Assembly (NCBI GenBank): GCA_010909165.1
Contig: MU008154.1
Coordinates: 496,001-560,000 of the forward strand
Length of the DNA stretch: 64,000 nt
Reading direction: 5' to 3'
Source: Anthoceros angustus
Lineage: Eukaryota > Plantae > Anthocerotophyta
Positions within the stretch are counted from its first letter, which is position 1; each line of letters starts with the position of its first letter. Shown in pieces: positions 1 to 64,000 of the stretch. Position numbers and translations under genes: made by a program. The notes under the pieces were generated by a model, which saw only the letters and a program-made list of their open reading frames with translations, made no database searches and was not told where the DNA came from.

Positions 1-780
1 TGTCATGAAGGCTTGCTGAAGGAGGGGCAGAGGTATTTCAAGATGATGGTGGAGGAGCAGGGCATTGCACCCACAGATTCTCACTACAACTGCATGGTTG
101 ACCTTCTTGGGCGGTCAGGCCGTCTGGACGAGGCAGAAAGTATGCTGCGGACCATGCCTTTTGAGAGCGAGTTTGTCGGATGGACATCCTTGCTAAGTTC
201 GTGTAAAAGCTACAGTGACATAGAGCGGGGAAGGAGATGTTTTGACCGTCTGACAGCATTGGAACCAGGAAACGCAGCTGCCTATGTAGCCTTAGGAAGC
301 ATTTATGCCAAAGCTGGCAGGTGGAAGGATGTAGACACGATAGAGATGCTGAGAAAGTCAGCAGCTGCTTGGAAGAAGCCCGCCAAGGCATGCATCGAAG
401 TGAAGGATGAAGTGCACGAGTTCACTGTTGGAGAGGAGAGGCCTGATATTTCATCAGCGTTGAGGAGCATGAACTCTCGTGTGAAGGACGAAGGGGGCCA
501 TGTTCCTCAGACAGAAGTCGTGCTGAAGGCCATGTCTGACAGTGACAAGGAAGATGCACTGTGTGGACATGCTGAGAAACTGGCCTTGGCTTATGGTCTC
601 CTGAACACTCCCGGTGGCACAACTTTGGTAGTAACCAAGAACCTCCGGATGTGCAATGACTGCCACAGCAGCACCAAGATCCTGTCACACCTGGAGAAGC
701 GAGAGATCGTTGTAAGAGATGCGCACCGTGTGCATCATTTCCTGGACGGGTCGTGTTCTTGTGGGGATCGGCACCAATGA
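1..780 (+). CDS. PLS-class PPR protein with E and DYW:KP (DRH-type) deaminase domain; 5' part lies upstream of the window
   Basis: Frame is open from base 1. PPR motif HYNCMVDLLGRSGRLDEAE; E-domain WTSLLSSC...AAAYVALGSIYAKAGRW; KKPAKACIEV in place of the PG box; HAEKLA and CNDC zinc-deaminase motifs; ends SCSCGDRHQ*. Confidence 0.95.
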   Translation, partial: CHEGLLKEGQRYFKMMVEEQGIAPTDSHYNCMVDLLGRSGRLDEAESMLRTMPFESEFVGWTSLLSSCKSYSDIERGRRCFDRLTALEPGNAAAYVALGSIYAKAGRWKDVDTIEMLRKSAAAWKKPAKACIEVKDEVHEFTVGEERPDISSALRSMNSRVKDEGGHVPQTEVVLKAMSDSDKEDALCGHAEKLALAYGLLNTPGGTTLVVTKNLRMCNDCHSSTKILSHLEKREIVVRDAHRVHHFLDGSCSCGDRHQ

Positions 781-864
781 CAGGACGGAGGCTACAAGGA
801 AATTCGGAACTGACATTTAAATAGTGATTAACGAGTGCGTATGATGAAAGGGAGATCCTTGATC

Positions 865-1095
865 CCGATCTCTGTGAGCGGGCCATTTGCCGTGGGCTCA
901 CGAATGTCAGTTCCGGGTTCTCTTGTAGCCTCCGTTCTGGCTTTATTGCCGATTTTCACAAGAACGAGATTCGTTGGCCATTCACATTGGGCTCACGGGG
1001 ATGTCAGGGTTTTCTTTAGCCGCCGTTCTGGCGTACCCAGTCCCGATCCCCACAAGAACAAGACCCCTTGTAAATGGCCCGCCCACAGAGATCGG
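865..1095. repeat. 24-bp inverted repeat pair flanking a 231-bp segment (MITE-like)
   Basis: ccgatctctgtgagcgggccattt (865-888) versus aaatggcccgcccacagagatcgg (1072-1095): one mismatch in 24. No target-site duplication found. Confidence 0.6.
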
Positions 1096-1307
1096 CTCGA
1101 GTCCTCCACAATGGCATCCCGAGGGTGAACTGCGTAGCTCAACCGGTCACACAAGATGCCTACAGACATGAGGTTACAAGATGCCGGCAGATGGTATCCC
1201 AACACAAAATGCCTACAGGATTGCGATTCCTACAAAAACACCAGCATGATTTTTTCTGCTGCTTACAAGCCTACCAGATTCCCTCCTACATCCTACCAGC
1301 AAGCTGG

Positions 1308-1382
1308 TCCCAGTGCTACCTATAGCAGCTACCAAAAAGATAGCAGCTACCTTTTTGGCAGCTGCTACAGGTAGCTCTGGGA
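1308..1382. repeat. Imperfect palindrome/hairpin, ~32-bp stem with an 11-nt loop
   Basis: tcccagtgctacctatagcagctaccaaaaag-atagcagctac-ctttttggcagctgctacaggtagctctggga; three non-Watson-Crick positions. Confidence 0.8.
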
Positions 1383-1617
1383 TTTGACGTAGCCCGGATT
1401 ACAGGCTGCTTGGCTACGTCTGTCCACCTACGCCTATATATGTAGATTAATGAGTGGGTATTAGTAAGACGCAAACCTAATGTATGGTGTGAGACAAGGA
1501 GGAAGTGACCGTTGATTACGTGCTGCGAGATTTGGAGAAAAACGACGTGGAGGAGTGTTACATGTACAGAAGAAGGATACAGGCCTCGTGGTGCTGGATG
1601 TTGTTGCATCCAGCACT

Positions 1618-4600
1618 ATGGATGCTGTGGTTGCCGCGGCTGTTGAGGAAATAGCACTGGAAGGACCGTCAGGTTTGCCATTTGGTTGTTGCTTGTGAAA
1701 GTTGTGGCAAATTTGTGTGTTTTCTGTGGAATTGCGGAACCTCAAGGTGCAGGGGCGGCTGCAGGGTGCCCGTTGCCCAAATTATGGGGACTGTTGCAAG
1801 GTGTCGCTGTGAACTCGGAGTTTCCGCTGAATGGGGATGGCAAGCAATTGGTGTGGCAGGCGTTGGTCAATGTGCCGGGTCTGGTTCTGCTTGGCTGGAA
1901 GCTGGGGGAGGAAGAATGTCCTCAGCCAGATCCCGTTCCGGCATCAGGTGCGGCTTTCCAGAATGTGAAGGAGGTGGAGAGGTTGGGTTTGCTGGTTCTG
2001 GCACCTGCGACCCTGCGTGATGCTTGCTTGGGAGTGTATGACCTGAAGCAATCCGACTCGCACATCTCCGATATCCAGCGCGAGGTTTTGGAACGGCTGG
2101 CTAAAGCAAGGTTGGCTCCGTTTGCAGTACGTTTGGGCGGCTAAGGGGCTGTGATGGGAGGACCAGGTCTGTTTGTCGGATTTTGTGTACTACCTGGACT
2201 GAGGAGAGGATGTGGTTCTGCAGATATGAAGGTGTCACACAGAATGTGCTCGCCAAAGAGTTCAGCAAAGACAATAATGCCATGTTCTACGTCCTGAAAA
2301 GCTTGGAGACGAGAGGCTTGCTGGTGAGGCAGTCTACAATTGTCCGGAACAAGGACGTCGAGCCAAACAGACACGGTTCTATTGTGGCAACCAACTTGGT
2401 CCACCTCACGCGGTTTGCGAAAAACCTTACCCTAGCTTCTCACCAGCGGTTTGAGATCTTAAAACCGTCCAGCAGCCACGAGCCAGCGACGGATGCCAGA
2501 TCTGAAGCTCTAGCTGGAAAGGACAGCATGATTTCACAGACTTGCATTGTGAATGATGATTTTCCCGCTATGAAGATTGTCTGTGAGAAGCTGGAAGCAG
2601 CAGCTGAAAAGGTAGCCTTTTGGTTTTCCCTGTGCGATCGGTAGGCTTCTATGTCTATTGCAGAATTGGGAGGATGTCGAGTGGTCGCATGCTGCTAAAT
2701 CTCACGTGAACAACCCTGGTGGCTTTGAAGGTGCTTGTTGTATCAGACGTGAAGCTTTCGCTGGGCTATCGACTTGCTGCAGGACATCGGACTTGGCGAA
2801 GGGTATGTTCCACTGAGATTTAAGGGGTTGTCTGAGTTGGCCGTCTGAAGTACTAGATGAAGTAGGAGTTTCTGATTGATGGGTTGCTATCTGAAACCAG
2901 CTTTTAATTCGTGTCCTCAACAGCTTGTGAAGAGGCTCCAAGATGCTGGGTTGGTCGAATCCTTCAATGCTCAAATTGACGGGAAGGTGAGGTCCCTTAG
3001 TCCATGTTGGTGTTGGTAAGGCTTGTGCAGAATAGGGGGACATGTAATAGAACTGATTTCCTGGTATCTGAGTGACTGAAAACTGTTGTAACTACACGCA
3101 CAGGCTGGTTTACCCAACTCATGTGGATCTCCTGGTAACTTATGCAGGTTGTAGCCTGCCTGAAGTTGTTGAAATCTTTTGACGCAAAATCTTTTCATGC
3201 GAGCAATGAAGAAGTTGACAGCGATTCTGTGAGAGCTGGCAAGCGAGGGCAAGTGACAGAGCAGCTAGCAGAGCTTCCAATAGACCATCAGCTGTACGAG
3301 TTGATAAAAAATTCAGGATCAGAGGGTCTGCACATGGCGGAGGTGAGTAGCTTGATGAGTTGTTTTGCTACCATGGTACTTCTCTCATGCATCTCTCCAC
3401 TACTTTGGAGGTTCATTAACCTCGGCATTTCTTGTTGCTCGTTTGTATAGGCCTGTAAGTGGTATTAAGAGTCCTTTTGATTTGCCAGGCCCTGAAACGT
3501 CTTGGTCTCCGTAATAAAAGAAACTACTACCGAGTGACAACTATGCTAGCAAAGCAAGTGGTGATAACTGAAGCCGAGACTGTCAGGAAGACAACTTTGT
3601 ATAGACTACGAACACCTGAGCATGCTTCTGCTTCCACAGATCCCACAGCCCAAGGCGCAAGCACCTCTTTGCCTCTGGCTGGTGGTCGTGCAGAGAAGCG
3701 TCCTGCATCTTCACAAGAGGGTGCTTCAGAAAAACCTGTGGTTTTGGAAAAACACAATTCTCAGCAAAAAGGTGGCACACCTCGTGGGCTACAGGCAGAA
3801 GGGTCTATTTGCGCAGCGGTCTTGACCTCGTCTGATCTAGATTTGCAGGATGGGAGCCTCAATCAGGTGAAGCGGGCAAAACGTAGAAGACTGGCTGAAG
3901 CTATGGATGGGGGTTCTGCAAACAAAAATATTGTTGTTACGAGCAGGACAAATGCTCAAAGAGAGCTGCGCATACTTAAACGGCTTAAGGTACTTGTGTC
4001 CCTCATGACGTTTTTTTTGGGTTTGTGGACTTGGCTCAGTGTAGGCTAATAGTATCAGCATGATTCATTCACAGCTGCTGCTCCGTAGCGATAGCTGGTT
4101 GGTGTGTTCTACACGCAGAACTGAAAATGCAGTGAACTAACATGTGAACAAATATTAGGCCGAGGGCTATCTTCTGCGGGTTGAGTTACATAGGTGGCTT
4201 GAGGATATTGAGGACCGGAATGGGACTGTGATGGACAGGAAAACACTGGGTCGTCTCCTGCACAGGTTGGAATCCAGGGGTGCTTGCAAGAGCATGAAGT
4301 TGAGCATGCCTGGTCTAACAAACTGTGGTCGCAAGCGGGAATCTGAAGTGATAATTAGTCCGGACATTGAAGTGACATCAGATTTAGTGAAGCAGTTCCA
4401 CCTATCTGTGAGAAAATTTGACGCTGAATCAAGAGGACAGGGTATATGTCGTACAAAAAACTTAACTGGAGTACCTGTCCTCACTGGCGTGGTAACGAGG
4501 ATGAATCAGCAAAAGAAGCCCCCTTTTATAGGGGTAGATCCACTGCAGGGGAGGTCCCTTAAGGATAATGGATTCATTCCGGCAAAGATGGTTCGTGTTC

Positions 4601-7600
4601 GCATGCTGCACTACTACTTGTGGACTTATGTCAACAGTTGTACTGAGACCAAGGACGACCTGGTTCTGGAGAAGGAAGAGGCGAATGGTGATTCCCCAGC
4701 CAATTGCAATTTTCCCGACAAGTGCAATACATTTGTTCTATCCGCTGCAGTTGCAGCAATGCCACTGGAGCTTTACTTGCAAATAATTGGTTCGACCCAG
4801 AATGTTGAGAGATTGCCTGAACGCTGCAAGCAAGGGGTGCGCATGTCTGACATTTCTAGCGAGGAGCTCAATACACTTGTGGAGCGCACCTCAGGGGCAA
4901 GACTGTCTTGGCTGGTGGATATACTGTGTCGGTTGCAGGTGAAAGCATCAACTGGGTCACCACTGTTGTTTATCTGTGCCAAATCTGTCTGGTGTCCACC
5001 AGACTCACAAGAAGCTTTCCTCGCATGATCTGTCTCTGTGATGTGCAGTTGGTCCAATTGAAGATGGGAAGAGGGCAGATTTCATGTAAGCATGGCCCCT
5101 TGGGTACAACATCAACTTCTTTGTCTTACGCACTTGAGCTAAAACCGTGGATTGAAGAGCCTGCAACACAAGCACTCCCTTCATTCAGCAGTGATGTATT
5201 TTCCATGGAACGACATAACTTTGTTTTGTCAAACAAGGAGGATTTGGATGCTTATTGGCAGACACTTGAGTATGTCTGCTCTGGAGCTGATCCTGGAATG
5301 GGCAGGAGAGCATTTCCAGGCTCGAAAGTCCCGGAGGTAAGGGAATCTGGTTTTTCTGTTGTGTTGAAAACTGCGGTGTACTCTAGAGCTTGTTTTTAGT
5401 CGATTTTTGGAGTGTGGTTGCTGGTGTAGAGCCGTTCCCTATGTGCTGGCGGGATGAGCTGTATTATGTGTTACTTTTATTTAGAGACCTTTCTGGTTGG
5501 CAACAAGCATCTAGACTCCCTCTGTGTTGCATGCTTTTTTGAATATTCTTGAGCTGGGCAATCTTGGACTTTTGGATGGGCAGCGAGTTCCGAGCAGCAT
5601 AATATTGTCCTAATAGGTTTGCAATGGTTCTTGAAGTTATTTTGTGTACGATCGTGGACTTCGATACGGATAATGAGCATAGAACAACGGAGAGAACTCT
5701 TCGAGCGAATTGGTGCGGGTGGTCCTGAAACGCGAAAGTCAGCAGATGAATGTGCAAAGATTGCCAGGGATCTGAATTTGACTGTGGAACAGGTATTTTC
5801 TCTCTGTAACCAACAACTGCGTGGGATTTTAACTCCTGCCAGTTCCCACTTCCATTCAGCATCTAGTGATGGTTTATCATTAGTGGGTTTTTACTGCTGG
5901 TTGTTTAGCTGTAATAGATCCATTACGATTTTGTACTTTGTATCACCCAGGTGCTCAGGGTATCTTACGAAAAGAACAGAAAGGTCCGGTTACAGGCCTT
6001 GGCGCAAGCAGCAGCAGAGAGTGGAACCTTGCCAGAGGCTAGTTTTAGTGAGAATGGCAAGGTTCTGCCTAGGAAGCGAGCTGGCATAGAAACAGCAGTG
6101 TCTGAGCCGGCACATGTTAGGGCATTTAAGAGGCAGCGTCGACTTCTTCTTGATGCTTCAACTGTCATGGCCCCTGCCCCTGCATCTCAGTCTGAATGCG
6201 AGCAGACACCTGCAAGAAACGTCGAGGAGGGGAACCAACTGTCTCAGGAAGAAGAGGAGGAAGAAGAGGAGGATGAGGATGTCTGTGGCCAGGAGGAGGC
6301 GCCTGGCAGTTGTGTAGCTTACTTGAGACCTTCACGCTCAAGAAGATTTCCGTGGTCGGACAGGCTGGACAGGTGAGACGTGCTTTGAGTAGTTTGTGGA
6401 ACATTGGAAGGGGCCGTACTGAGCTGCCAACTGAAGTCTGGAACATTTCTGTTTGCTTCTTGCAGAATTCTGATTGCTTGCTATTCTAAGCAGCGTGCTA
6501 TACTGGGAGCTCGGCACCATCGTGTTGATTGGGGTAAAGTACCTGGGCTTCCTGCAAAACCCACATTATGCCGCCGAAGAATGGCACTGTTGCGAACAGA
6601 TGCAACTGTGCGGTCAGCTATTTCCACCTTTTGTTCATTGCTCTCTGCAAGATATTTGGAATCCCTTGAGATATCTAGAGCTGGAGAGGGTCAGAGAGAG
6701 TCTCAACATGTGAGGAGACCCATTACTGGCTCTAAAAGTCTTGGCTTAGTCTTAAGTTCGGAACCTGCTACTTCACCAGTGGAAGTAGCAGATCTGGCGG
6801 AAGATGGCAGTACACAAGGATCTAGTTGTTCAACAAGTCTTGTTGGAACTAAGAAGGGGCAGTTCTCAACTTGGGACAACTTGGAAGATATGCCAGTCTT
6901 GCTGGGGCTTGAGGAGGTCATGAGATGCAAGATTGAAGCACGAGCTAGGAGGCTTAGTGGTGCAATTGGACGAGGGGCAACAAAGAACAAGATTGGAGTC
7001 CTACAGCGAGAATCAGCTCAGAAGCATAGTTTAGAAAACTTTGATGTGGATGCTTCACATCTCCAGGCTCCTGCATCATCTTTCAAATCCCGCTGTCCAT
7101 CAAAGATTGACAACCCTGTTTTGAGTGTTCGTGCCCGCCCTGGAACTGGAACACGTGCAGTTCGATCACGGGCTCGACCCAGACCAGTGTTGAAGCCTTT
7201 GCTTTCCCTGCCCAGTACTGATGAGATAGTTCGAAGCTCCCTTAGAGTGGCAAATTGTATTGAACTTCTCAAGCTAATTCTGCTCAATTCTGGTGCAATG
7301 GATCGAGAGTCTTTGGTTGACGCTCTGAAGAGATATAAGCATGGAGATGTATTGACAGCATTCACTTTTTTACGATATCATGAGCTTGTGGTAGGTACAC
7401 TTGCATGTCTCTTGTTTTGCCGTTCAGGTTACTGACTTGTAAAGTTTGAAGGGAATGTTTCAGCCCTGTGGGTTCTGGTCGAGATGTGGACATGAGAGGG
7501 GACCTTATACTTTTTGTGCATGATAACAGGATGTAGCTCATGACAAGAAGCAGTTTATTCTCTCTCCCAAATTTCATCATAGCTGTTCGGCTTCCCAGTT

Positions 7601-9738
7601 TCCATCTGGTACAGGCGAGGAGTCCCTCAGCACTGAAGCCTGGCTGAAGGAACATGGTAGAGCACTTCAATCAGAGTGGGTCACATTGTCCCCTGAACAG
7701 ACATGTGGCCAACTTTTACATCTTTTTGGTCTGGTAGCAGGAGGACAGTTTGTTTTGGCTCCTTTCTTGCCAGATGAAGGCATTGGAGAGAGTGAAGAGT
7801 ACACAAACATGGTTGCTGGCACAAAAAGAAAGGCGGACTCAGATGGTGATCATTGCTCCACAAAACCTAGGATTCAGCGACATGAATCGCAGTGTCTCAA
7901 TTTACGACGAGAGAGAGGTTATCCGGGGATCACAGTTTCAATCCATCGAGCTTCTTCGGCACAGTCACATGAAATGGTAGCATGGGATGTAAGGAATGGA
8001 ACCAGCCATATTGTAAAGAATATGGACAGCCAGGATTTGCAGGTGGAATCCAGGTCAGATAAGAATATCTCACAAGAGGTGTGTGAACGTTCAGGGTCAC
8101 ATCTTGTGTCAGGTCTGTCAGAGTCAATACCTAGTGGTGCCCAAAGCATGGACACTAGCAAGAGTCTGCTGGACAAATGTATCGACCACTGGTGCTCAGA
8201 TTTTAATGGAGCTCATCAATCAGGAGCATCTTCTTTGAACCCATGTATGCTAAAAGCAATCTTCCATGCAATTGAGCAAGCAAGTGATGAAGGTTTGAGC
8301 ATGGATCAGTTGCTGCTTGGCATTAAGCAGAAAGGTACTCTAATCTTTTTCTGCTTGCGCGCACAGAGCTTTGGAGTTCCAAAAGCCTAGGATGTAAATA
8401 CTTAGAGTGAATTTTGCAGGTGGCTATCATGATGACAATGTGACCATGAAGCACGCTGAGGCGCATGTGGAAGCTTTGTTGAGTTTCGAGTTGGTACAGA
8501 AGGCAAGAGTAATCCTTGCATTTAGAATTTGCTTGTTAGTCAAAAGAATTTGTTAGAATTTGCTTGTTGTTCTTTTGGATAGGATTTGATTTGTGTTGCT
8601 TTATATTCAACAATTGTGGTGCAGGTGAATGCATTCGATGATGTGCGCATAGTTTCTGCTCAATATGCTGAACAGTATATGCTCCATTTCAAGGCTCCAA
8701 CAGCTTGCGTTCAGATTGAGGTACCTTGTTATCCAAAACTGGAGCACTGCTGAACTGGCTGAGGTCTTGTATCTCCTTGGCACTCATTAATGCGTTTTTA
8801 TTGAAATTGCAGAGTGATGGATCTAGCTTGATGCCAGAAGCTGGAAATTCAGAAGCTGCTACTTCGCAGGAAGGCAATCCCCACTTACCAGCTTCACCTA
8901 GAGACGTGCTGGAAGGTTCGGACGGTTGTGCAAATCCCATGATGATCCGCAACTGCAGGATGTATACCCTAAAATGTGAATGTGGTTTCTGTGACAGGCG
9001 TGAGTACAGTTTCTGCGGGAGCACCAGATGTGGTAGTAAACTCGTGCACAGGAGTGGGCACAGGAGATACTTCTAATTGCAACTCGAAAGTGAACAAAGA
9101 CACGGTCGATGAGACTACGCGAATTTTCCCCATACGACCATGGCTAACTTCAGATGGCGGATTGAACACAAAATTTATGAAGGCAATGACTCGGAGAGTG
9201 ATGGGCATTATTATGCTGAATCCTGGAATAACTGAGGTAGGGTACAGCGCTGGTCGGATGCATCTTTGCTTCCGCTTCAATATTTTTGGCTTATTTGCTC
9301 GCCGGTTGTTGAGTGTATTTGACAACCCTTTCGAACTTTGCAGGATCTACTTGTCGAGAACATGGGGGTGCTCAATCCTCAGGTATATGACTAGGATAAA
9401 TGGTTGGATGTCAGATACAGCGAGATCTCATAGATGACGTTTCTGTTGTGTACTCCTCAATCATTCTTCACAGTTTGTGCGACCTTTACTGCCATTTTAA
9501 GCGTCTATACTCATCACCAGGTTACTCTTGTTTTCTGCAGAATGCTAGGGAGTTTCTCCAGACGCTGGAGGCTGCTGGGCATTTGCATGTGAGGTCAAGG
9601 CTACAGGCTCAAACAGCGTCCCCTCCTCACTTGCTTTCCACTTTGATGGGCTCAGACGTAAAGAAGGCTTTGGAGGCTAAGAAGACAAACCGAGTCAAGC
9701 ATTATTATCCAAATCCGCTTGATTCGAAGTTGTTATAA
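1618..9738 (+). CDS. GTF3C1: Multi-exon TFIIIC B-block-binding subunit (GTF3C1/Tfc3 homolog)
   Basis: ATG at 1618 gives MDAVVAAAVEEIALEG, similar to plant TFIIIC N-termini. Exon 1 donor at 1673, exon 2 starts at 1765 in frame (GCPLPKLW). Winged-helix-like segments (NAMFYVLKSLETRGLLVRQ; DRKTLGRLLHRL), RRFPWSDRLDR and RIFPIRPWLTSDG; last exon ends HYYPNPLDSKLL* at 9738. Internal exon boundaries were not all resolved. Confidence 0.85.
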
Positions 9739-10160
9739 TTTTTGTACAATAGGAAGGAGGATTTTTGTATAGTACGCATTTCTTGCTGCAAAATGCTAGA
9801 AAGTTTTCTCAGATGCTGGAGTCTGCTGGGCATTGGCGTGTGAGGAGGTGAAGGCGACAGGCTCAGACAGCGTCCCCCCGCCCTCGCTTTCTACCTTGAT
9901 GGGCTCAGACGTTAAGAAGGCGTTGGAGGCCAAGAAGACAAACCGATTCAAGCATTATTATCCAAATCCGCTTGATTCGAAGTTGTTCTGATTTTTGTAC
10001 TCCAGGAAGCAGGATTTATGTATAGAACACATTTTTTGCTGGAGAATGCTAAAAATTTTCTTCACATGCTGGAGTCTACTGGGCATTTGCATGTGAGGTA
10101 CGGGCTACTGGCGCAGTGCAACCCCTCGCCGCTCACTTTCCGCCTTGATAGGGTCGGATG
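9541..10160 (+). repeat. Tandem triplication (~250-bp period) of the terminal exon and 3' flank of the TFIIIC gene
   Basis: aatgctagggagtttctccagacgctggagg... (9541), aatgctagaaagttttctcagatgctggag... (~9792) and aatgctaaaaattttcttcacatgctggag... (~10045). Copies 1 and 2 share aagcattattatccaaatccgcttgattcgaagttgtt; copy 3 is partial. Confidence 0.9.
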
Positions 10161-10514
10161 TTGAAACGGTTAACTGTGTACGTTGTTGTTCTTCGAATCT
10201 CTTCGATTCAAATGTAATATACTTTTTGTACAAAAGCAAGGAAGATTTTTATATACTGCCGCATTTTACTTCGCCCAAAGTGGGGATGTGGTTTGGGAAG
10301 GTACACGTCAGATCAACATTGTGATCGTCAGTAGTAAAAAAATCATGTACAGTGGTTACAAGGTAATAGTGAAGGAGAGACAAAAGTCACGACTACACCC
10401 ATAACATCGGGACAGACGCGTTGGACTTTTGATGTTAGTTTCAAAACTGGAGCTGGAGCGAGCTCAGGTCAGTGGCTCCAGCCCTTAGCAGTATATGGTT
10501 GTCACCCGTAGAGT

Positions 10515-11730
10515 CTAACAAAAACTTAGAATCCCATCCAGCACTCTACAATCTAACAGCTGGAGCAGTTGCAGCTCCGCTGCCACCAGTCTTCTTGACG
10601 ATACACCTGTGCAGACTCCCATCTCCGTGGCTCGGGGGATGATGGACTGCTCATCATCTAACTTTGCAGCTAACCATAAACAGGCAGCTAACATGTGACG
10701 AGTGATGTCGCTCGTGAGCTGAGACAACTGCAACGCGCGGGCTGCCCGTCTGAATATTCGCAAAGCAATTGTGATCACTCGGGGGCTGCTGAAGCCCAGA
10801 TTCCAGTGCCATCTGATGAGAACCCTTTCAATCCTGCCATCCTCCATGAACGTACCCTGCTCTTGGACACGTTCCAGTAATCTCCTCACGGAAGGCTCAT
10901 GGCATCGCCTCCTCTTCGGCGGGGCAGTCCCGTACACTGGAGGATATGAACAACTGGCTTCCTCCGGCGGACAACAGCTCTCTCGAGAATCTTTTACGTC
11001 CTGAGATAAAGCAGGGGCACACAAACCGACAGTCAGATCGATAGCGGATAAAATCGGAAAGTTCCAGTCTCACCAGCTTCACCACGGGGGTTCAGGGTGA
11101 CCACGGAGGTCGTAAACAAGACCAGGGAGGGAAGTTGGAACTCACCAATACCACAGACTGCTCGTTGTCGTGTACTTGTTCCACAGTGGTGATGCAAGGT
11201 GACCGCGGGCAGGACAGCACGCTCTGCGGTGAACGATGTTGCATTTCTTGCTTCGAATGAGCTCCATATTTCCTCTTCCGCGCTCGACCGCTTTCCTCTG
11301 CTGCGCTCTTCCCACAGCAGGGCTCCATATCACCAAACGTCTCCCCTTGCTCAGACGCCGGGGACGCGGCACAGGCTTGGTCCAAGCATTGTTGCTGACT
11401 AGGCTGTTCTCCGTCGGCATCTGGGGTGCCCGGGGCCATGGCAATTTCCGCAGGGTCGCAGCCAGGACAGAGACAGTTGGTGGGCTTGGGATGATCCCCT
11501 GTCGCTACCCCGAGCGTCACCCCGCTGCAGATCTGGCACAGAATAGACCTCGTATGCCGCGCTACAAGAAAATTGGCTCCATGAACCGCAGCGTCACAGT
11601 TCCAGCAGAGGTAAGCCTGATCAGCGGAACACAACACCACCGCTTCCACCCCACACAGCTCACAAGGCCTCCCCTTACACGCCCCAACACGAGCATTTCC
11701 CAACGCCTCCGCCACCTCGGTCCCTTCCAT
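10515..11730 (-). CDS. BBX32: Single B-box zinc-finger protein with a C-terminal cyclin/TFIIB-fold-like domain (BBX32-like); 2 exons, ~356 aa
   Basis: B-box CELCGVEAVVLCSADQAYLCWNCDAAVHGANFLVARHTRSILC. Exon 1 is 11730-11146 (585 nt), GTGAG donor at 11145, phase-0 intron to a TCTCAG acceptor at 11001, exon 2 is 11000-10515 (486 nt) in frame. The C-terminus (WHWNLG...MLAACLWLAAKLDDE...TGVSSRRLVAAELQL) resembles the BBX32 C-terminus as I recall it; the symbol means BBX32-like. Confidence 0.75.
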
Positions 11731-13464
11731 CTGCTCTCACGCTGGGCTTGCCTAGCTTTCCGTGACAGACATGCCTCTTGCAGCCCACTGACATTCAACG
11801 ACACCCCCGTTCGTAAAACCTTGAACACACGACGCGCTCCAACTCCAGATCCGTGAACTCCACACCCCCCACCGAGACCTGCTAAACCCAAGACCTGCCC
11901 CAGCCGAATGCGGAAGCCGTGCGAACCAGACCTCCGCGGAGTTTAGCTTCCCTGAGCTTGCGAGAGCTGGAAACTGAAGCAAGCGTGATCCCACAGACAA
12001 CCTTCCGGCTCCAACTGAAGCAGAGGACGGGCAGACGACGACGGCCTGAGAGAAATCTCTGCAACAGGGCAGAGCAAGAAACAGATTGTCCCCTCCCACT
12101 CCTTCCTTCCTGTCCTTCTTCCCTTCTCTTCGCTTCCCTTCCTTTTCTCCAGACACAACACCAAAGGAGATGATGAGCCCAGATATAAGGCAAGGAAAGC
12201 AAAGAGGTCGAGGGCGAGCACAGATCGCGGCGTGAGCTGGAGCAGCAGAGAGGTAGGGAAAAGATCAAGCGTTCGCAAAGCTACGCAGACACTCCTGCGA
12301 GAACTGGTGGGGGCCAAAGAGCGCGAGCAGAGAAGAAAAAATCGGTGCGGCCGGGTCTGCGCGGGAGCAAAGGTCACCACAGAAAGTTGCACGGAAGAAT
12401 CCGCCTGTCGTGACTGCCGGTCATCCGGGGTTAAACCCGGGTTGGAACCTGGGGCCGAGCCGCGGTCAGCCAAAACCTGGTTCGGCGCCCACAGCGCGCT
12501 GACAAGACGCGACTCGGGGCGCGTAACGGCCAGGGAGCTGCTTCCCGTGCCGCGGGGACTGCCCATTCAATGCTCCAGCCAGGCCCCCGACCTTTTGCCT
12601 CCGAACCGTCTGCCTTCCCAAATTCCGACCCACCTGCCGCGGCCCTTGTCGCCCTCGGGAACGCCACCAGGCCTAGCATCGAGGTTTCAAAATTCGAACC
12701 GGAGCTGGAGCGGCGGGTGGGAGGCAGACCCGGTCGCCAGCGTGTGGCGCCGGGACCCCGCGGCGACGTGGCCCAGCCCCGTCGCGCCGAGGCTGCATCC
12801 AGCCCTGCCGCGCGCAGGGTCGGTGGGAAGTGCCGTGCACGGCCGGGAAGAAGTGGGCGGTAGCGAGGCCACGTAGAGGAAGGTCCGGGAGGCAGGTCCG
12901 GAGCCCGGGTTGTGGCTGAGAGGGCCGGCGGGCGGCGCGGCGACAAGTGGCGGCTCACCGGCTGCAGCCGGTGGCGGTGGGGAAATCCGAATCCTTGCTG
13001 GGAGTGGCGTGGGCGGCCTGGGGCCCCACCGGGTGTTAAAGCAAATCCGGATGAATGAGGGCAAATAGGCGATCAGGGGAGCGAGTGGGGGTCGTGGAAA
13101 GATGGCGGTAGCAGCAGATCGAAAGCGCGGCAGGAGTGGCTGGCCGAATGTGGAAATCCACATGGTAGCTCGGGACGTGGCAAGACGGGCGGCTGAGGAG
13201 CGCCCACTTCAGCGCAAGTTGCGCCACGTCTCTAGGTTCGGACAGGGTTGCGGCATACGGCATGTGTCAGCAGCAAAGATGCACGGTCAGGACTGCAAGT
13301 GCGCGTCAGCAGCCGCATCCCCTTCACGTGACCAAATGCGAGAAACGCTCGATTATCACAGCTTATGGTGGGTGTTATGGCCCCCTGCTGGCGCGGGCCA
13401 AGCCAAGGAGAGAGGGAGAGGGAAAGGACAAGGACAAGGACACGGACAGGGCCCTGCAAGGGAA

Positions 13465-13555
13465 GGGAAGGGAAGGGAAAAGAAAGGAAGCCGGGAAGGG
13501 AAGGCAAGGGAAGGCAAGGGAAGGCAAGGGAAGGCAAGGGAAGGCAAGGGAAGAG
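13465..13555 (+). repeat. Purine-rich microsatellite (GGAAG/GCAAG)n
   Basis: gggaaggcaagggaaggcaagggaaggcaag... tract; a related (caagg)n run sits at ~13705-13730. Confidence 0.9.
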
Positions 13556-15133
13556 AGGAGGCCGTTCATCAGACAACAAGCAACCCCGCGGCCCTGGCCC
13601 TGATGGTGGATTAGGAGCCACACAGGGCCTTGGCTGGCAGCCGCACCACGTGCTTTCCTGTGGATGAAACGCAACGCAACTCTCAACGCCAACACCAACG
13701 CAACACAAGGCAAGGCAAGGCAAGGCAAGCAACTTGTTATGTACATACACGCATACCTGGTAAAACCTGTGATGTCCTTGGAAACTGTGAGAGGAGCGTC
13801 AGTTGGGTGCCCAGATTTGATCTTCTGGCGTTTAGTTTATCATTCTCGGAAGAAGCATGGCCATGGCCAGGTAGTGGGCACTAGTGGCGATGGGCATGGA
13901 GGTTGTAGAGTGATGACGGTCTCCCAGGCAAAAGGGGGCCTTGGACATGCTGCACCACATGATGCTTGCCTGGACCTGCTGCCAGGCGCGGCGGTCCGCT
14001 CCAGGCTGCGGAAAGTTCAGCCACTTCCGATGCAACTTGAACCCACAGACAGCATGGACAAGTGTGCGCCCTTTCCTGCCCACCTTCAAATGTGCTTCAC
14101 CCAAAGCCCGACACGTGCCGACAAGCACTCTTTTCACGTTGAGGGAGGGACTGGAGGCTTGCAGTTGCAGTTGCACCTGGACCGTGCCGTCCCTTATTGT
14201 ATGTAGCACAATCTCACGCTGCTGTCCACTAGTCTGCCATGATAGATCAGCAAACGTCAACAGTGTCCAACATACCTCCAAAAGGAAACAGGAAACGGGA
14301 ACGGGAAAGGCAGCAACATAGTGAGAGGAGAGAGATTGAGGGATGCTACAACTTACATAATACAGTACATAAGTTTCTCACAACGAGTGTGGGTTGGAGT
14401 CATGGACCGGACTGAAGCATGCAGCCGAGACTGCCAGATGAAATATCTCTGACACTTCCAGTTCCTCGCTTTCCGGCCAATCCAGGCGGATGCTGCTGGC
14501 TAGGATATGATTCACACAAAATCTCTGGTCACCACACTTTCCTACCGTCAGAATGTCTGGATGCCTCTTCTGAATTGACAAAGACCAGCCATTCGCCTTC
14601 AACGGCACAAAAACAGAACAAGCTATGTGTGGCTCCTGAATCAGCCGCTCTCAGGGCCTTGTGTGGCTCACGGTCTCAAATAACTCATCATATTTGACCA
14701 CAGGAATAAATACTAGGTAGACTAGCGAGAGCTCCTACATGTGGCAACTGCTCAAGCAGGAGTCAAACGGGACGATGCCTGCAATAGGGGTCGCTATTGA
14801 CCCAGCTATTCAACATATCCCCTACGTAGCCAAACGGTTTCGCACCCTCAGCAGCATCTAGTCTAGGTGAACGGTGCTGGAACATGTGTGCAATACACTG
14901 ACAAAGGGACCAATCCGATTATGGCAACCGCAAAATTGTAACCTTGGGGGCGAGAAGACCGGAAAGCTTCAGGTCCATACTTCCAGCCAAAACACCCCTG
15001 CCACACACAAGTAAAGCAATGTTGGTAGTTGCAGCTGCGGTACAGCTTTCATACGACGGGCAAGGGAGGATGATTACCGACCTCTAGATACAAGTCCTTT
15101 CAAGTGCATAATAATGATGGCAGTCGCCAAGGA

Positions 15134-18100
15134 TTATAACGGTTCGAGCTCTCCCTTCTCATCCACTTCGTCAATGGATACATAGTTTGCCGTATTCCTG
15201 TTTTTCAACCAGTAATAAAGGCCAGCAACTCCCAGAATTGACAGAGTCACCAGCACCAGAGACGCCACTACCGCAATCAAGGTAGTTGTATGGTCTTTCG
15301 GCGCCCATGATTTGCCGCTGCAACAGAGCAACGTGCCCGAGTTTAACATCAAAGCCAAGAGTCTACATGCATGCAACAGACACCTGAAAAGCCCTTGCCT
15401 ACCTAACACTCAACGGTTGCAGCTTCCAGCTTGTCAGTTGATAAACGCCGATCTCATCTCTTAACACCACACGATGGCTCACAAGTTGAGAAATGATAGT
15501 CTGAGCATCCCATGTAAAAGGCAAAGTATCAAGACAACCCCTCCAAGATGCTTTAAAGACAAAATAAACAGCCCAAGAGCGGAATGAAACGTCTGCATTT
15601 CCATCCAAACCTCAGCACTGCTTGTTGAAAGATAACTGCTTGATGGCTCAGGAACAATTGCCCAATGTACATTCACATGATTCCCGTCATCGGAAGTATC
15701 CAACACTTCGACCTGACACAACATAACGCGGTTAGCATGCTCCGCTCAATCTCCCGTGAGCTGGAAAGGAAGACTTGCTACCACAGATTCCAATGGAATT
15801 ACCTGGCTGGCCAAAAGCTCGAGTTCACGGGACATATCCTCAACAAACGCTGATTCAAGAGTGGCAAAATCTGAAGAACTCATCTTGAGAGAGAGATCCA
15901 TGTCCAGACTTGCGATAGCACTTGGAAAGTCCGCGTCAGAAGACTCGTTCGTGCTGTTGCCCAGTGCTGGACCTGCAATGGATCCAGTTAACCTTGAATC
16001 TACCATACTTGTCTTCATTAATCGTGATCATTGCCATAACAAGAACTTGCTAAACTCAGATCGAGTTCAGCGGCGTACACACCTCCTTGAGGTAGCGGTG
16101 GAGCTAATACAGGTGGAATGACTTGAGATGGTGTACCAGGGGACACACCTTCATCAACCGGTGGTGGCGTTGCTGGTGGTGCCATAGCAGCTCTGAGCTG
16201 ATTGGAAAGATCAGTGCATTTCGTGCGCCAGAATCCTATTCGCTTATTTCCCCTGTCATACATCACCAGCATATTGCGCACCACAATTCCTGCGTGCAGG
16301 ACCTTGTAAGACATGTGCCAATGCATTCTGCACCAGGTGGCACTCCTTTGAATACAAGGAAACGTGCCAACTTTTCTGCACTCTAAGAAAGGAACCCTGT
16401 AGGAGCTCCCTCTATTGTATAATTGGGAGTGGCCATTCAGTACTGAATGAAGGACCACTGCCGGTTTATACAACACAGAAAGCCTCTCCAGGTTTTCTGT
16501 ATGTATTACCTCCAATGAGAGTGGTTGGGTCTTTGTCATTCTTGAAAAAACCGAGACAATACGCTCCTCGATGAGTTACATGCTGTGCCAAGAACAATCA
16601 ACATCAGGTGTGCGTGTACGTGGCAATTTGCTTCCGAAACACACAATCCAGGAAGGGTTCAATGGCATACCCTAAAAAGATAATTCTCAGGTGCAAGTGA
16701 AACTACACTGTTGCCATTGAAAACAAGATCTACTGTCGGAAAGTAGTCTGAGAGCTTTGATGGATCTCTGTCAAACAGAACTCCAATTTCAACTCCTGGA
16801 TTTCTGATAACAGCCATGCATGGGAATCCCCAGGTGCAAAGGAAATGCGTTCCCCAATCCAGATAGGAATCCCAAGAAACTTACACTCCTGCATCTGCAA
16901 AGCAGATGTCTGGGAAATCAACAGGATCTGGTCCATCAACACGTTTCAGTGAAGGATCTAGCCGTTGTGTCACCTGCCAGGGACAGTGCACGTGATAATC
17001 AGAGACAAATCCCTTGTTCCCAAGAGCCCGCGGTCTTTTCTATCACACCGAAGTAGCAGATTTAAAGCACCCAAACTTACTGCTCGAACAAAGGCATCAA
17101 ACGCGGTGCCTGGAAGGTAGCAGTACGTAGTTCCACTATCCAGCACAGTGCCATGCCTGCCGTTGAATATATTTGGACTTAAGGGCAGAAGCTGACCTCC
17201 AACCTGGATGCCCTCTAGTGGGAGATTGTAGTACGTACTGCATTATTCATATTGATGAAGAATTAGCCACATGCCCCTTTTAAAGAGAACTGCATATACT
17301 TGACAATTTGGAGCTCCCAACTTCATGTTCTTTTAGTCTATACCTGCGTTCAGCATCCGAGGTCGCAAAAATCATTCCAGGAGGTGGGGTCATAGCACCC
17401 AGCACCATGGCGCCTCCAGATTCCAACATTCCTCCATAGCAGAGAGAGAAGCTATTGCTAATGGCACCCTGATCAACAAGTTGATCCACAATACTGAGAG
17501 GACCCCTGCCAAGGCCCATGATACCATCTGCCTTCTGCTTGAACAAATCTCCTTGCTCATCGTTCTCACAGCCAAAGACCAGACTCTGAGGTGGAAGATC
17601 ACTTTGGTCACCAAACCCTACCAAATCCGATCCAAGAACCCCGCTGCTACTGCTCATCTCTGCGTACAGCCTTTCATACTTGCACTGACCATTGTCACAA
17701 TGTTGTCCCATATATTTCCGTGTGCACTGGTCACCACACGGAATGGGCTTATACGAGGTTGAGTGACTTGGATCAAAGCTTGCATCCTGCCAGGACAAGA
17801 GTGTGTCAAAGGCACAGAACCGTGACTTTCTCAGCTTCTAAATCCAGTCTGAAACCACCAGTGAATTCCTCTATTCACATTGCAGCACACCGAATCACAC
17901 ACCTGATGAGAGCCACAGTGTTTGCAAGTTGAACAAGGGACATATGTCACAGTACTGCCCGTGTCAACGATGAGGGCAAACTTCTGGGGTGGCGTCCCGA
18001 TGAAAAGCTCACCGGTATAGTACCTGCAACATGCAGCCGCTTTCCGATCATGACGCTAACCCCTGAAAGAAAGAGCAGCAGGCAAGCTATCCTACATGGA

Positions 18101-18591
18101 AGCCATGATGGTTATTTGACACACAGCCCCCAGGACCATTATGCAGAGCTTCTGGATCGTATTACAGGAGCAAAAGAGATGCTGCAGACAAGCTGTGCCC
18201 GCTATCCTGTACATTATTCCAATCAAACCTTCTGCTTTGGCCCGTCGGCATAAAGCTAGTTCCAAATTTGTGCAAATCGATGTCAAGGCTGGACAAAGTG
18301 AAAGGAAATTCACCCTTTGTTCAAGAGATCATCAAACAGCTTCATTTGAGCATCAGCGCCGATAAGTTCGCGCCCATGCCGTTGCCGAAGCCGGTGCACC
18401 GCAGATAAATTCTGGTGCGTCAATTGGATAGGGAACAGAGTGGCCAATCCACTCTCACTGTGGACCAGTTGCGCCCCCGGACCTGCAATGCTGGGCGAGA
18501 AGACGGGAGCTCGCAAAGAAGTGCACGGTGGTAAAAGCACCAAGATCACTAGCGAGGCTGCTGCCACCCTCACCAATGTAGGACAGGCCAT
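15134..18591 (-). CDS. Multi-exon A1-family (pepsin/nepenthesin-like) aspartic protease with signal peptide and C-terminal transmembrane anchor
   Basis: Signal peptide MACPTLVRVAAASLVILVLLPP; YTGELFIGTPPQKFALIVDTGSTVTYVPC (~17935-18025); DGIMGLGRG; second catalytic motif VLDSGTTYCYLP (~17115-17155); YDRGNKRIGFWRTKC; TM LIAVVASLVLVTLSILGVAGLYYWL; stop at 15134. Confidence 0.93.
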
Positions 18592-20360
18592 TCTCCCCCT
18601 TGAACCTGTCCCAATCTTTTTTCACAGATTAAATGGGAGATCCAAAACCGATCACCTGCCAGCCAATCTCAGCTGGACAGAATTCTCCTTCCGTCGTCCT
18701 CTTGCCATCCGTCGTTGCCCCCAAGGTCCGATTTCGGAAACCAATTCTTCTCCAGCCTACCAGGTCCAAGCTCCACACCTTTCATCCGAGCATAAACCCT
18801 AGCAAAACTCGAGGATCCACATATCTCAGTGCCAGACAGTCCGACTCGGTCTTGAGGTTTGCAGCAGCAGCATCACCGACACTCCGTGCCCCGGCCTCCT
18901 GCAGCGGAGATATCTCTTCTACGACGCGCTGCTGCCTCCCAAGCTTCGATTCCGGGAAGGCAAGAGCCAAGGCGAGAATGGTGCAAAAAGTAAAACGAAT
19001 CGGAAAGTCGGGAACTGAAAAAACGACGGCGGTGGGATCCTGAAGGGAGTGTCAGTGGACTGTACGGGGGAGCCAGAGCCTCCCTGAGGTGTGTCGGATG
19101 GTGGAAGGCAGGCGACAAGGCAACTGAGACAAGCTCAGGTTCATAATTGCCAGGACCCGCTTAAAAAAAACGCCGAGTTAAATCCACAACCATGGATAAC
19201 GGGAGAGAGGAATGGCACTGGCAATCACAAAGAGATAACAGGAGTCGTATAACGTCTCAGTTTATTGATCATGAAAAAGAATAGTAGTCAAAGCAGTCCG
19301 AGCTATTGTTACAACATCATAATTCTCACATAAGACGCTACGCTACCGCAGCCGTAGTTAGTGTGGTTCGCCACCTGCGTCAGTGTACAGTAATGGTACA
19401 GTTCAGTGATCAGCTGGTAGGCAGCCAGCCACACGAAAAAGAGATCCGGCACAGCAGCCGGATTGGAAGCCAAGAGCCCAACAGGCCTGTTTCTCCACAG
19501 GCTGTCGAGCACACTGTACAGGGTGCCATCTCTAGAATACAAAGCTGATTCTGGCGCCACAAGCAGCCAGGACCTACAAGCATGGGTGGCCGAGCAGGCC
19601 AAGGTGCCAGGAAGACAACCCACAAACGTTTTTCAAGGCACACCTGCACGGAGGAAGACCAGGAGATCAGCAAGTGGGACTCGGAAGGTTGTGGTTCAAA
19701 TGAGCAGGTTCAAGCCATGAAAGTTACCTAGAGGATACGAGGGATGAGACTCCAATCCCCGATAGCAGATAATGCACATGAAGACTGGGAGTGGCCTCGT
19801 TTTGCCTCTTCTGCTGATGCTAAACAACTAGTACAGTGAGAGATTCTATCCAAATGTTCCACGCCACAAGACCATCCCCTATCCGTGTCCTCATCCGGTC
19901 TCTTGTCAGTTTCCTGTCCTCCGGTTAGTGCCCTCGACAAAACTCCTCAATACACCCTAGTTGATTGACATCAGTTGTCGCCCATAGTGCAGAACTGCCT
20001 CAATTCTGCTTCGGAGACAGGACTGGCTGGAGTAGGCTCTTTGCAGATAGAGCTTACCCTAAAATCTGACGAATCCAGTCTCTGTCGTCCGACCAGCCTG
20101 TCCTTCCGGTACTGACAAATCGATTACCTGCATTACCAAATCCAGGTTGAATGGACCTGTCAGGTGGTCACTCTGCCTGTGCCTTCAGGACCAGAGATGT
20201 CCCGATGACCACCTTCAACCCCTTCAGGGCTGAATCTGGCACTCATCACAGATAAGTGGCACCTGAAGCTTAAACCTGGATGTTATGCTAGGCCTCACCT
20301 GGAAAGAGGTTAGTACCAACCATCCAAAGCAGGAGCTAAGGCTGGAGGCCGCTGCAATTC

Positions 20361-23300
20361 CTATGGGCTTGAATTTCCACCTGGGGGCTGCGGAGGAGCC
20401 AGAGCATAAGGAGCACCACCAGGAGGTACAGGGATGTAGTAGGGAACTGGATGGAGCACTCGCTTATGGAACAGCAAGTTCGCAATTGATCTATCAATGG
20501 GATTTGTTTCTGTCTCCACCACGTTCAGACTCCCAGCCCTGCAGAAAGAATGCTAAGGTTCAATGGCACTGCAACCAAAGGACAACTGAGCAGCTTTCTT
20601 AATGACATGAAGGATCTAAATGATGTTGTGTCCATCCAATACCTGGACGTCCTGGCTGACGAAGGCAGGTTGCTGCCAGATGATGATTCTACCCCACCTG
20701 GCACACTATCCAGCCCATCACTACTTGCACTACTACTACCACTGTCACCTGCCGACCGTCTCTGCATAGCACTCCTGGCCAGCCGATACAGTGCATCACG
20801 GATGCAGACTCTAGTGTTAATGTCCAACTGCACACACACCACAGGTGTAAGCAACTAGGATGACAACCACAATATGAGCAGCTTCAGATTTGCTGCACAG
20901 AGTAGCAGTTGGGGAGAGAGGCATACCCTTTGCATAGTTCGCTCCAACTCTCTAAGCACGACTGCCTCCAATGAATCATCCTCCTCCCCTTGACCCACTG
21001 AAGTGTCTTGACCAGAATCTTGACTGACGCCAACTGTGTCCTGTTCTGCTTCAGAGCCATTGCTTGGTCCACCGCCAGTGACTACTTCCTGATTGTCAGC
21101 AAGTGGCTGGGCTAGAGATACTGTCTGCTGCTGGGGTTGCTGCTGCTGAGGTTGCTGAGGTTGCTGAGGTTGCTGAGGTTGCTGAGGTTGCTGGGGTTGC
21201 TGGGGTTGCTGCTGCTTCCTCAGTTGTTCCAGCCCAATCTGTTGAGCAACAAGTTGCTGCTGCTGCTGCACAGCTAAGCGAGCCTGCATCTGTTGCCGCC
21301 ACCTCAACTTTTCCAGCTTCTCCTGTGGAGTCATTGTTGGGCTGCTCGCTGGAGGGGGTCGTAGAGGAACTTCCAGTTGCTGCCTGAGCTGCTTCGGCTG
21401 ACCAAACTGTGACTGATCGAGAGACGACTTCTGACCATGTGGACTGAGTTGCTGGTATCCCACATACGTCTGTTGAGAAGGATGGATAGGAGGTGGTGTT
21501 GAAGACGACGTGTTCACCAAAAGAGGCACATGATGGAAAGGCGGCCCATAAGCTGGATGGATGTAAGGAACTCCCCTCGGCGAAGACTGCATGTGAGGAT
21601 CAACTATCATCATAGAAGGGGATGGAGGCGGAGCAGGAGGGTACCCATGCAGAGCGCCTGGCGGCAAGTGAGAAACTTGAGCAGGCAGGCGGACCTGCAG
21701 ACCCTTCTGTCCAACTGCGTCTGTCAGATGGGGAACCGCATACACAGGGCTCTGAGCGAGCTTCCGGGGAGGAAATTGCCTCCTCAACCTCTCCTCATTC
21801 CGCTTCCGATTGGCTGCATGCCGCCGAGCCCTATGTGCCTGTTACACCACACCGACCTGAATCTCAGAAACTGCGAGATGTTTCACGGTAATTCGACAGC
21901 TTCCCAACCCCTGAACGACAGAGAAACGCACCTGAGCTAGGCCTGCCTTGTCAGGTTCGGAGCTACTCACTGTCGAACGCCCTGCTTCGCCTTCAGTATT
22001 CTCCTCCCCTTTCGACAGGGCAGCGTTGTGAGGCTCCACTGTGAGCCCGCTACTTTCAGGCACCTTCAAGCCCCACAGAAGAAAACATTCAGTCAGACGT
22101 TCATAGCACCGTCGAACGAAAACACATTACTCCATCACTTATCAGGCAAGTACCTTCGCGTTCCTCTCTTCAGCACCCGGTGCTGCAGTCGGCTGAGACT
22201 GCTCCGAGCTCTGTTCGACAGAAGAGTGCTGCATCTGGCTACTCAAGCTGGGTGCTGAAACAAAGTCTGACTCCTTCAACTCCTCTTCCTGCTTCTCCAA
22301 CGTGGGCAGCATCAGAGTGTCATCACATGGAACAAAATCCGTCTCGACATCATAAGCCCCCAACTCACTCTTCACCGCAGCAAAATCCAGCCCAGAAAGA
22401 GCTGTCTCGGACCCTCCAGCAGGGGTGGCACCCCCACTACTGCCCTGCAATCTGGGAGGTGAGACCGTCCATGGTAACGCCTCTGCCGAATTATTCAACG
22501 TCTGGCCGAAGGAAGAATCGCTGTTCCTGAGCAACCAACATTCAGATCAGCCAGGTGGGTGGGCAAAGCAGAACAACCGGTTGCCAAACAAGCGAACACG
22601 GTGAAACAAAAACCGGTCGGGTTAACCAGACACCCAGGTCGTGCGCAGGGTGGATACAATTTTGCCCAGCCCCCAAGACTGGACACAGGCCCAGCAGGAA
22701 ACTTACTCCCCAGGAAGCACGTATAGCATCAATCCAGAGCTATACAGAGGCAAGGAAGGGCTTTACCGAAAGAGCTTATCCACATCTTCCAGGTTGTCAA
22801 TATTTTCCCAGCTGTAGTCCAGCAAATTACCTCCCTTATCGACATCACTACCAGCGCCAACAAACAGCTCCATGTCCTCTGCTGGTCCAACATCTGGTAG
22901 TGGGAAAGGGCAGGTGGCGTCCATCAGGCTGCCGTCGTCGCTGGGAAAGCCCGAGTTGTCCATGTACATCCGTATGTCCTCGCTGAGCAGCCCCCCACCG
23001 GACTCCTCCAACTCTCCGGTCCTGCCCCCATCCCCCGCCAGCTTCCCCCCCTCTTTCCCATTCCCAAAGCTCCCCTCCTCAAACTCCAATTCCTCCCTAT
23101 CCTCCTCCTCCTCCTGCTCCTGCCCCTGCCCCTGCCCCTCCTGCTGCTGCTGCACCATCCGCTCCTCCAGAGCGCAGGAGCTCTCCTCCTTCACCCCCCT
23201 TCCAGCCGCCGCATGAGACCCCCCGTGCCGCTGCTGCGAAACCTGCCCCAGCCCCTTGGACGACCCCATCGACCCGGGGTCCCGGTGCTGCCGCTTCCGT

Positions 23301-23603
23301 CGCTCCGCGTTGTGCCCCCACCCATTCTCCGTGGGGCTGCTCCTCTCGGGCACAATATGGTCGTCGCTCTCCCCGAAATCATCCCACACCATGTCATCGA
23401 ACTGCGCTCCCAAAGCCAACCACCAACCAAACATTCAGCCAGCCGCACTCCAACAAACTCTCAACTCACGTCTGTACACAGCAACAGACGCAACCAGCAA
23501 CGAAAGAGTAGCACGGCCGCTTCAAAGAAGCTTCCCTCACCTGGCTGATGGAGGACCAGTTGGACAGTGCATTGTCCACTCCCTCAAACTCCCACGATGA
23601 CAT
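20361..23603 (-). CDS. LNK: LNK (night light-inducible and clock-regulated) family co-activator, multi-exon; exact C-terminus uncertain
   Basis: Exon 1 (23603-23541, MSSWEFEGVDNALSNWSSISQ) splices to FDDMVWDDFGESDDHIVP. LNK motifs LLDYSWENIDNLEDVDKLFR, EAVVLRELERTMQ/LDINTRVCIRDALYRLARSAMQR and ETETNPIDRSIANLLFH are present. Confidence 0.9.
21128..21215 (-). repeat. Coding (QQP)n repeat in LNK
   Basis: (gctgaggtt)n on the + strand reads QQPQQPQQP on the - strand. Confidence 0.9.
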
Positions 23604-25640
23604 ACTTCACGACCGAGAGCTGGCGCCGCCTAAAGGCCAGCTCCTAACCTTCCTACCACCAGAGCGCGGCGTCCTGGGAGACGCGTCAAGGCCACTCCAT
23701 TCCTGCCCCTGCCAGCCCGCGGGTGCCCCGCGCGGTTACCCCATGCTCCAGCTCCTGCATCTAAGCTTGCTCTGCACTCCTACAGGCCCCGGGAGCCTGG
23801 GTCACTGCCCTGCGGGAAGCCTCGACGAAACCGGGCTCAAAAGAGGCGGCGGCGGCGGCGGCAACACCAGCAGCAGCAGCAGGCCTCCCGGATCCATTCC
23901 TTGCCGGGGCGAAGAGTTTCGAAAGGGCAGCGGATCAGCCAGACCAGGGATCCGCAATCCTCCAACGCCGCCGGCGCTGCCGATCCTTCGCATTCAAGCA
24001 AATTCCAGGACAAAATCCGGGCCGGGCGAGCTGGCGGGGAGGCGGGGATTCCGCCGTGCCATCCACAACAAAGCGCCGCCGGTGTTGGATCGCAGAGGGG
24101 AGAAAAGAAGCGCGGTGTGTGTGTGCTGGTGTCCGTCTGGCCAGGCCTGGCCCGTCGCGTCGCGCGCAATGCACACAGAGACGGCGGGCGGGGAAGGCAG
24201 CCAGCACGGTGCCGAGGCGGGTGACCGGCTGGCCCCGGCCTGGCCCACCGGGAGGCCGGTCAGCCGCAACGGCCTTCTGTGGCGCACATTGGCGGGCGCT
24301 CTGGGCCACGGAAGCGGGCGACCGGGGTAGCCGCGGGCGTCCGAACGCTGGGGCCACGTCCGCGCACGCCTAGCCCACGTTGCGGGCGGTCGTCGCAACC
24401 CCTAGCGGTCGCAGGGTGGGCGAAGCGAGTGGCGGGGAGGCTCGGAGCCACGTGGTGACATGCCGAAACGAGTGGCTGGGGCGGGCGGTGCCCTAGGATC
24501 TGTTGCGTGGCTCGGATTGGGCGCGCTCATATCGCCGCAGGGCGCAATCCCCATCCTCGTCGGCGTATCGTTTGCCGCGCCGCCATTGGCCCGCTTGCCG
24601 GTCGCTCCGCCCTTCTCTCCCGTATATCGCCCTCCCGCGCCCTGGCGCAACAGGGCCGATTTTGGCTTTTATGCCCGTGCCTGCATAATGCCCGAATATT
24701 GAATGACGAAAGACGGGGGTCAGGTGGGAGGAACCCTGGCCAGGCCCCGGCCTGGCCCCGGCCCCGGCCTGCCCCCGGGCTGGCCCTGGCCCCGGAACAA
24801 TATTCAACCCGTACGGAAGGACCGCGCGCGGGCGACCGGACCGCCACGCATCCACCTGCGAGTCCTGGGCCTGGGCCTGGGCGCGCGCATTATCCGCCAA
24901 CAATTTCCACATCCAATTATGTGCGTACGTAATCGCCCAGATTTGGCATCGTCCGTAGCTGCTCCACACTGGCATCCCATTACCTACATACAGTACGTAT
25001 CTCAATTGTTCATATTAATTCCTGCCCATTCCGATTCCGACATATATCAGGCCAAACATAAGTGGATTTGAAGAGCGGGTGGATTAGGAGGGAGGAGCAT
25101 GAGCTTGTCATGAGCAGTGATTTTTTTTTTTGGTAAAAAATTGAACGTGCTTTATTGAACCAAAAATCTCTGACACCCCATTGGAGCTAAAAGAAGCTAA
25201 GCAACCAGCTGAAGCGAAAATTAAAACAAGAAGCTCGGAAAGCCAGAGCTGCAATAATCGAAACGAAATGAGAAACCTCCAACCTCCAAGGGCAATATAG
25301 GCGGTGATGTTCAGGATGCGAAGAAATATAAATGTATAGGTAAGGGCATGATGATGCAATCAATTATGTGTGTGAATGGGTGGCATGTTCATCCCTAACA
25401 AACTATAATATCCTCTTCATGGTGTTTTATAGCCCCCAATATCTTCCATATGAATTTCGGTTTTACTTTTGAAGGATACTTGTTATGTTATGGTCCATAC
25501 TTCTTTATGTAAGATAGAACTACAGTGGCATATGAATGTAGCAACCTGATTTACGATCTCTCTACTATCTCTCCCACGCATATGATTTCCGCCCGCAAGC
25601 AAACACTATAGTGAGATTCTCCAGGCCTCCTACATTGCGA

Positions 25641-25992
25641 GCCAAGACTAGCATACCAAGGAACCAACTCAACATTGGTAGCCAAGACTAGCATACCAAG
25701 GAACCAACTCACACACTGGTAGCCAAGACTAGCATACCAAGGAACCAACTCAACTAGAGAAGAGCCTCAAGAAACCTTTGCCAACATCCTAGAATCCGAC
25801 TAACTCAAGACGGGCATACCAAGAAACCAACTCAATTGGAGAAGAGCCTCAAGAAACCTCTGCCAACACCCTAGAATCCGACTCACTCTCGAGCACAATG
25901 CAACTGCCAACACCCTAGCATCCGACTCACTCTCGAGCACAATGCAACTGCCAACACCCTAGCATCCGACTCACTCTCGAGCATAGTGCAAC
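25641..25992. repeat. Composite minisatellite: 3 x 40-41 bp unit, 2 x ~80 bp unit, then 3 x 44 bp unit
   Basis: gccaagactagcataccaaggaaccaactca at 25641, 25681 and 25722; ctgccaacaccctagcatccgactcactctcgagcacaatgcaa at 25860, 25904 and 25948. Confidence 0.9.
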
Positions 25993-27474
25993 TACCGAAG
26001 CCCACAAGATAGCTAGTTTGCAAGACCAAGACATCAAGCTCTTGCGGAAACCCACCAACCACCTACGTAGCCAAGACATCCACCTCCTCCAATGATATAT
26101 ATGAGAAAACCATGCGACCAAACCACCACCGGAGCCGAAATGATTATCTTCACTAAAAGAAATAAGGCAGCACATAATTAAATATATTTAATTTTTTTTT
26201 GTGACGGTTTAATTAAATAGAAAAGTATATCTAGGTTACCTATGATGTGCAAATGAGTAAGCTGAGGTAATTTTTATAAGGAGTGCCTACAATGGGGTTA
26301 CGGCGCGTCGAAAGGTGCAGCACAGGGTGCGTGGCTCGGCATCACTCACGGCACACGACGACGGGATTTTGATTCACGATCGAATTGCTGAAAACGATGC
26401 GGAAGGATTTTTTCCAGCACGCCAAGAGGGACAGACAGGAACAGGTCCCAGTGCAAGAGGAGGAGTGCAAAATCTGTTGTCATATTGAATTGTCAGACGA
26501 AGTTACAAAATGTTACGGTACAACAGTAAGGGCACACAGGCCATGTCCCTTCCGGCAGACTGACAACAAATAAATTTAATTTCGTGTCTCGGACGTTAGC
26601 CAGAAGAAAATTTTCTTACTACAAGCCTGGCTAAAGCCTGCCTTGAAAACTGTGACGAGAAAGTTCCCTCACCAGCTACCCGGAGGTATGGCAAAGCAGG
26701 TAAACTTTCACATCATAAACATACCTCGGTTGCAGATGGCTGGGGGGACTTGGCAGTACACAGCTTGCCTAAAGAGCAAGGCAAGCTGTTCTTGTTTTCT
26801 CGATCCTGCTACCCTGTTCCTCTGATAATAAACGTTCAATGATCGACCCTCCTAAACTCCTACTGAGCTTGTCTTTCCCCGCCGCACCCCTCCTGAATAG
26901 GCACATTCCCTTCCCTCTTTTCCACTCTGAGAGAGGCCAGATCTCAGGAGGGTTAATTTTCCATCACCCTTCCTCCTCCTCCTCCTCCCCCCCACCCCCA
27001 CTGTCCTTCCCTAATAAGTCACAGTTTATTGGTGTGGGAAAAAGATACTACTCTAACTTGCAATTCTACTGGGGTGGGGTATAGAGACGATACCATACCA
27101 ACCCCATCAATACTCACTACCTGGACATCGTCAAACTTCCTTCTTGTACAGATCCAGGCTCATCTCCCTGTATGTCGTCCTAAATCCCGCCCAAAATACA
27201 CCTGGCCACTGCAGTAACAGCAGTAGCCACCCCAGACTTGTCCCACGCCACAGGCAGTGACCACGGACCCCCGATTCCAACTGTACATACATCCGTAAAA
27301 ATAGAAACACCCGAGAAGCTGGTAAGATGCCAACCCCTCAGACCTAAGTCCTCCCGACAAGATACACCAATACGTGACAACGGACTGCTGGCAACCCCAC
27401 CCAGGCGCAGGGTGCTCCATAGACACCCTCTTTTAGATGGAGGCCAAGAGAGCAGTCCGGAAAAATTCACATGC

Positions 27475-30400
27475 TCATTTCTTCAAATTGGTACGCGCCA
27501 GAATACGCTTCCCATAAGGACTACTTCGCAATGCTGGGAGATGAGGACGGATGGCCTCAACAATAACTGCATGGAGAGATCCCTGTCGGCAAACCAACAA
27601 CCGTTTTTGTGACAGCAATTCCAAACCAAAATCATCTCCTTGCAGGAAGGTGACACAAGCTTAGTTCTCACATCGAAGAAAAACAACCTGGACTTCACCT
27701 GCAGTTTAGGCCAAGCATCGACGTACCTTTGCTACTTGAAGTGCAGATTGAATAACATAATTGGCGTAAGGGTCTTGGAGTAACTGCCCTAGTCGGGAGC
27801 TTCCCACAAGCTCCCGAACTATGCAAGCCCTGTTTTCCTCTCCAGCCAGCTTGAGACACTTCTCCACAACGTTGCTGCTAAATTTCTGGGCTGCCAGGTA
27901 AGGGTAATTTCCCTCCAGCCGCACCATGACTTCCATTGAAGCCCACGACGTACCAAGGTCAAGAATATACTGGACAACATAGTTGCTGCCACCACATCAC
28001 AAGTCAGTCAGTCAACCACCAAACATCACAACAGACCATTGATGACCCAATGTATTAGCATTGATCATTGATAACGTATCTTATTGGTAGAATACCCGGT
28101 CAAACAGCAAACCTGAGTACCAAGTTAGTTCAGAAACTAACAGCATCAAAGCACCAAAAAAAAGGGGGCTCCAATGGTACCATACCCAAATGGATCTTGT
28201 GACAGAATCAATGCATTAGCAGCAATTTCAGAAACTAAGCGCTGCTTGTGCACACCCCTTGCAAAATCGACACAGCGCTGAAGGACACAGCATCCATGGC
28301 GATGCGTGGCAATTTCCACACAGTGCGTAGCCGCAGCCTCAAAAATGAACTGCACCCACAAAAACAACAAAACTTTCAGGTACAAATACAGGGAAGCCAG
28401 AAGAGAACAATCCTAAAAGAACCACTAGCATGTTGGAGTGCACTACAGCAGTCCTGTAGCACAAAATTGCACTCAGTTGCATGCAGTTTCAGGTGACACA
28501 CTACACCACACTCACCACACTATCTTCGTTGCTGAGGCGCTGCAGACAACGCTGCACCACATGGTTACCATTCAGGTCTTTAATCAGTGTCACAACGCCT
28601 GGCTGCAGAGAGGCTTTGACCATAGCGACTTGCTCAGGAGACTTCAGTGTCTCAATTAACTTCTGCACCGCTCGAGTTCTGCAGGAAACAAATTACAGGC
28701 AAATAAACGTGAGCACATATTCTGAACCAGTCATAGGTTCGTTTCTAGAAAGACACTCAACATCAGCACGAGTAACCAGAGCCAATAATTTACCCATGCA
28801 TATTCAAAGAGATTGTGACCAGTTGACTCCCCTCTGCCACAACAGAGAGAATTGCCATTCTCTGAGTTTCATCGCAAACGTCCAACAACTTCTGTATGAG
28901 ATAATTTCCAAATGGATCTGTCATCAGCTCAATGATATGGTCGATGATCTCCACAAAAATCTTCTGAACATCTTCTGGTCCACCTTCTTCAAACTTCCTC
29001 TGGAGGAACCGACATCCATGCTGATCCTTAGCAATGGAGTAAAACCGGCCTTCCACCTCCTCGAGAGTAGTGTACTTGGATTGCTGCTGCTGTAAATGAT
29101 GGGCAGCACTGATATTTGATACATCAAACTCCAACTGCTGATCCGGAGACACCACAACTCTGGTATGGTTTGTTGCATCAGGAAGGAAAGGACTCGAATG
29201 GACAGGCGATGGAGAGTGATGACCATTCGAATACACTTGTCCATTTGAATGTCCATTCGTCAAAATTTCAGGCCTCTTGCGCACAGAGGCAACAGGTGCT
29301 ACTACTCCAGTTTGCCCATTTCGTGGTCCATTCCTCCGGGAGAGGATCTTCTCAGGCCCAGCTGGTGATCGTGATCGTTCTGTGCTCCCAGAGCTGCTTG
29401 CTCGGACATCCTTCAAAACACCAGATAGTGTCTGAGGCACTCTCACTGAGCCATAGCTTTGTGAAGCTCCTGGATGCAGGAATGGGCAAGCGTCTCCACG
29501 ACTGCAATAGCCCTGTGCATAATATCTGCAAAGATTGCCAACCTGGGAACCAACCTGGGCACGGTCCATCTGATTCAGAGCAGCAGCCACCGTTGCTGAT
29601 GGAGGAAGGTGCGGATGATTCCACACAATTTCGTGGCTCAGTTGGTGATGGTTCAGTTGGTGCTGTTGCTGGCGCTGCTGCTGCTTCAGAAGGGCATGAT
29701 TAGATAAAAGAAAAGGATGGACGGCTGCAGACTGCTGCAAGGATTGTCTGGATGCTGCATTCAAGGGAGACTGAGCCCTGAGAAAGGATGCCTGTCCACC
29801 ATTAGCCTGAGCCTGCAAGCTCGCCATGTAAGCTGCGGTCTCCTGAGCCTGTTGCTGATGGAGGAGGTGCTTCTGGATGATCTGCATCTGTTTCTGCTTC
29901 TCCTCCTGGTCCATTTGAAGTTGCAGTCTATGCGCTTGCTCAATAATCGCATGTCGTTGAAGCACCGTCATCTCATATTCTGGACCCAGCTGCTGCTGCT
30001 GCTGCTGCTGCTGCTGATGCTGATGCTGATGCACAGGAGATTGAGAAGAAAATACTTCATTGCCATTTCCAAAAGAAGCTGGGTAAATACGTGTGGCTTG
30101 CATCGAGGCAGCTGAATAAACATCCAGGTGCTGCTGATGTCGTTGCAGCAGAATCTGGTTTTGCTGCTGGGTCGCAGAACCCATTGCATAAGGATCCAAA
30201 CTCCGCCCTGAAGAAAAATCATCAGACTGTTGCGGGGAGCCTCGCCTAAGCAGCTTCTCAATCATCATCTGTGCAGAAGTCTGAGCAGCAGGTCCAGATG
30301 AGAAATCATCTAAGCTAGAATAAGACCCATTGCCGTAGGAGCCATTACTGAGGGACTCCACACCTCCACTCCGTGAAAGCAGGTCTATGGCAGATTGCTG

Positions 30401-31177
30401 CGACCTGGTAACAAAGGCATCAAGGCTGGAGGCAGATCCATAATCAGGAGCCTTTTGAACATACTGATCAAGATGCGAGTAAAGTCCATTGGAAGCAGGG
30501 GTACCCCTGCCGTTGGAGAGTGTGCCCACCAAGCCATCCGGCATGCCATTATTGCCCACATTCTCGTCATGCATCTGCTGCCGACTGTGACTGGAGACGG
30601 CTATTGCAAAACTGGATGTGGAGCTTGAGCGCTCATCAAAACCGAGGTTCCCAAAAGCCGTAGCCAACGCATGCTCATCCCTCATACGCTGCTGCTGAGA
30701 CTTTGTGGACATAATTAGGTCAGACGTTGCGGACTGCTGCTTGGTCTGAGTCATCGGATGCAAACCCTGTTGATTCTGCACTTGTGACTGCACCTCAAAC
30801 TGCCGCTGCCGCTGCTGTTGTAAGCTGGCCGGAGGACTGTCCAATGTCAAGCCACTGTAGAAGGGGGACAGCGCATTAGATGCTGACTTGGGGGAGCAGG
30901 AGAGGGTAGGAAGATCATTATAAATTGTACGATTGTCCATGGGAGGAGGAAGTTTCTTAGCACCTGAATAAGCACGGTAGAACTCTTCGTAGTGCTCATC
31001 ACAACGAATATCAGTAAAAGGCTTCACAGCAAGCTCAGTCTCCCTGAAAGATACAAAAGGGCTGTCCTCGAGCTGAGAACCGTAAGCTCGTTGCAGTTCT
31101 TCCAAATGGGGAGGAGCAGATGTAGCACGAGGGATTTCACCTAACAGCTGCTCGAGCTCTTCGTCTTCTTGTTCCAT
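27475..31177 (-). CDS. Pumilio/PUF RNA-binding protein with Q-rich N-terminal region, CCCH zinc finger and C-terminal PUM-HD; multi-exon
   Basis: MEQEDEELEQLLGEIPRATSAPP N-terminus; CRYYAQGYCSRGDACPFLH; Puf repeats AKDQHGCRFLQRK, TDPFGNYLIQK, SLNMHGTRAVQK, IKDLNGNHVVQR, ATHRHGCCVLQR, AAQKFSSNVVEK, LQDPYANYVIQS; ends SSPYGKRILARTNLKK* at 27475. Confidence 0.95.
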
Positions 31178-31178
31178 A

Positions 31179-31290
31179 TCACCCAATAGGGCGACCTTTC
31201 AGAAGCAGGAGGTGTCTGACACTAGAACCCCGGCAGCAGAACCCTCCACATGCATAATAATGGAGCCTCATCCGAGAGTTATCATAACAT
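31179..31290 (-). promoter_or_regulatory. Three overlapping upstream ORFs in the PUF 5' leader
   Basis: uORF1 31290-31282 (ML*), uORF2 31285-31268 (MITLG*), uORF3 31271-31179 (30 aa); main ATG at 31177. A TGCAG acceptor at 31316 would place them in the exon. Confidence 0.6.
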
Positions 31291-34200
31291 GGAGACTGCT
31301 GCTCAACCTCGAGCTCTGCACATAAGAAGATACATGCGGCAAACACTAAACCCAGACAGTTAGGCTGTCCAAGCTATGCACCCGACAGTAGTCAGGCCGT
31401 CTGGGACGGCTGGCGTCACCTGGCACACCAAGTTCCAGGTGGCTTCACAGACAGGGGTGCAGAGATAACCCGCAGATCGCAGAGATAAATCTAGCGCGGA
31501 AAGATACAACCTGCAACAGAAGGGACATGGGCATGGCAAACATCAGTCGGCATGGTGGTACAAAAACATCAGAAAAGCCCACCTCCCCAAACTCGCTCTT
31601 TATCATCGACAACAGCAACAACAACAACATGCCATGCATGCACACATGCACAGCCATAGCCACAGCCGCACCCACAACCACAACCCACCCACCACAAAGC
31701 ATCGACACCGCCACCACCCACAAACGGAAACACAAAACCACCCCGATGCAAAATCCGCAGCTGCCAGCCAATCAAGCGTACCTCAAACTCTAGTCCCCCT
31801 CGCAAAATTGCGACCGGGGCGACAAAATTGGCAGCGATCAAAAGCGGCAGCATGCTCACGCAAGTTCCACCGCGCTCAGGTCACAACAAAGAAGCACCAC
31901 AGCCGATCCGGACCGCAAGCAAGCACCAGCGCAGACCACGATTGCCGAATGCGGACCGGGATTTCCAAATTGCCGCCGCATGCGAGCCCGGCAGTGGGAG
32001 CCGCCGCCGCCCACCAGGCTCACGCTCAAACAGCAGCCAAATGGCGAGCTGGGCGGCATCCTAGCGGCCCAACCCCTCCGGCCAAGACGGGCGCAATCCA
32101 ATCCAAGCGGCCAAATTAGCACGGATCTGCAGGGATTGCACCGCCAATAGCGGCAGGCCCGGCAGGCACGGAGTAGTCCGCAATCCCGGGACCTGCCAGC
32201 GTGCGACGGGCTCCGGCGAGCCCGCCACACGCACCGGGGGAACCACACGCGGCTGAACCCACACCACAGCACACAAACGCAAACCACCACACCAGCAACA
32301 GCAACAGCAACAGCAACAGACAGGCCAAGGCCAAGCCCACCCAGCACTACTACGCCACACCGAAACCGCAACAACAGCAACCAGCAACCAGCAGACGATC
32401 TACCGTTCCCTAAACGGAGTCGGGAGGCACCTGATCCGCGGATTCCCGATCCCGCACGGAATTAGCTCCCGCCTGAGGCAAGCGCGGGCGCAGGGAGAGC
32501 AGCAGGAGGGAGGGGAGCAGCAGGGGTCCTGAGGGCGGGGTCATGGAGTTGGGTTGCGACCAGCAGGAGCAGGGGCAGGGGCAGCGGGGGGCGGCGAGGC
32601 CGGTAGGTCTGAGGCGCCGGCGCCGCTTCCTCTCATCACGCACGACGCGCCCCAGAGAGCAGCAACAGCCCACCGAGGCCAGAAGAGGAGAAGAGAAGCG
32701 ACAAGCAGAGGCAAAGGCTAAGCAAAGCAGCACAAGCAGCGGCAGCAGCCGAGCCGGGGCTTGCCCAAGCCGAGAAGGCCCCGCAAATGAACTTTGGCCG
32801 AGGCTCCAGGAGAAGTTGGGGGCCAGGGCCAAGCCTGGGTCTGGCGGTGGCCTGTGCGTACTGGCAGCGTGGCGGCACACCCACTTCCCCCTCTGCTACC
32901 CGCTAGCCTGCGCGCATTCTACGTCCCCGTTTACTGGCCTCCTCGGTACACAAACCACGGCACATCCCAGCCGAGCACGGTATAGCATATATTGCTGCTA
33001 TATTGGCTGCAGTAATCAACACCGCCCTCTCTCGGGCCACATTCGGCTAACCCACAAAATGTCTTGCTTGCCCACATGAGCATGACAAGACTAATTTTGT
33101 GATAGAATTTATTTCTATTTTTTTCCAGTAATTCAAGACATAATTTTACACAATGATTCTGGTGGTCTTGAAGATTTGGGGGAATTTCGTTGATCACCAA
33201 AAGTGATAATGTGTGTGCATTGTCAAGCTTCATAGCAGGGGAAAGTGGGATTTTGTTCATAGTCGCATAAGCAGTAATGTGATGTTAGAGATTGAAGTTA
33301 GTATCACATAAAAGTTCACGAACAATGCTAAAGGGTCTTAGAGTCAAGGAGGGAGCCCAAGAAAATGGTGTTTAAGATACTTCTAGAGATTGGCATTGTG
33401 GACGAGGTTGGTTAGGAATGGAATAATGATAAAACAAAAAAGTAGCTTCGTATGAAAGGTCCACAAAGATAGGAGTGAAGTTGATCGGATCAATTAAATT
33501 GAATTAGGAGGATTATAGAGTTTAGAGGTTGAGATGCTGCTATGTTGGTTATTGAAACTGATATAATAACATTGTACACGGGTTCGCACGAAAATTGCAT
33601 CAATTGAGATCACTTGAGAAATAAATATTGCCGCTTCTTGTCCGGCATAGCAATCCCACTACGATCTTGCTTCATAAATAATTCGCAGATTTACTTTCAT
33701 GGCTAGTGGTTCATGATCATTTGCCTAGTTCATACTCTTTGTGGTTGAGCCCACCTACAACTTCAGCTCAATATTTTATGACATATACTTTGTCATTGAT
33801 TTAATTTTTTTTTTCTATTATCGAGATTAATTATTGGTCCATTCTTCTAGTTGCTTCATTCGTCCATATAGTTGTTTCCAAGCAAACCCACAACGCTTTC
33901 TCTCGGCCTGCATCCCAGATAATTAGAAAATCTCATGTTTGCCGATGGGAAAATTAATTTCATGATAATAATTATTCTCAATTAATTTTCAATAATTGAA
34001 GATATAATCGCACACAACAATTCTTACTCGTCGTTGGACTATGAAGAGGTCTTCCATCACCTCACTACATAGGTACCCACTCTGATTTAGAGCTGCGAGC
34101 TACTGTCGCGCTGCCTCACAAGATAGTTACCTGATCTAATTCAGAGCTACGCGCGCACTGCCTCACTACATTTTGTCAATTGCGCACCTACAAACATTAG

Positions 34201-34295
34201 TTCAAATGGGTTCAAAAGCCTAGTTTTATATTAAGTCAGTTCTCGCTGCTCGGGGTGTGGTGGTTTCCGATGAGAGAAATTCAAAAATGTGACCT

Positions 34296-35050
34296 TATAT
34301 ATTTGTTATCTATTGGAAGAAAGGACTGCATAGCTACATGCCCTTAAGGATTCAAAATTCGCAACGCCTCACTACATAGTTATTGGCCAGGCTGTATAGT
34401 CGCTTCCTCTTGACACATATATTTGTTATCTATTAGAAGAAAGGACTCGCCTGCATAGCTACATGTCCTTAAGGATTCAAAATTCGCAGCGCCTCACTAC
34501 ATAGTTATTGGCTAGGCTGTATAGTCGCTTCTTCTTGACACATATATTTGTTAACTATTTAGAAGAAACGACTCGCCTGCATAGCTACATGCCCTCAAGG
34601 ATTCAAAATTCGTAGCACCTCACTACATAATTATTGGCCAGGTTGTATAGTCGCTTCCTCTTGACACTTGCCGGTCCATGTGGCCGCGTCGTTCTTGAGA
34701 GCAGTTACCAAGCGTGACACGAACGCTTTGTCACGTATATTTTTTTTTAATTTTTTAACTAATACTTTTTTTAGAACATATGCTATGCATGGAAAAAAGA
34801 ACATTTCCTACCAAAATTCACCCTCAATAAAAAGATACTAGTCGCTTCCTCTTGACACTTGCCGCTCCATGTGGCCGCATCGCTCTTGAGAGCAGTTACC
34901 AAGTGTGATGCTAACGCTTTCGTCACGATTTGTTTTTTTAATTTTTAACCAATACTACTTTCAGAGCATATGCTATGGATGGAAAAAATTCTGTCGCCCT
35001 ACCTAAAGGTATACATTTCCTACCAAAGTCCACCTCCAAAAAAAGATACC
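34296..35050. repeat. 3 x ~122-bp tandem repeat followed by a 2 x ~190-bp tandem duplication
   Basis: tatatatttgttatctatt...tagtcgcttcctcttgacac units at ~34296, 34416 and 34541; tagtcgcttcctcttgacacttgcc... at 34648 and 34839. Confidence 0.88.
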
Positions 35051-37320
35051 TACATACCATGAGGCACCACTTCGTTACAAAATTGCTAAGAGATATTACA
35101 CTTCACGAAATAATAGTTAGCAGAGCTAATTTGATGTTAGAAGGTATTTTTCTTCCCTTCCATAAACTATTTAGTTTTGATCCATGAGCTTCTTTTTTTT
35201 TTGATTTATTAGTACTACCACCCAATATGGTCCACATAAGAGTAGGGGAACAACGTAGTAAAACAATAGTATGTCAAAATTTTACTAGGCAAGTGAGAGC
35301 CTTGCAGGCTAGGATGTAAGAGTTTGTTGAGAGACTTGGAGGGTTTTGGAGCGTTTCTGTTGAATGGTTACCTATGTTTTGCATCCCTTGGTTTATATCC
35401 CTTCCATGCCTTGTAGGCTTGTCTTTGTAATATCTTTGTATCCATGAGAACAAAGTCTACATGCGCAATCAAAAAATCGTAACTACATGTATGAGAAAAG
35501 TGCAGCCTTAGGAGTCACAGTTGCCTCTTCACTCAAAGGAGAATTTTAATACATGATCTACACCAACACTCAATATGGTCCTATTAGAGAAATTTTGATA
35601 TCATTCACATTATTAGCACCCAATATGATCGCATTAAGATCTATTATAGCAAAATTTTAAAATTATCCACACACACCAGCACCGCTAACATGGTGGGCAC
35701 TACTACTCGTTGGAGTGAAAATCGAAAAGCACTCACACCGGCACCTAATATGGTCGATAATAGTACTTATTAAAGCAATTTCAATATCCCTCCACATCTC
35801 CATCCATTACAATAAATCTAATAAAGCAAATGTTTATGTGGTGGACGCTTACGGTGCCAAATAGACAAGATTTTTGTATGGTCTACACCAACACCGGATA
35901 GAATATATTTTCAAGTAGTGCACACCAACACCCAACCAAACAAGAGGACCCAACAAAGTATATTTCCATACGATCCACACCAACAACCCACATGGTAGAT
36001 TTTTACATGATGTGCAGCAACCAGCAACCAGAACCCAGCACCCAAGAGAGAGTAGATTTCTCTCCCATTCCCCTCACTCATGTGCATGACTCCCAGGAAT
36101 GCATGTATTTCCATAATGTCTTAAACTTGGCATGATAACAATCACCACAAAATCAGCTCATTTGTCGAATGATAACCTAGTTAGTTTAACGGCCCAGCAG
36201 CTCTCCGAAATCCCCAGGACAGGAGACAAAACGAAGGGCCGTATGATTTTTGGGAAGGAATTGCGAAGGGAGTGGGACGTTCGGAGGCGGTGGGTTAGGG
36301 AGTGTGTGAAAGGAGCTAGATTCGGAGGACAGGTTGTTAGTAAATGAAGGATCGGGGGACGGAGGAGATGCGGTTTCTGTGTTAGGTACGGCGGACATGA
36401 ATGTGAGTGAATGATCGTGTTCTTGTAACGTGATGCCACCAATGCAATGCCCCAAAGGCACCACCCTCTATCTCGACTCCCGAGGAGTCCAGTATACTCA
36501 TGCATAAAATATCATGTGAAATATCTGCACGACATGGTATCCGACAGTTCCAGTGTCCCAGAAAATCTCTCCTATAAAAGGAAAAATTGGTCCAAGATTG
36601 GGAGTCGGAAGTTAGGGCAAAGCCCACCCACCCACACCGCCGCATCGGAGAAAAGCGGCTAGGCAATCATTGGCCGCTTGTTTGTTTCTCCAGCCCACGG
36701 GACCCACCCGCGGGGGCCTGGCCCCAGCCCGGTCATGGACCGAGACACCGGACGCGTTCCAGTCGCGGGCGCCGCGGCCGAGGGGGTTGGTGGGCAAGTG
36801 CACGGGCGAGACTGGAGGGCACCAGAACTGCCATGACAGGCAGTGAGGCACCACGACGCCGGACCCGCGCCCGGGCCCGGGCCCGGGCCCGGGCCGGGTC
36901 TGCCACGACGCCTGTCATCATGCCAAGAACACGGGCCCGGCCCACCTGCTCGCTCGCCTGCTGCTCACCACCTCCGAGTCCGCACCTGCATCTACTGCGG
37001 CGTATCAGCGTCTCGTGTACTGTACCGATATGGCTGTACCCGGCGAGGCCATGGCGCTCTCTAACGTCTCCCTCGTCTCGTCTCGTCTGGCCATGCTGGT
37101 ACCTGGAGACGCTGCAGCGGCAGAGGAACCTTGTGAGGCGGCCAGGGCGGCGTGAACAATGGCGCCACCCGGATCTTCCCCCTCTCCTTCCACAAACACG
37201 AGATCCATCGTCCTATGCTGCAGCAGCTGCGGGAACAAACCCCGGTGCAGTGCACGCGCTGCGCGCAGGGCCTGCGCTAGGGTAGGGCAAACAAAGGAGG
37301 AAGGGAGCAAGGGAGGAGCT

Positions 37321-38135
37321 TCAGGTGTGGCGGTCGAGGAGCTTCTCGATCACCACGGAGAAGGTTGCAAATCCCGCGCATCCGATGCAGGCTGCCTTCG
37401 CCCCGGCTGCACAGGGAATCCACATCGTTGTTAGAAAATCGATGCCTGTTGCAATCTTGATGCTTGATGTACGATCTTGATGCCTGATCCAGTTTTGATG
37501 CAATGCACAGACCGGAAGCGAATTGCTCGGTGGCAGGGATGTCGGAAGAAGAGCATACCTTTGGCTGACAGAGCTCCGCCGGTGACGCAGCCCGCTGCTG
37601 CGGTATTTGCAATGTCGTGTCTTGCGCGAGCCTGCACACACATGGGGTTGTTAGGTTAGGGCATGGCTATGGAAGTAACTGCTTGATTGAATGCTTGCTT
37701 GCGGTTTGTATGCGCATCACCTTCTCTATCACACACTCAGAGCCTGCGAAAATGGCTCCCATGACTGCGAAAGCCTTGGCCATGCCGACGCTCCTGCTTC
37801 CCATGGTTTTGGCGGTGTGCACGAATTGCTGCCTGGCCGTCATGGTCTCGGACTGCAAGGGATTGTCCAGGGCGCCAAAGAGCAGCCCCATGAAGAGCCC
37901 CATCCCGCCACCTTCACACACCCACTCAGTCCGTCAGCTTCCTGCACGAAACGAACAAGGCATGCATGACTCGAAGCTCGCTGAACGCACCCATGACACC
38001 GCTCATGACAGTCCGCACGGCGCAATTGTTGAACACTTCCTGCGCCATGATCTCGTCGGGAGTGGGAGGCTTGAACACCGAGGCCGGCGAGGACGCCGAC
38101 GCGGGAGGTGAGGCCGAGGAGGAACCGTCCGCCAT
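37321..38135 (-). CDS. TIM22: Mitochondrial inner-membrane translocase Tim22 (Tim17/22/23 family), 4 exons
   Basis: PTPDEIMAQEVFNNCAVRTVMSGVMG; GGMGLFMGLLFGALDN...AKAFAVMGAIFAGSECVIEK; ARARHDIANTAAAGCVTGGALSAK; KAACIGCAGFATFSVVIEKLLDRHT*. Confidence 0.93.
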
Positions 38136-39068
38136 CGCAGAGATCCGGATGCCTAGAATCCCTGCCTACGCCCAAACCTGCGGGCGATCCTGCAAATCGG
38201 ACTGCAATTGCGCTGCTCCTGCGAGGAATCCCCGCACTTCCCTCATCGCCCGGGCAACCAGCTCACCGGGATCGATCGGCCTCCAGTCCCCTCCGATCCC
38301 AGCTGCCGAATTGCACTGACAATGCTGCAATCCCTGCAAAAAATTTCAGACCTAACCCTAAATTGCATGCTCTCCGTCCAGATCCTTTACCTGCACATAT
38401 CGATTCTGCAAATCAGAAGCCGAGACCAGGCCAAGCTCGCTGCTAGCCTAGCTTGCATCCTGTGCTTGTCAGATACAGACGCTGATGATCCGCTGGCGAC
38501 AGAGAAGCATTGACCTTGACTCCCCGCCTAGGTGTGACGGCCCTTCTGTCCGCTTTTAAATGGCTTGACCAAGCCCCGCTCTGGCTATTACGATGGTGCA
38601 GTCTCCGAGGAGGCTGCGCATGTACATGTGTGGATATGACATGCCAAGTTTCTCCGTCTTTGAATAGCACGGAAGCTGCTGGAAGGCTTCCCATACAAAG
38701 CATACGAATTAAACTATGGTGGGAATAACCCGGGCACTGACGACAAACTCCATCCTATTAATAAAAAAGGCGCTGCTATGTCCTAACATTTGAATCTGGA
38801 CATAGTTTCGAGACTGAAATATAATACATTTTACATAAATGAACCTGACGTGAAGTGTGGGCACCTGACCGACAATTTCCCGACCACTACATAAAGGACG
38901 CGAAAGCCACATTCCCAAGGCCCCCGTGCGACTGCAGCAGCACAGTTCCACGCAGAAAGTGGCCCCGAGATAGCTGCACCTACACACGCAGCCAGGGTTA
39001 GAACACGAATAGTACCTCCTCACGGGTAGGAAACGGAGGAGAGTGGGAAGGAGGTGAGGCACACCTTG

Positions 39069-40796
39069 TTAGTGGGGCTTGGCAAAGCCAGCAAAGGAGA
39101 GGATGATGAAGACAGCCACGTGAAGCCCGATGATGTATATGATGGTGAGGGATCGGAGGAAGGGATGCCTTCGTAGTTGGTTGCCAGCCTGCAGACCTAA
39201 CGCATCCACTGTTCTTGCCACACTTGCAACCCCCTTTGCAGCTCTATGTCGCCCTGGTGCACCCGGCATAACTGAGTCAGATCTGTAATCGTCGAAACCG
39301 ACTGAAGGACCTGTAGAGCTTGAAGCCAGACCAGATTTCCCAATTTTGTTCCTCTTGGAGCTGACATCCACATTTCCGGCGAGGAGCTGCCGCAGTGCTT
39401 CGTTTGCTTTCTCCAGCCGGAGCTCCAGAGCGTTTCGCTCGCTGGCCCATGTTTCGGCTTGTGCCTGTTGTCAGACCAGGGTAGAGGAACAGGTTGGTGA
39501 AGCTCTGGGAGGAACTTCTATCAGGCATCATGAGTGGAGGACGAATTTGTTACCTGCTTGGTCACAAGTTGTTCTGTCAGAATCCTCAACCTGCGTTCCA
39601 GATCTTTCTCCCGTTGCGCTGCAACAATCCCCACCCTCAACTTCAGCCATTGTGTAGAAACGTTTGACAGACAAACTTGAAAGGTTGCGAGACAACGAGA
39701 ACCTTCATCGCTCGACACATATATGAAACTACCTGGAGAAGGCCACTTTGCTGAGCTCTGTTGTAAAGTCGCTAACTCTTTTCCAAGAACTGCAGCCTTG
39801 CTGTCCAGAAGGTCCTACCAAAACAAACTCGTGCATCAGGCCAGCTGCCGTTGCGTTGCAGCAAGAAGAGTTGGACACAAGCGAAGCCACTGCAGCTTAC
39901 AAGCTCTCTGCGCAGCCTGTTGATGGAGTCAGGTAGCACATCATCCACCGGGCCAGTGTAACCCGTATTCCCAGGATCGTCTTCCAGCAGGTTACCATCA
40001 CCATCATGACCAGACTGTAACTTCTCCAGCTCCGCCAGTAGCTTACTCTCTGTCTCCTCCAGCTCCTGACCATTCCACCATCAGCGTACCTCCACAGAAC
40101 CGAATAAATAAAGTACCTCTCTGCCAAACAGCAAATCAGAAAAACTGCCACAAGCACAGAAACAAAACGAGAACACACCCGAAGCTCCACTTCAAGCTGA
40201 CGTTCTTCTTGAGCCTTCTCTGCCACGTGCTGCCTGGTCGCGGACAAGGCTTTACGGTAGGTAGCATTTTCCGACTGCAACGACGCCTGCCTCTGCTCCA
40301 ACTACACACGATCCAACAACAATTCAGCCACACGCCCTAATCCCGAAATCGAACAGAATCGACACCGCACATCCAAAACAAACTAAATCATAACCAAATT
40401 CTTCACTCACGAGAGTGAATCCCTCACGCCCTCCATCTCACACCGAATCACAATAGCACCAAGCTGCATCAGCAAGAGCACGCACACGACACATCCATAC
40501 AAACCTCAACCCTGGTGGTAGCGTGTGCATGCCGCTCCAGTGCCAGCGCAGCATGAGTAGCCAGTGAGTCGGCGTGCAAATGAGGTAGCCGCTGCGCGAT
40601 GCTGGCAGGCGGAATGCACTGCCGCAGCTCCCACAGACTGTGCTGCAGTGCAGCGGCCCGAGCATCCAACGCGCTTATCTGCATCCGCTGCTGGCGTGAG
40701 CCGCAGAAGCGGCTTGTTGGACCCCGCGTTCGCCTCACGCTCCGGCGACGCACTACCCCCCACCACGTCTGCGGCCCACGCCAGCAGTCCCGCCAT
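39069..40796 (-). CDS. Tail-anchored coiled-coil protein, golgin-84 (Golgin A5)-like C-terminus; multi-exon
   Basis: Starts MAGLLAWAADVVGG; coiled-coil exons; REKDLERRLRILTEQLVTKQ|AQAETWASERNALELRLE; C-terminal RRHPFLRSLTIIYIIGLHVAVFIILSF TM. Confidence 0.7.
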
Positions 40797-41774
40797 CGCA
40801 ACTTCCCTTCTCCGAGCTTTGCTCGGACCTCGCAAGCCTCCATACAGTCTTCGGACCTCTGTTTTTTATGTTCCGAAAACTGAGGACTCAACGAAAGGTC
40901 TCTCTTTCATTGCCTCGGGAGATATGGCCGATTGCCAGATAGTTTTCAATCAACAACAAAACTTTCCACAATAATTTGATTTACACACGCTAACGACGAT
41001 AGAAGAGCACCATGAGGAAAGATGTGGGGAAGGAGGAAATGGATCAAAGAGAAGTTCCCTAAAACAGATTGGATCAAAGCGTTTGGTCATTAAGTAAAAG
41101 AAAATATATATTAAGATATGTGGTATAAGAAATGTGGCCACTAACAAAGAAAAGTAGTGGGAAGTTATAGTAAAGAAAAACTTGGTAGAAAGAAGATCAC
41201 CAAACAATGGGTTGTATATGATATAAGAGAAATTAGATGAAAAGGAAAAGGAAACATTAGATAAAAAGGATGAAAAAGAAAAGAAAAAATTAGTTGAAAA
41301 GGAGCACGAAATAACTTCGTGGATTTAGATATGGTAAGGGAGAAATGGGTTGAAAGTACACCATGGCACACATATTTAGAGAAATTGAGTTCAAAGAAAA
41401 AAGTACTTGTGTCATAGGAAAAAAAGAAGATTCCTTAATTGTAGACTCGGCATTGATATCACTTGTTATAAAAAGGCATTAAATACCTAGATCCAAGGAA
41501 TTAAAGTTTAACTATTATTTATTTTAAGCCATATATTTCAATTAATCAAGTCATCAAATACCTAAGTCCAAGGAATCAAGTTTACTATGATCCAAGTGGA
41601 GTCTATATATGTAATATAGAGTTAAGTTAATTAATTATAAAATATCAACTGCCAAGGAATCAAAGGAGCCAAGGTCCCTTGGAGCCAAGTTGCTAGCGAG
41701 CTAAGGTACTGATGTGCGAAGGCGTTAATGCGTTAGCATTTCAAACTACATAGTTAGGGTTGAGGTTGTAGCGA

Positions 41775-42740
41775 GTGTGCAAGGAGGAAAAAATTTGTAA
41801 ATCGTGCGAAGAACAAATGGTCATGGCCATGTCAAATCAAGACTTCCGTACTCTCAAATCGATCAGCATGAGCTCGACGGCGGCAAAATCGGATTGCGTG
41901 CCACAGCGGAGAATATTGCTGGTGTTGGATCTTAATGGGCTCTTGTTGGAGTCCTTCTGTGTGCGGGAGGAGTTTGAGGGTGTAGAGGGCACAAGCAAGG
42001 CGGTGAAGGTGGGCATGAAGTGGATCATCGTGCGACCCGGGGTAGCAGAGTTCCTGGACTTCTGCTTTGCTAAGTTTGATGTCGGCGTTTGGTCTTGCGC
42101 GAGGGCGCAGAATGTAGAGAAGTACGTTGAATGCATTTTCCCTAGGGGCTGGCGGGAGAAGGTGAAGTTTGTGTGGGGGCAGGATAAGTGCACGCACACC
42201 GGGAGGAAGGTGCCGGGGCATCCTGACAAGCCTTTATTCCTGAAGGAGCTAAGGTACCTGTGGCAAGAGTTCCCATGCTACACGATGAAGAATACACTGA
42301 TGTTGGACGACACGCCCTACAAGTCGTTGTGGAATCCGCCCTACACAGCCGTGTTCCCAGAACCCTACTCGGCGCTGCGACAGGGTGAAAGAGACAACTT
42401 CTTGATGGGGGTGGTGGTGCCGGGGCTTAATAATCTTCTTATTTCTAGTCACACTGTGCAAAGCTTTGTGATGTTGCATCCGCTAGGGCAACCTCCAATT
42501 TCCCCCAATCACCCCGATTGGATATTGTACAAGCAATTGGCAACGGATCCCAAGACAAAGGAGGAGGTAGAGATTTCGACTCACACAAAGCCCTATGTTC
42601 CCCCGCAAAAGAGGAACCTGGCACCAAGACGACTACCCTTTGCTATGAAAAGAAGACCTTCCTTCCAAAAGATTAGGACACAAGCCCCGCTGCCGAAACT
42701 CAAGCCATTGGCAGCCGTTTGGAAGTGTAAAGAGTATTGA
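41775..42740 (+). CDS. Intronless NIF/FCP1-homology (SCP-like HAD) protein, copy 1; first ATG at 41817
   Basis: LLVLDLNGLL, VRPGVAEFLDFCFAKFDVGVWS, KPLFLKELRYLW, NTLMLDDTPYKSLWNPPYTAVFP. Confidence 0.85.
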   Translation: MCKEEKICKSCEEQMVMAMSNQDFRTLKSISMSSTAAKSDCVPQRRILLVLDLNGLLLESFCVREEFEGVEGTSKAVKVGMKWIIVRPGVAEFLDFCFAKFDVGVWSCARAQNVEKYVECIFPRGWREKVKFVWGQDKCTHTGRKVPGHPDKPLFLKELRYLWQEFPCYTMKNTLMLDDTPYKSLWNPPYTAVFPEPYSALRQGERDNFLMGVVVPGLNNLLISSHTVQSFVMLHPLGQPPISPNHPDWILYKQLATDPKTKEEVEISTHTKPYVPPQKRNLAPRRLPFAMKRRPSFQKIRTQAPLPKLKPLAAVWKCKEY

Positions 42741-44271
42741 AGACAAGCTTTAAAGTTCTCGCTTATTATTTAGTTTACATGGGGCTAAATTTGTGAAGTG
42801 TTGCTTATACACTCAATGAGTTATTAAGACAAACTTTGTACTTGATTCATTGTTTTTAAGAAATGAATAGTTGTTGTCGAGTTCCTACTCTCTCATTTTT
42901 CTTATGCAGAAGGGAGCAAATGATTGCTCCCCTCCATACCAACCACAAGATGAAACTCGCAGCCCGAAATAGGTTAAGCTTGCAGTGCCCACGAGAACCA
43001 CCATTCTTGTTTGCTCATTGAATGAACAGACAAGGTTGATAGCATCTCAGCGCGCCGATGTTGCCCGCCTGGGTGAGGAAAAAGCCGGCCTTGCGCCGCT
43101 CTTGGATTTTGACATGCTGAGGCATGAAACCCCAAAGCTTCCAAGAAGCAATTTCCCCTATCATAGTTGGGTAACATGGCCTGTAGCATTCTTCAGACTA
43201 AGCACCTATGTTTTTCTTGAATGCCAAAGATGTGTAAAAGTTCCCTATGCAACACATCATTGAACCCAAGCCGAGGAGCAATAGCAGGACGTTTCTTCAG
43301 CTTGGCCTTTTCAACTAGAAGCTTGTAAAATAGGGAAGTAGCAATATTGAAGAATTCCTAAACTGGAGGGCATCAAGATTGGTGGACCCAAGCCCCCACC
43401 AATGCCCATGGTGCTAGTTGTGATAAGATTCTGCATGTCCTTGCCACTGGTGCCGAGTACCACCCCATTCGTTTGGCTGCAAAGGATTTCCTCTCTTAAA
43501 ACCCACTCTTTAGCATGAAGGAAGCCATGCAACACCAGCATACGAGAGAGCCTGGAGCCATCAAAAGGGAATCATGTTTTTTTCAGGTCAAACATAAGGT
43601 GTCTTCCCTATCAACCTGCAAAAACTGAGCAAGTGAAACGATCCACAAATCCCAGCAAAGTGGTTGAGTTGGTAAATCGAGAATATTTTCCGAAAATATT
43701 TGAGTTATGACCACTAACGACGATAGAAGAACACCATAAGGAAGAGATGTGGGAAAGGAGAAATTGGATAAAAGAGTTTGGCCATGAAGGATAAAAAATA
43801 TATTGTGAGACATATATGGTGAAGAATAAATTAGGCAAGAAGCTATTGCCACCAACAAAACTAAAAGTAGTCGGAATCTATAATAAAGGAGAAATTCGGT
43901 AGAAGGATGGTCACAAAACAATGAGACATACTTGGTAAAGGAAAAATTAGATGAAAAGGATGGCCACAAAAGAACTCTGTAGGGTTAGATATGGTAAGGG
44001 GGAAATGGGTTGAAAGAGCACCATGGCACACATATGGTAAGAGAGAAATTGCGTGAAAGAAAAAGTATAAGTAGGAAGGCATGGATTTGGGAGGCAGAGA
44101 GCCTCTAGTGATTGATAAGTTTAGGAAGATAGCAAGAAGTTTAGGACATAGGAAAAGAAGAAGCTTCGCAATTTATTTTGATGTTAAAGACACAGCGCTA
44201 ATATAACTCGTCATGAAAATTCAGTTTTATAGCTTAGTAACAGGGACAAGCCGCTAGGGAGTTTACAACCC

Positions 44272-44385
44272 AGTAATTCGCTTGTAAGGTTCCATACATC
44301 GTCTCTTGATCAATGTTTTTATTGCACCAAATTCGCTTGTAGGGTTCCATACATCGTCTCTTGATCAATGTTTTTATTGCACCAA
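44272..44385. repeat. 2 x ~55-bp tandem repeat
   Basis: aattcgcttgta(a/g)ggttccatacatcgtctcttgatcaatgtttttattgcacca occurs twice. Confidence 0.9.
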
Positions 44386-44939
44386 ACAATAACAGACTTG
44401 AACTAGTATTTATTGCACGAACAACAATAGAAATCGGCTGTTGAACTATATTTTTATTGCACCGACAAAAGAAAGTCTCGACGAAAATATTTTGCATCTC
44501 CCTCGAACAATATCATTAATTTCAAGATTTATTTCATTCAATCTAATTAAGGTGAGTTATAAGTTTTATCGATGACTTTGGATAATCTAAGTGAAGTCTA
44601 TATACGTATGTAGGCACAATTCAATTAATTAATTCATGAAATATCTAAGTTCAAGCAATTAATTTTAACTATAATGAATTTCAAGCCATGTCTTAATTTA
44701 TTTTAATAAATATTATTATTATAATATCGAGCTATATACCGTACTCCAAGTGAAATTTTAATATGTAACACAGGGTTTAGTTATAAATTATGAACTACCT
44801 ATGGATGGCTAAGGAGTGAAAGGAGCCGAAGTCCCTTGGAGCTAAGCTGCTATAGAGTTAAGTCGCTAATGTGCGAAGGTGCCAATGCGGTACCCTTATG
44901 CACCTAGTTGTTTAGGGTTGAGGTGAGGTTGGAAAGCGA

Positions 44940-46544
44940 GTGTACGAGGGGGAATTGCGAATCGTGGGAAGAGGGAACGACCATGGCCGTGGAAGATTAA
45001 GGCTTTCGTACTGTAGGAGGTTCTGGCAGATGGTGTGCGGGCACGATGTGCAATGTCCTTGCGGCCAGGGAGCACGTCATCACCATGTACAGTGCGCGGC
45101 GGGTACAGGTCTGCTCCCGCCCATGATGGGGAGCTCAATTGCGGATGGTGGGGCATCGGGAGAGGAGGAGGAAGAAGCGTTTGCGGAGCAGGCGGCGCTC
45201 ACCCTTGAATCGATCAGCATGAGCCCGGCGGCAGCGGAATCGGATTGCAGGCCGCGGCGGAGAATGCTGCTGGTGCTGGATCTGAACGGGCTCCTGCTGG
45301 AGTCCTTCTGTATGTGGAAGGAGTTCCAGGGCGCGGAGGGCGCGAGCAGGGCGGTGAAGGTGGGCAGGAAGTGGATCATCGTGCGGCCCGGGGTGGCGGA
45401 GTTCCTGGACTTCTGCTTCGCCAGGTTCGTTGTCGGGGTTTGGTCCTGCGCGCGGGCGGAGAATGTGGAGAATTACGTTGAATGTATTTTCCCTAGGGGT
45501 TGGCGGGAGGAGGTGGAGTTCGTGTGGGGGCAGGACAAGTGCACGCATACTGGGAGGAAGGTGCCGGGGCATCCTGACAAGCCGCTGTTTCTGAAGGAGC
45601 TGAGGTACTTGTGGCAGGAGTTCCCGTGCTACACGATGATGAACACGCTGATGCTGGACGACACGCCCTACAAGTCGCTGGGGAATCCGCCCTACACGGC
45701 CGTATTCCCGGAACCCTACTCGGCGCTACGGCAGGGTGAGAAAGACGACTTCCTGATGCGGGTGGTGGTGCCGTGGCTGGATAAGCTCTTGGTTTCCAGT
45801 CACACTGTGCAGAACTTTGTGATGTTGAATCCGCTAGGGCAGCCTCCGGTTTCCTCCAGTGACCCTGACTGGATGTTGTACAGGGAGCTGGCAGCGGACA
45901 GGACGCAGGAGGAGGTAGAGATCCCGGCTCCCAGTACGCCCTATGTTCCCCCGCACAGGAGGAACTCGGGTCCGGTTCTGCGGCCAAGGGAGCAGTTCCC
46001 GGTGCCGCCATGGGCGGGGTTGGAGCCGCTGGTGCTGGCTGCGCAGGAGCAGCTTCAGTTTCAGCAGCAGCAGCATCAGCTGCAGCCGCAGATGCAGCAG
46101 CAGGTGCAGTACGGGGATTGGAGGCAGCCGTTGGTTCCCCGTGGGGTGCATTTGCCGTGGTTTGCACATTCCGAGCCACCTTTGTTTCTTCTGCCCCAGG
46201 GTTACGGGCCGGGGTGGGCCGGGGCGGTTGCTGCTGCCCGGGCTGTGGGCTGGATGCCGGAGCCGAGGTTGGCGGGGTTGCCCCCGCCGGAACACTTGCA
46301 GGTGCACCCCGGGCAATGGTACCCACCCTGGGTCCTGCCGCCGATTGAGCATCGGCGGTGGGATGTACCGGAGCATGGAGGAGCAAGGCATGGGTCAGAT
46401 GCTTTCGTCTTCCAGGAGCAGGGCGGGAGAGTTCCGTTTGTGAATGGGTCAGGGTACGGGCCTGTGCGAGGGCGGTTGGAGGAGGTGGGTGATAAGGAGG
46501 AGAGTCATCACCGCTCGCATCCCTATTGGTCTCACAGGAGATGA
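44940..46544 (+). CDS. Intronless NIF/FCP1-homology (SCP-like HAD) protein, copy 2, with a long Q/P/W-rich C-terminal extension; start codon uncertain
   Basis: Same motifs as copy 1 (LDLNGLL, RPGVAEFL, NTLMLDDTPYKS), followed by ~200 aa of low-complexity tail. Confidence 0.85.
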   Translation: MYEGELRIVGRGNDHGRGRLRLSYCRRFWQMVCGHDVQCPCGQGARHHHVQCAAGTGLLPPMMGSSIADGGASGEEEEEAFAEQAALTLESISMSPAAAESDCRPRRRMLLVLDLNGLLLESFCMWKEFQGAEGASRAVKVGRKWIIVRPGVAEFLDFCFARFVVGVWSCARAENVENYVECIFPRGWREEVEFVWGQDKCTHTGRKVPGHPDKPLFLKELRYLWQEFPCYTMMNTLMLDDTPYKSLGNPPYTAVFPEPYSALRQGEKDDFLMRVVVPWLDKLLVSSHTVQNFVMLNPLGQPPVSSSDPDWMLYRELAADRTQEEVEIPAPSTPYVPPHRRNSGPVLRPREQFPVPPWAGLEPLVLAAQEQLQFQQQQHQLQPQMQQQVQYGDWRQPLVPRGVHLPWFAHSEPPLFLLPQGYGPGWAGAVAAARAVGWMPEPRLAGLPPPEHLQVHPGQWYPPWVLPPIEHRRWDVPEHGGARHGSDAFVFQEQGGRVPFVNGSGYGPVRGRLEEVGDKEESHHRSHPYWSHRR

Positions 46545-47977
46545 TGCTGACTATAGGATACTGTGCTGAGCGCGCACTGCACTCCCTTCAAATGCAGGGT
46601 TGGTCGCCACCAATGGGATGACGCGTGGTTGATCTTATATATGCATGTGCGGAAGCTCCTGGGAATGCATTATGATATGTGTTTAGGAGTCTTGATGCGA
46701 GCATGAGTGTAGCTGTGGGGTGGGATAGTTCAGCTGGGTGAAGTCAGTTTTGTATCAGTATAATTCATTGCTAGGCACCACAGGGCCTCGATCCATGTTT
46801 TTGACGGATCTTGGTGCATCTTGGTAGCTTAATTTCCTTTGATCCTTAACACCCTTAAGTGAGGTGTTTGTTTAGAAGCAGAGCTTGCCTTTGCCGTCGT
46901 TCTCATGTCTCTTGAGTGCAGGGTTGTGGGAAGTCCGCTGTTGCTGCTGGATGCCAGCAATATGTATCTCCCTCTCTGCGTGGGTAGCCTGTATTCAAGG
47001 ACTCTTCACGTCATGTCTTACAAAGAAGTACGTTTGTTTGTTCATCGAAGCAGTTGTTACCAATGATTTCCAGTTGACGAGGCAGGGATCGTCTGAGATC
47101 ATAGGTTTAACGAGGGTACCCCCCTGGTTTGGCGATGTGGTACGTAACTCCTTGATTCCGTGACTTTCTTACGTGATAGCACATTGAGAAGCTCACCAAC
47201 TGGTTGTTACCATTTCTCGGAAGTGCGAGAGTGGTGTACTTGTTCTTCTGGTTGACTCCGTCGGGGTCTCTAGCAGGCAGTTCTGCTAACTGCGTACAGT
47301 AGGATGCTTCTCCCCACTGGAAGAACTGGCTGCGTCCATGATCCATCCCTGCACTCCTGGTACCTCGTCCCAGGCCTTCTCATTACATAGTTATTACCTT
47401 CCTCATGCGGAATGAGTTCCAGGAATGCTTCCAACGGTCTAGAAAATCTGTCTCCAGAATCCGGTGGGCCCATTTCTTGTTGTGCATACATATACACATT
47501 GTCAGCTTGCGTGTTCTTGTCCGGTCAGATGCCGACTACTGTGTGCAACTGCTTCTAGTTTTCAGCCAACCAACAAGCCTTGTGGCTGCGTTCGGCAAGC
47601 TTCTACATACTTGTTTGCCTTCCGCTGCAACACTTCCAAAGAGTTGATGACTCTTGTCCTCCATCCTGAAGTCCTGAAGCTGGGCATCCCGTGCTCTGAA
47701 AGTGAATCAAATTTTGAGCCGTTCAATACAAGACGTTGTCCTGGAAGCACACTGCTGCTGGAGAGAGGTCATTGATCGAACCGCAGGGACAGCATCGAAG
47801 ACATCGGGATGGCAAGGCTTGTAGACATCCACGAAGCCTCGGGGCCTGGGTTCAGTGAATTTGCGGACCAGGCAACAAGGTAGGCCAGGCCGCCAATTTC
47901 CTATTCGCTTTTCGTTCTTTCTTTTTCTTCCCTTCCCTTTCCTTCTCTTCTTTTCGGCGAAGGAAAACCGGAGTAGA

Positions 47978-50232
47978 TCACAGAATCGGCTGATCTTCCC
48001 TCGTTGTGTCAACGATCCCCGCTGGGCCGGTCTGCATTTCCAAATCGTGTATGGCACTCGGTTCGTGTCCTCCTCCCAGGCTCAGGATGCTGGCGTCTTG
48101 CAGCATGGCCAGGACTTGGGTCATGGAAGGCCTTGCTGCTTGAGCCTCCTCCAGACATGCCGTTGCCACCTGAGATCGATGCAACAATGCGTTTCAGAAT
48201 GAGGGGAACGGAATAAACAAACAACCCATTTCCAGTGCTACGGAGATGGCAACAGCGAACAAGGACTGAAAGGTTCTGGGTTTCTGACCTTGGCAACAGC
48301 GATGACGGATACCGCGTTCTGCTGCTCTGTGCACACCCGGGGATCCGCGATCTCTTGAACCCGCCCGCCGGCGATGAGCGGGACTGCCCTGGCCGCAAGG
48401 CTTTGTTGCTCCCCAGGCAGATCCGGATCAAAGGGTTTCCTGGAAGTGACCAGTTCCAGCAACACGACGCCGAAGCTGTACACGTCTGAATGCTCACTGG
48501 GCCTGCCGTCGGGGTTTGCTGGATCTGCGTAGCCCAAGGTGCCCTTGGGAGAGGGAAAGCCCACGTCTGCAACCTTGGCGTTGAAGTTCTCGTCCAGCAG
48601 GATGTTCGCAGACTTCACATCGCCGTGGTGGATGGGAGGAGTCACGGGGACGTGGAGACGCTCCAAAGCCTCTGCTACTTGGACGGCGATGCGGAGCCTC
48701 GTGTTCCAGTCTAGCTCACCGGGTCTGTCCACAGAGAGGTGGCGCTCCAGGCTGCCGTTGGGAAGATACTCCCACACCAGGAATCGACCCTGCTGCGGGT
48801 CGATGCAGTATCCCAGCAGCCTGACAAGACCTCGGTGGCTCAGGTTTGAGACCATGGAGACGTGTTGAAGGAAGTGGCCCTGATCATCTTCTGCTTCCTG
48901 GTTAATGTTTCTGGTCCTTTTGATGGCAACAAGGGTGCCATTTTCCAGCACGCCCTGCATCACTTCCCCAGCACTCCCGCGCCCTATCACATTGGTGGGA
49001 GAGAAGAAGTCTGTTGCCTGCTCTAGCTCTGGGTAGGTGAATAATGTCCCGGTCTGCATTGCCATATTCTGTCCTGGGGGGACCACATCCAGGTCTCTGG
49101 TCTTGAACTTCTGTTTTCGGTACTTCTTTCGGTAGACGTAACAAATGGCGATGCACATCATAACAGCTATTATGGGGACAGTAACACCCAATGGAACTGC
49201 ACTCACAATGAGGCAAGGTGCTTCAGGGCCCACATCCTGAGATCAAGAAATCGATACATGTGCATCTTTCATGGAATTCATAGGGTTGTGCATTCAGGAG
49301 AAGGGTAGGCAAGAATCAGTACCTCCCAACGCCTTAGACTTCCCCTTTTTCTTGGACTTCTTCGATTTCTTCGACTTCGACTTCTTCGATTTTTTCGATG
49401 ATGGCTGTGATCTCTTCTTCGGAGAAGGGCCTGTTCCACCAGTGGAAGAACGGCTAAACACGGACCATTGCAGATTTGGAATACTAGGTGGGGGAAACGA
49501 AGGGGAGGTCGAGTAAGATGTCGTTGGAGGTGGTGGATATGGAGAAGGGTCTGCACAGTGATGCCAAATTGGAATGAGATTCACGGACATGTCAGGAAGC
49601 AGAAAGAAATCTACACAGCGCTAGCTGGGAGATGCACTACACACGGCAGGGGCGCACATGGAGTGAAAACGCTTATTTGGAACTTCATTCCCAGCTCACA
49701 GTCGCCATACACCGGGCTACCCAGATACACTTTGTGCCATCCCCCGGAGGTGCTGGGTAGTAGTTTGACTCTTTTGTAATCCTCGGATCCCATTGCATTG
49801 GAGCTCACATTGCAGATACTGAAGGCAGCTGCTGAGGCGAACTCAATGACTGCGTGGGAACCGGGAGAATTGCTGAAATCTGCCACATTCACGGGTTCAA
49901 ACTTGCTTCAGAGCTGAGTGAAAGTTCAGAGCTGCATCCTGGCCTACAGATCAAGTCAGGGAAGAGTTTACAAAGATGTCAAGCTTTCGAGTGCTCTACT
50001 GACCGAGAATGTCACCGCTGTACCAGGGGTCTTCACCGTCCGCCCAATCTTGGTAGAAGAAGATGTTGGGCGGTGGCCCCCATCCGTAACCGTACCCCAC
50101 GGACACTTCCCTTGCCTGAGTATTCGCCAGGAAGTGACCAAGCAAGGAAGCCAAAACCAGAATCCGGAGCAGCCATTGTTGTCTACCACTTGGTCTGAGC
50201 CTCAAAGTTGAATACTCTGCACCCCTCACCAT
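47978..50232 (-). CDS. Receptor-like kinase with signal peptide, phytocyanin/ENODL-like ectodomain, Pro/Ser-rich and Lys-rich stalk, TM and atypical kinase; 5 exons, ~592 aa
   Basis: Exons 50232-50004, 49879-49658, 49550-49323, 49196-48289 and 48169-47978 total 1779 nt with all GT-AG phases consistent. Ectodomain YQDWADGEDPWYSGDILDF...SHAVIEF...FSICN...VYLGSPVYGDCELGMKFQISV; TM VPLGVTVPIIAVMMCIAICYVY; kinase IGRGSAG, VAIK, HGDVKSANILL, GTLGYADP, DVYSFGVVLLEL, RPSMTQV. Confidence 0.8.
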
Positions 50233-51607
50233 CTGGATTGCGGGTACAACCCGAGCTCACGCGTCGAGCTTGGCTATGATCAGGTCATAGCTTGCATTAG
50301 AGGCTCTTCTGTGTGCTTCAAATGCTCTGATTCTTATTTTGAGCTAACAGCTCGACGCTAGTGCTGCACCTTGTACAGCATGTATTTTTGGTGCTGCAAT
50401 GTCATCTATTTTTGGTGAAAGCCTGACCCATTTAACATCGTGCCAGTTGTCACCTGCCATAGAGCATGTCGTTCCATAGCACTGGACAATCAGCCCTATC
50501 CACGAGGAAGGATTTCTTTGATGGGTAGAGATATTCATGCAGCAGTGAAAGTGCAAATGGTTAGTAACACTTATGAGAAGAACACGAAGGACTTTGCACA
50601 GCTTGTAGAGCATGATGTATCCAGGGACGGGCTCTTGCTGTTTGCTGAACCTTTTTGGCTGGTAGTGCGCAAGTTCTCACAAGCGTTCATGTCTTGAGGA
50701 CAGATGAACTGTAGATATGATCAAATTTGGTCTGTGGCTGTCACAGGGTCTTACACTATCGCAGGCTGGGTTGATTAACCTGAGTAAGGATTCAAATTTA
50801 CTTGACGTGGGGCAAGGACCCGCAGTCTTACTTGACTTGGTAAGACGAGTCTTACTTAATCGAGATATGTGAAGACTTTATGTAAAGAAAACAGATCGGA
50901 AATCCCATCCACCCGAGAAAAAAAGGGAACAACCCTCATGAGGGCACCATGCCAAGGAGGATTATCCCACGATGGCTCATGTGGCTTTCACATCGAAGAA
51001 GACAAGCTTCCTCTTCACTGCGCAGTGCACTTTAATGAACTGCATCGGAAACCTAGAATAGAAATACTGCGCGGTTTTTAGGCTCACGGCACCGTTCGTA
51101 ACGAACGGCGTGAACAGTGTAGTTTGGGAATAAGCTTTCATAATGAGTGCCCGAAAAGTACGGAATCGGTCAGCTGTATCCCAGGGTCGGGTTCCAGTGA
51201 GTGAAATAATAAGTTTTATTTATAATGTCATTCTAAGGGAGCATGAGATCATAAGAGATAGGTCTAGCCCTAGACCTACATAAGAAGACGGTGTGTGGTA
51301 TTCTCATATTAGGGTTTTCATTTCTTGGGTGTCCTGTCCCATTTCGTTTGTGGAGAAGAGACTTGCTGGTTTTCTTCATGTGTTATGTTAGAGTTGTTTT
51401 TTTTGTGATTTAGTTTTCTTGGTAGAGACAATCCTCTACCAAGGTCTTGGTATCTTGAAGTTTTGAAGTGCATGGTTTTTTCATTATAGTTTTTTATGAT
51501 ATTTTATGCCCTAAAATGATGAATAGGTTTGCAATCTTGTGTCTTAACTTAGTTCTCCAAGTTCATCAATCTCTGTTCCTAATGCTCTTCTTCAAGAAGA
51601 TAGTTTA

Positions 51608-52783
51608 TTGCTTTATTCTATGATTATAGTTGTTTTAATCACAATTATTGTGGCAGCTAGCGGAGAGGAGATTGAACGGAAGCGATCTAGAATATGGTGG
51701 AAATTCCCTTGTCAAGTAACACTGTGGCGAGATGTTCACATGAGAGCTTGGCAAACCAATGGAGAAGCGGTAAGAGATGCTCAATGGCATTTTGCTTATA
51801 GGATGTCATACCCTAATTTCAGGGCCTTGGTTGACCTTTTCAAGCCATATATTGTGCGTGCTGGGTTAAGAGAACCAGTGAAGTTGCATCATGCTGTTGC
51901 CATGGTGTTGCATCGACTCGCTAGAGGGCTTCCACCACATATTGTTGCAGACATGTATGGAGTTGGGGCATCCACTGTGGTTCAGTACACTTTGTTGGTT
52001 ACTGAAGTTTTAAGCAATCCTGACAAGTTGTTCTCAAGATTTATTTCTTGGCCTCTCCACAACTCGGCAACGGAATATATCTGCAAAGTTTTTGGTTCTC
52101 ACAGGATTACCAAATATGGTTGGAGCAGTAGATGGATCTCATATCAAGTTGGCTAGACAACCAGATACGAAAGACAACCCAGTGGCCTATTGGTGTCGGC
52201 ATGACATTCACTCTGTTGTTTTGCAAGGAATATGTGATTCTGACCAATTATTCCTTGATTTGTCTTGCACTCATCCAGGTGGTGTCCATGATGCTACAAT
52301 TTTACGAGAAAGCAGTGTATGGCAGAAAATGACATAGGGACAAATATTGACATCACCTTCCATGGAAATTTGTGGGACAACTATTACTCCATTTATTGTG
52401 GGTGATTCTGCGTACCCTTTGATGCCTTTTCTTTTGAAAGCTTTTCATGCAGTGGGAAATGATAGAGAAAAGGCTATGTTCAATAGGAGCATGCGGCGTG
52501 GGCGGGTGAAGATAGAAAATGCTCTTGCACTCTTGAAGAGTAGGTGGTGCATGTTGAAAAGCTTGAATGTAAGGTTGAAGTATGCCTCTCAAGTTGTAAT
52601 TGCTTGTTGTGTGTTACATAATTATTGTATCATGTCTGGCGAGGCACATCCCCGTGACGTGAATGTGGATCCATATCCTTTACATGATGGCCAGGAAATG
52701 AATATGTGGGAGGATATGTCATATAGACATTTGTATAACGAAGCGAAAAAGAGGAGACATGCTTTGTTTGATGCTTGGAGAAT
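51608..52783 (+). pseudogene. PIF/Harbinger DDE transposase, frameshifted, with a premature stop and interrupted by an LTR
   Basis: RMSYPNFRAL, VAMVLHRLARG, VGAVDGSHI, PGGVHDATIL, IVGDSAYPL, RVKIENALALLKSRW, VIACCVLHNYC. Frame change at ~52060-52090; TAG at 52335. Confidence 0.92.
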
Positions 52784-53469
52784 TGTGGCGCGACTTTTGC
52801 TGACGGCCAGCCGGGCGCGCACAATCCCGTGTCGTTGTAGGAAGGAGTTCGTTCCCAAGGGAATGACAGACTCCGTTTGCAGCGTTTCAGGCGATTCTCG
52901 TCTTACTTTGCGTCCGTTCAGTCCAACGCTCACACTCCTCAGTTCACGTCTAACTACAAACACCGCACAGGCCCGGTATGGCCAAACGTTTAAGGACCCG
53001 TTCGCGTCCGTTTCGTTCACGTTCGTCTCTCACACCTCTCGTCCGTTGCTCTCTCCACTCACACTACACTTATCAGTCTTAAGGAAAGACGCTGGTTACA
53101 TGCCCGACCTCCTCCGCCTCCTCCGTTCTCGGGCCTCTCGTCCGGCTCAGACGCCCCAAGTCCCTCCGGCTCACACGTTCGGCCGTCATACCGGGCCGCT
53201 GCCTGACGCAGCACGGGTCCCCGCCACCCTTCCCCGCACACACCACAACACGTTAGGTCGTCACGGGACCACGATCAATCCCTCCGAGTCAGTGCTCGTG
53301 AGACTCAGACTCACGTTAGCAAGAAGACACACAAGGTCCGCAAGAACGATCAACACCAAGAGAAAGATGATTTATTGAGGCAGACCCCTCTTATACTACG
53401 CCCGGTCGGCGTCTTTATTACACCCTATTCCGAAATGGCCACCAAGATGCCCTAATCGGCCGCCTACCA
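52784..53469 (-). mobile_element. 3' LTR (~686 bp) of a Ty3/gypsy element
   Basis: TG...CA termini (52784 TGTGGCG; 53468-53469 CA). On the - strand a polypurine tract (gaaggagataggggaggaatagga) directly precedes it, and TATAAG followed by AATAAA lies at ~53395-53370. Confidence 0.7.
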
Positions 53470-56400
53470 TCCTATTCCTCCCCTATCTCCTTCGCGGCGG
53501 TGTGGGAAGGTCCCGGTTCCGCCTTGGGATTGGTGGTCCAATCTCCGTCAGCGATTGCGGGCGCGCAATCGGATGATCCGCGAGGCGGACCCTCCTCTCC
53601 CGGAATCACAGCCGGGTTGGGCTCTTCTCCTTGCGGATGGACGGACCTCCTCCGCCACCTCCTCCGCCTCCCCATGGGTCCCCTCGGTGGGGCCACTATC
53701 TGCTCCCCTAAGTCGAAGGGGCTCCTCATCGCCAAGTCCCGACCTCGAGGTCCGGTCTCGACTCGGGGCTGAACTCAGTCGGCTTATTCAGTCGGCCCGG
53801 TGGGTCCGGCCTCGTCTCGGGGTTCGGACCTCGGGGTCCGAACTTATTCAGTCCGGTCCCAAGCTCCGACTTTCCGTGGACCTCAGATCGCTAGGTCCTC
53901 CTCCCCCGACCCTTGTCTTGGTGGGTTGGCTCCCTTCTGCACCTTCGGGCCCGTCACCCCTTCTCGAGGCGGGTGGTGGTGAACTTACCACAGGGTCCGT
54001 TGCGTCCCGCTCCTCTTGGGGCTCTTCTCCTTGCCGTCGTCTCCAAGCAGGGCCCCTAGGGTCCTGTGGCCGCCCTGCCTTCTTCCCCTCAGGGCCTTCC
54101 GGTCCGTCTATTTGCGGGCGCCGAGAGGCCTCACCGCCTCGGAGCCTGGTAATAGGCAAAGTCCGAATCCACTTGCTGGATTGCCTCTTCCACGTGGAGC
54201 ACCGATACTCCCTTCGCCATAGGTGCTCCGGAGAGCCTGCCCCGCTTGTTGCTCCACCTCCCCGCCAGTTTGATAGGCTGGGCGCTCTATCTCCTTGCGG
54301 TCCTCCATCTCGGCGGCGTCCTGCTCCGCCACCTCCCCGCAGCTGCTCCACCTCCTGCTCCAACTCCTCCGCCTCCCGCCGCCTTGCCCGCCATAGCGCG
54401 TTCCCTTCAAACTTCCTCGGTGGACCGGCTTCTTATGCTTCCGGCCCTCGCCTCTTTGTCCATTACATTAACTCCGCCATCTCCGCTTGACGGCAACACG
54501 CTGATCAGCGCTTCGCCAGCCCTTCTCCATCTCGGCGGCGTCCTGCTCCTGTTCCATCGCCCGTCGGCTCGTCCAGCAGGGAGCCGCTCTATTTCCGTCG
54601 CGTTCGCGACCATGTCCCGCACTACCATTCCTCTCAATGATAGTTTGAGTCAGCCCAAAGTCTCCTTGCGGTCCTCCATCTCCTGCCTTCTTGCTCCACC
54701 TCCGGGAGTCAGGAGATCCTCCATCTCCTTGTCGCGAACTTCTGGCTGGTCGCGCTTGCTCCACCTCCTGCTCCATCTTGAGGCTGGGCGCTCTATCTCG
54801 CTCGAAGTCTGGATTCTCGTTGAGAACTCCTTGTCGCCCGACGCTGCCTTGGAGTTGTAACTCCAAGGTGTCCTTCTTGTCCTCCAACTCCTGCCGCCTC
54901 CCTTCTACCTCCTGCTGCGAGGTCCCGATTTCCGGGTCTTGGCCTCCGGTGTTCTGCGGCTCGTCGTGCTTGCTCATGCCACACTCGGCCTTGATTGGCG
55001 TGGCTCTCTCGGCCGCCTCCCTCCACGGTTCGATCACGCCGATAGTGATCGCGATCGGCCTCCTCCGCCTCCTTGGCCACCTTCACTGAGCCTCTCGCAG
55101 CTCTGGTCGGTCGGCTGCCTCGCGGATCCGCGCCGCTTGCGCCCGGGCCTCCTCGCTTCTGCTGCGCTCGCCCCTCACTGCGGAGGTCCTCCGCTTGGGC
55201 CTCCTTAGCTTCACCTCCTCCGGTGAAGGAATTTAGTCCGGTCCTTGCGGATGGACGGACCTCCCTCTCGCCTCCGCTTCCTTCCTCAATCCGGCCGAGA
55301 GCTTGACCTTCCTTCTGCCTGGGCTCCCTCCAGCCTCACGGAGGAGTACCATGCGCCTCGGGTGGCTTCTACCTCCGGGTCTTGGCCTCCGGTGTTTCTG
55401 CGGCTCGTCGTGCTTGCTCATGCCACACTTTCGGCCTTGATTGGCGTGGCTCTCTCGGCCTCCCTCCACGGTTCCGATCACGCCGATAGTGATCGCGATC
55501 GGCCTTCGCCGGCTCGCCTCCTTGGCCACCTTCACTGAGCCTCTCGGCTTGGCTCTGGTCGGTCGGCTGCCTCGCGGATCCGCGCCCGCTCTGCGCCCGG
55601 GCCTCCTCACTTCTGCTGCGCTCGCCCCCCTGCTGCGAGGTCCTCCGCTTGGGCCTCCTTAACTGCCTTTTGCTCCTCCATGAAGGAATTTAGTCCGGTC
55701 CTTGCGGATGGACGGACCTCCCTCTCGCCTCGGCGTTTCCCTTCCTCAATCCGGCCGAGAGCTTGACCTTCCTTCTGCCTGGGCTCCCTCCAGCCTCACG
55801 GAGGAGTACCATGCGCCTCGGGTGGCTTCTACCTCCTGGGTCTTCTCGGCCATCCATGAGACCCCAGCATACCGTCCATGACGGTAGCTGTGACCCGCCG
55901 TGTTTCTTCCACGGCCACCGTGAGGCTCCCACAAAGTCCGTGAGTGAGCCGATCTCACGGTCCGCCAAGGACCTCCATACTGTCCGAGTAAGTCGGTGGG
56001 TTCTCGGACCTAATCGGGACCCTTAGGTCACGAGTCTTTGCTCCACCTCCCGAGCTTCACCCTCCTTGGCCCTTTTGGCGCGAGCTCCTTCTCGCCCTTT
56101 TCTCCACAGGGCTCGGAGGAGGTGAGGGAGTCAGGAGCAAGCCTTTTGCCCCTTCACAGGGCGGCAGGACCCGGCTCGAGTGCTGCTGCGGTGTCCTCCT
56201 CCTCCACAGGCGTCCCTCGCCCTCCTTCGCTTCCTCACTTCTTGCCACTCAGGTAGGCGGGGTAAGTCTTGGCCGTCCCGAGGTGCAGCGTTGGTAGCCG
56301 TGGTCTTGCGTCTCTTGGCTCCCTCACAGTCGGCGGGGCCTCACCGTGGTTGTGGCCGGTGGCGGGGCCGCTTCTGCTGGGCTCGGTTGGGGCACGGAGG

Positions 56401-57440
56401 AGGGAAGGAATTTCTTCCATACTTCCACAGGTGGTGAGGGGTCCGTTCAGGGCGTATGGAGTCGGAATCCTCGATCGTCCTCCTCCTCCGGGTCCGTTTG
56501 GCCTTGACGATCGGCCTCCTCCCTCGGCGCCCTTGCCGCTCCACTTGGCGGGGCCTCGGTCCTTTCGGGCGCTCGCTCAAGCTCTCCCTCCTTCAGGAGC
56601 TCGAAATGTCCCCATACATGGATCAGGTATGGGGACAGCCCAGATGGCGAGGGCTTCTCGGTCCTGAGCTTGCGGGCCTCCTGACTAAACCGGGCGAAGA
56701 TAATCCTTCCCCAGTCCGCCCTCTTCCCCCGCTGCAGCGCATGCAGGAATACCAACAGGTTATCACCAAGGTGATCCACCTTGGTGAGCAGGTTCCAATG
56801 GACAATGATCCGGGCTACCGCCCTTACTCATTGTCAGGTCGGATATCGACCGTTGGTGGTCCGCGGCCCTGTGCCTCATCACTGCTGGCCCTATCTTCCC
56901 CGCCTTGAGGGGCTCGGCACCACTCCCCTTCTTCCTCCTTTGGGCGGTTGTAGGCGCCTCGGGACCTCAAGGTCCATCGCCTTGGGTCCTCCGGAGGTTC
57001 TTGGACCGCACCTCCTTATTGACCGCCCGGCATCTTCGGGCGAACTCCGGACGGTGACACTATCAACGTCCGCACCATCCGAACACATCCAAATGCCACT
57101 CCTGCACCAATTCTCCGCTTCCTGGGCGGGCCCAAAGTCCGGATAGCGCGGGTCACAATGTTGCGCTCCACGAGGTTCCATGGCTCCCAAACTTCCGCGG
57201 GCTTTTGGGTGCCATCGCCTTCTCCCTTGGTTGTCAGTTGTCGAGACCGGCACGCGCTTCGCCGCTGCACGCTCCAACCTCAGCGGTGAGCCAAGACGCC
57301 CGAGTGTCCCACGAGATACCGCGAGCGGTTGCGGGCGCGAGATCGCGGTGTCTCGAGGTCAGTGAAATGACCTTCCTTCGCCACGCCGGAGTAACCGGGC
57401 AGGGCGCCTCGTCCAGAATCGCCAGAGAGGTCCGCATGGC
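53470..57440 (-). mobile_element. Additional sense-strand ORF region downstream of gypsy pol (fragmented), with internal duplications
   Basis: Fragments DHLGDNLLVFLHALQRGKRADWGRIIF...LSPYLIHVWGHFELL and charged repeats (RAPSLKMEQEVEQ). A ~450-bp tandem duplication has gaaggaatttagtccggtcc at 55226 and 55682. Confidence 0.6.
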
Positions 57441-57799
57441 TTATTCGACCTTACGCCCGCCTTACGCCGCACCTGGTTTTACGCCACGGCATCCGCGGCG
57501 TGAATACTGCTATAACGGCCTCGCAAGGTTACTGCCACAGATGCCTGCCTCCACTGTGGCCCACGTGGCGTCGCCTGGTCGTCCTCACGGCTCAACTTCT
57601 AAGTTACTTTCCTGGCGTACTTATCACCTGGTCACAGGTGGGTCCGGACTTATCCTACCTCGGCCCGCCATAGTAGGTCCGGTACGCCTCACTCCGGTCG
57701 GAGTATACTCCGAGTGCCCCGAGTGCTATCCGTGCTTATTTCCCCTTTTTCGCCTCATTTTATCCTTTGCTCCTACAAAAAACAAAACCCTACCTATTT

Positions 57800-60020
57800 C
57801 TAACCCCCAAGTCCGTAGTCCACATACTCCCTTCTCACCGCTACGCCTCCGCCAACACTAAGCGTGTACTTTTTCACCCGCCACCCGTTCACCCGAGTGG
57901 GCAGCAATTCACCATCCAATTGCCGAAGCTGAACGGACCCATTGGCGTATACCTGTACCACTTGGTAAGGTCCCATCCATCGTAGGTGGAGTTTACCCGG
58001 AAAGTGCATATGTCGGCTGTCGTAAAGGAGGGCCAGATCTCCCTCCTTCACATACTCCTGATTCCGAAGGCGCCTGCCATGCTGATGTTGATTGTATCAC
58101 GCTGTTGCGCCTCTTCCCGGTCCTCCGTATGCTGCACAAACCCTAGCAAACGCTCCAGTTGGCTCTCTTCATCCGTTAAGCGCCTCTCCATCATGACCCG
58201 GAGTGTTGGCACCTCAAACTCTACCGGCATAACGGGTGAGTGCCCATAGGCCAGGTAATACGGAGTTCGCTGCGTGGTTACCTTCTCTGCCGTTCTGAAC
58301 GCCCATAGCGCTGATGGTAGCTTTGTATCCCAGTCGTGCGCATAGTTAACCGTAAGCTTATTGAGGATGCGGCAGATAAGTCCATTGGTCTTCTCCGTCA
58401 GTCCGTTGGCCTTCGGGTTGTAGGGGGCCGTTTTACGATGTGTGATGCCGAAATAGTCCGTCATTGCAGTTATCACATCATTGAGGAAATGGGTTCCCCG
58501 ATCGCTACCACCGCAACGACACCCATACCTTGTGATGATGTTTTCAGAGGAATTTGGCCACCGTGCTCGATCCGTTCTAGTAGCGCTTCCACCCACAGTG
58601 CGATGGTCGTTGCCACCAAAATGTACCGCTTTTGTGTGCCTCGTCGTTGGTATATGGGTCCAAGTCGATGCCCACTTCTCAAAAGGCGCTAGTGCTAGTA
58701 TGGGCACTAACGGCCATTGGGTTGTGGCGTCGGCTTCCGATCCACGACAAGCATCACACTTCTTCACAATTGGTGTGTTTCCCCATACATGGTGGGCCAC
58801 CAAGACTCACCTCCAAGATTTTCTTGGTGGTGACTCACACGATAATGTCCACCACCTAGTCCTTCGTGCATCCCTTTATTACCACCTCCGTCTCACTTTG
58901 TTGGAGGTACCTTCGTTCCATCGGCCCCACCTTAAAGATGCAACCGTTATACAAGAAAGGCGGCGTAGTGCACAAAGGCCCGCCACTGACCCGTTCAGCT
59001 TGGTAGCTCCATCTCCCATAGGTACCGTTCCAACTCCGATAAGAGGGCCGCCCGGCCCGCTCCCTTCTCCGCTTCGCCAGGTCCTGCTCACCTTAGGGTT
59101 TGTCATTGTGCTCCTCTACCTCCTCCTCTATCGCCACCAATTCCTCATCCGGAAGGCGTCCTCGATCCTCGCAGTCCGCTTTAACTGGACAAGAAGTCAG
59201 CGTTTTGGTGTTGCCTTCCTTGCCTAGTCTCCACCTCAAATGTGAACTCCTGTAGCAACAGAATCCACCTCGCAATCCGTCCAGACAGGTCGGCCTTGTT
59301 CACCAAGTGCTTGAGCGCGAAGTGATCAACATAAAACACGAACTCGTTGGGCAGAAGGTAGTGCCTGAATTTCTTAACGGCGTATACCATTCCCAATGCC
59401 TCTCGCTCCGTAGTAGTGTACCTGCTCGGCGTGAGCCGCCTTCCAGTAGTAGATTGGGTGATCCCTCCGTTTATCATCTTTTGGTGAGCACTACTCGATG
59501 GCGGTGACACATCCACATACACATGGAATCGCTTCCCCGGGCCCGTCCTTTGAGTATCGGGGCACCACTGAGTGGTCTGTAGGTCTCTGAATGCCGCCTC
59601 CCTCTCTGGCGTCCAGGTCCATTCTTCCTCCTTCCTGAGTAGCTCTGTTAGCCTGGAGGCCCTCTTTGCAAAATCTTGGATGAAACGCCTATAGTAACCC
59701 ACCATGCCCAGGAATCCCCGTAACTCCTTCAAGTTCGTAGGCGGCTGCAGGGACTGGATGACTTTCACCTTGTCTTGATCCACCTCTATCCCTCTTGCCG
59801 ACACGCGGTGTCCCAACAAGATTCCCTCTGTCATACCGAAGTAGCATTTCTCCGGATGCAGGCACAGTTGAGTCTCCTTACAACGTTCCAAGCACTTCCG
59901 CAGATGTCCAACGTGTTTGTCCTCCTCTCCGTGCACACAGAAGTCGTCCAAGAACACCTCCATGAAGTCCCTCAGAAACTCCCGGAAGACGTTGGTCACC
60001 ATCCGCATAAATTTCTGCAC
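57800..60020 (-). mobile_element. Ty3/gypsy pol remnant (partial RT, RNase H, integrase), non-chromovirus type, frameshifted; gag and 5' LTR absent
   Basis: RT EVFLDDF, YFGMTEGILLGHRVS, FLGMVGYYRRFI; RNase H TTEREALGMVYAVKKFRHYLL, RIARWILLLQEF; integrase SDRGTHF, YNPKANGLTEKTN, GKLHLRWMGPY. Domain order RT-RH-INT; no chromodomain. Confidence 0.93.
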
Positions 60021-60176
60021 AAGGTCTCCTAGTTGCTGAAACATAGAGTATGGAAAGGTGGAAAGCGTCAAAGAAAAACCTTAAAACGTGAAGATGTGGT
60101 TCAACTTCAAAGAATACATTTGCAAATAGAAAAATGCCTTTAAGAAGCCAATAATATTCCTTAATGAAAAGGACTT

Positions 60177-61260
60177 CTACTCATTTGGTACACTGGGCTT
60201 GCTTTTCTTCAGTGACCACCCTGCCAAGACTTTCGCCATCTCCAGTTGATTCGTGAGAAAGAGCTTCTGCATCTGCAAGGACTTGGCCATCTTGGCCGAT
60301 TCAATCTGAGCGAGGCATTCAGCAAAAGCTGCCAAGCCAGACATGAGATCCTTGCTTAAACCACCTGATGACCTACGTCGCTTTATTTTTTTGGATTGCA
60401 CTCCACCTGGAGTGTGCCTCTCATTATCTGTTTCGGAAGGTGAATGGTTGCTGTCACATGGGGTTTTAGGAACGTGTGAAACCCCGCCTTCACTGCAAAA
60501 TAACCAACCACAGGGCAGAGACATACACCAGACTAGATTAGCATGCAGAGACATATACCAGACTAGATGAGCATGCAGAGACATACACTAGACTAGACTA
60601 GCATGCAGAGACATACACCAGACTAGATTAGCATGCAGAGACATACACTAGACTAGACTAGCATGCAGAGACATACACCAGACTAGATTAGCATGCAGGC
60701 TTACACACAGAATGCAACAAAATCTGCAACCTACTCATGCAGAATCTACGACAGTTAGATGGCAAGCAAGAATAGATGCCATGCACAACTTGAAGCGGGG
60801 CATAGGTGGAGGCGTCCCGATGTTAGCAACATCTGTCTCCTCAACTTCAGCAGTGGGAGCACTAGGTTTTGTGGCACCCTCCAATTTTGGAGCAGTCTGC
60901 GAGGACAAAGTGGAAATGGATTTACCTGGGTCTATGCCGTTGGGGATTCCCGCGAACTTGGGGTTGTTGTCACAAAGTGTTGCCATTGCAGCAAAGTGTG
61001 GCCAAGAGGAGTTTGTTTGGCAAGAGCTTGCCTTCATGTCCTTCTCCTTCCTGTAGCGCTTCTTCAAGTTTTCCAACTTTTGTTTGCATTTCCTAGCTGT
61101 GAGGTTGTCCATGTTGCAGGTGCTGCTGATTTCTTGGGCAATTCGTGTCCAGTGCTTCGTCCCCAAATTCCTGTGCTTGAGGTGCACAATCTGCATCTCC
61201 AAGTAAGCTTCAATGAGTGTTGTTGTGGCCTCTTCACTCCATGCAATGGATTTGGGTCAT
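60177..61260 (-). pseudogene. Harbinger-associated Myb/SANT-like (MADF/trihelix) gene, copy A
   Basis: PKSIAWSEEATTTLIEAY...HWTRIAQEI...KCKQKLENLKKRYRKEK...WPHF; C-terminal helix LAAFAECLAQIESAKM. Convergent with the transposase; in-frame TGA just before PKSIAW. Confidence 0.85.
60515..60698. repeat. 30-bp minisatellite (6 copies) filling an intron of the Myb/SANT gene
   Basis: gcagagacatacaccagactagattagcat units at 60515, 60545, 60575, 60605, 60635 and 60665; degraded copy at ~62150-62338. Confidence 0.95.
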
Positions 61261-61266
61261 TTGCCC

Positions 61267-62889
61267 AGGCCCTCTTTGCAAAATCTTGGATGAAGCGCCT
61301 ATAGTAACCCACCATGCCCGGGAATCCCGTAACTCCTTCAAGTTCGTGGGCGGCTGCGAGGCGGATGACTTTCACCTTGTCTTGATCCACCTCTATCCCT
61401 CTTGCCGACGCGGTGTCCCAACAAGATTCCCTCTGTCATGCAGTAGCATTTCTCGGATGCGAGGCAGTTGAGTCTCCTTACAGCGTTCCAAGCTTCGCGG
61501 ATGTCCAACGTGTTTGTCCTCCTCTGCACAAGTCGTCCAGAACACCTCCATGAAGTCCCTCGAAACTCCCGGGAAGGCGTTGGTCACCATCCGCATAAAT
61601 TTCGCACAAGGTCTCCTAGTTCTTTGAAACATAGAGTATGGAAAGGTGGAAAGCGCCAAAGAAAAACCTTAAAACGTGAAGATGTGGTTCAAACCGTGGC
61701 AATAAGTGCAGCTTCTTCCTCAATTGCGAGATCTGCGGTGGTCTCGATCGTCTTGTACGTATATCTGCGGGCAAAGAATACATTTGCAAATAGAAAAATG
61801 CCTTTAAGAAGCCAATAATATTCCTTAATGAAAAGGACTTCTACTCATTTGGTACACTGGGCTTGCTTTTCTTCAGTGACCACCCTGCCAAGACTTTCGC
61901 CATCTCCAGTTGATTCGTGAGAAAGAGTCAGATTCTGCATGACTTGGCCATCTTGGCGATTCAATCTGGCGAGGCATTCAAAAAAGCCAAGCGGACATGA
62001 GATCCTTGCTTAAACCACGATGACCTCGTCGCTTTATTTTTGGATTGCACTCCACAGTGTGTGCCTCTCATCTCTGTTTAAGGTGAATGGTTCACATGGG
62101 TTTTAGGCGTGGAAACCCCGCCTTCACCGCAAAATAACCAACCACGGTAGAGACATACCCAGATTAGCATGCAGAGACATACCGACTAGATGAGCATGCA
62201 GACATACACCGACTAGATTAGCATGCGAGACGCCCACTAGACTAGCATGCGAGACATACAGACTAGATTAGCATGCGAGACATACACTAGACTAGACTAG
62301 CATGCAGAGACATACACCAGACTAGATTAGCATGCAGGCTTACACACAGAATGCAACAAAATCTGCAACCTACTCATGCAGAATCTACGACAGTTAGATG
62401 GCAAGCAAGAATAGATGCCATGCACAACTTGAAGCGGGGCATAGGTGGAGGCGTCCCGATGTTAGCAACATCTGTCTCCTCAACTTCAGCAGTGGGAGCA
62501 CTAGGTTTTGTGGCACCCTCCAATTTTGGAGCAGTCTGCGAAGACAAAGTGGAAATGGATTTACAGGTCTATGCTGCTAGATTCCTGAACTTGGGGTTGT
62601 TGTCACAAAGTGTTGCCATTGCGCAAAGTGTGGCCAAGAGGAGTTTGTTTGGCAAGAGCTTGCCTTCATGTCCTTCTCCTTCTGTGGCGCTTCTTCAAGT
62701 TTTCCAACTTTTGTTTGCATTTCCTAGTCGTGAGGTTGTCCATGTTGTGTGTGATTTCTTGGGCAATTCGTGTCCAAAGGTCTTCGTCCCCAAATTCACT
62801 GGCAGGTGCACAATCTGCATCTCCAAGTAAGCTTCAATGAGTGTTGTTGTGGCCTCTTCACTCCATGCAATGGATTTGGGTCATTTGCC
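61267..62889 (-). repeat. Indel-rich second copy of 59657-61266 (RT fragment, junction and Myb/SANT gene); its 5' coding part continues to 63099
   Basis: ggccctctttgcaaaatcttggatgaa at ~59659 and ~61269; the same RT-to-host junction; many 1-3 nt deletions relative to copy A. Confidence 0.9.
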
Positions 62890-63489
62890 TGCAGCTTTGA
62901 GGAAATCTTTGGCACTTCCAAGCATAACATCGTCGTCTGACTCCCCCTTGTTCTCTATGCTATGCCATAGCGTTTCTTCTCCACCAGTACCCGTGTAGAC
63001 ACGAATGGTTTCCTCCATGATGCAGTATTCCAAGAGTGACGGACGCCTTGGACGCTTGCACATTGGTGTTGCATAGATCCACACCCGATGTACGATCACG
63101 GTTTAGGGTTTTAGGTAATGGAGTTTAAGATCCCGAGGATATGTAACGGAACCAGCGCCTGCACCCGCCTTATTGTGGAGGCTATTTACAGGTATACGAC
63201 ACTACGGAGGGCGCAGTGAGAAGCTGAGTTGCAAGGAGAAAGAAACCTTAAAATAAGGTATCAGCGTTCTTTTCGGAAGTCACTGCGAACAGCGCAGTCA
63301 CTCTTGTCGGCTTCGATGTGAAAGCCGCATCAGCAACTACCAACGGCTTCCAGAATTTTGTGGTTGGGACATGAAAAGGTCTATGTACCACGTGCCAAAG
63401 ATGCCTCATCCCTCTGTCCTATACATTGCTCCCTCCGTCCTATACATAGCGTTTGTACATCGCCCTCCTCCGCATGGCCATGGACACCC

Positions 63490-63585
63490 GCTGCTTGAAG
63501 AAAACCACAATACAAGAAAGGAGAGATTAACCCCATGCTGCCTGAAGAAAGCCACAATACAAGAAAGGAGAGACTAACCCCATTC
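63490..63585. repeat. 2 x 47-bp tandem repeat
   Basis: gctgcttgaagaaaaccacaatacaagaaaggagagattaaccccat / gctgcctgaagaaagccacaatacaagaaaggagagactaaccccat. Confidence 0.9.
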
Positions 63586-64000
63586 TTGCGAGAGTGGTAA
63601 GCGTTGGTATGTACAGGCCTTGACAAACTGGAGAAACGGACAAACCTTTGCTTTATGAGCGGTGAGTCTCGATGGACTAAGGCGTGGCCATTTAGAATTT
63701 TAGAATTTTAAAAATTAATCAATTTTTGAAGTTTTTTTACATGAGGTTTAATTCTAAATTAATTTAAATCATGTACGTTGTAGATCCCAGTCATTATAGG
63801 GACAGCTACTATATGATATAGGCATGTGGCACTTTGAACAGCACCTCATCCCTGCAACAACTTGGCCTAAACGTACAAGCTCAATCGGGGATGATGTCAT
63901 GTCCACTGGTAAAACAAGCCTATGAACCCAGCGGCCAAGGTTTGTGGCAACCACAATCGTATACTACAATATCTCAGCGTTGGCAGCACTGGGCAAGTGA

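Follow-up and report, generated by a model that had tools for sequence, protein, structure and literature searches.

A divergent receptor kinase gene with a probable phytocyanin-like ectodomain in the hornwort Anthoceros angustus

On the minus strand of a 64,000-nt stretch of Anthoceros angustus DNA (the window), coding sequence for a probable phytocyanin-like domain lies upstream of coding sequence for a kinase. This raises the question of whether the two form a single receptor gene and, if so, what kind of receptor it encodes. In angiosperms, the copper-less phytocyanins known as ENODLs act as GPI-anchored helpers, and we know of no standard plant receptor-like kinase (RLK) subfamily scheme that includes phytocyanin-type ectodomains. 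Our analysis indicates that the locus is real and belongs, as a divergent variant, to an RLK class that is rare, already catalogued and uncharacterised. The reading we favour, and hold to be reasonably likely, is a type-I single-pass RLK/Pelle receptor kinase whose ectodomain is one divergent, copper-less, ENODL-type phytocyanin-like (cupredoxin) module, carried on a P/S-rich stalk and a Lys-rich juxtamembrane segment.

The gene model runs from 50232 to 47978 on the minus strand and is composed of five exons and four introns, all GT..AG, that yield one 592-aa ORF (CDS, 1779 nt). Exon 1 (50004–50232) carries the start codon, a signal-like peptide (aa 1–40) and, as far as a GDIL motif, the first third of the phytocyanin-like domain; it ends in phase 1. 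Intron 1 (49880–50003, 124 nt, phase 1) lies inside the domain, directly past GDIL. Exon 2 (49658–49879, phase 1 to 1) supplies the remainder of the domain, including H85, C99, S131, D136, C137 and M141, and is followed by intron 2 (49551–49657, 107 nt, phase 1). Exon 3 (49323–49550, phase 1 to 1) encodes a P/S/T-rich, HRGP-like stretch (aa 151–196) and then a Lys-rich stretch (aa 197–226). Beyond intron 3 (49197–49322, 126 nt, phase 1), exon 4 (48289–49196) was assigned by Pfam, hydropathy and alignment to a TM helix (aa 227–248), a basic juxtamembrane stretch and the bulk of the kinase domain. Intron 4 (48170–48288, 119 nt, phase 0) precedes exon 5 (47978–48169), which contains kinase subdomain XI (ARPSM), the C-terminal tail and the stop codon (47978–47980).

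A preliminary description of this DNA had proposed the same five exons, intron lengths, consistent phases and ORF, and our model reproduces it. It also held that the kinase exon has no suitable start of its own. Indeed, the kinase exon offers no ATG in frame ahead of the TM helix, but M271 or M273 could serve; a separate kinase start at these residues is possible and is not needed for the gene model. No paralogue was found within the 64-kb window by tblastn with the ectodomain and the kinase as queries.

Transcript contigs were available from RNA runs of close relatives, with 90–95% identity to the window, whereas the gene was absent from the runs of the window's own strain; the evidence for transcription is that of orthologues or near-paralogues in these relatives, not of this exact copy. 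A single 2026-nt contig (X5 record 13, 14x depth) joins exons 2–3, 3–4 and 4–5 at the predicted junctions. It thus contains the exon 3–exon 4 splice across 49323/49196, for which the preliminary description had proposed an RNA check. Exon 1 is also represented in the relatives' contigs; in X13, loose ends (49850 and 50006) show it spliced onto exon 2 as predicted, with intron 1 removed. Intron 4 is spliced out in contigs from X1, X5 and X13, and the relatives' contigs run beyond the stop codon into the 3′ UTR.

Splicing in the relatives is not uniform. X1 record 4 and X5 record 14 still carry intron 1, X9 record 20 carries intron 2 and X9 record 19 intron 3; the latter two introns are removed in X5 record 13. 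Retention of intron 3 brings the ORF to a stop at 49294 and would therefore give a secreted, ectodomain-only product. Transcripts ending at this stop, together with a separate kinase transcript, had been named beforehand as the outcome that would speak against a single gene. Of the relatives' contigs, X9 record 19 includes intron 3 and X5 record 13 joins exons 2–5. The retained introns, and Met271 and Met273 as in-frame starts for a kinase-only product, are what could be cited for two separate genes, a secreted phytocyanin-AGP ending at 49294 and an independent cytoplasmic kinase, or for a decaying pseudogene. With exons 2–5 joined in one contig at 14x, and introns 1 and 4 spliced in other runs, we reject two separate genes and find this whole family of explanations hardly credible.

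The pattern of divergence also speaks against decay. Indels between the relatives and the window measure 3, 4+2, 6, 9 and 1+2 nt and are net in-frame, so that the frame is kept across species; those of 9 nt and 1+2 nt fall in exon 3. Among 34 listed coding differences, 17 are synonymous and 17 non-synonymous, synonymous changes exceeding the neutral expectation. Together, the in-frame indels and this ratio argue for purifying selection. Exon 2 is the least diverged part (7 of 193 nt differ), and the differences in exon 4 are biased to the third codon position, which indicates constraint on the kinase. One gene, one transcript and a receptor-kinase architecture are supported by these results.

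The protein begins with a hydrophobic signal-like segment, likely cut after residue 40, and continues into a module some 109 aa long that contains the cysteines C99 and C137. The P/S/T-rich and Lys-rich stretches come next, the latter with 14 Lys, and lead into a single TM segment, seen as one hydropathy peak (window starts 222–231), and a basic stop-transfer stretch. Residues 293–556 form the kinase domain. An N-terminal hydrophobic segment, a single TM segment and an RLK-type kinase domain are the features that define RLK/Pelle receptors, and all are present. The proposed order of signal peptide, phytocyanin domain, P/S/T linker, Lys stalk, TM and kinase was reproduced, with the kinase certain and the phytocyanin identity probable. 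With the Lys-rich segment on the extracellular flank of the TM helix, this layout departs from the positive-inside rule.

Whether the extracellular module is a phytocyanin depends on several lines of evidence. Cys99 lies 14 residues past His85, and Cys137 is found in a D-C-x3-M context; the disulfide pair that the preliminary description recognized is therefore in place at the expected spacing. The overall spacing, H-x13-C and S-x4-D-C-x3-M, corresponds to the stellacyanin His...Cys and Cys-x4-His-Cys-x3-Gln/Met pattern. Of the four copper ligands, His85 and Met141 are kept; at the expected positions of the other two, Ser131 stands for Cys and Asp136 for His, also as described before. The complete type-1 copper site of blue-copper phytocyanins (His, Cys, His, Met/Gln) is absent. 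A phase-1 intron is conserved in the PCLD of most phytocyanins (PMC4499708), which agrees with the preliminary description, where such an intron is called typical of these genes. Intron 1 matches it in phase and in lying within the domain.

Language-model comparison with the ESM Atlas gave the same direction for both parts of the domain. The best neighbour of the exon-2 half was a Cu_bind_like cluster (score 0.92, 197 of 256 features shared). The exon-1 half led to phytocyanin clusters (score 0.90, 195 of 256 features), and 93 of its top 100 matches were phytocyanin-fragment clusters.

Profile and pairwise searches returned no such relationship. Pfam hmmscan of the separate exon pieces, which had been suggested for the joined protein, matched the kinase but gave no match to PF02298 (Cu_bind_like) at E ≤ 10 in the exon-1 or exon-2 piece, although exon 2 spans nearly the whole PF02298 model. 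When the exon-2 piece was compared exhaustively by phmmer with 1.84 billion representatives, no phytocyanin and no relative emerged; the six weak matches, all to repeat proteins (Cna_B, SH3_3, dsrm), were judged spurious. Four pieces were searched against the PDB with phmmer. The sole sequence match of the mature N-terminus was stellacyanin 1JER (residues 8–30, N-terminus to N-terminus, E = 1.1). The exon-2 pieces gave nothing or noise, and the 1JER match taken alone is therefore at noise level. AlphaFold modeling of the exon-2 piece alone gave a pLDDT of 43.8, too low for a fold search.

The silence of every HMM and pairwise method would fit an ectodomain that is not a cupredoxin, but an orphan β-rich, two-Cys module whose likeness to the phytocyanin motif is coincidental or convergent. 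Scores of 0.90–0.92 are also reached as first match by 4–10% of shuffled sequences, and recognition of exon 1 falls slightly under the tool's 2300 mark. We nevertheless consider this explanation unlikely: two non-overlapping halves arrive independently at one family, with near-unanimous top-100 lists, the ligands and disulfide cysteines are spaced exactly as in the canonical pattern, and a phase-1 intron lies inside the domain. The ectodomain is thus probably phytocyanin-like, an assignment that is carried by sequence features and clusters, whereas no profile or pairwise sequence method applied to the exon pieces detects it.

Could such a module still bind metal? With coordination through His85, Asp136, Met141 and perhaps Ser131, the receptor would sense copper in the apoplast, a different metal or redox conditions. 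The thiolate that defines a type-1 site is gone with the Cys, however, and ENODLs with similar ligand losses are regarded as copper-less. Two ligands are kept, the replacing Asp and Ser can coordinate metals, and His85 is conserved in a relative's transcript (a loose end). Metal sensing has also been suggested for Cu_bind_like ectodomains by the metaRLK authors (10.1101/2023.12.21.572927). On balance, we find a metal sensor quite improbable for this copy.

The kinase domain is identified securely. Exon 4 matched PK_Tyr_Ser-Thr (PF07714, 2.9e-29) and Pkinase (PF00069, 2.1e-28), and the best matches, among the best 120, are plant RLKs and RLCKs of the WAK-like and PERK/Extensin types with 38–45% identity. 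An alignment with 40 plant kinases placed the GxGxxG motif at 298–303, the β3 Lys at K319, H338 at the αC position, HGD at 417–419, N424 and DVG at 437–439. The catalytic residues K319, D419, N424 and D437, the last of which binds Mg, are present. Other positions are atypical: His338 replaces the αC Glu, HGD replaces HRD (non-RD), DVG replaces DFG and Ala replaces the APE Glu. Compared with every one of the 40 aligned kinases, the activation loop lacks 12 residues. Hence the full RD-kinase set (αC Glu, HRD, DFG, full loop, APE) is not present.

In the kinase tree, the terminal branch is very long, 1.25 changes per site, and lies outside both the WAK-like and the PERK-like groups. The AU test does not reject a position in the WAK-like half (p-AU 0.59), and the tree gives no support for it. 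By its sequence, the kinase falls between WAK-like and PERK/Extensin-like kinases, without placement in either.

These substitutions, together with the long branch, raise a real possibility, though not the one we prefer, that the same protein carries a catalytically dead or nearly dead kinase. It would then act as a scaffold or co-receptor, in pseudokinase-type signalling without substrate phosphorylation of its own. However, the residues diagnostic of pseudokinases, Lys319, Asp419, Asn424 and Asp437, are all intact. The non-RD HGD also occurs in WAK-like matches such as P0001 and P0008, and the third-position bias in exon 4 reflects constraint. In the receptor kinase that we favour, signalling would proceed through an atypical non-RD kinase, probably low in intrinsic activity and in need of a partner kinase or a co-receptor kinase.

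The preliminary description had taken the fusion to define an ectodomain class not known to it among the standard plant RLK subfamilies; the class is, however, already described. RLPredictiOme lists 12 'Plastocyanin-like-RLK' proteins in 80 species (PMC9603095), and Cu_bind_like is catalogued as an RLK ectodomain in the metaRLK preprint (10.1101/2023.12.21.572927). In the ESM Atlas, a Streptophyta cluster of 65 members, of about 573 aa, combines Pkinase with Cu_bind_like. The present protein (592 aa) shares with the catalogued receptors a signal peptide, a phytocyanin-type ectodomain, one TM helix and an RLK/Pelle kinase. Unlike theirs, its domain escapes PF02298, and the likeness is one of architecture, which could reflect either a common origin or independent fusion. 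The Cu_bind_like–kinase cluster was not among the kinase's nearest ESM Atlas clusters. None of the best 120 kinase matches carries PF02298, and BLASTP and phmmer with the ectodomain found no similar ectodomain in them. We found no functional study of phytocyanin-ectodomain RLKs in the literature.

Comparison with better known proteins places the ectodomain and the kinase in different company. ENODLs and phytocyanin-AGPs (PAGs) likewise contain one phytocyanin-like domain in which the copper site is incomplete, with a Cys pair and a phase-1 intron, followed by a P/S/T-rich glycomodule-like region. They are, however, small secreted proteins that end in a C-terminal GPI-anchor signal, in place of which this protein has its linker, Lys-rich at the end, and then the TM helix and kinase. 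Many ENODLs also lose more ligands, whereas His and Met are kept here. PERK/Extensin RLKs resemble it in their proline-rich extracellular stretch and near kinase sequence but have no folded N-terminal module; this module and the absence of placement in the tree led us to reject PERK membership proper. WAK-type RLKs share the HGD, DVKSANILLD and GY.DP kinase motifs; unlike in WAKs, no EGF or GUB_WAK domain was matched by Pfam on the exon pieces.

A further comparison is with FERONIA, a CrRLK1L kinase that works with ENODL14 or LLG co-receptors. An ENODL–FER interaction was reportedly described by Hou and colleagues in 2016, and the preliminary description, which mentioned the association of angiosperm ENODLs with this receptor, called the fusion a Rosetta-stone one. 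The likeness is conceptual, an ENODL-type module that acts at the cell surface together with a receptor kinase. Pfam on the exon pieces gave no malectin-like match and no CrRLK1L kinase appeared among the best 120 kinase matches, and we therefore reject a FERONIA-type receptor. For the same reasons, the fusion does not tie ENODLs specifically to FERONIA, and a Rosetta-stone link to it is weak.

How the favoured receptor might work can be sketched from its parts. The module, presumably devoid of a blue-copper redox centre, would offer a surface to which a peptide, a partner protein or a ligand from the wall could bind, a role also proposed for ENODLs with a GPI anchor. O-glycosylation of the stalk is probable, and stalk and Lys-rich segment together may keep the module within the acidic wall matrix or tethered to it. 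The gene may have arisen when a phytocyanin-AGP-type gene was joined to a WAK/PERK-like kinase gene; the exons for the domain and the linker are bordered throughout by phase-1 junctions, which suggests assembly by exon shuffling.

The natural kinase fusion suggests that a phytocyanin module can act as a sensing head. Its value is tempered, as the architecture is already catalogued and the fold assignment is sequence-based. Less probably than not, phytocyanin-ectodomain RLKs could be a receptor class expanded in the lineage of Anthoceros angustus, with the ENODL-type module as ligand-binding head; this copy would then be fast-evolving, its ectodomain having drifted past profile detection. If true, the class would provide a direct genetic and biochemical handle on the cell-surface binding partners of copper-less phytocyanins. 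Ectodomain pull-downs combined with kinase read-outs in a bryophyte would then be a simple system for finding their ligands.

The receptor-kinase gene was rebuilt by script from the minus-strand sequence (47700–50500 read), and the five-exon GT–AG model of the preliminary description was reproduced with the same intron sizes. Exons 1 to 5 lie on the minus strand at 50232–50004, 49879–49658, 49550–49323, 49196–48289 and 48169–47978. The introns of 124, 107, 126 and 119 nt are all GT..AG, the first three in phase 1 and the fourth in phase 0, and the joined coding sequence of 1779 nt encodes 592 aa with zero internal stops. The gene is real and its structure confirmed. No paralogue of either the ectodomain half or the kinase half was found in the window.

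Hydropathy, composition and, for the kinase, Pfam reproduced the previously described layout. The N-terminus is hydrophobic and could plausibly be cleaved after Ala40. It is followed by a module of ~109 aa, which has exactly two cysteines (C99 and C137) and a single N-glycosylation sequon. Next come a P/S/T-rich linker (13 Pro and 11 Ser per 46 aa) and a Lys-rich stalk (14 Lys per 30 aa), then a single transmembrane (TM) segment at 227–248, trailed by RKKYRKQKFK, and the kinase. The Lys-rich stretch is on the outer side of the TM helix, an unusual placement for such a block. Extracellular arabinogalactan proteins (AGPs) include Lys-rich modules (PMC5266747).

The exact gene sequence was absent from every indexed RNA run, while 5–7% of its 31-mers were present in sixteen runs from two organisms, which fits relatives ~92% identical. 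Four of the sixteen runs (X1, X5, X9 and X13) were aligned to the gene at a likeness cut-off of at least 90%. One transcript contig, X5 record 13 (2026 nt, depth 14), extends from exon 2 (49850–49658) through exons 3, 4 and 5 to beyond the stop, with three joints at the positions of introns 2, 3 and 4; diverged exon ends and AG/AG ambiguity account for a few extra letters at these joints. The predicted splice across 49323/49196, linking ectodomain to kinase, is thus seen in RNA of a relative, not of the window's own copy. In X13, one identical 30-letter sequence forms both the loose end after 49850 and that before 50006, indicating that exons 1 and 2 are spliced at the phase-1 junction of the model. 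This stretch reads D-F-S-N-S-P-D-F-H-S in the relative versus D-F-S-N-S-P-G-S-H-A in the window, so His85 is conserved. Indels between relatives and window are net in-frame (3; 4+2; 6; 9; 1+2 nt), and the 34 listed coding differences divide into 17 synonymous and 17 non-synonymous, against a ratio of ~1 to 3 expected under neutrality. In the relatives' transcript, 7 of 193 nt differ in exon 2 (49658–49850; 3.6%), and 76 of 877 nt, plus 15 gap letters, in the kinase exon (48322–49198; ~9–10%). Of five exon-2 changes listed, four are non-synonymous, clustered at codons 111–126.

The reading of the ectodomain as a phytocyanin held in its language-model neighbours, spacing and phase-1 intron, but not in Pfam, PDB or phmmer searches. 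Neither the exon-1 nor the exon-2 piece matched PF02298 at E ≤ 10, a match that the preliminary description had proposed to seek in the joined protein. By phmmer, exon 2 had no match in the PDB and its halves gave only noise; an exhaustive search with exon 2 over 1.84 billion representatives returned only six spurious repeat-protein matches, with no self match or orthologue. The sole PDB match of the mature N-terminus was cucumber stellacyanin (1JER, residues 8–30), aligned N-terminus to N-terminus at E = 1.1, by itself noise level. The domain is split by intron 1, and AlphaFold gave an unusable model (pLDDT 43.8) for the exon-2 piece alone. In ESM Atlas feature searches, however, the exon-2 piece adjoins Cu_bind_like clusters (score 0.92, 197/256 features in common), and all ten of its best family matches belong to the cupredoxin clan. 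An independent search with the exon-1 piece reached ‘phytocyanin domain (fragment)’ clusters (score 0.90, 195/256 features), on which 93 of the best 100 matches agree. The spacing His85, Cys99, Ser131-x4-Asp136-Cys137-x3-Met141 reproduces the canonical stellacyanin pattern, His...Cys and Cys-x4-His-Cys-x3-Met/Gln. Intron 1 is in phase 1 within the domain, as had been noted, and a conserved intron of this kind is reported for most phytocyanin genes (PMC4499708). On balance, the module is probably phytocyanin-like. Ser131 and Asp136 stand at the expected spacing in place of the Cys and second His copper ligands, in agreement with the earlier reading. If the module is a phytocyanin, a blue-copper centre would therefore be very unlikely and the module would count as ENODL-like.

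The C-terminal half is a kinase, as proposed, with the exon-4 piece matching PK_Tyr_Ser-Thr (2.9e-29) and Pkinase (2.1e-28) in Pfam. Its closest relatives are plant RLK/RLCKs at only 38–45% identity among the best matches listed (proteins of 184–584 aa), where the names include MpRLK-Pelle_Extensin3-like, PERK, WAK/WAK-LRK10L and PBL. Conserved positions were judged from an alignment with 40 of the closest relatives. GxGxxG (298–303), Lys319, the catalytic Asp419, Asn424, Asp437 and the subdomain XI Arg are retained. The αC Glu, present in all others aligned, is His338; HGD replaces HRD (non-RD), DVG replaces DFG, the APE Glu is Ala, and the activation loop lacks 12 residues. A maximum-likelihood tree of 76 rows puts the kinase on a terminal branch of 1.25 changes between the WAK-like and PERK/Extensin-like halves, and no well-supported clade contains it. 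An AU test did not reject grouping with the WAK-like half (p 0.59), and motifs such as HGD, DVKSANILLD and GY.DP lean towards a WAK-like affinity. A Rosetta-stone link to FERONIA finds no support: the kinase does not resemble those of CrRLK1Ls, and a malectin-like domain is missing.

Nor is the ectodomain class new among plant RLKs, as had been supposed. In RLPredictiOme, which covers RLKs from 80 species, 12 are classed as ‘Plastocyanin-like-RLK’ (PMC9603095), the metaRLK preprint (10.1101/2023.12.21.572927) has Cu_bind_like among Pfam domains newly reported in RLK ectodomains, and an ESM Atlas Streptophyta cluster holds 65 proteins of ~573 aa (Pkinase 100%, Cu_bind_like 80%). This cluster is not among the nearest ESM Atlas clusters of the window kinase. 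Full-text literature searches found no functional study of a phytocyanin-ectodomain receptor. The architecture is thus already described, and the gene represents a divergent form of it; RLKs of this build are rare, catalogued but functionally uncharacterised.

Several other features surround the gene. Just downstream, two long plus-strand ORFs in tandem (41775–42740 and 44940–46544) match the NIF (NLI-interacting factor-like/CTD phosphatase) family (9.7e-15 and 2.4e-13), an arrangement that suggests local duplication. An unbroken minus-strand ORF of 798 aa (28790–31186) carries PUF repeats and a CCCH zinc finger; its best database relatives, from Marchantia, Sphagnum, Physcomitrium and Riccia, are only 45–57% identical. 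The protein database contains none of the window's proteins, as would fit a bryophyte-grade lineage absent from it, possibly a hornwort. Block 54001–58000 stands out from its surroundings: it is GC-rich (0.61–0.635), its AT skew is strongly negative (−0.40 to −0.19), and its GC skew is negative too. A plus-strand ORF (52347–53378), some 2 kb upstream of where the receptor-kinase gene starts, matches the PIF/Harbinger-type transposase domain DDE_Tnp_4 (3.7e-10) in its C-terminal part; it is a transposon remnant beside a gene that may derive from exon shuffling.

A phytocyanin-like ectodomain on a real receptor-kinase gene is the probable reading. The protein would be a type-I receptor whose copper-less cupredoxin head, held outward by a glycosylated proline-rich stalk, could bind a wall-derived, peptide or protein partner. 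The basic segment could interact with acidic pectin or lipid, and the signal would pass via the atypical non-RD kinase, probably dependent on a partner kinase. The gene may have originated from a phytocyanin-AGP-type gene shuffled by exons onto a WAK/PERK-like kinase; the phase-1/phase-1 exons of domain end and linker fit exon shuffling.

Alongside fully spliced contigs, relatives also have contigs retaining a single intron: intron 1 (49880–50003) in X1 record 4 and X5 record 14, intron 2 (49551–49657) in X9 record 20, and intron 3 (region 49193–49337) in X9 record 19. Such contigs could reflect pre-mRNA, carried-over DNA or true isoforms. With intron 3 retained, the ORF would end at the 49294 stop, and its product would be a secreted ectodomain that lacks TM segment and kinase; this may be a decoy isoform or just pre-mRNA.
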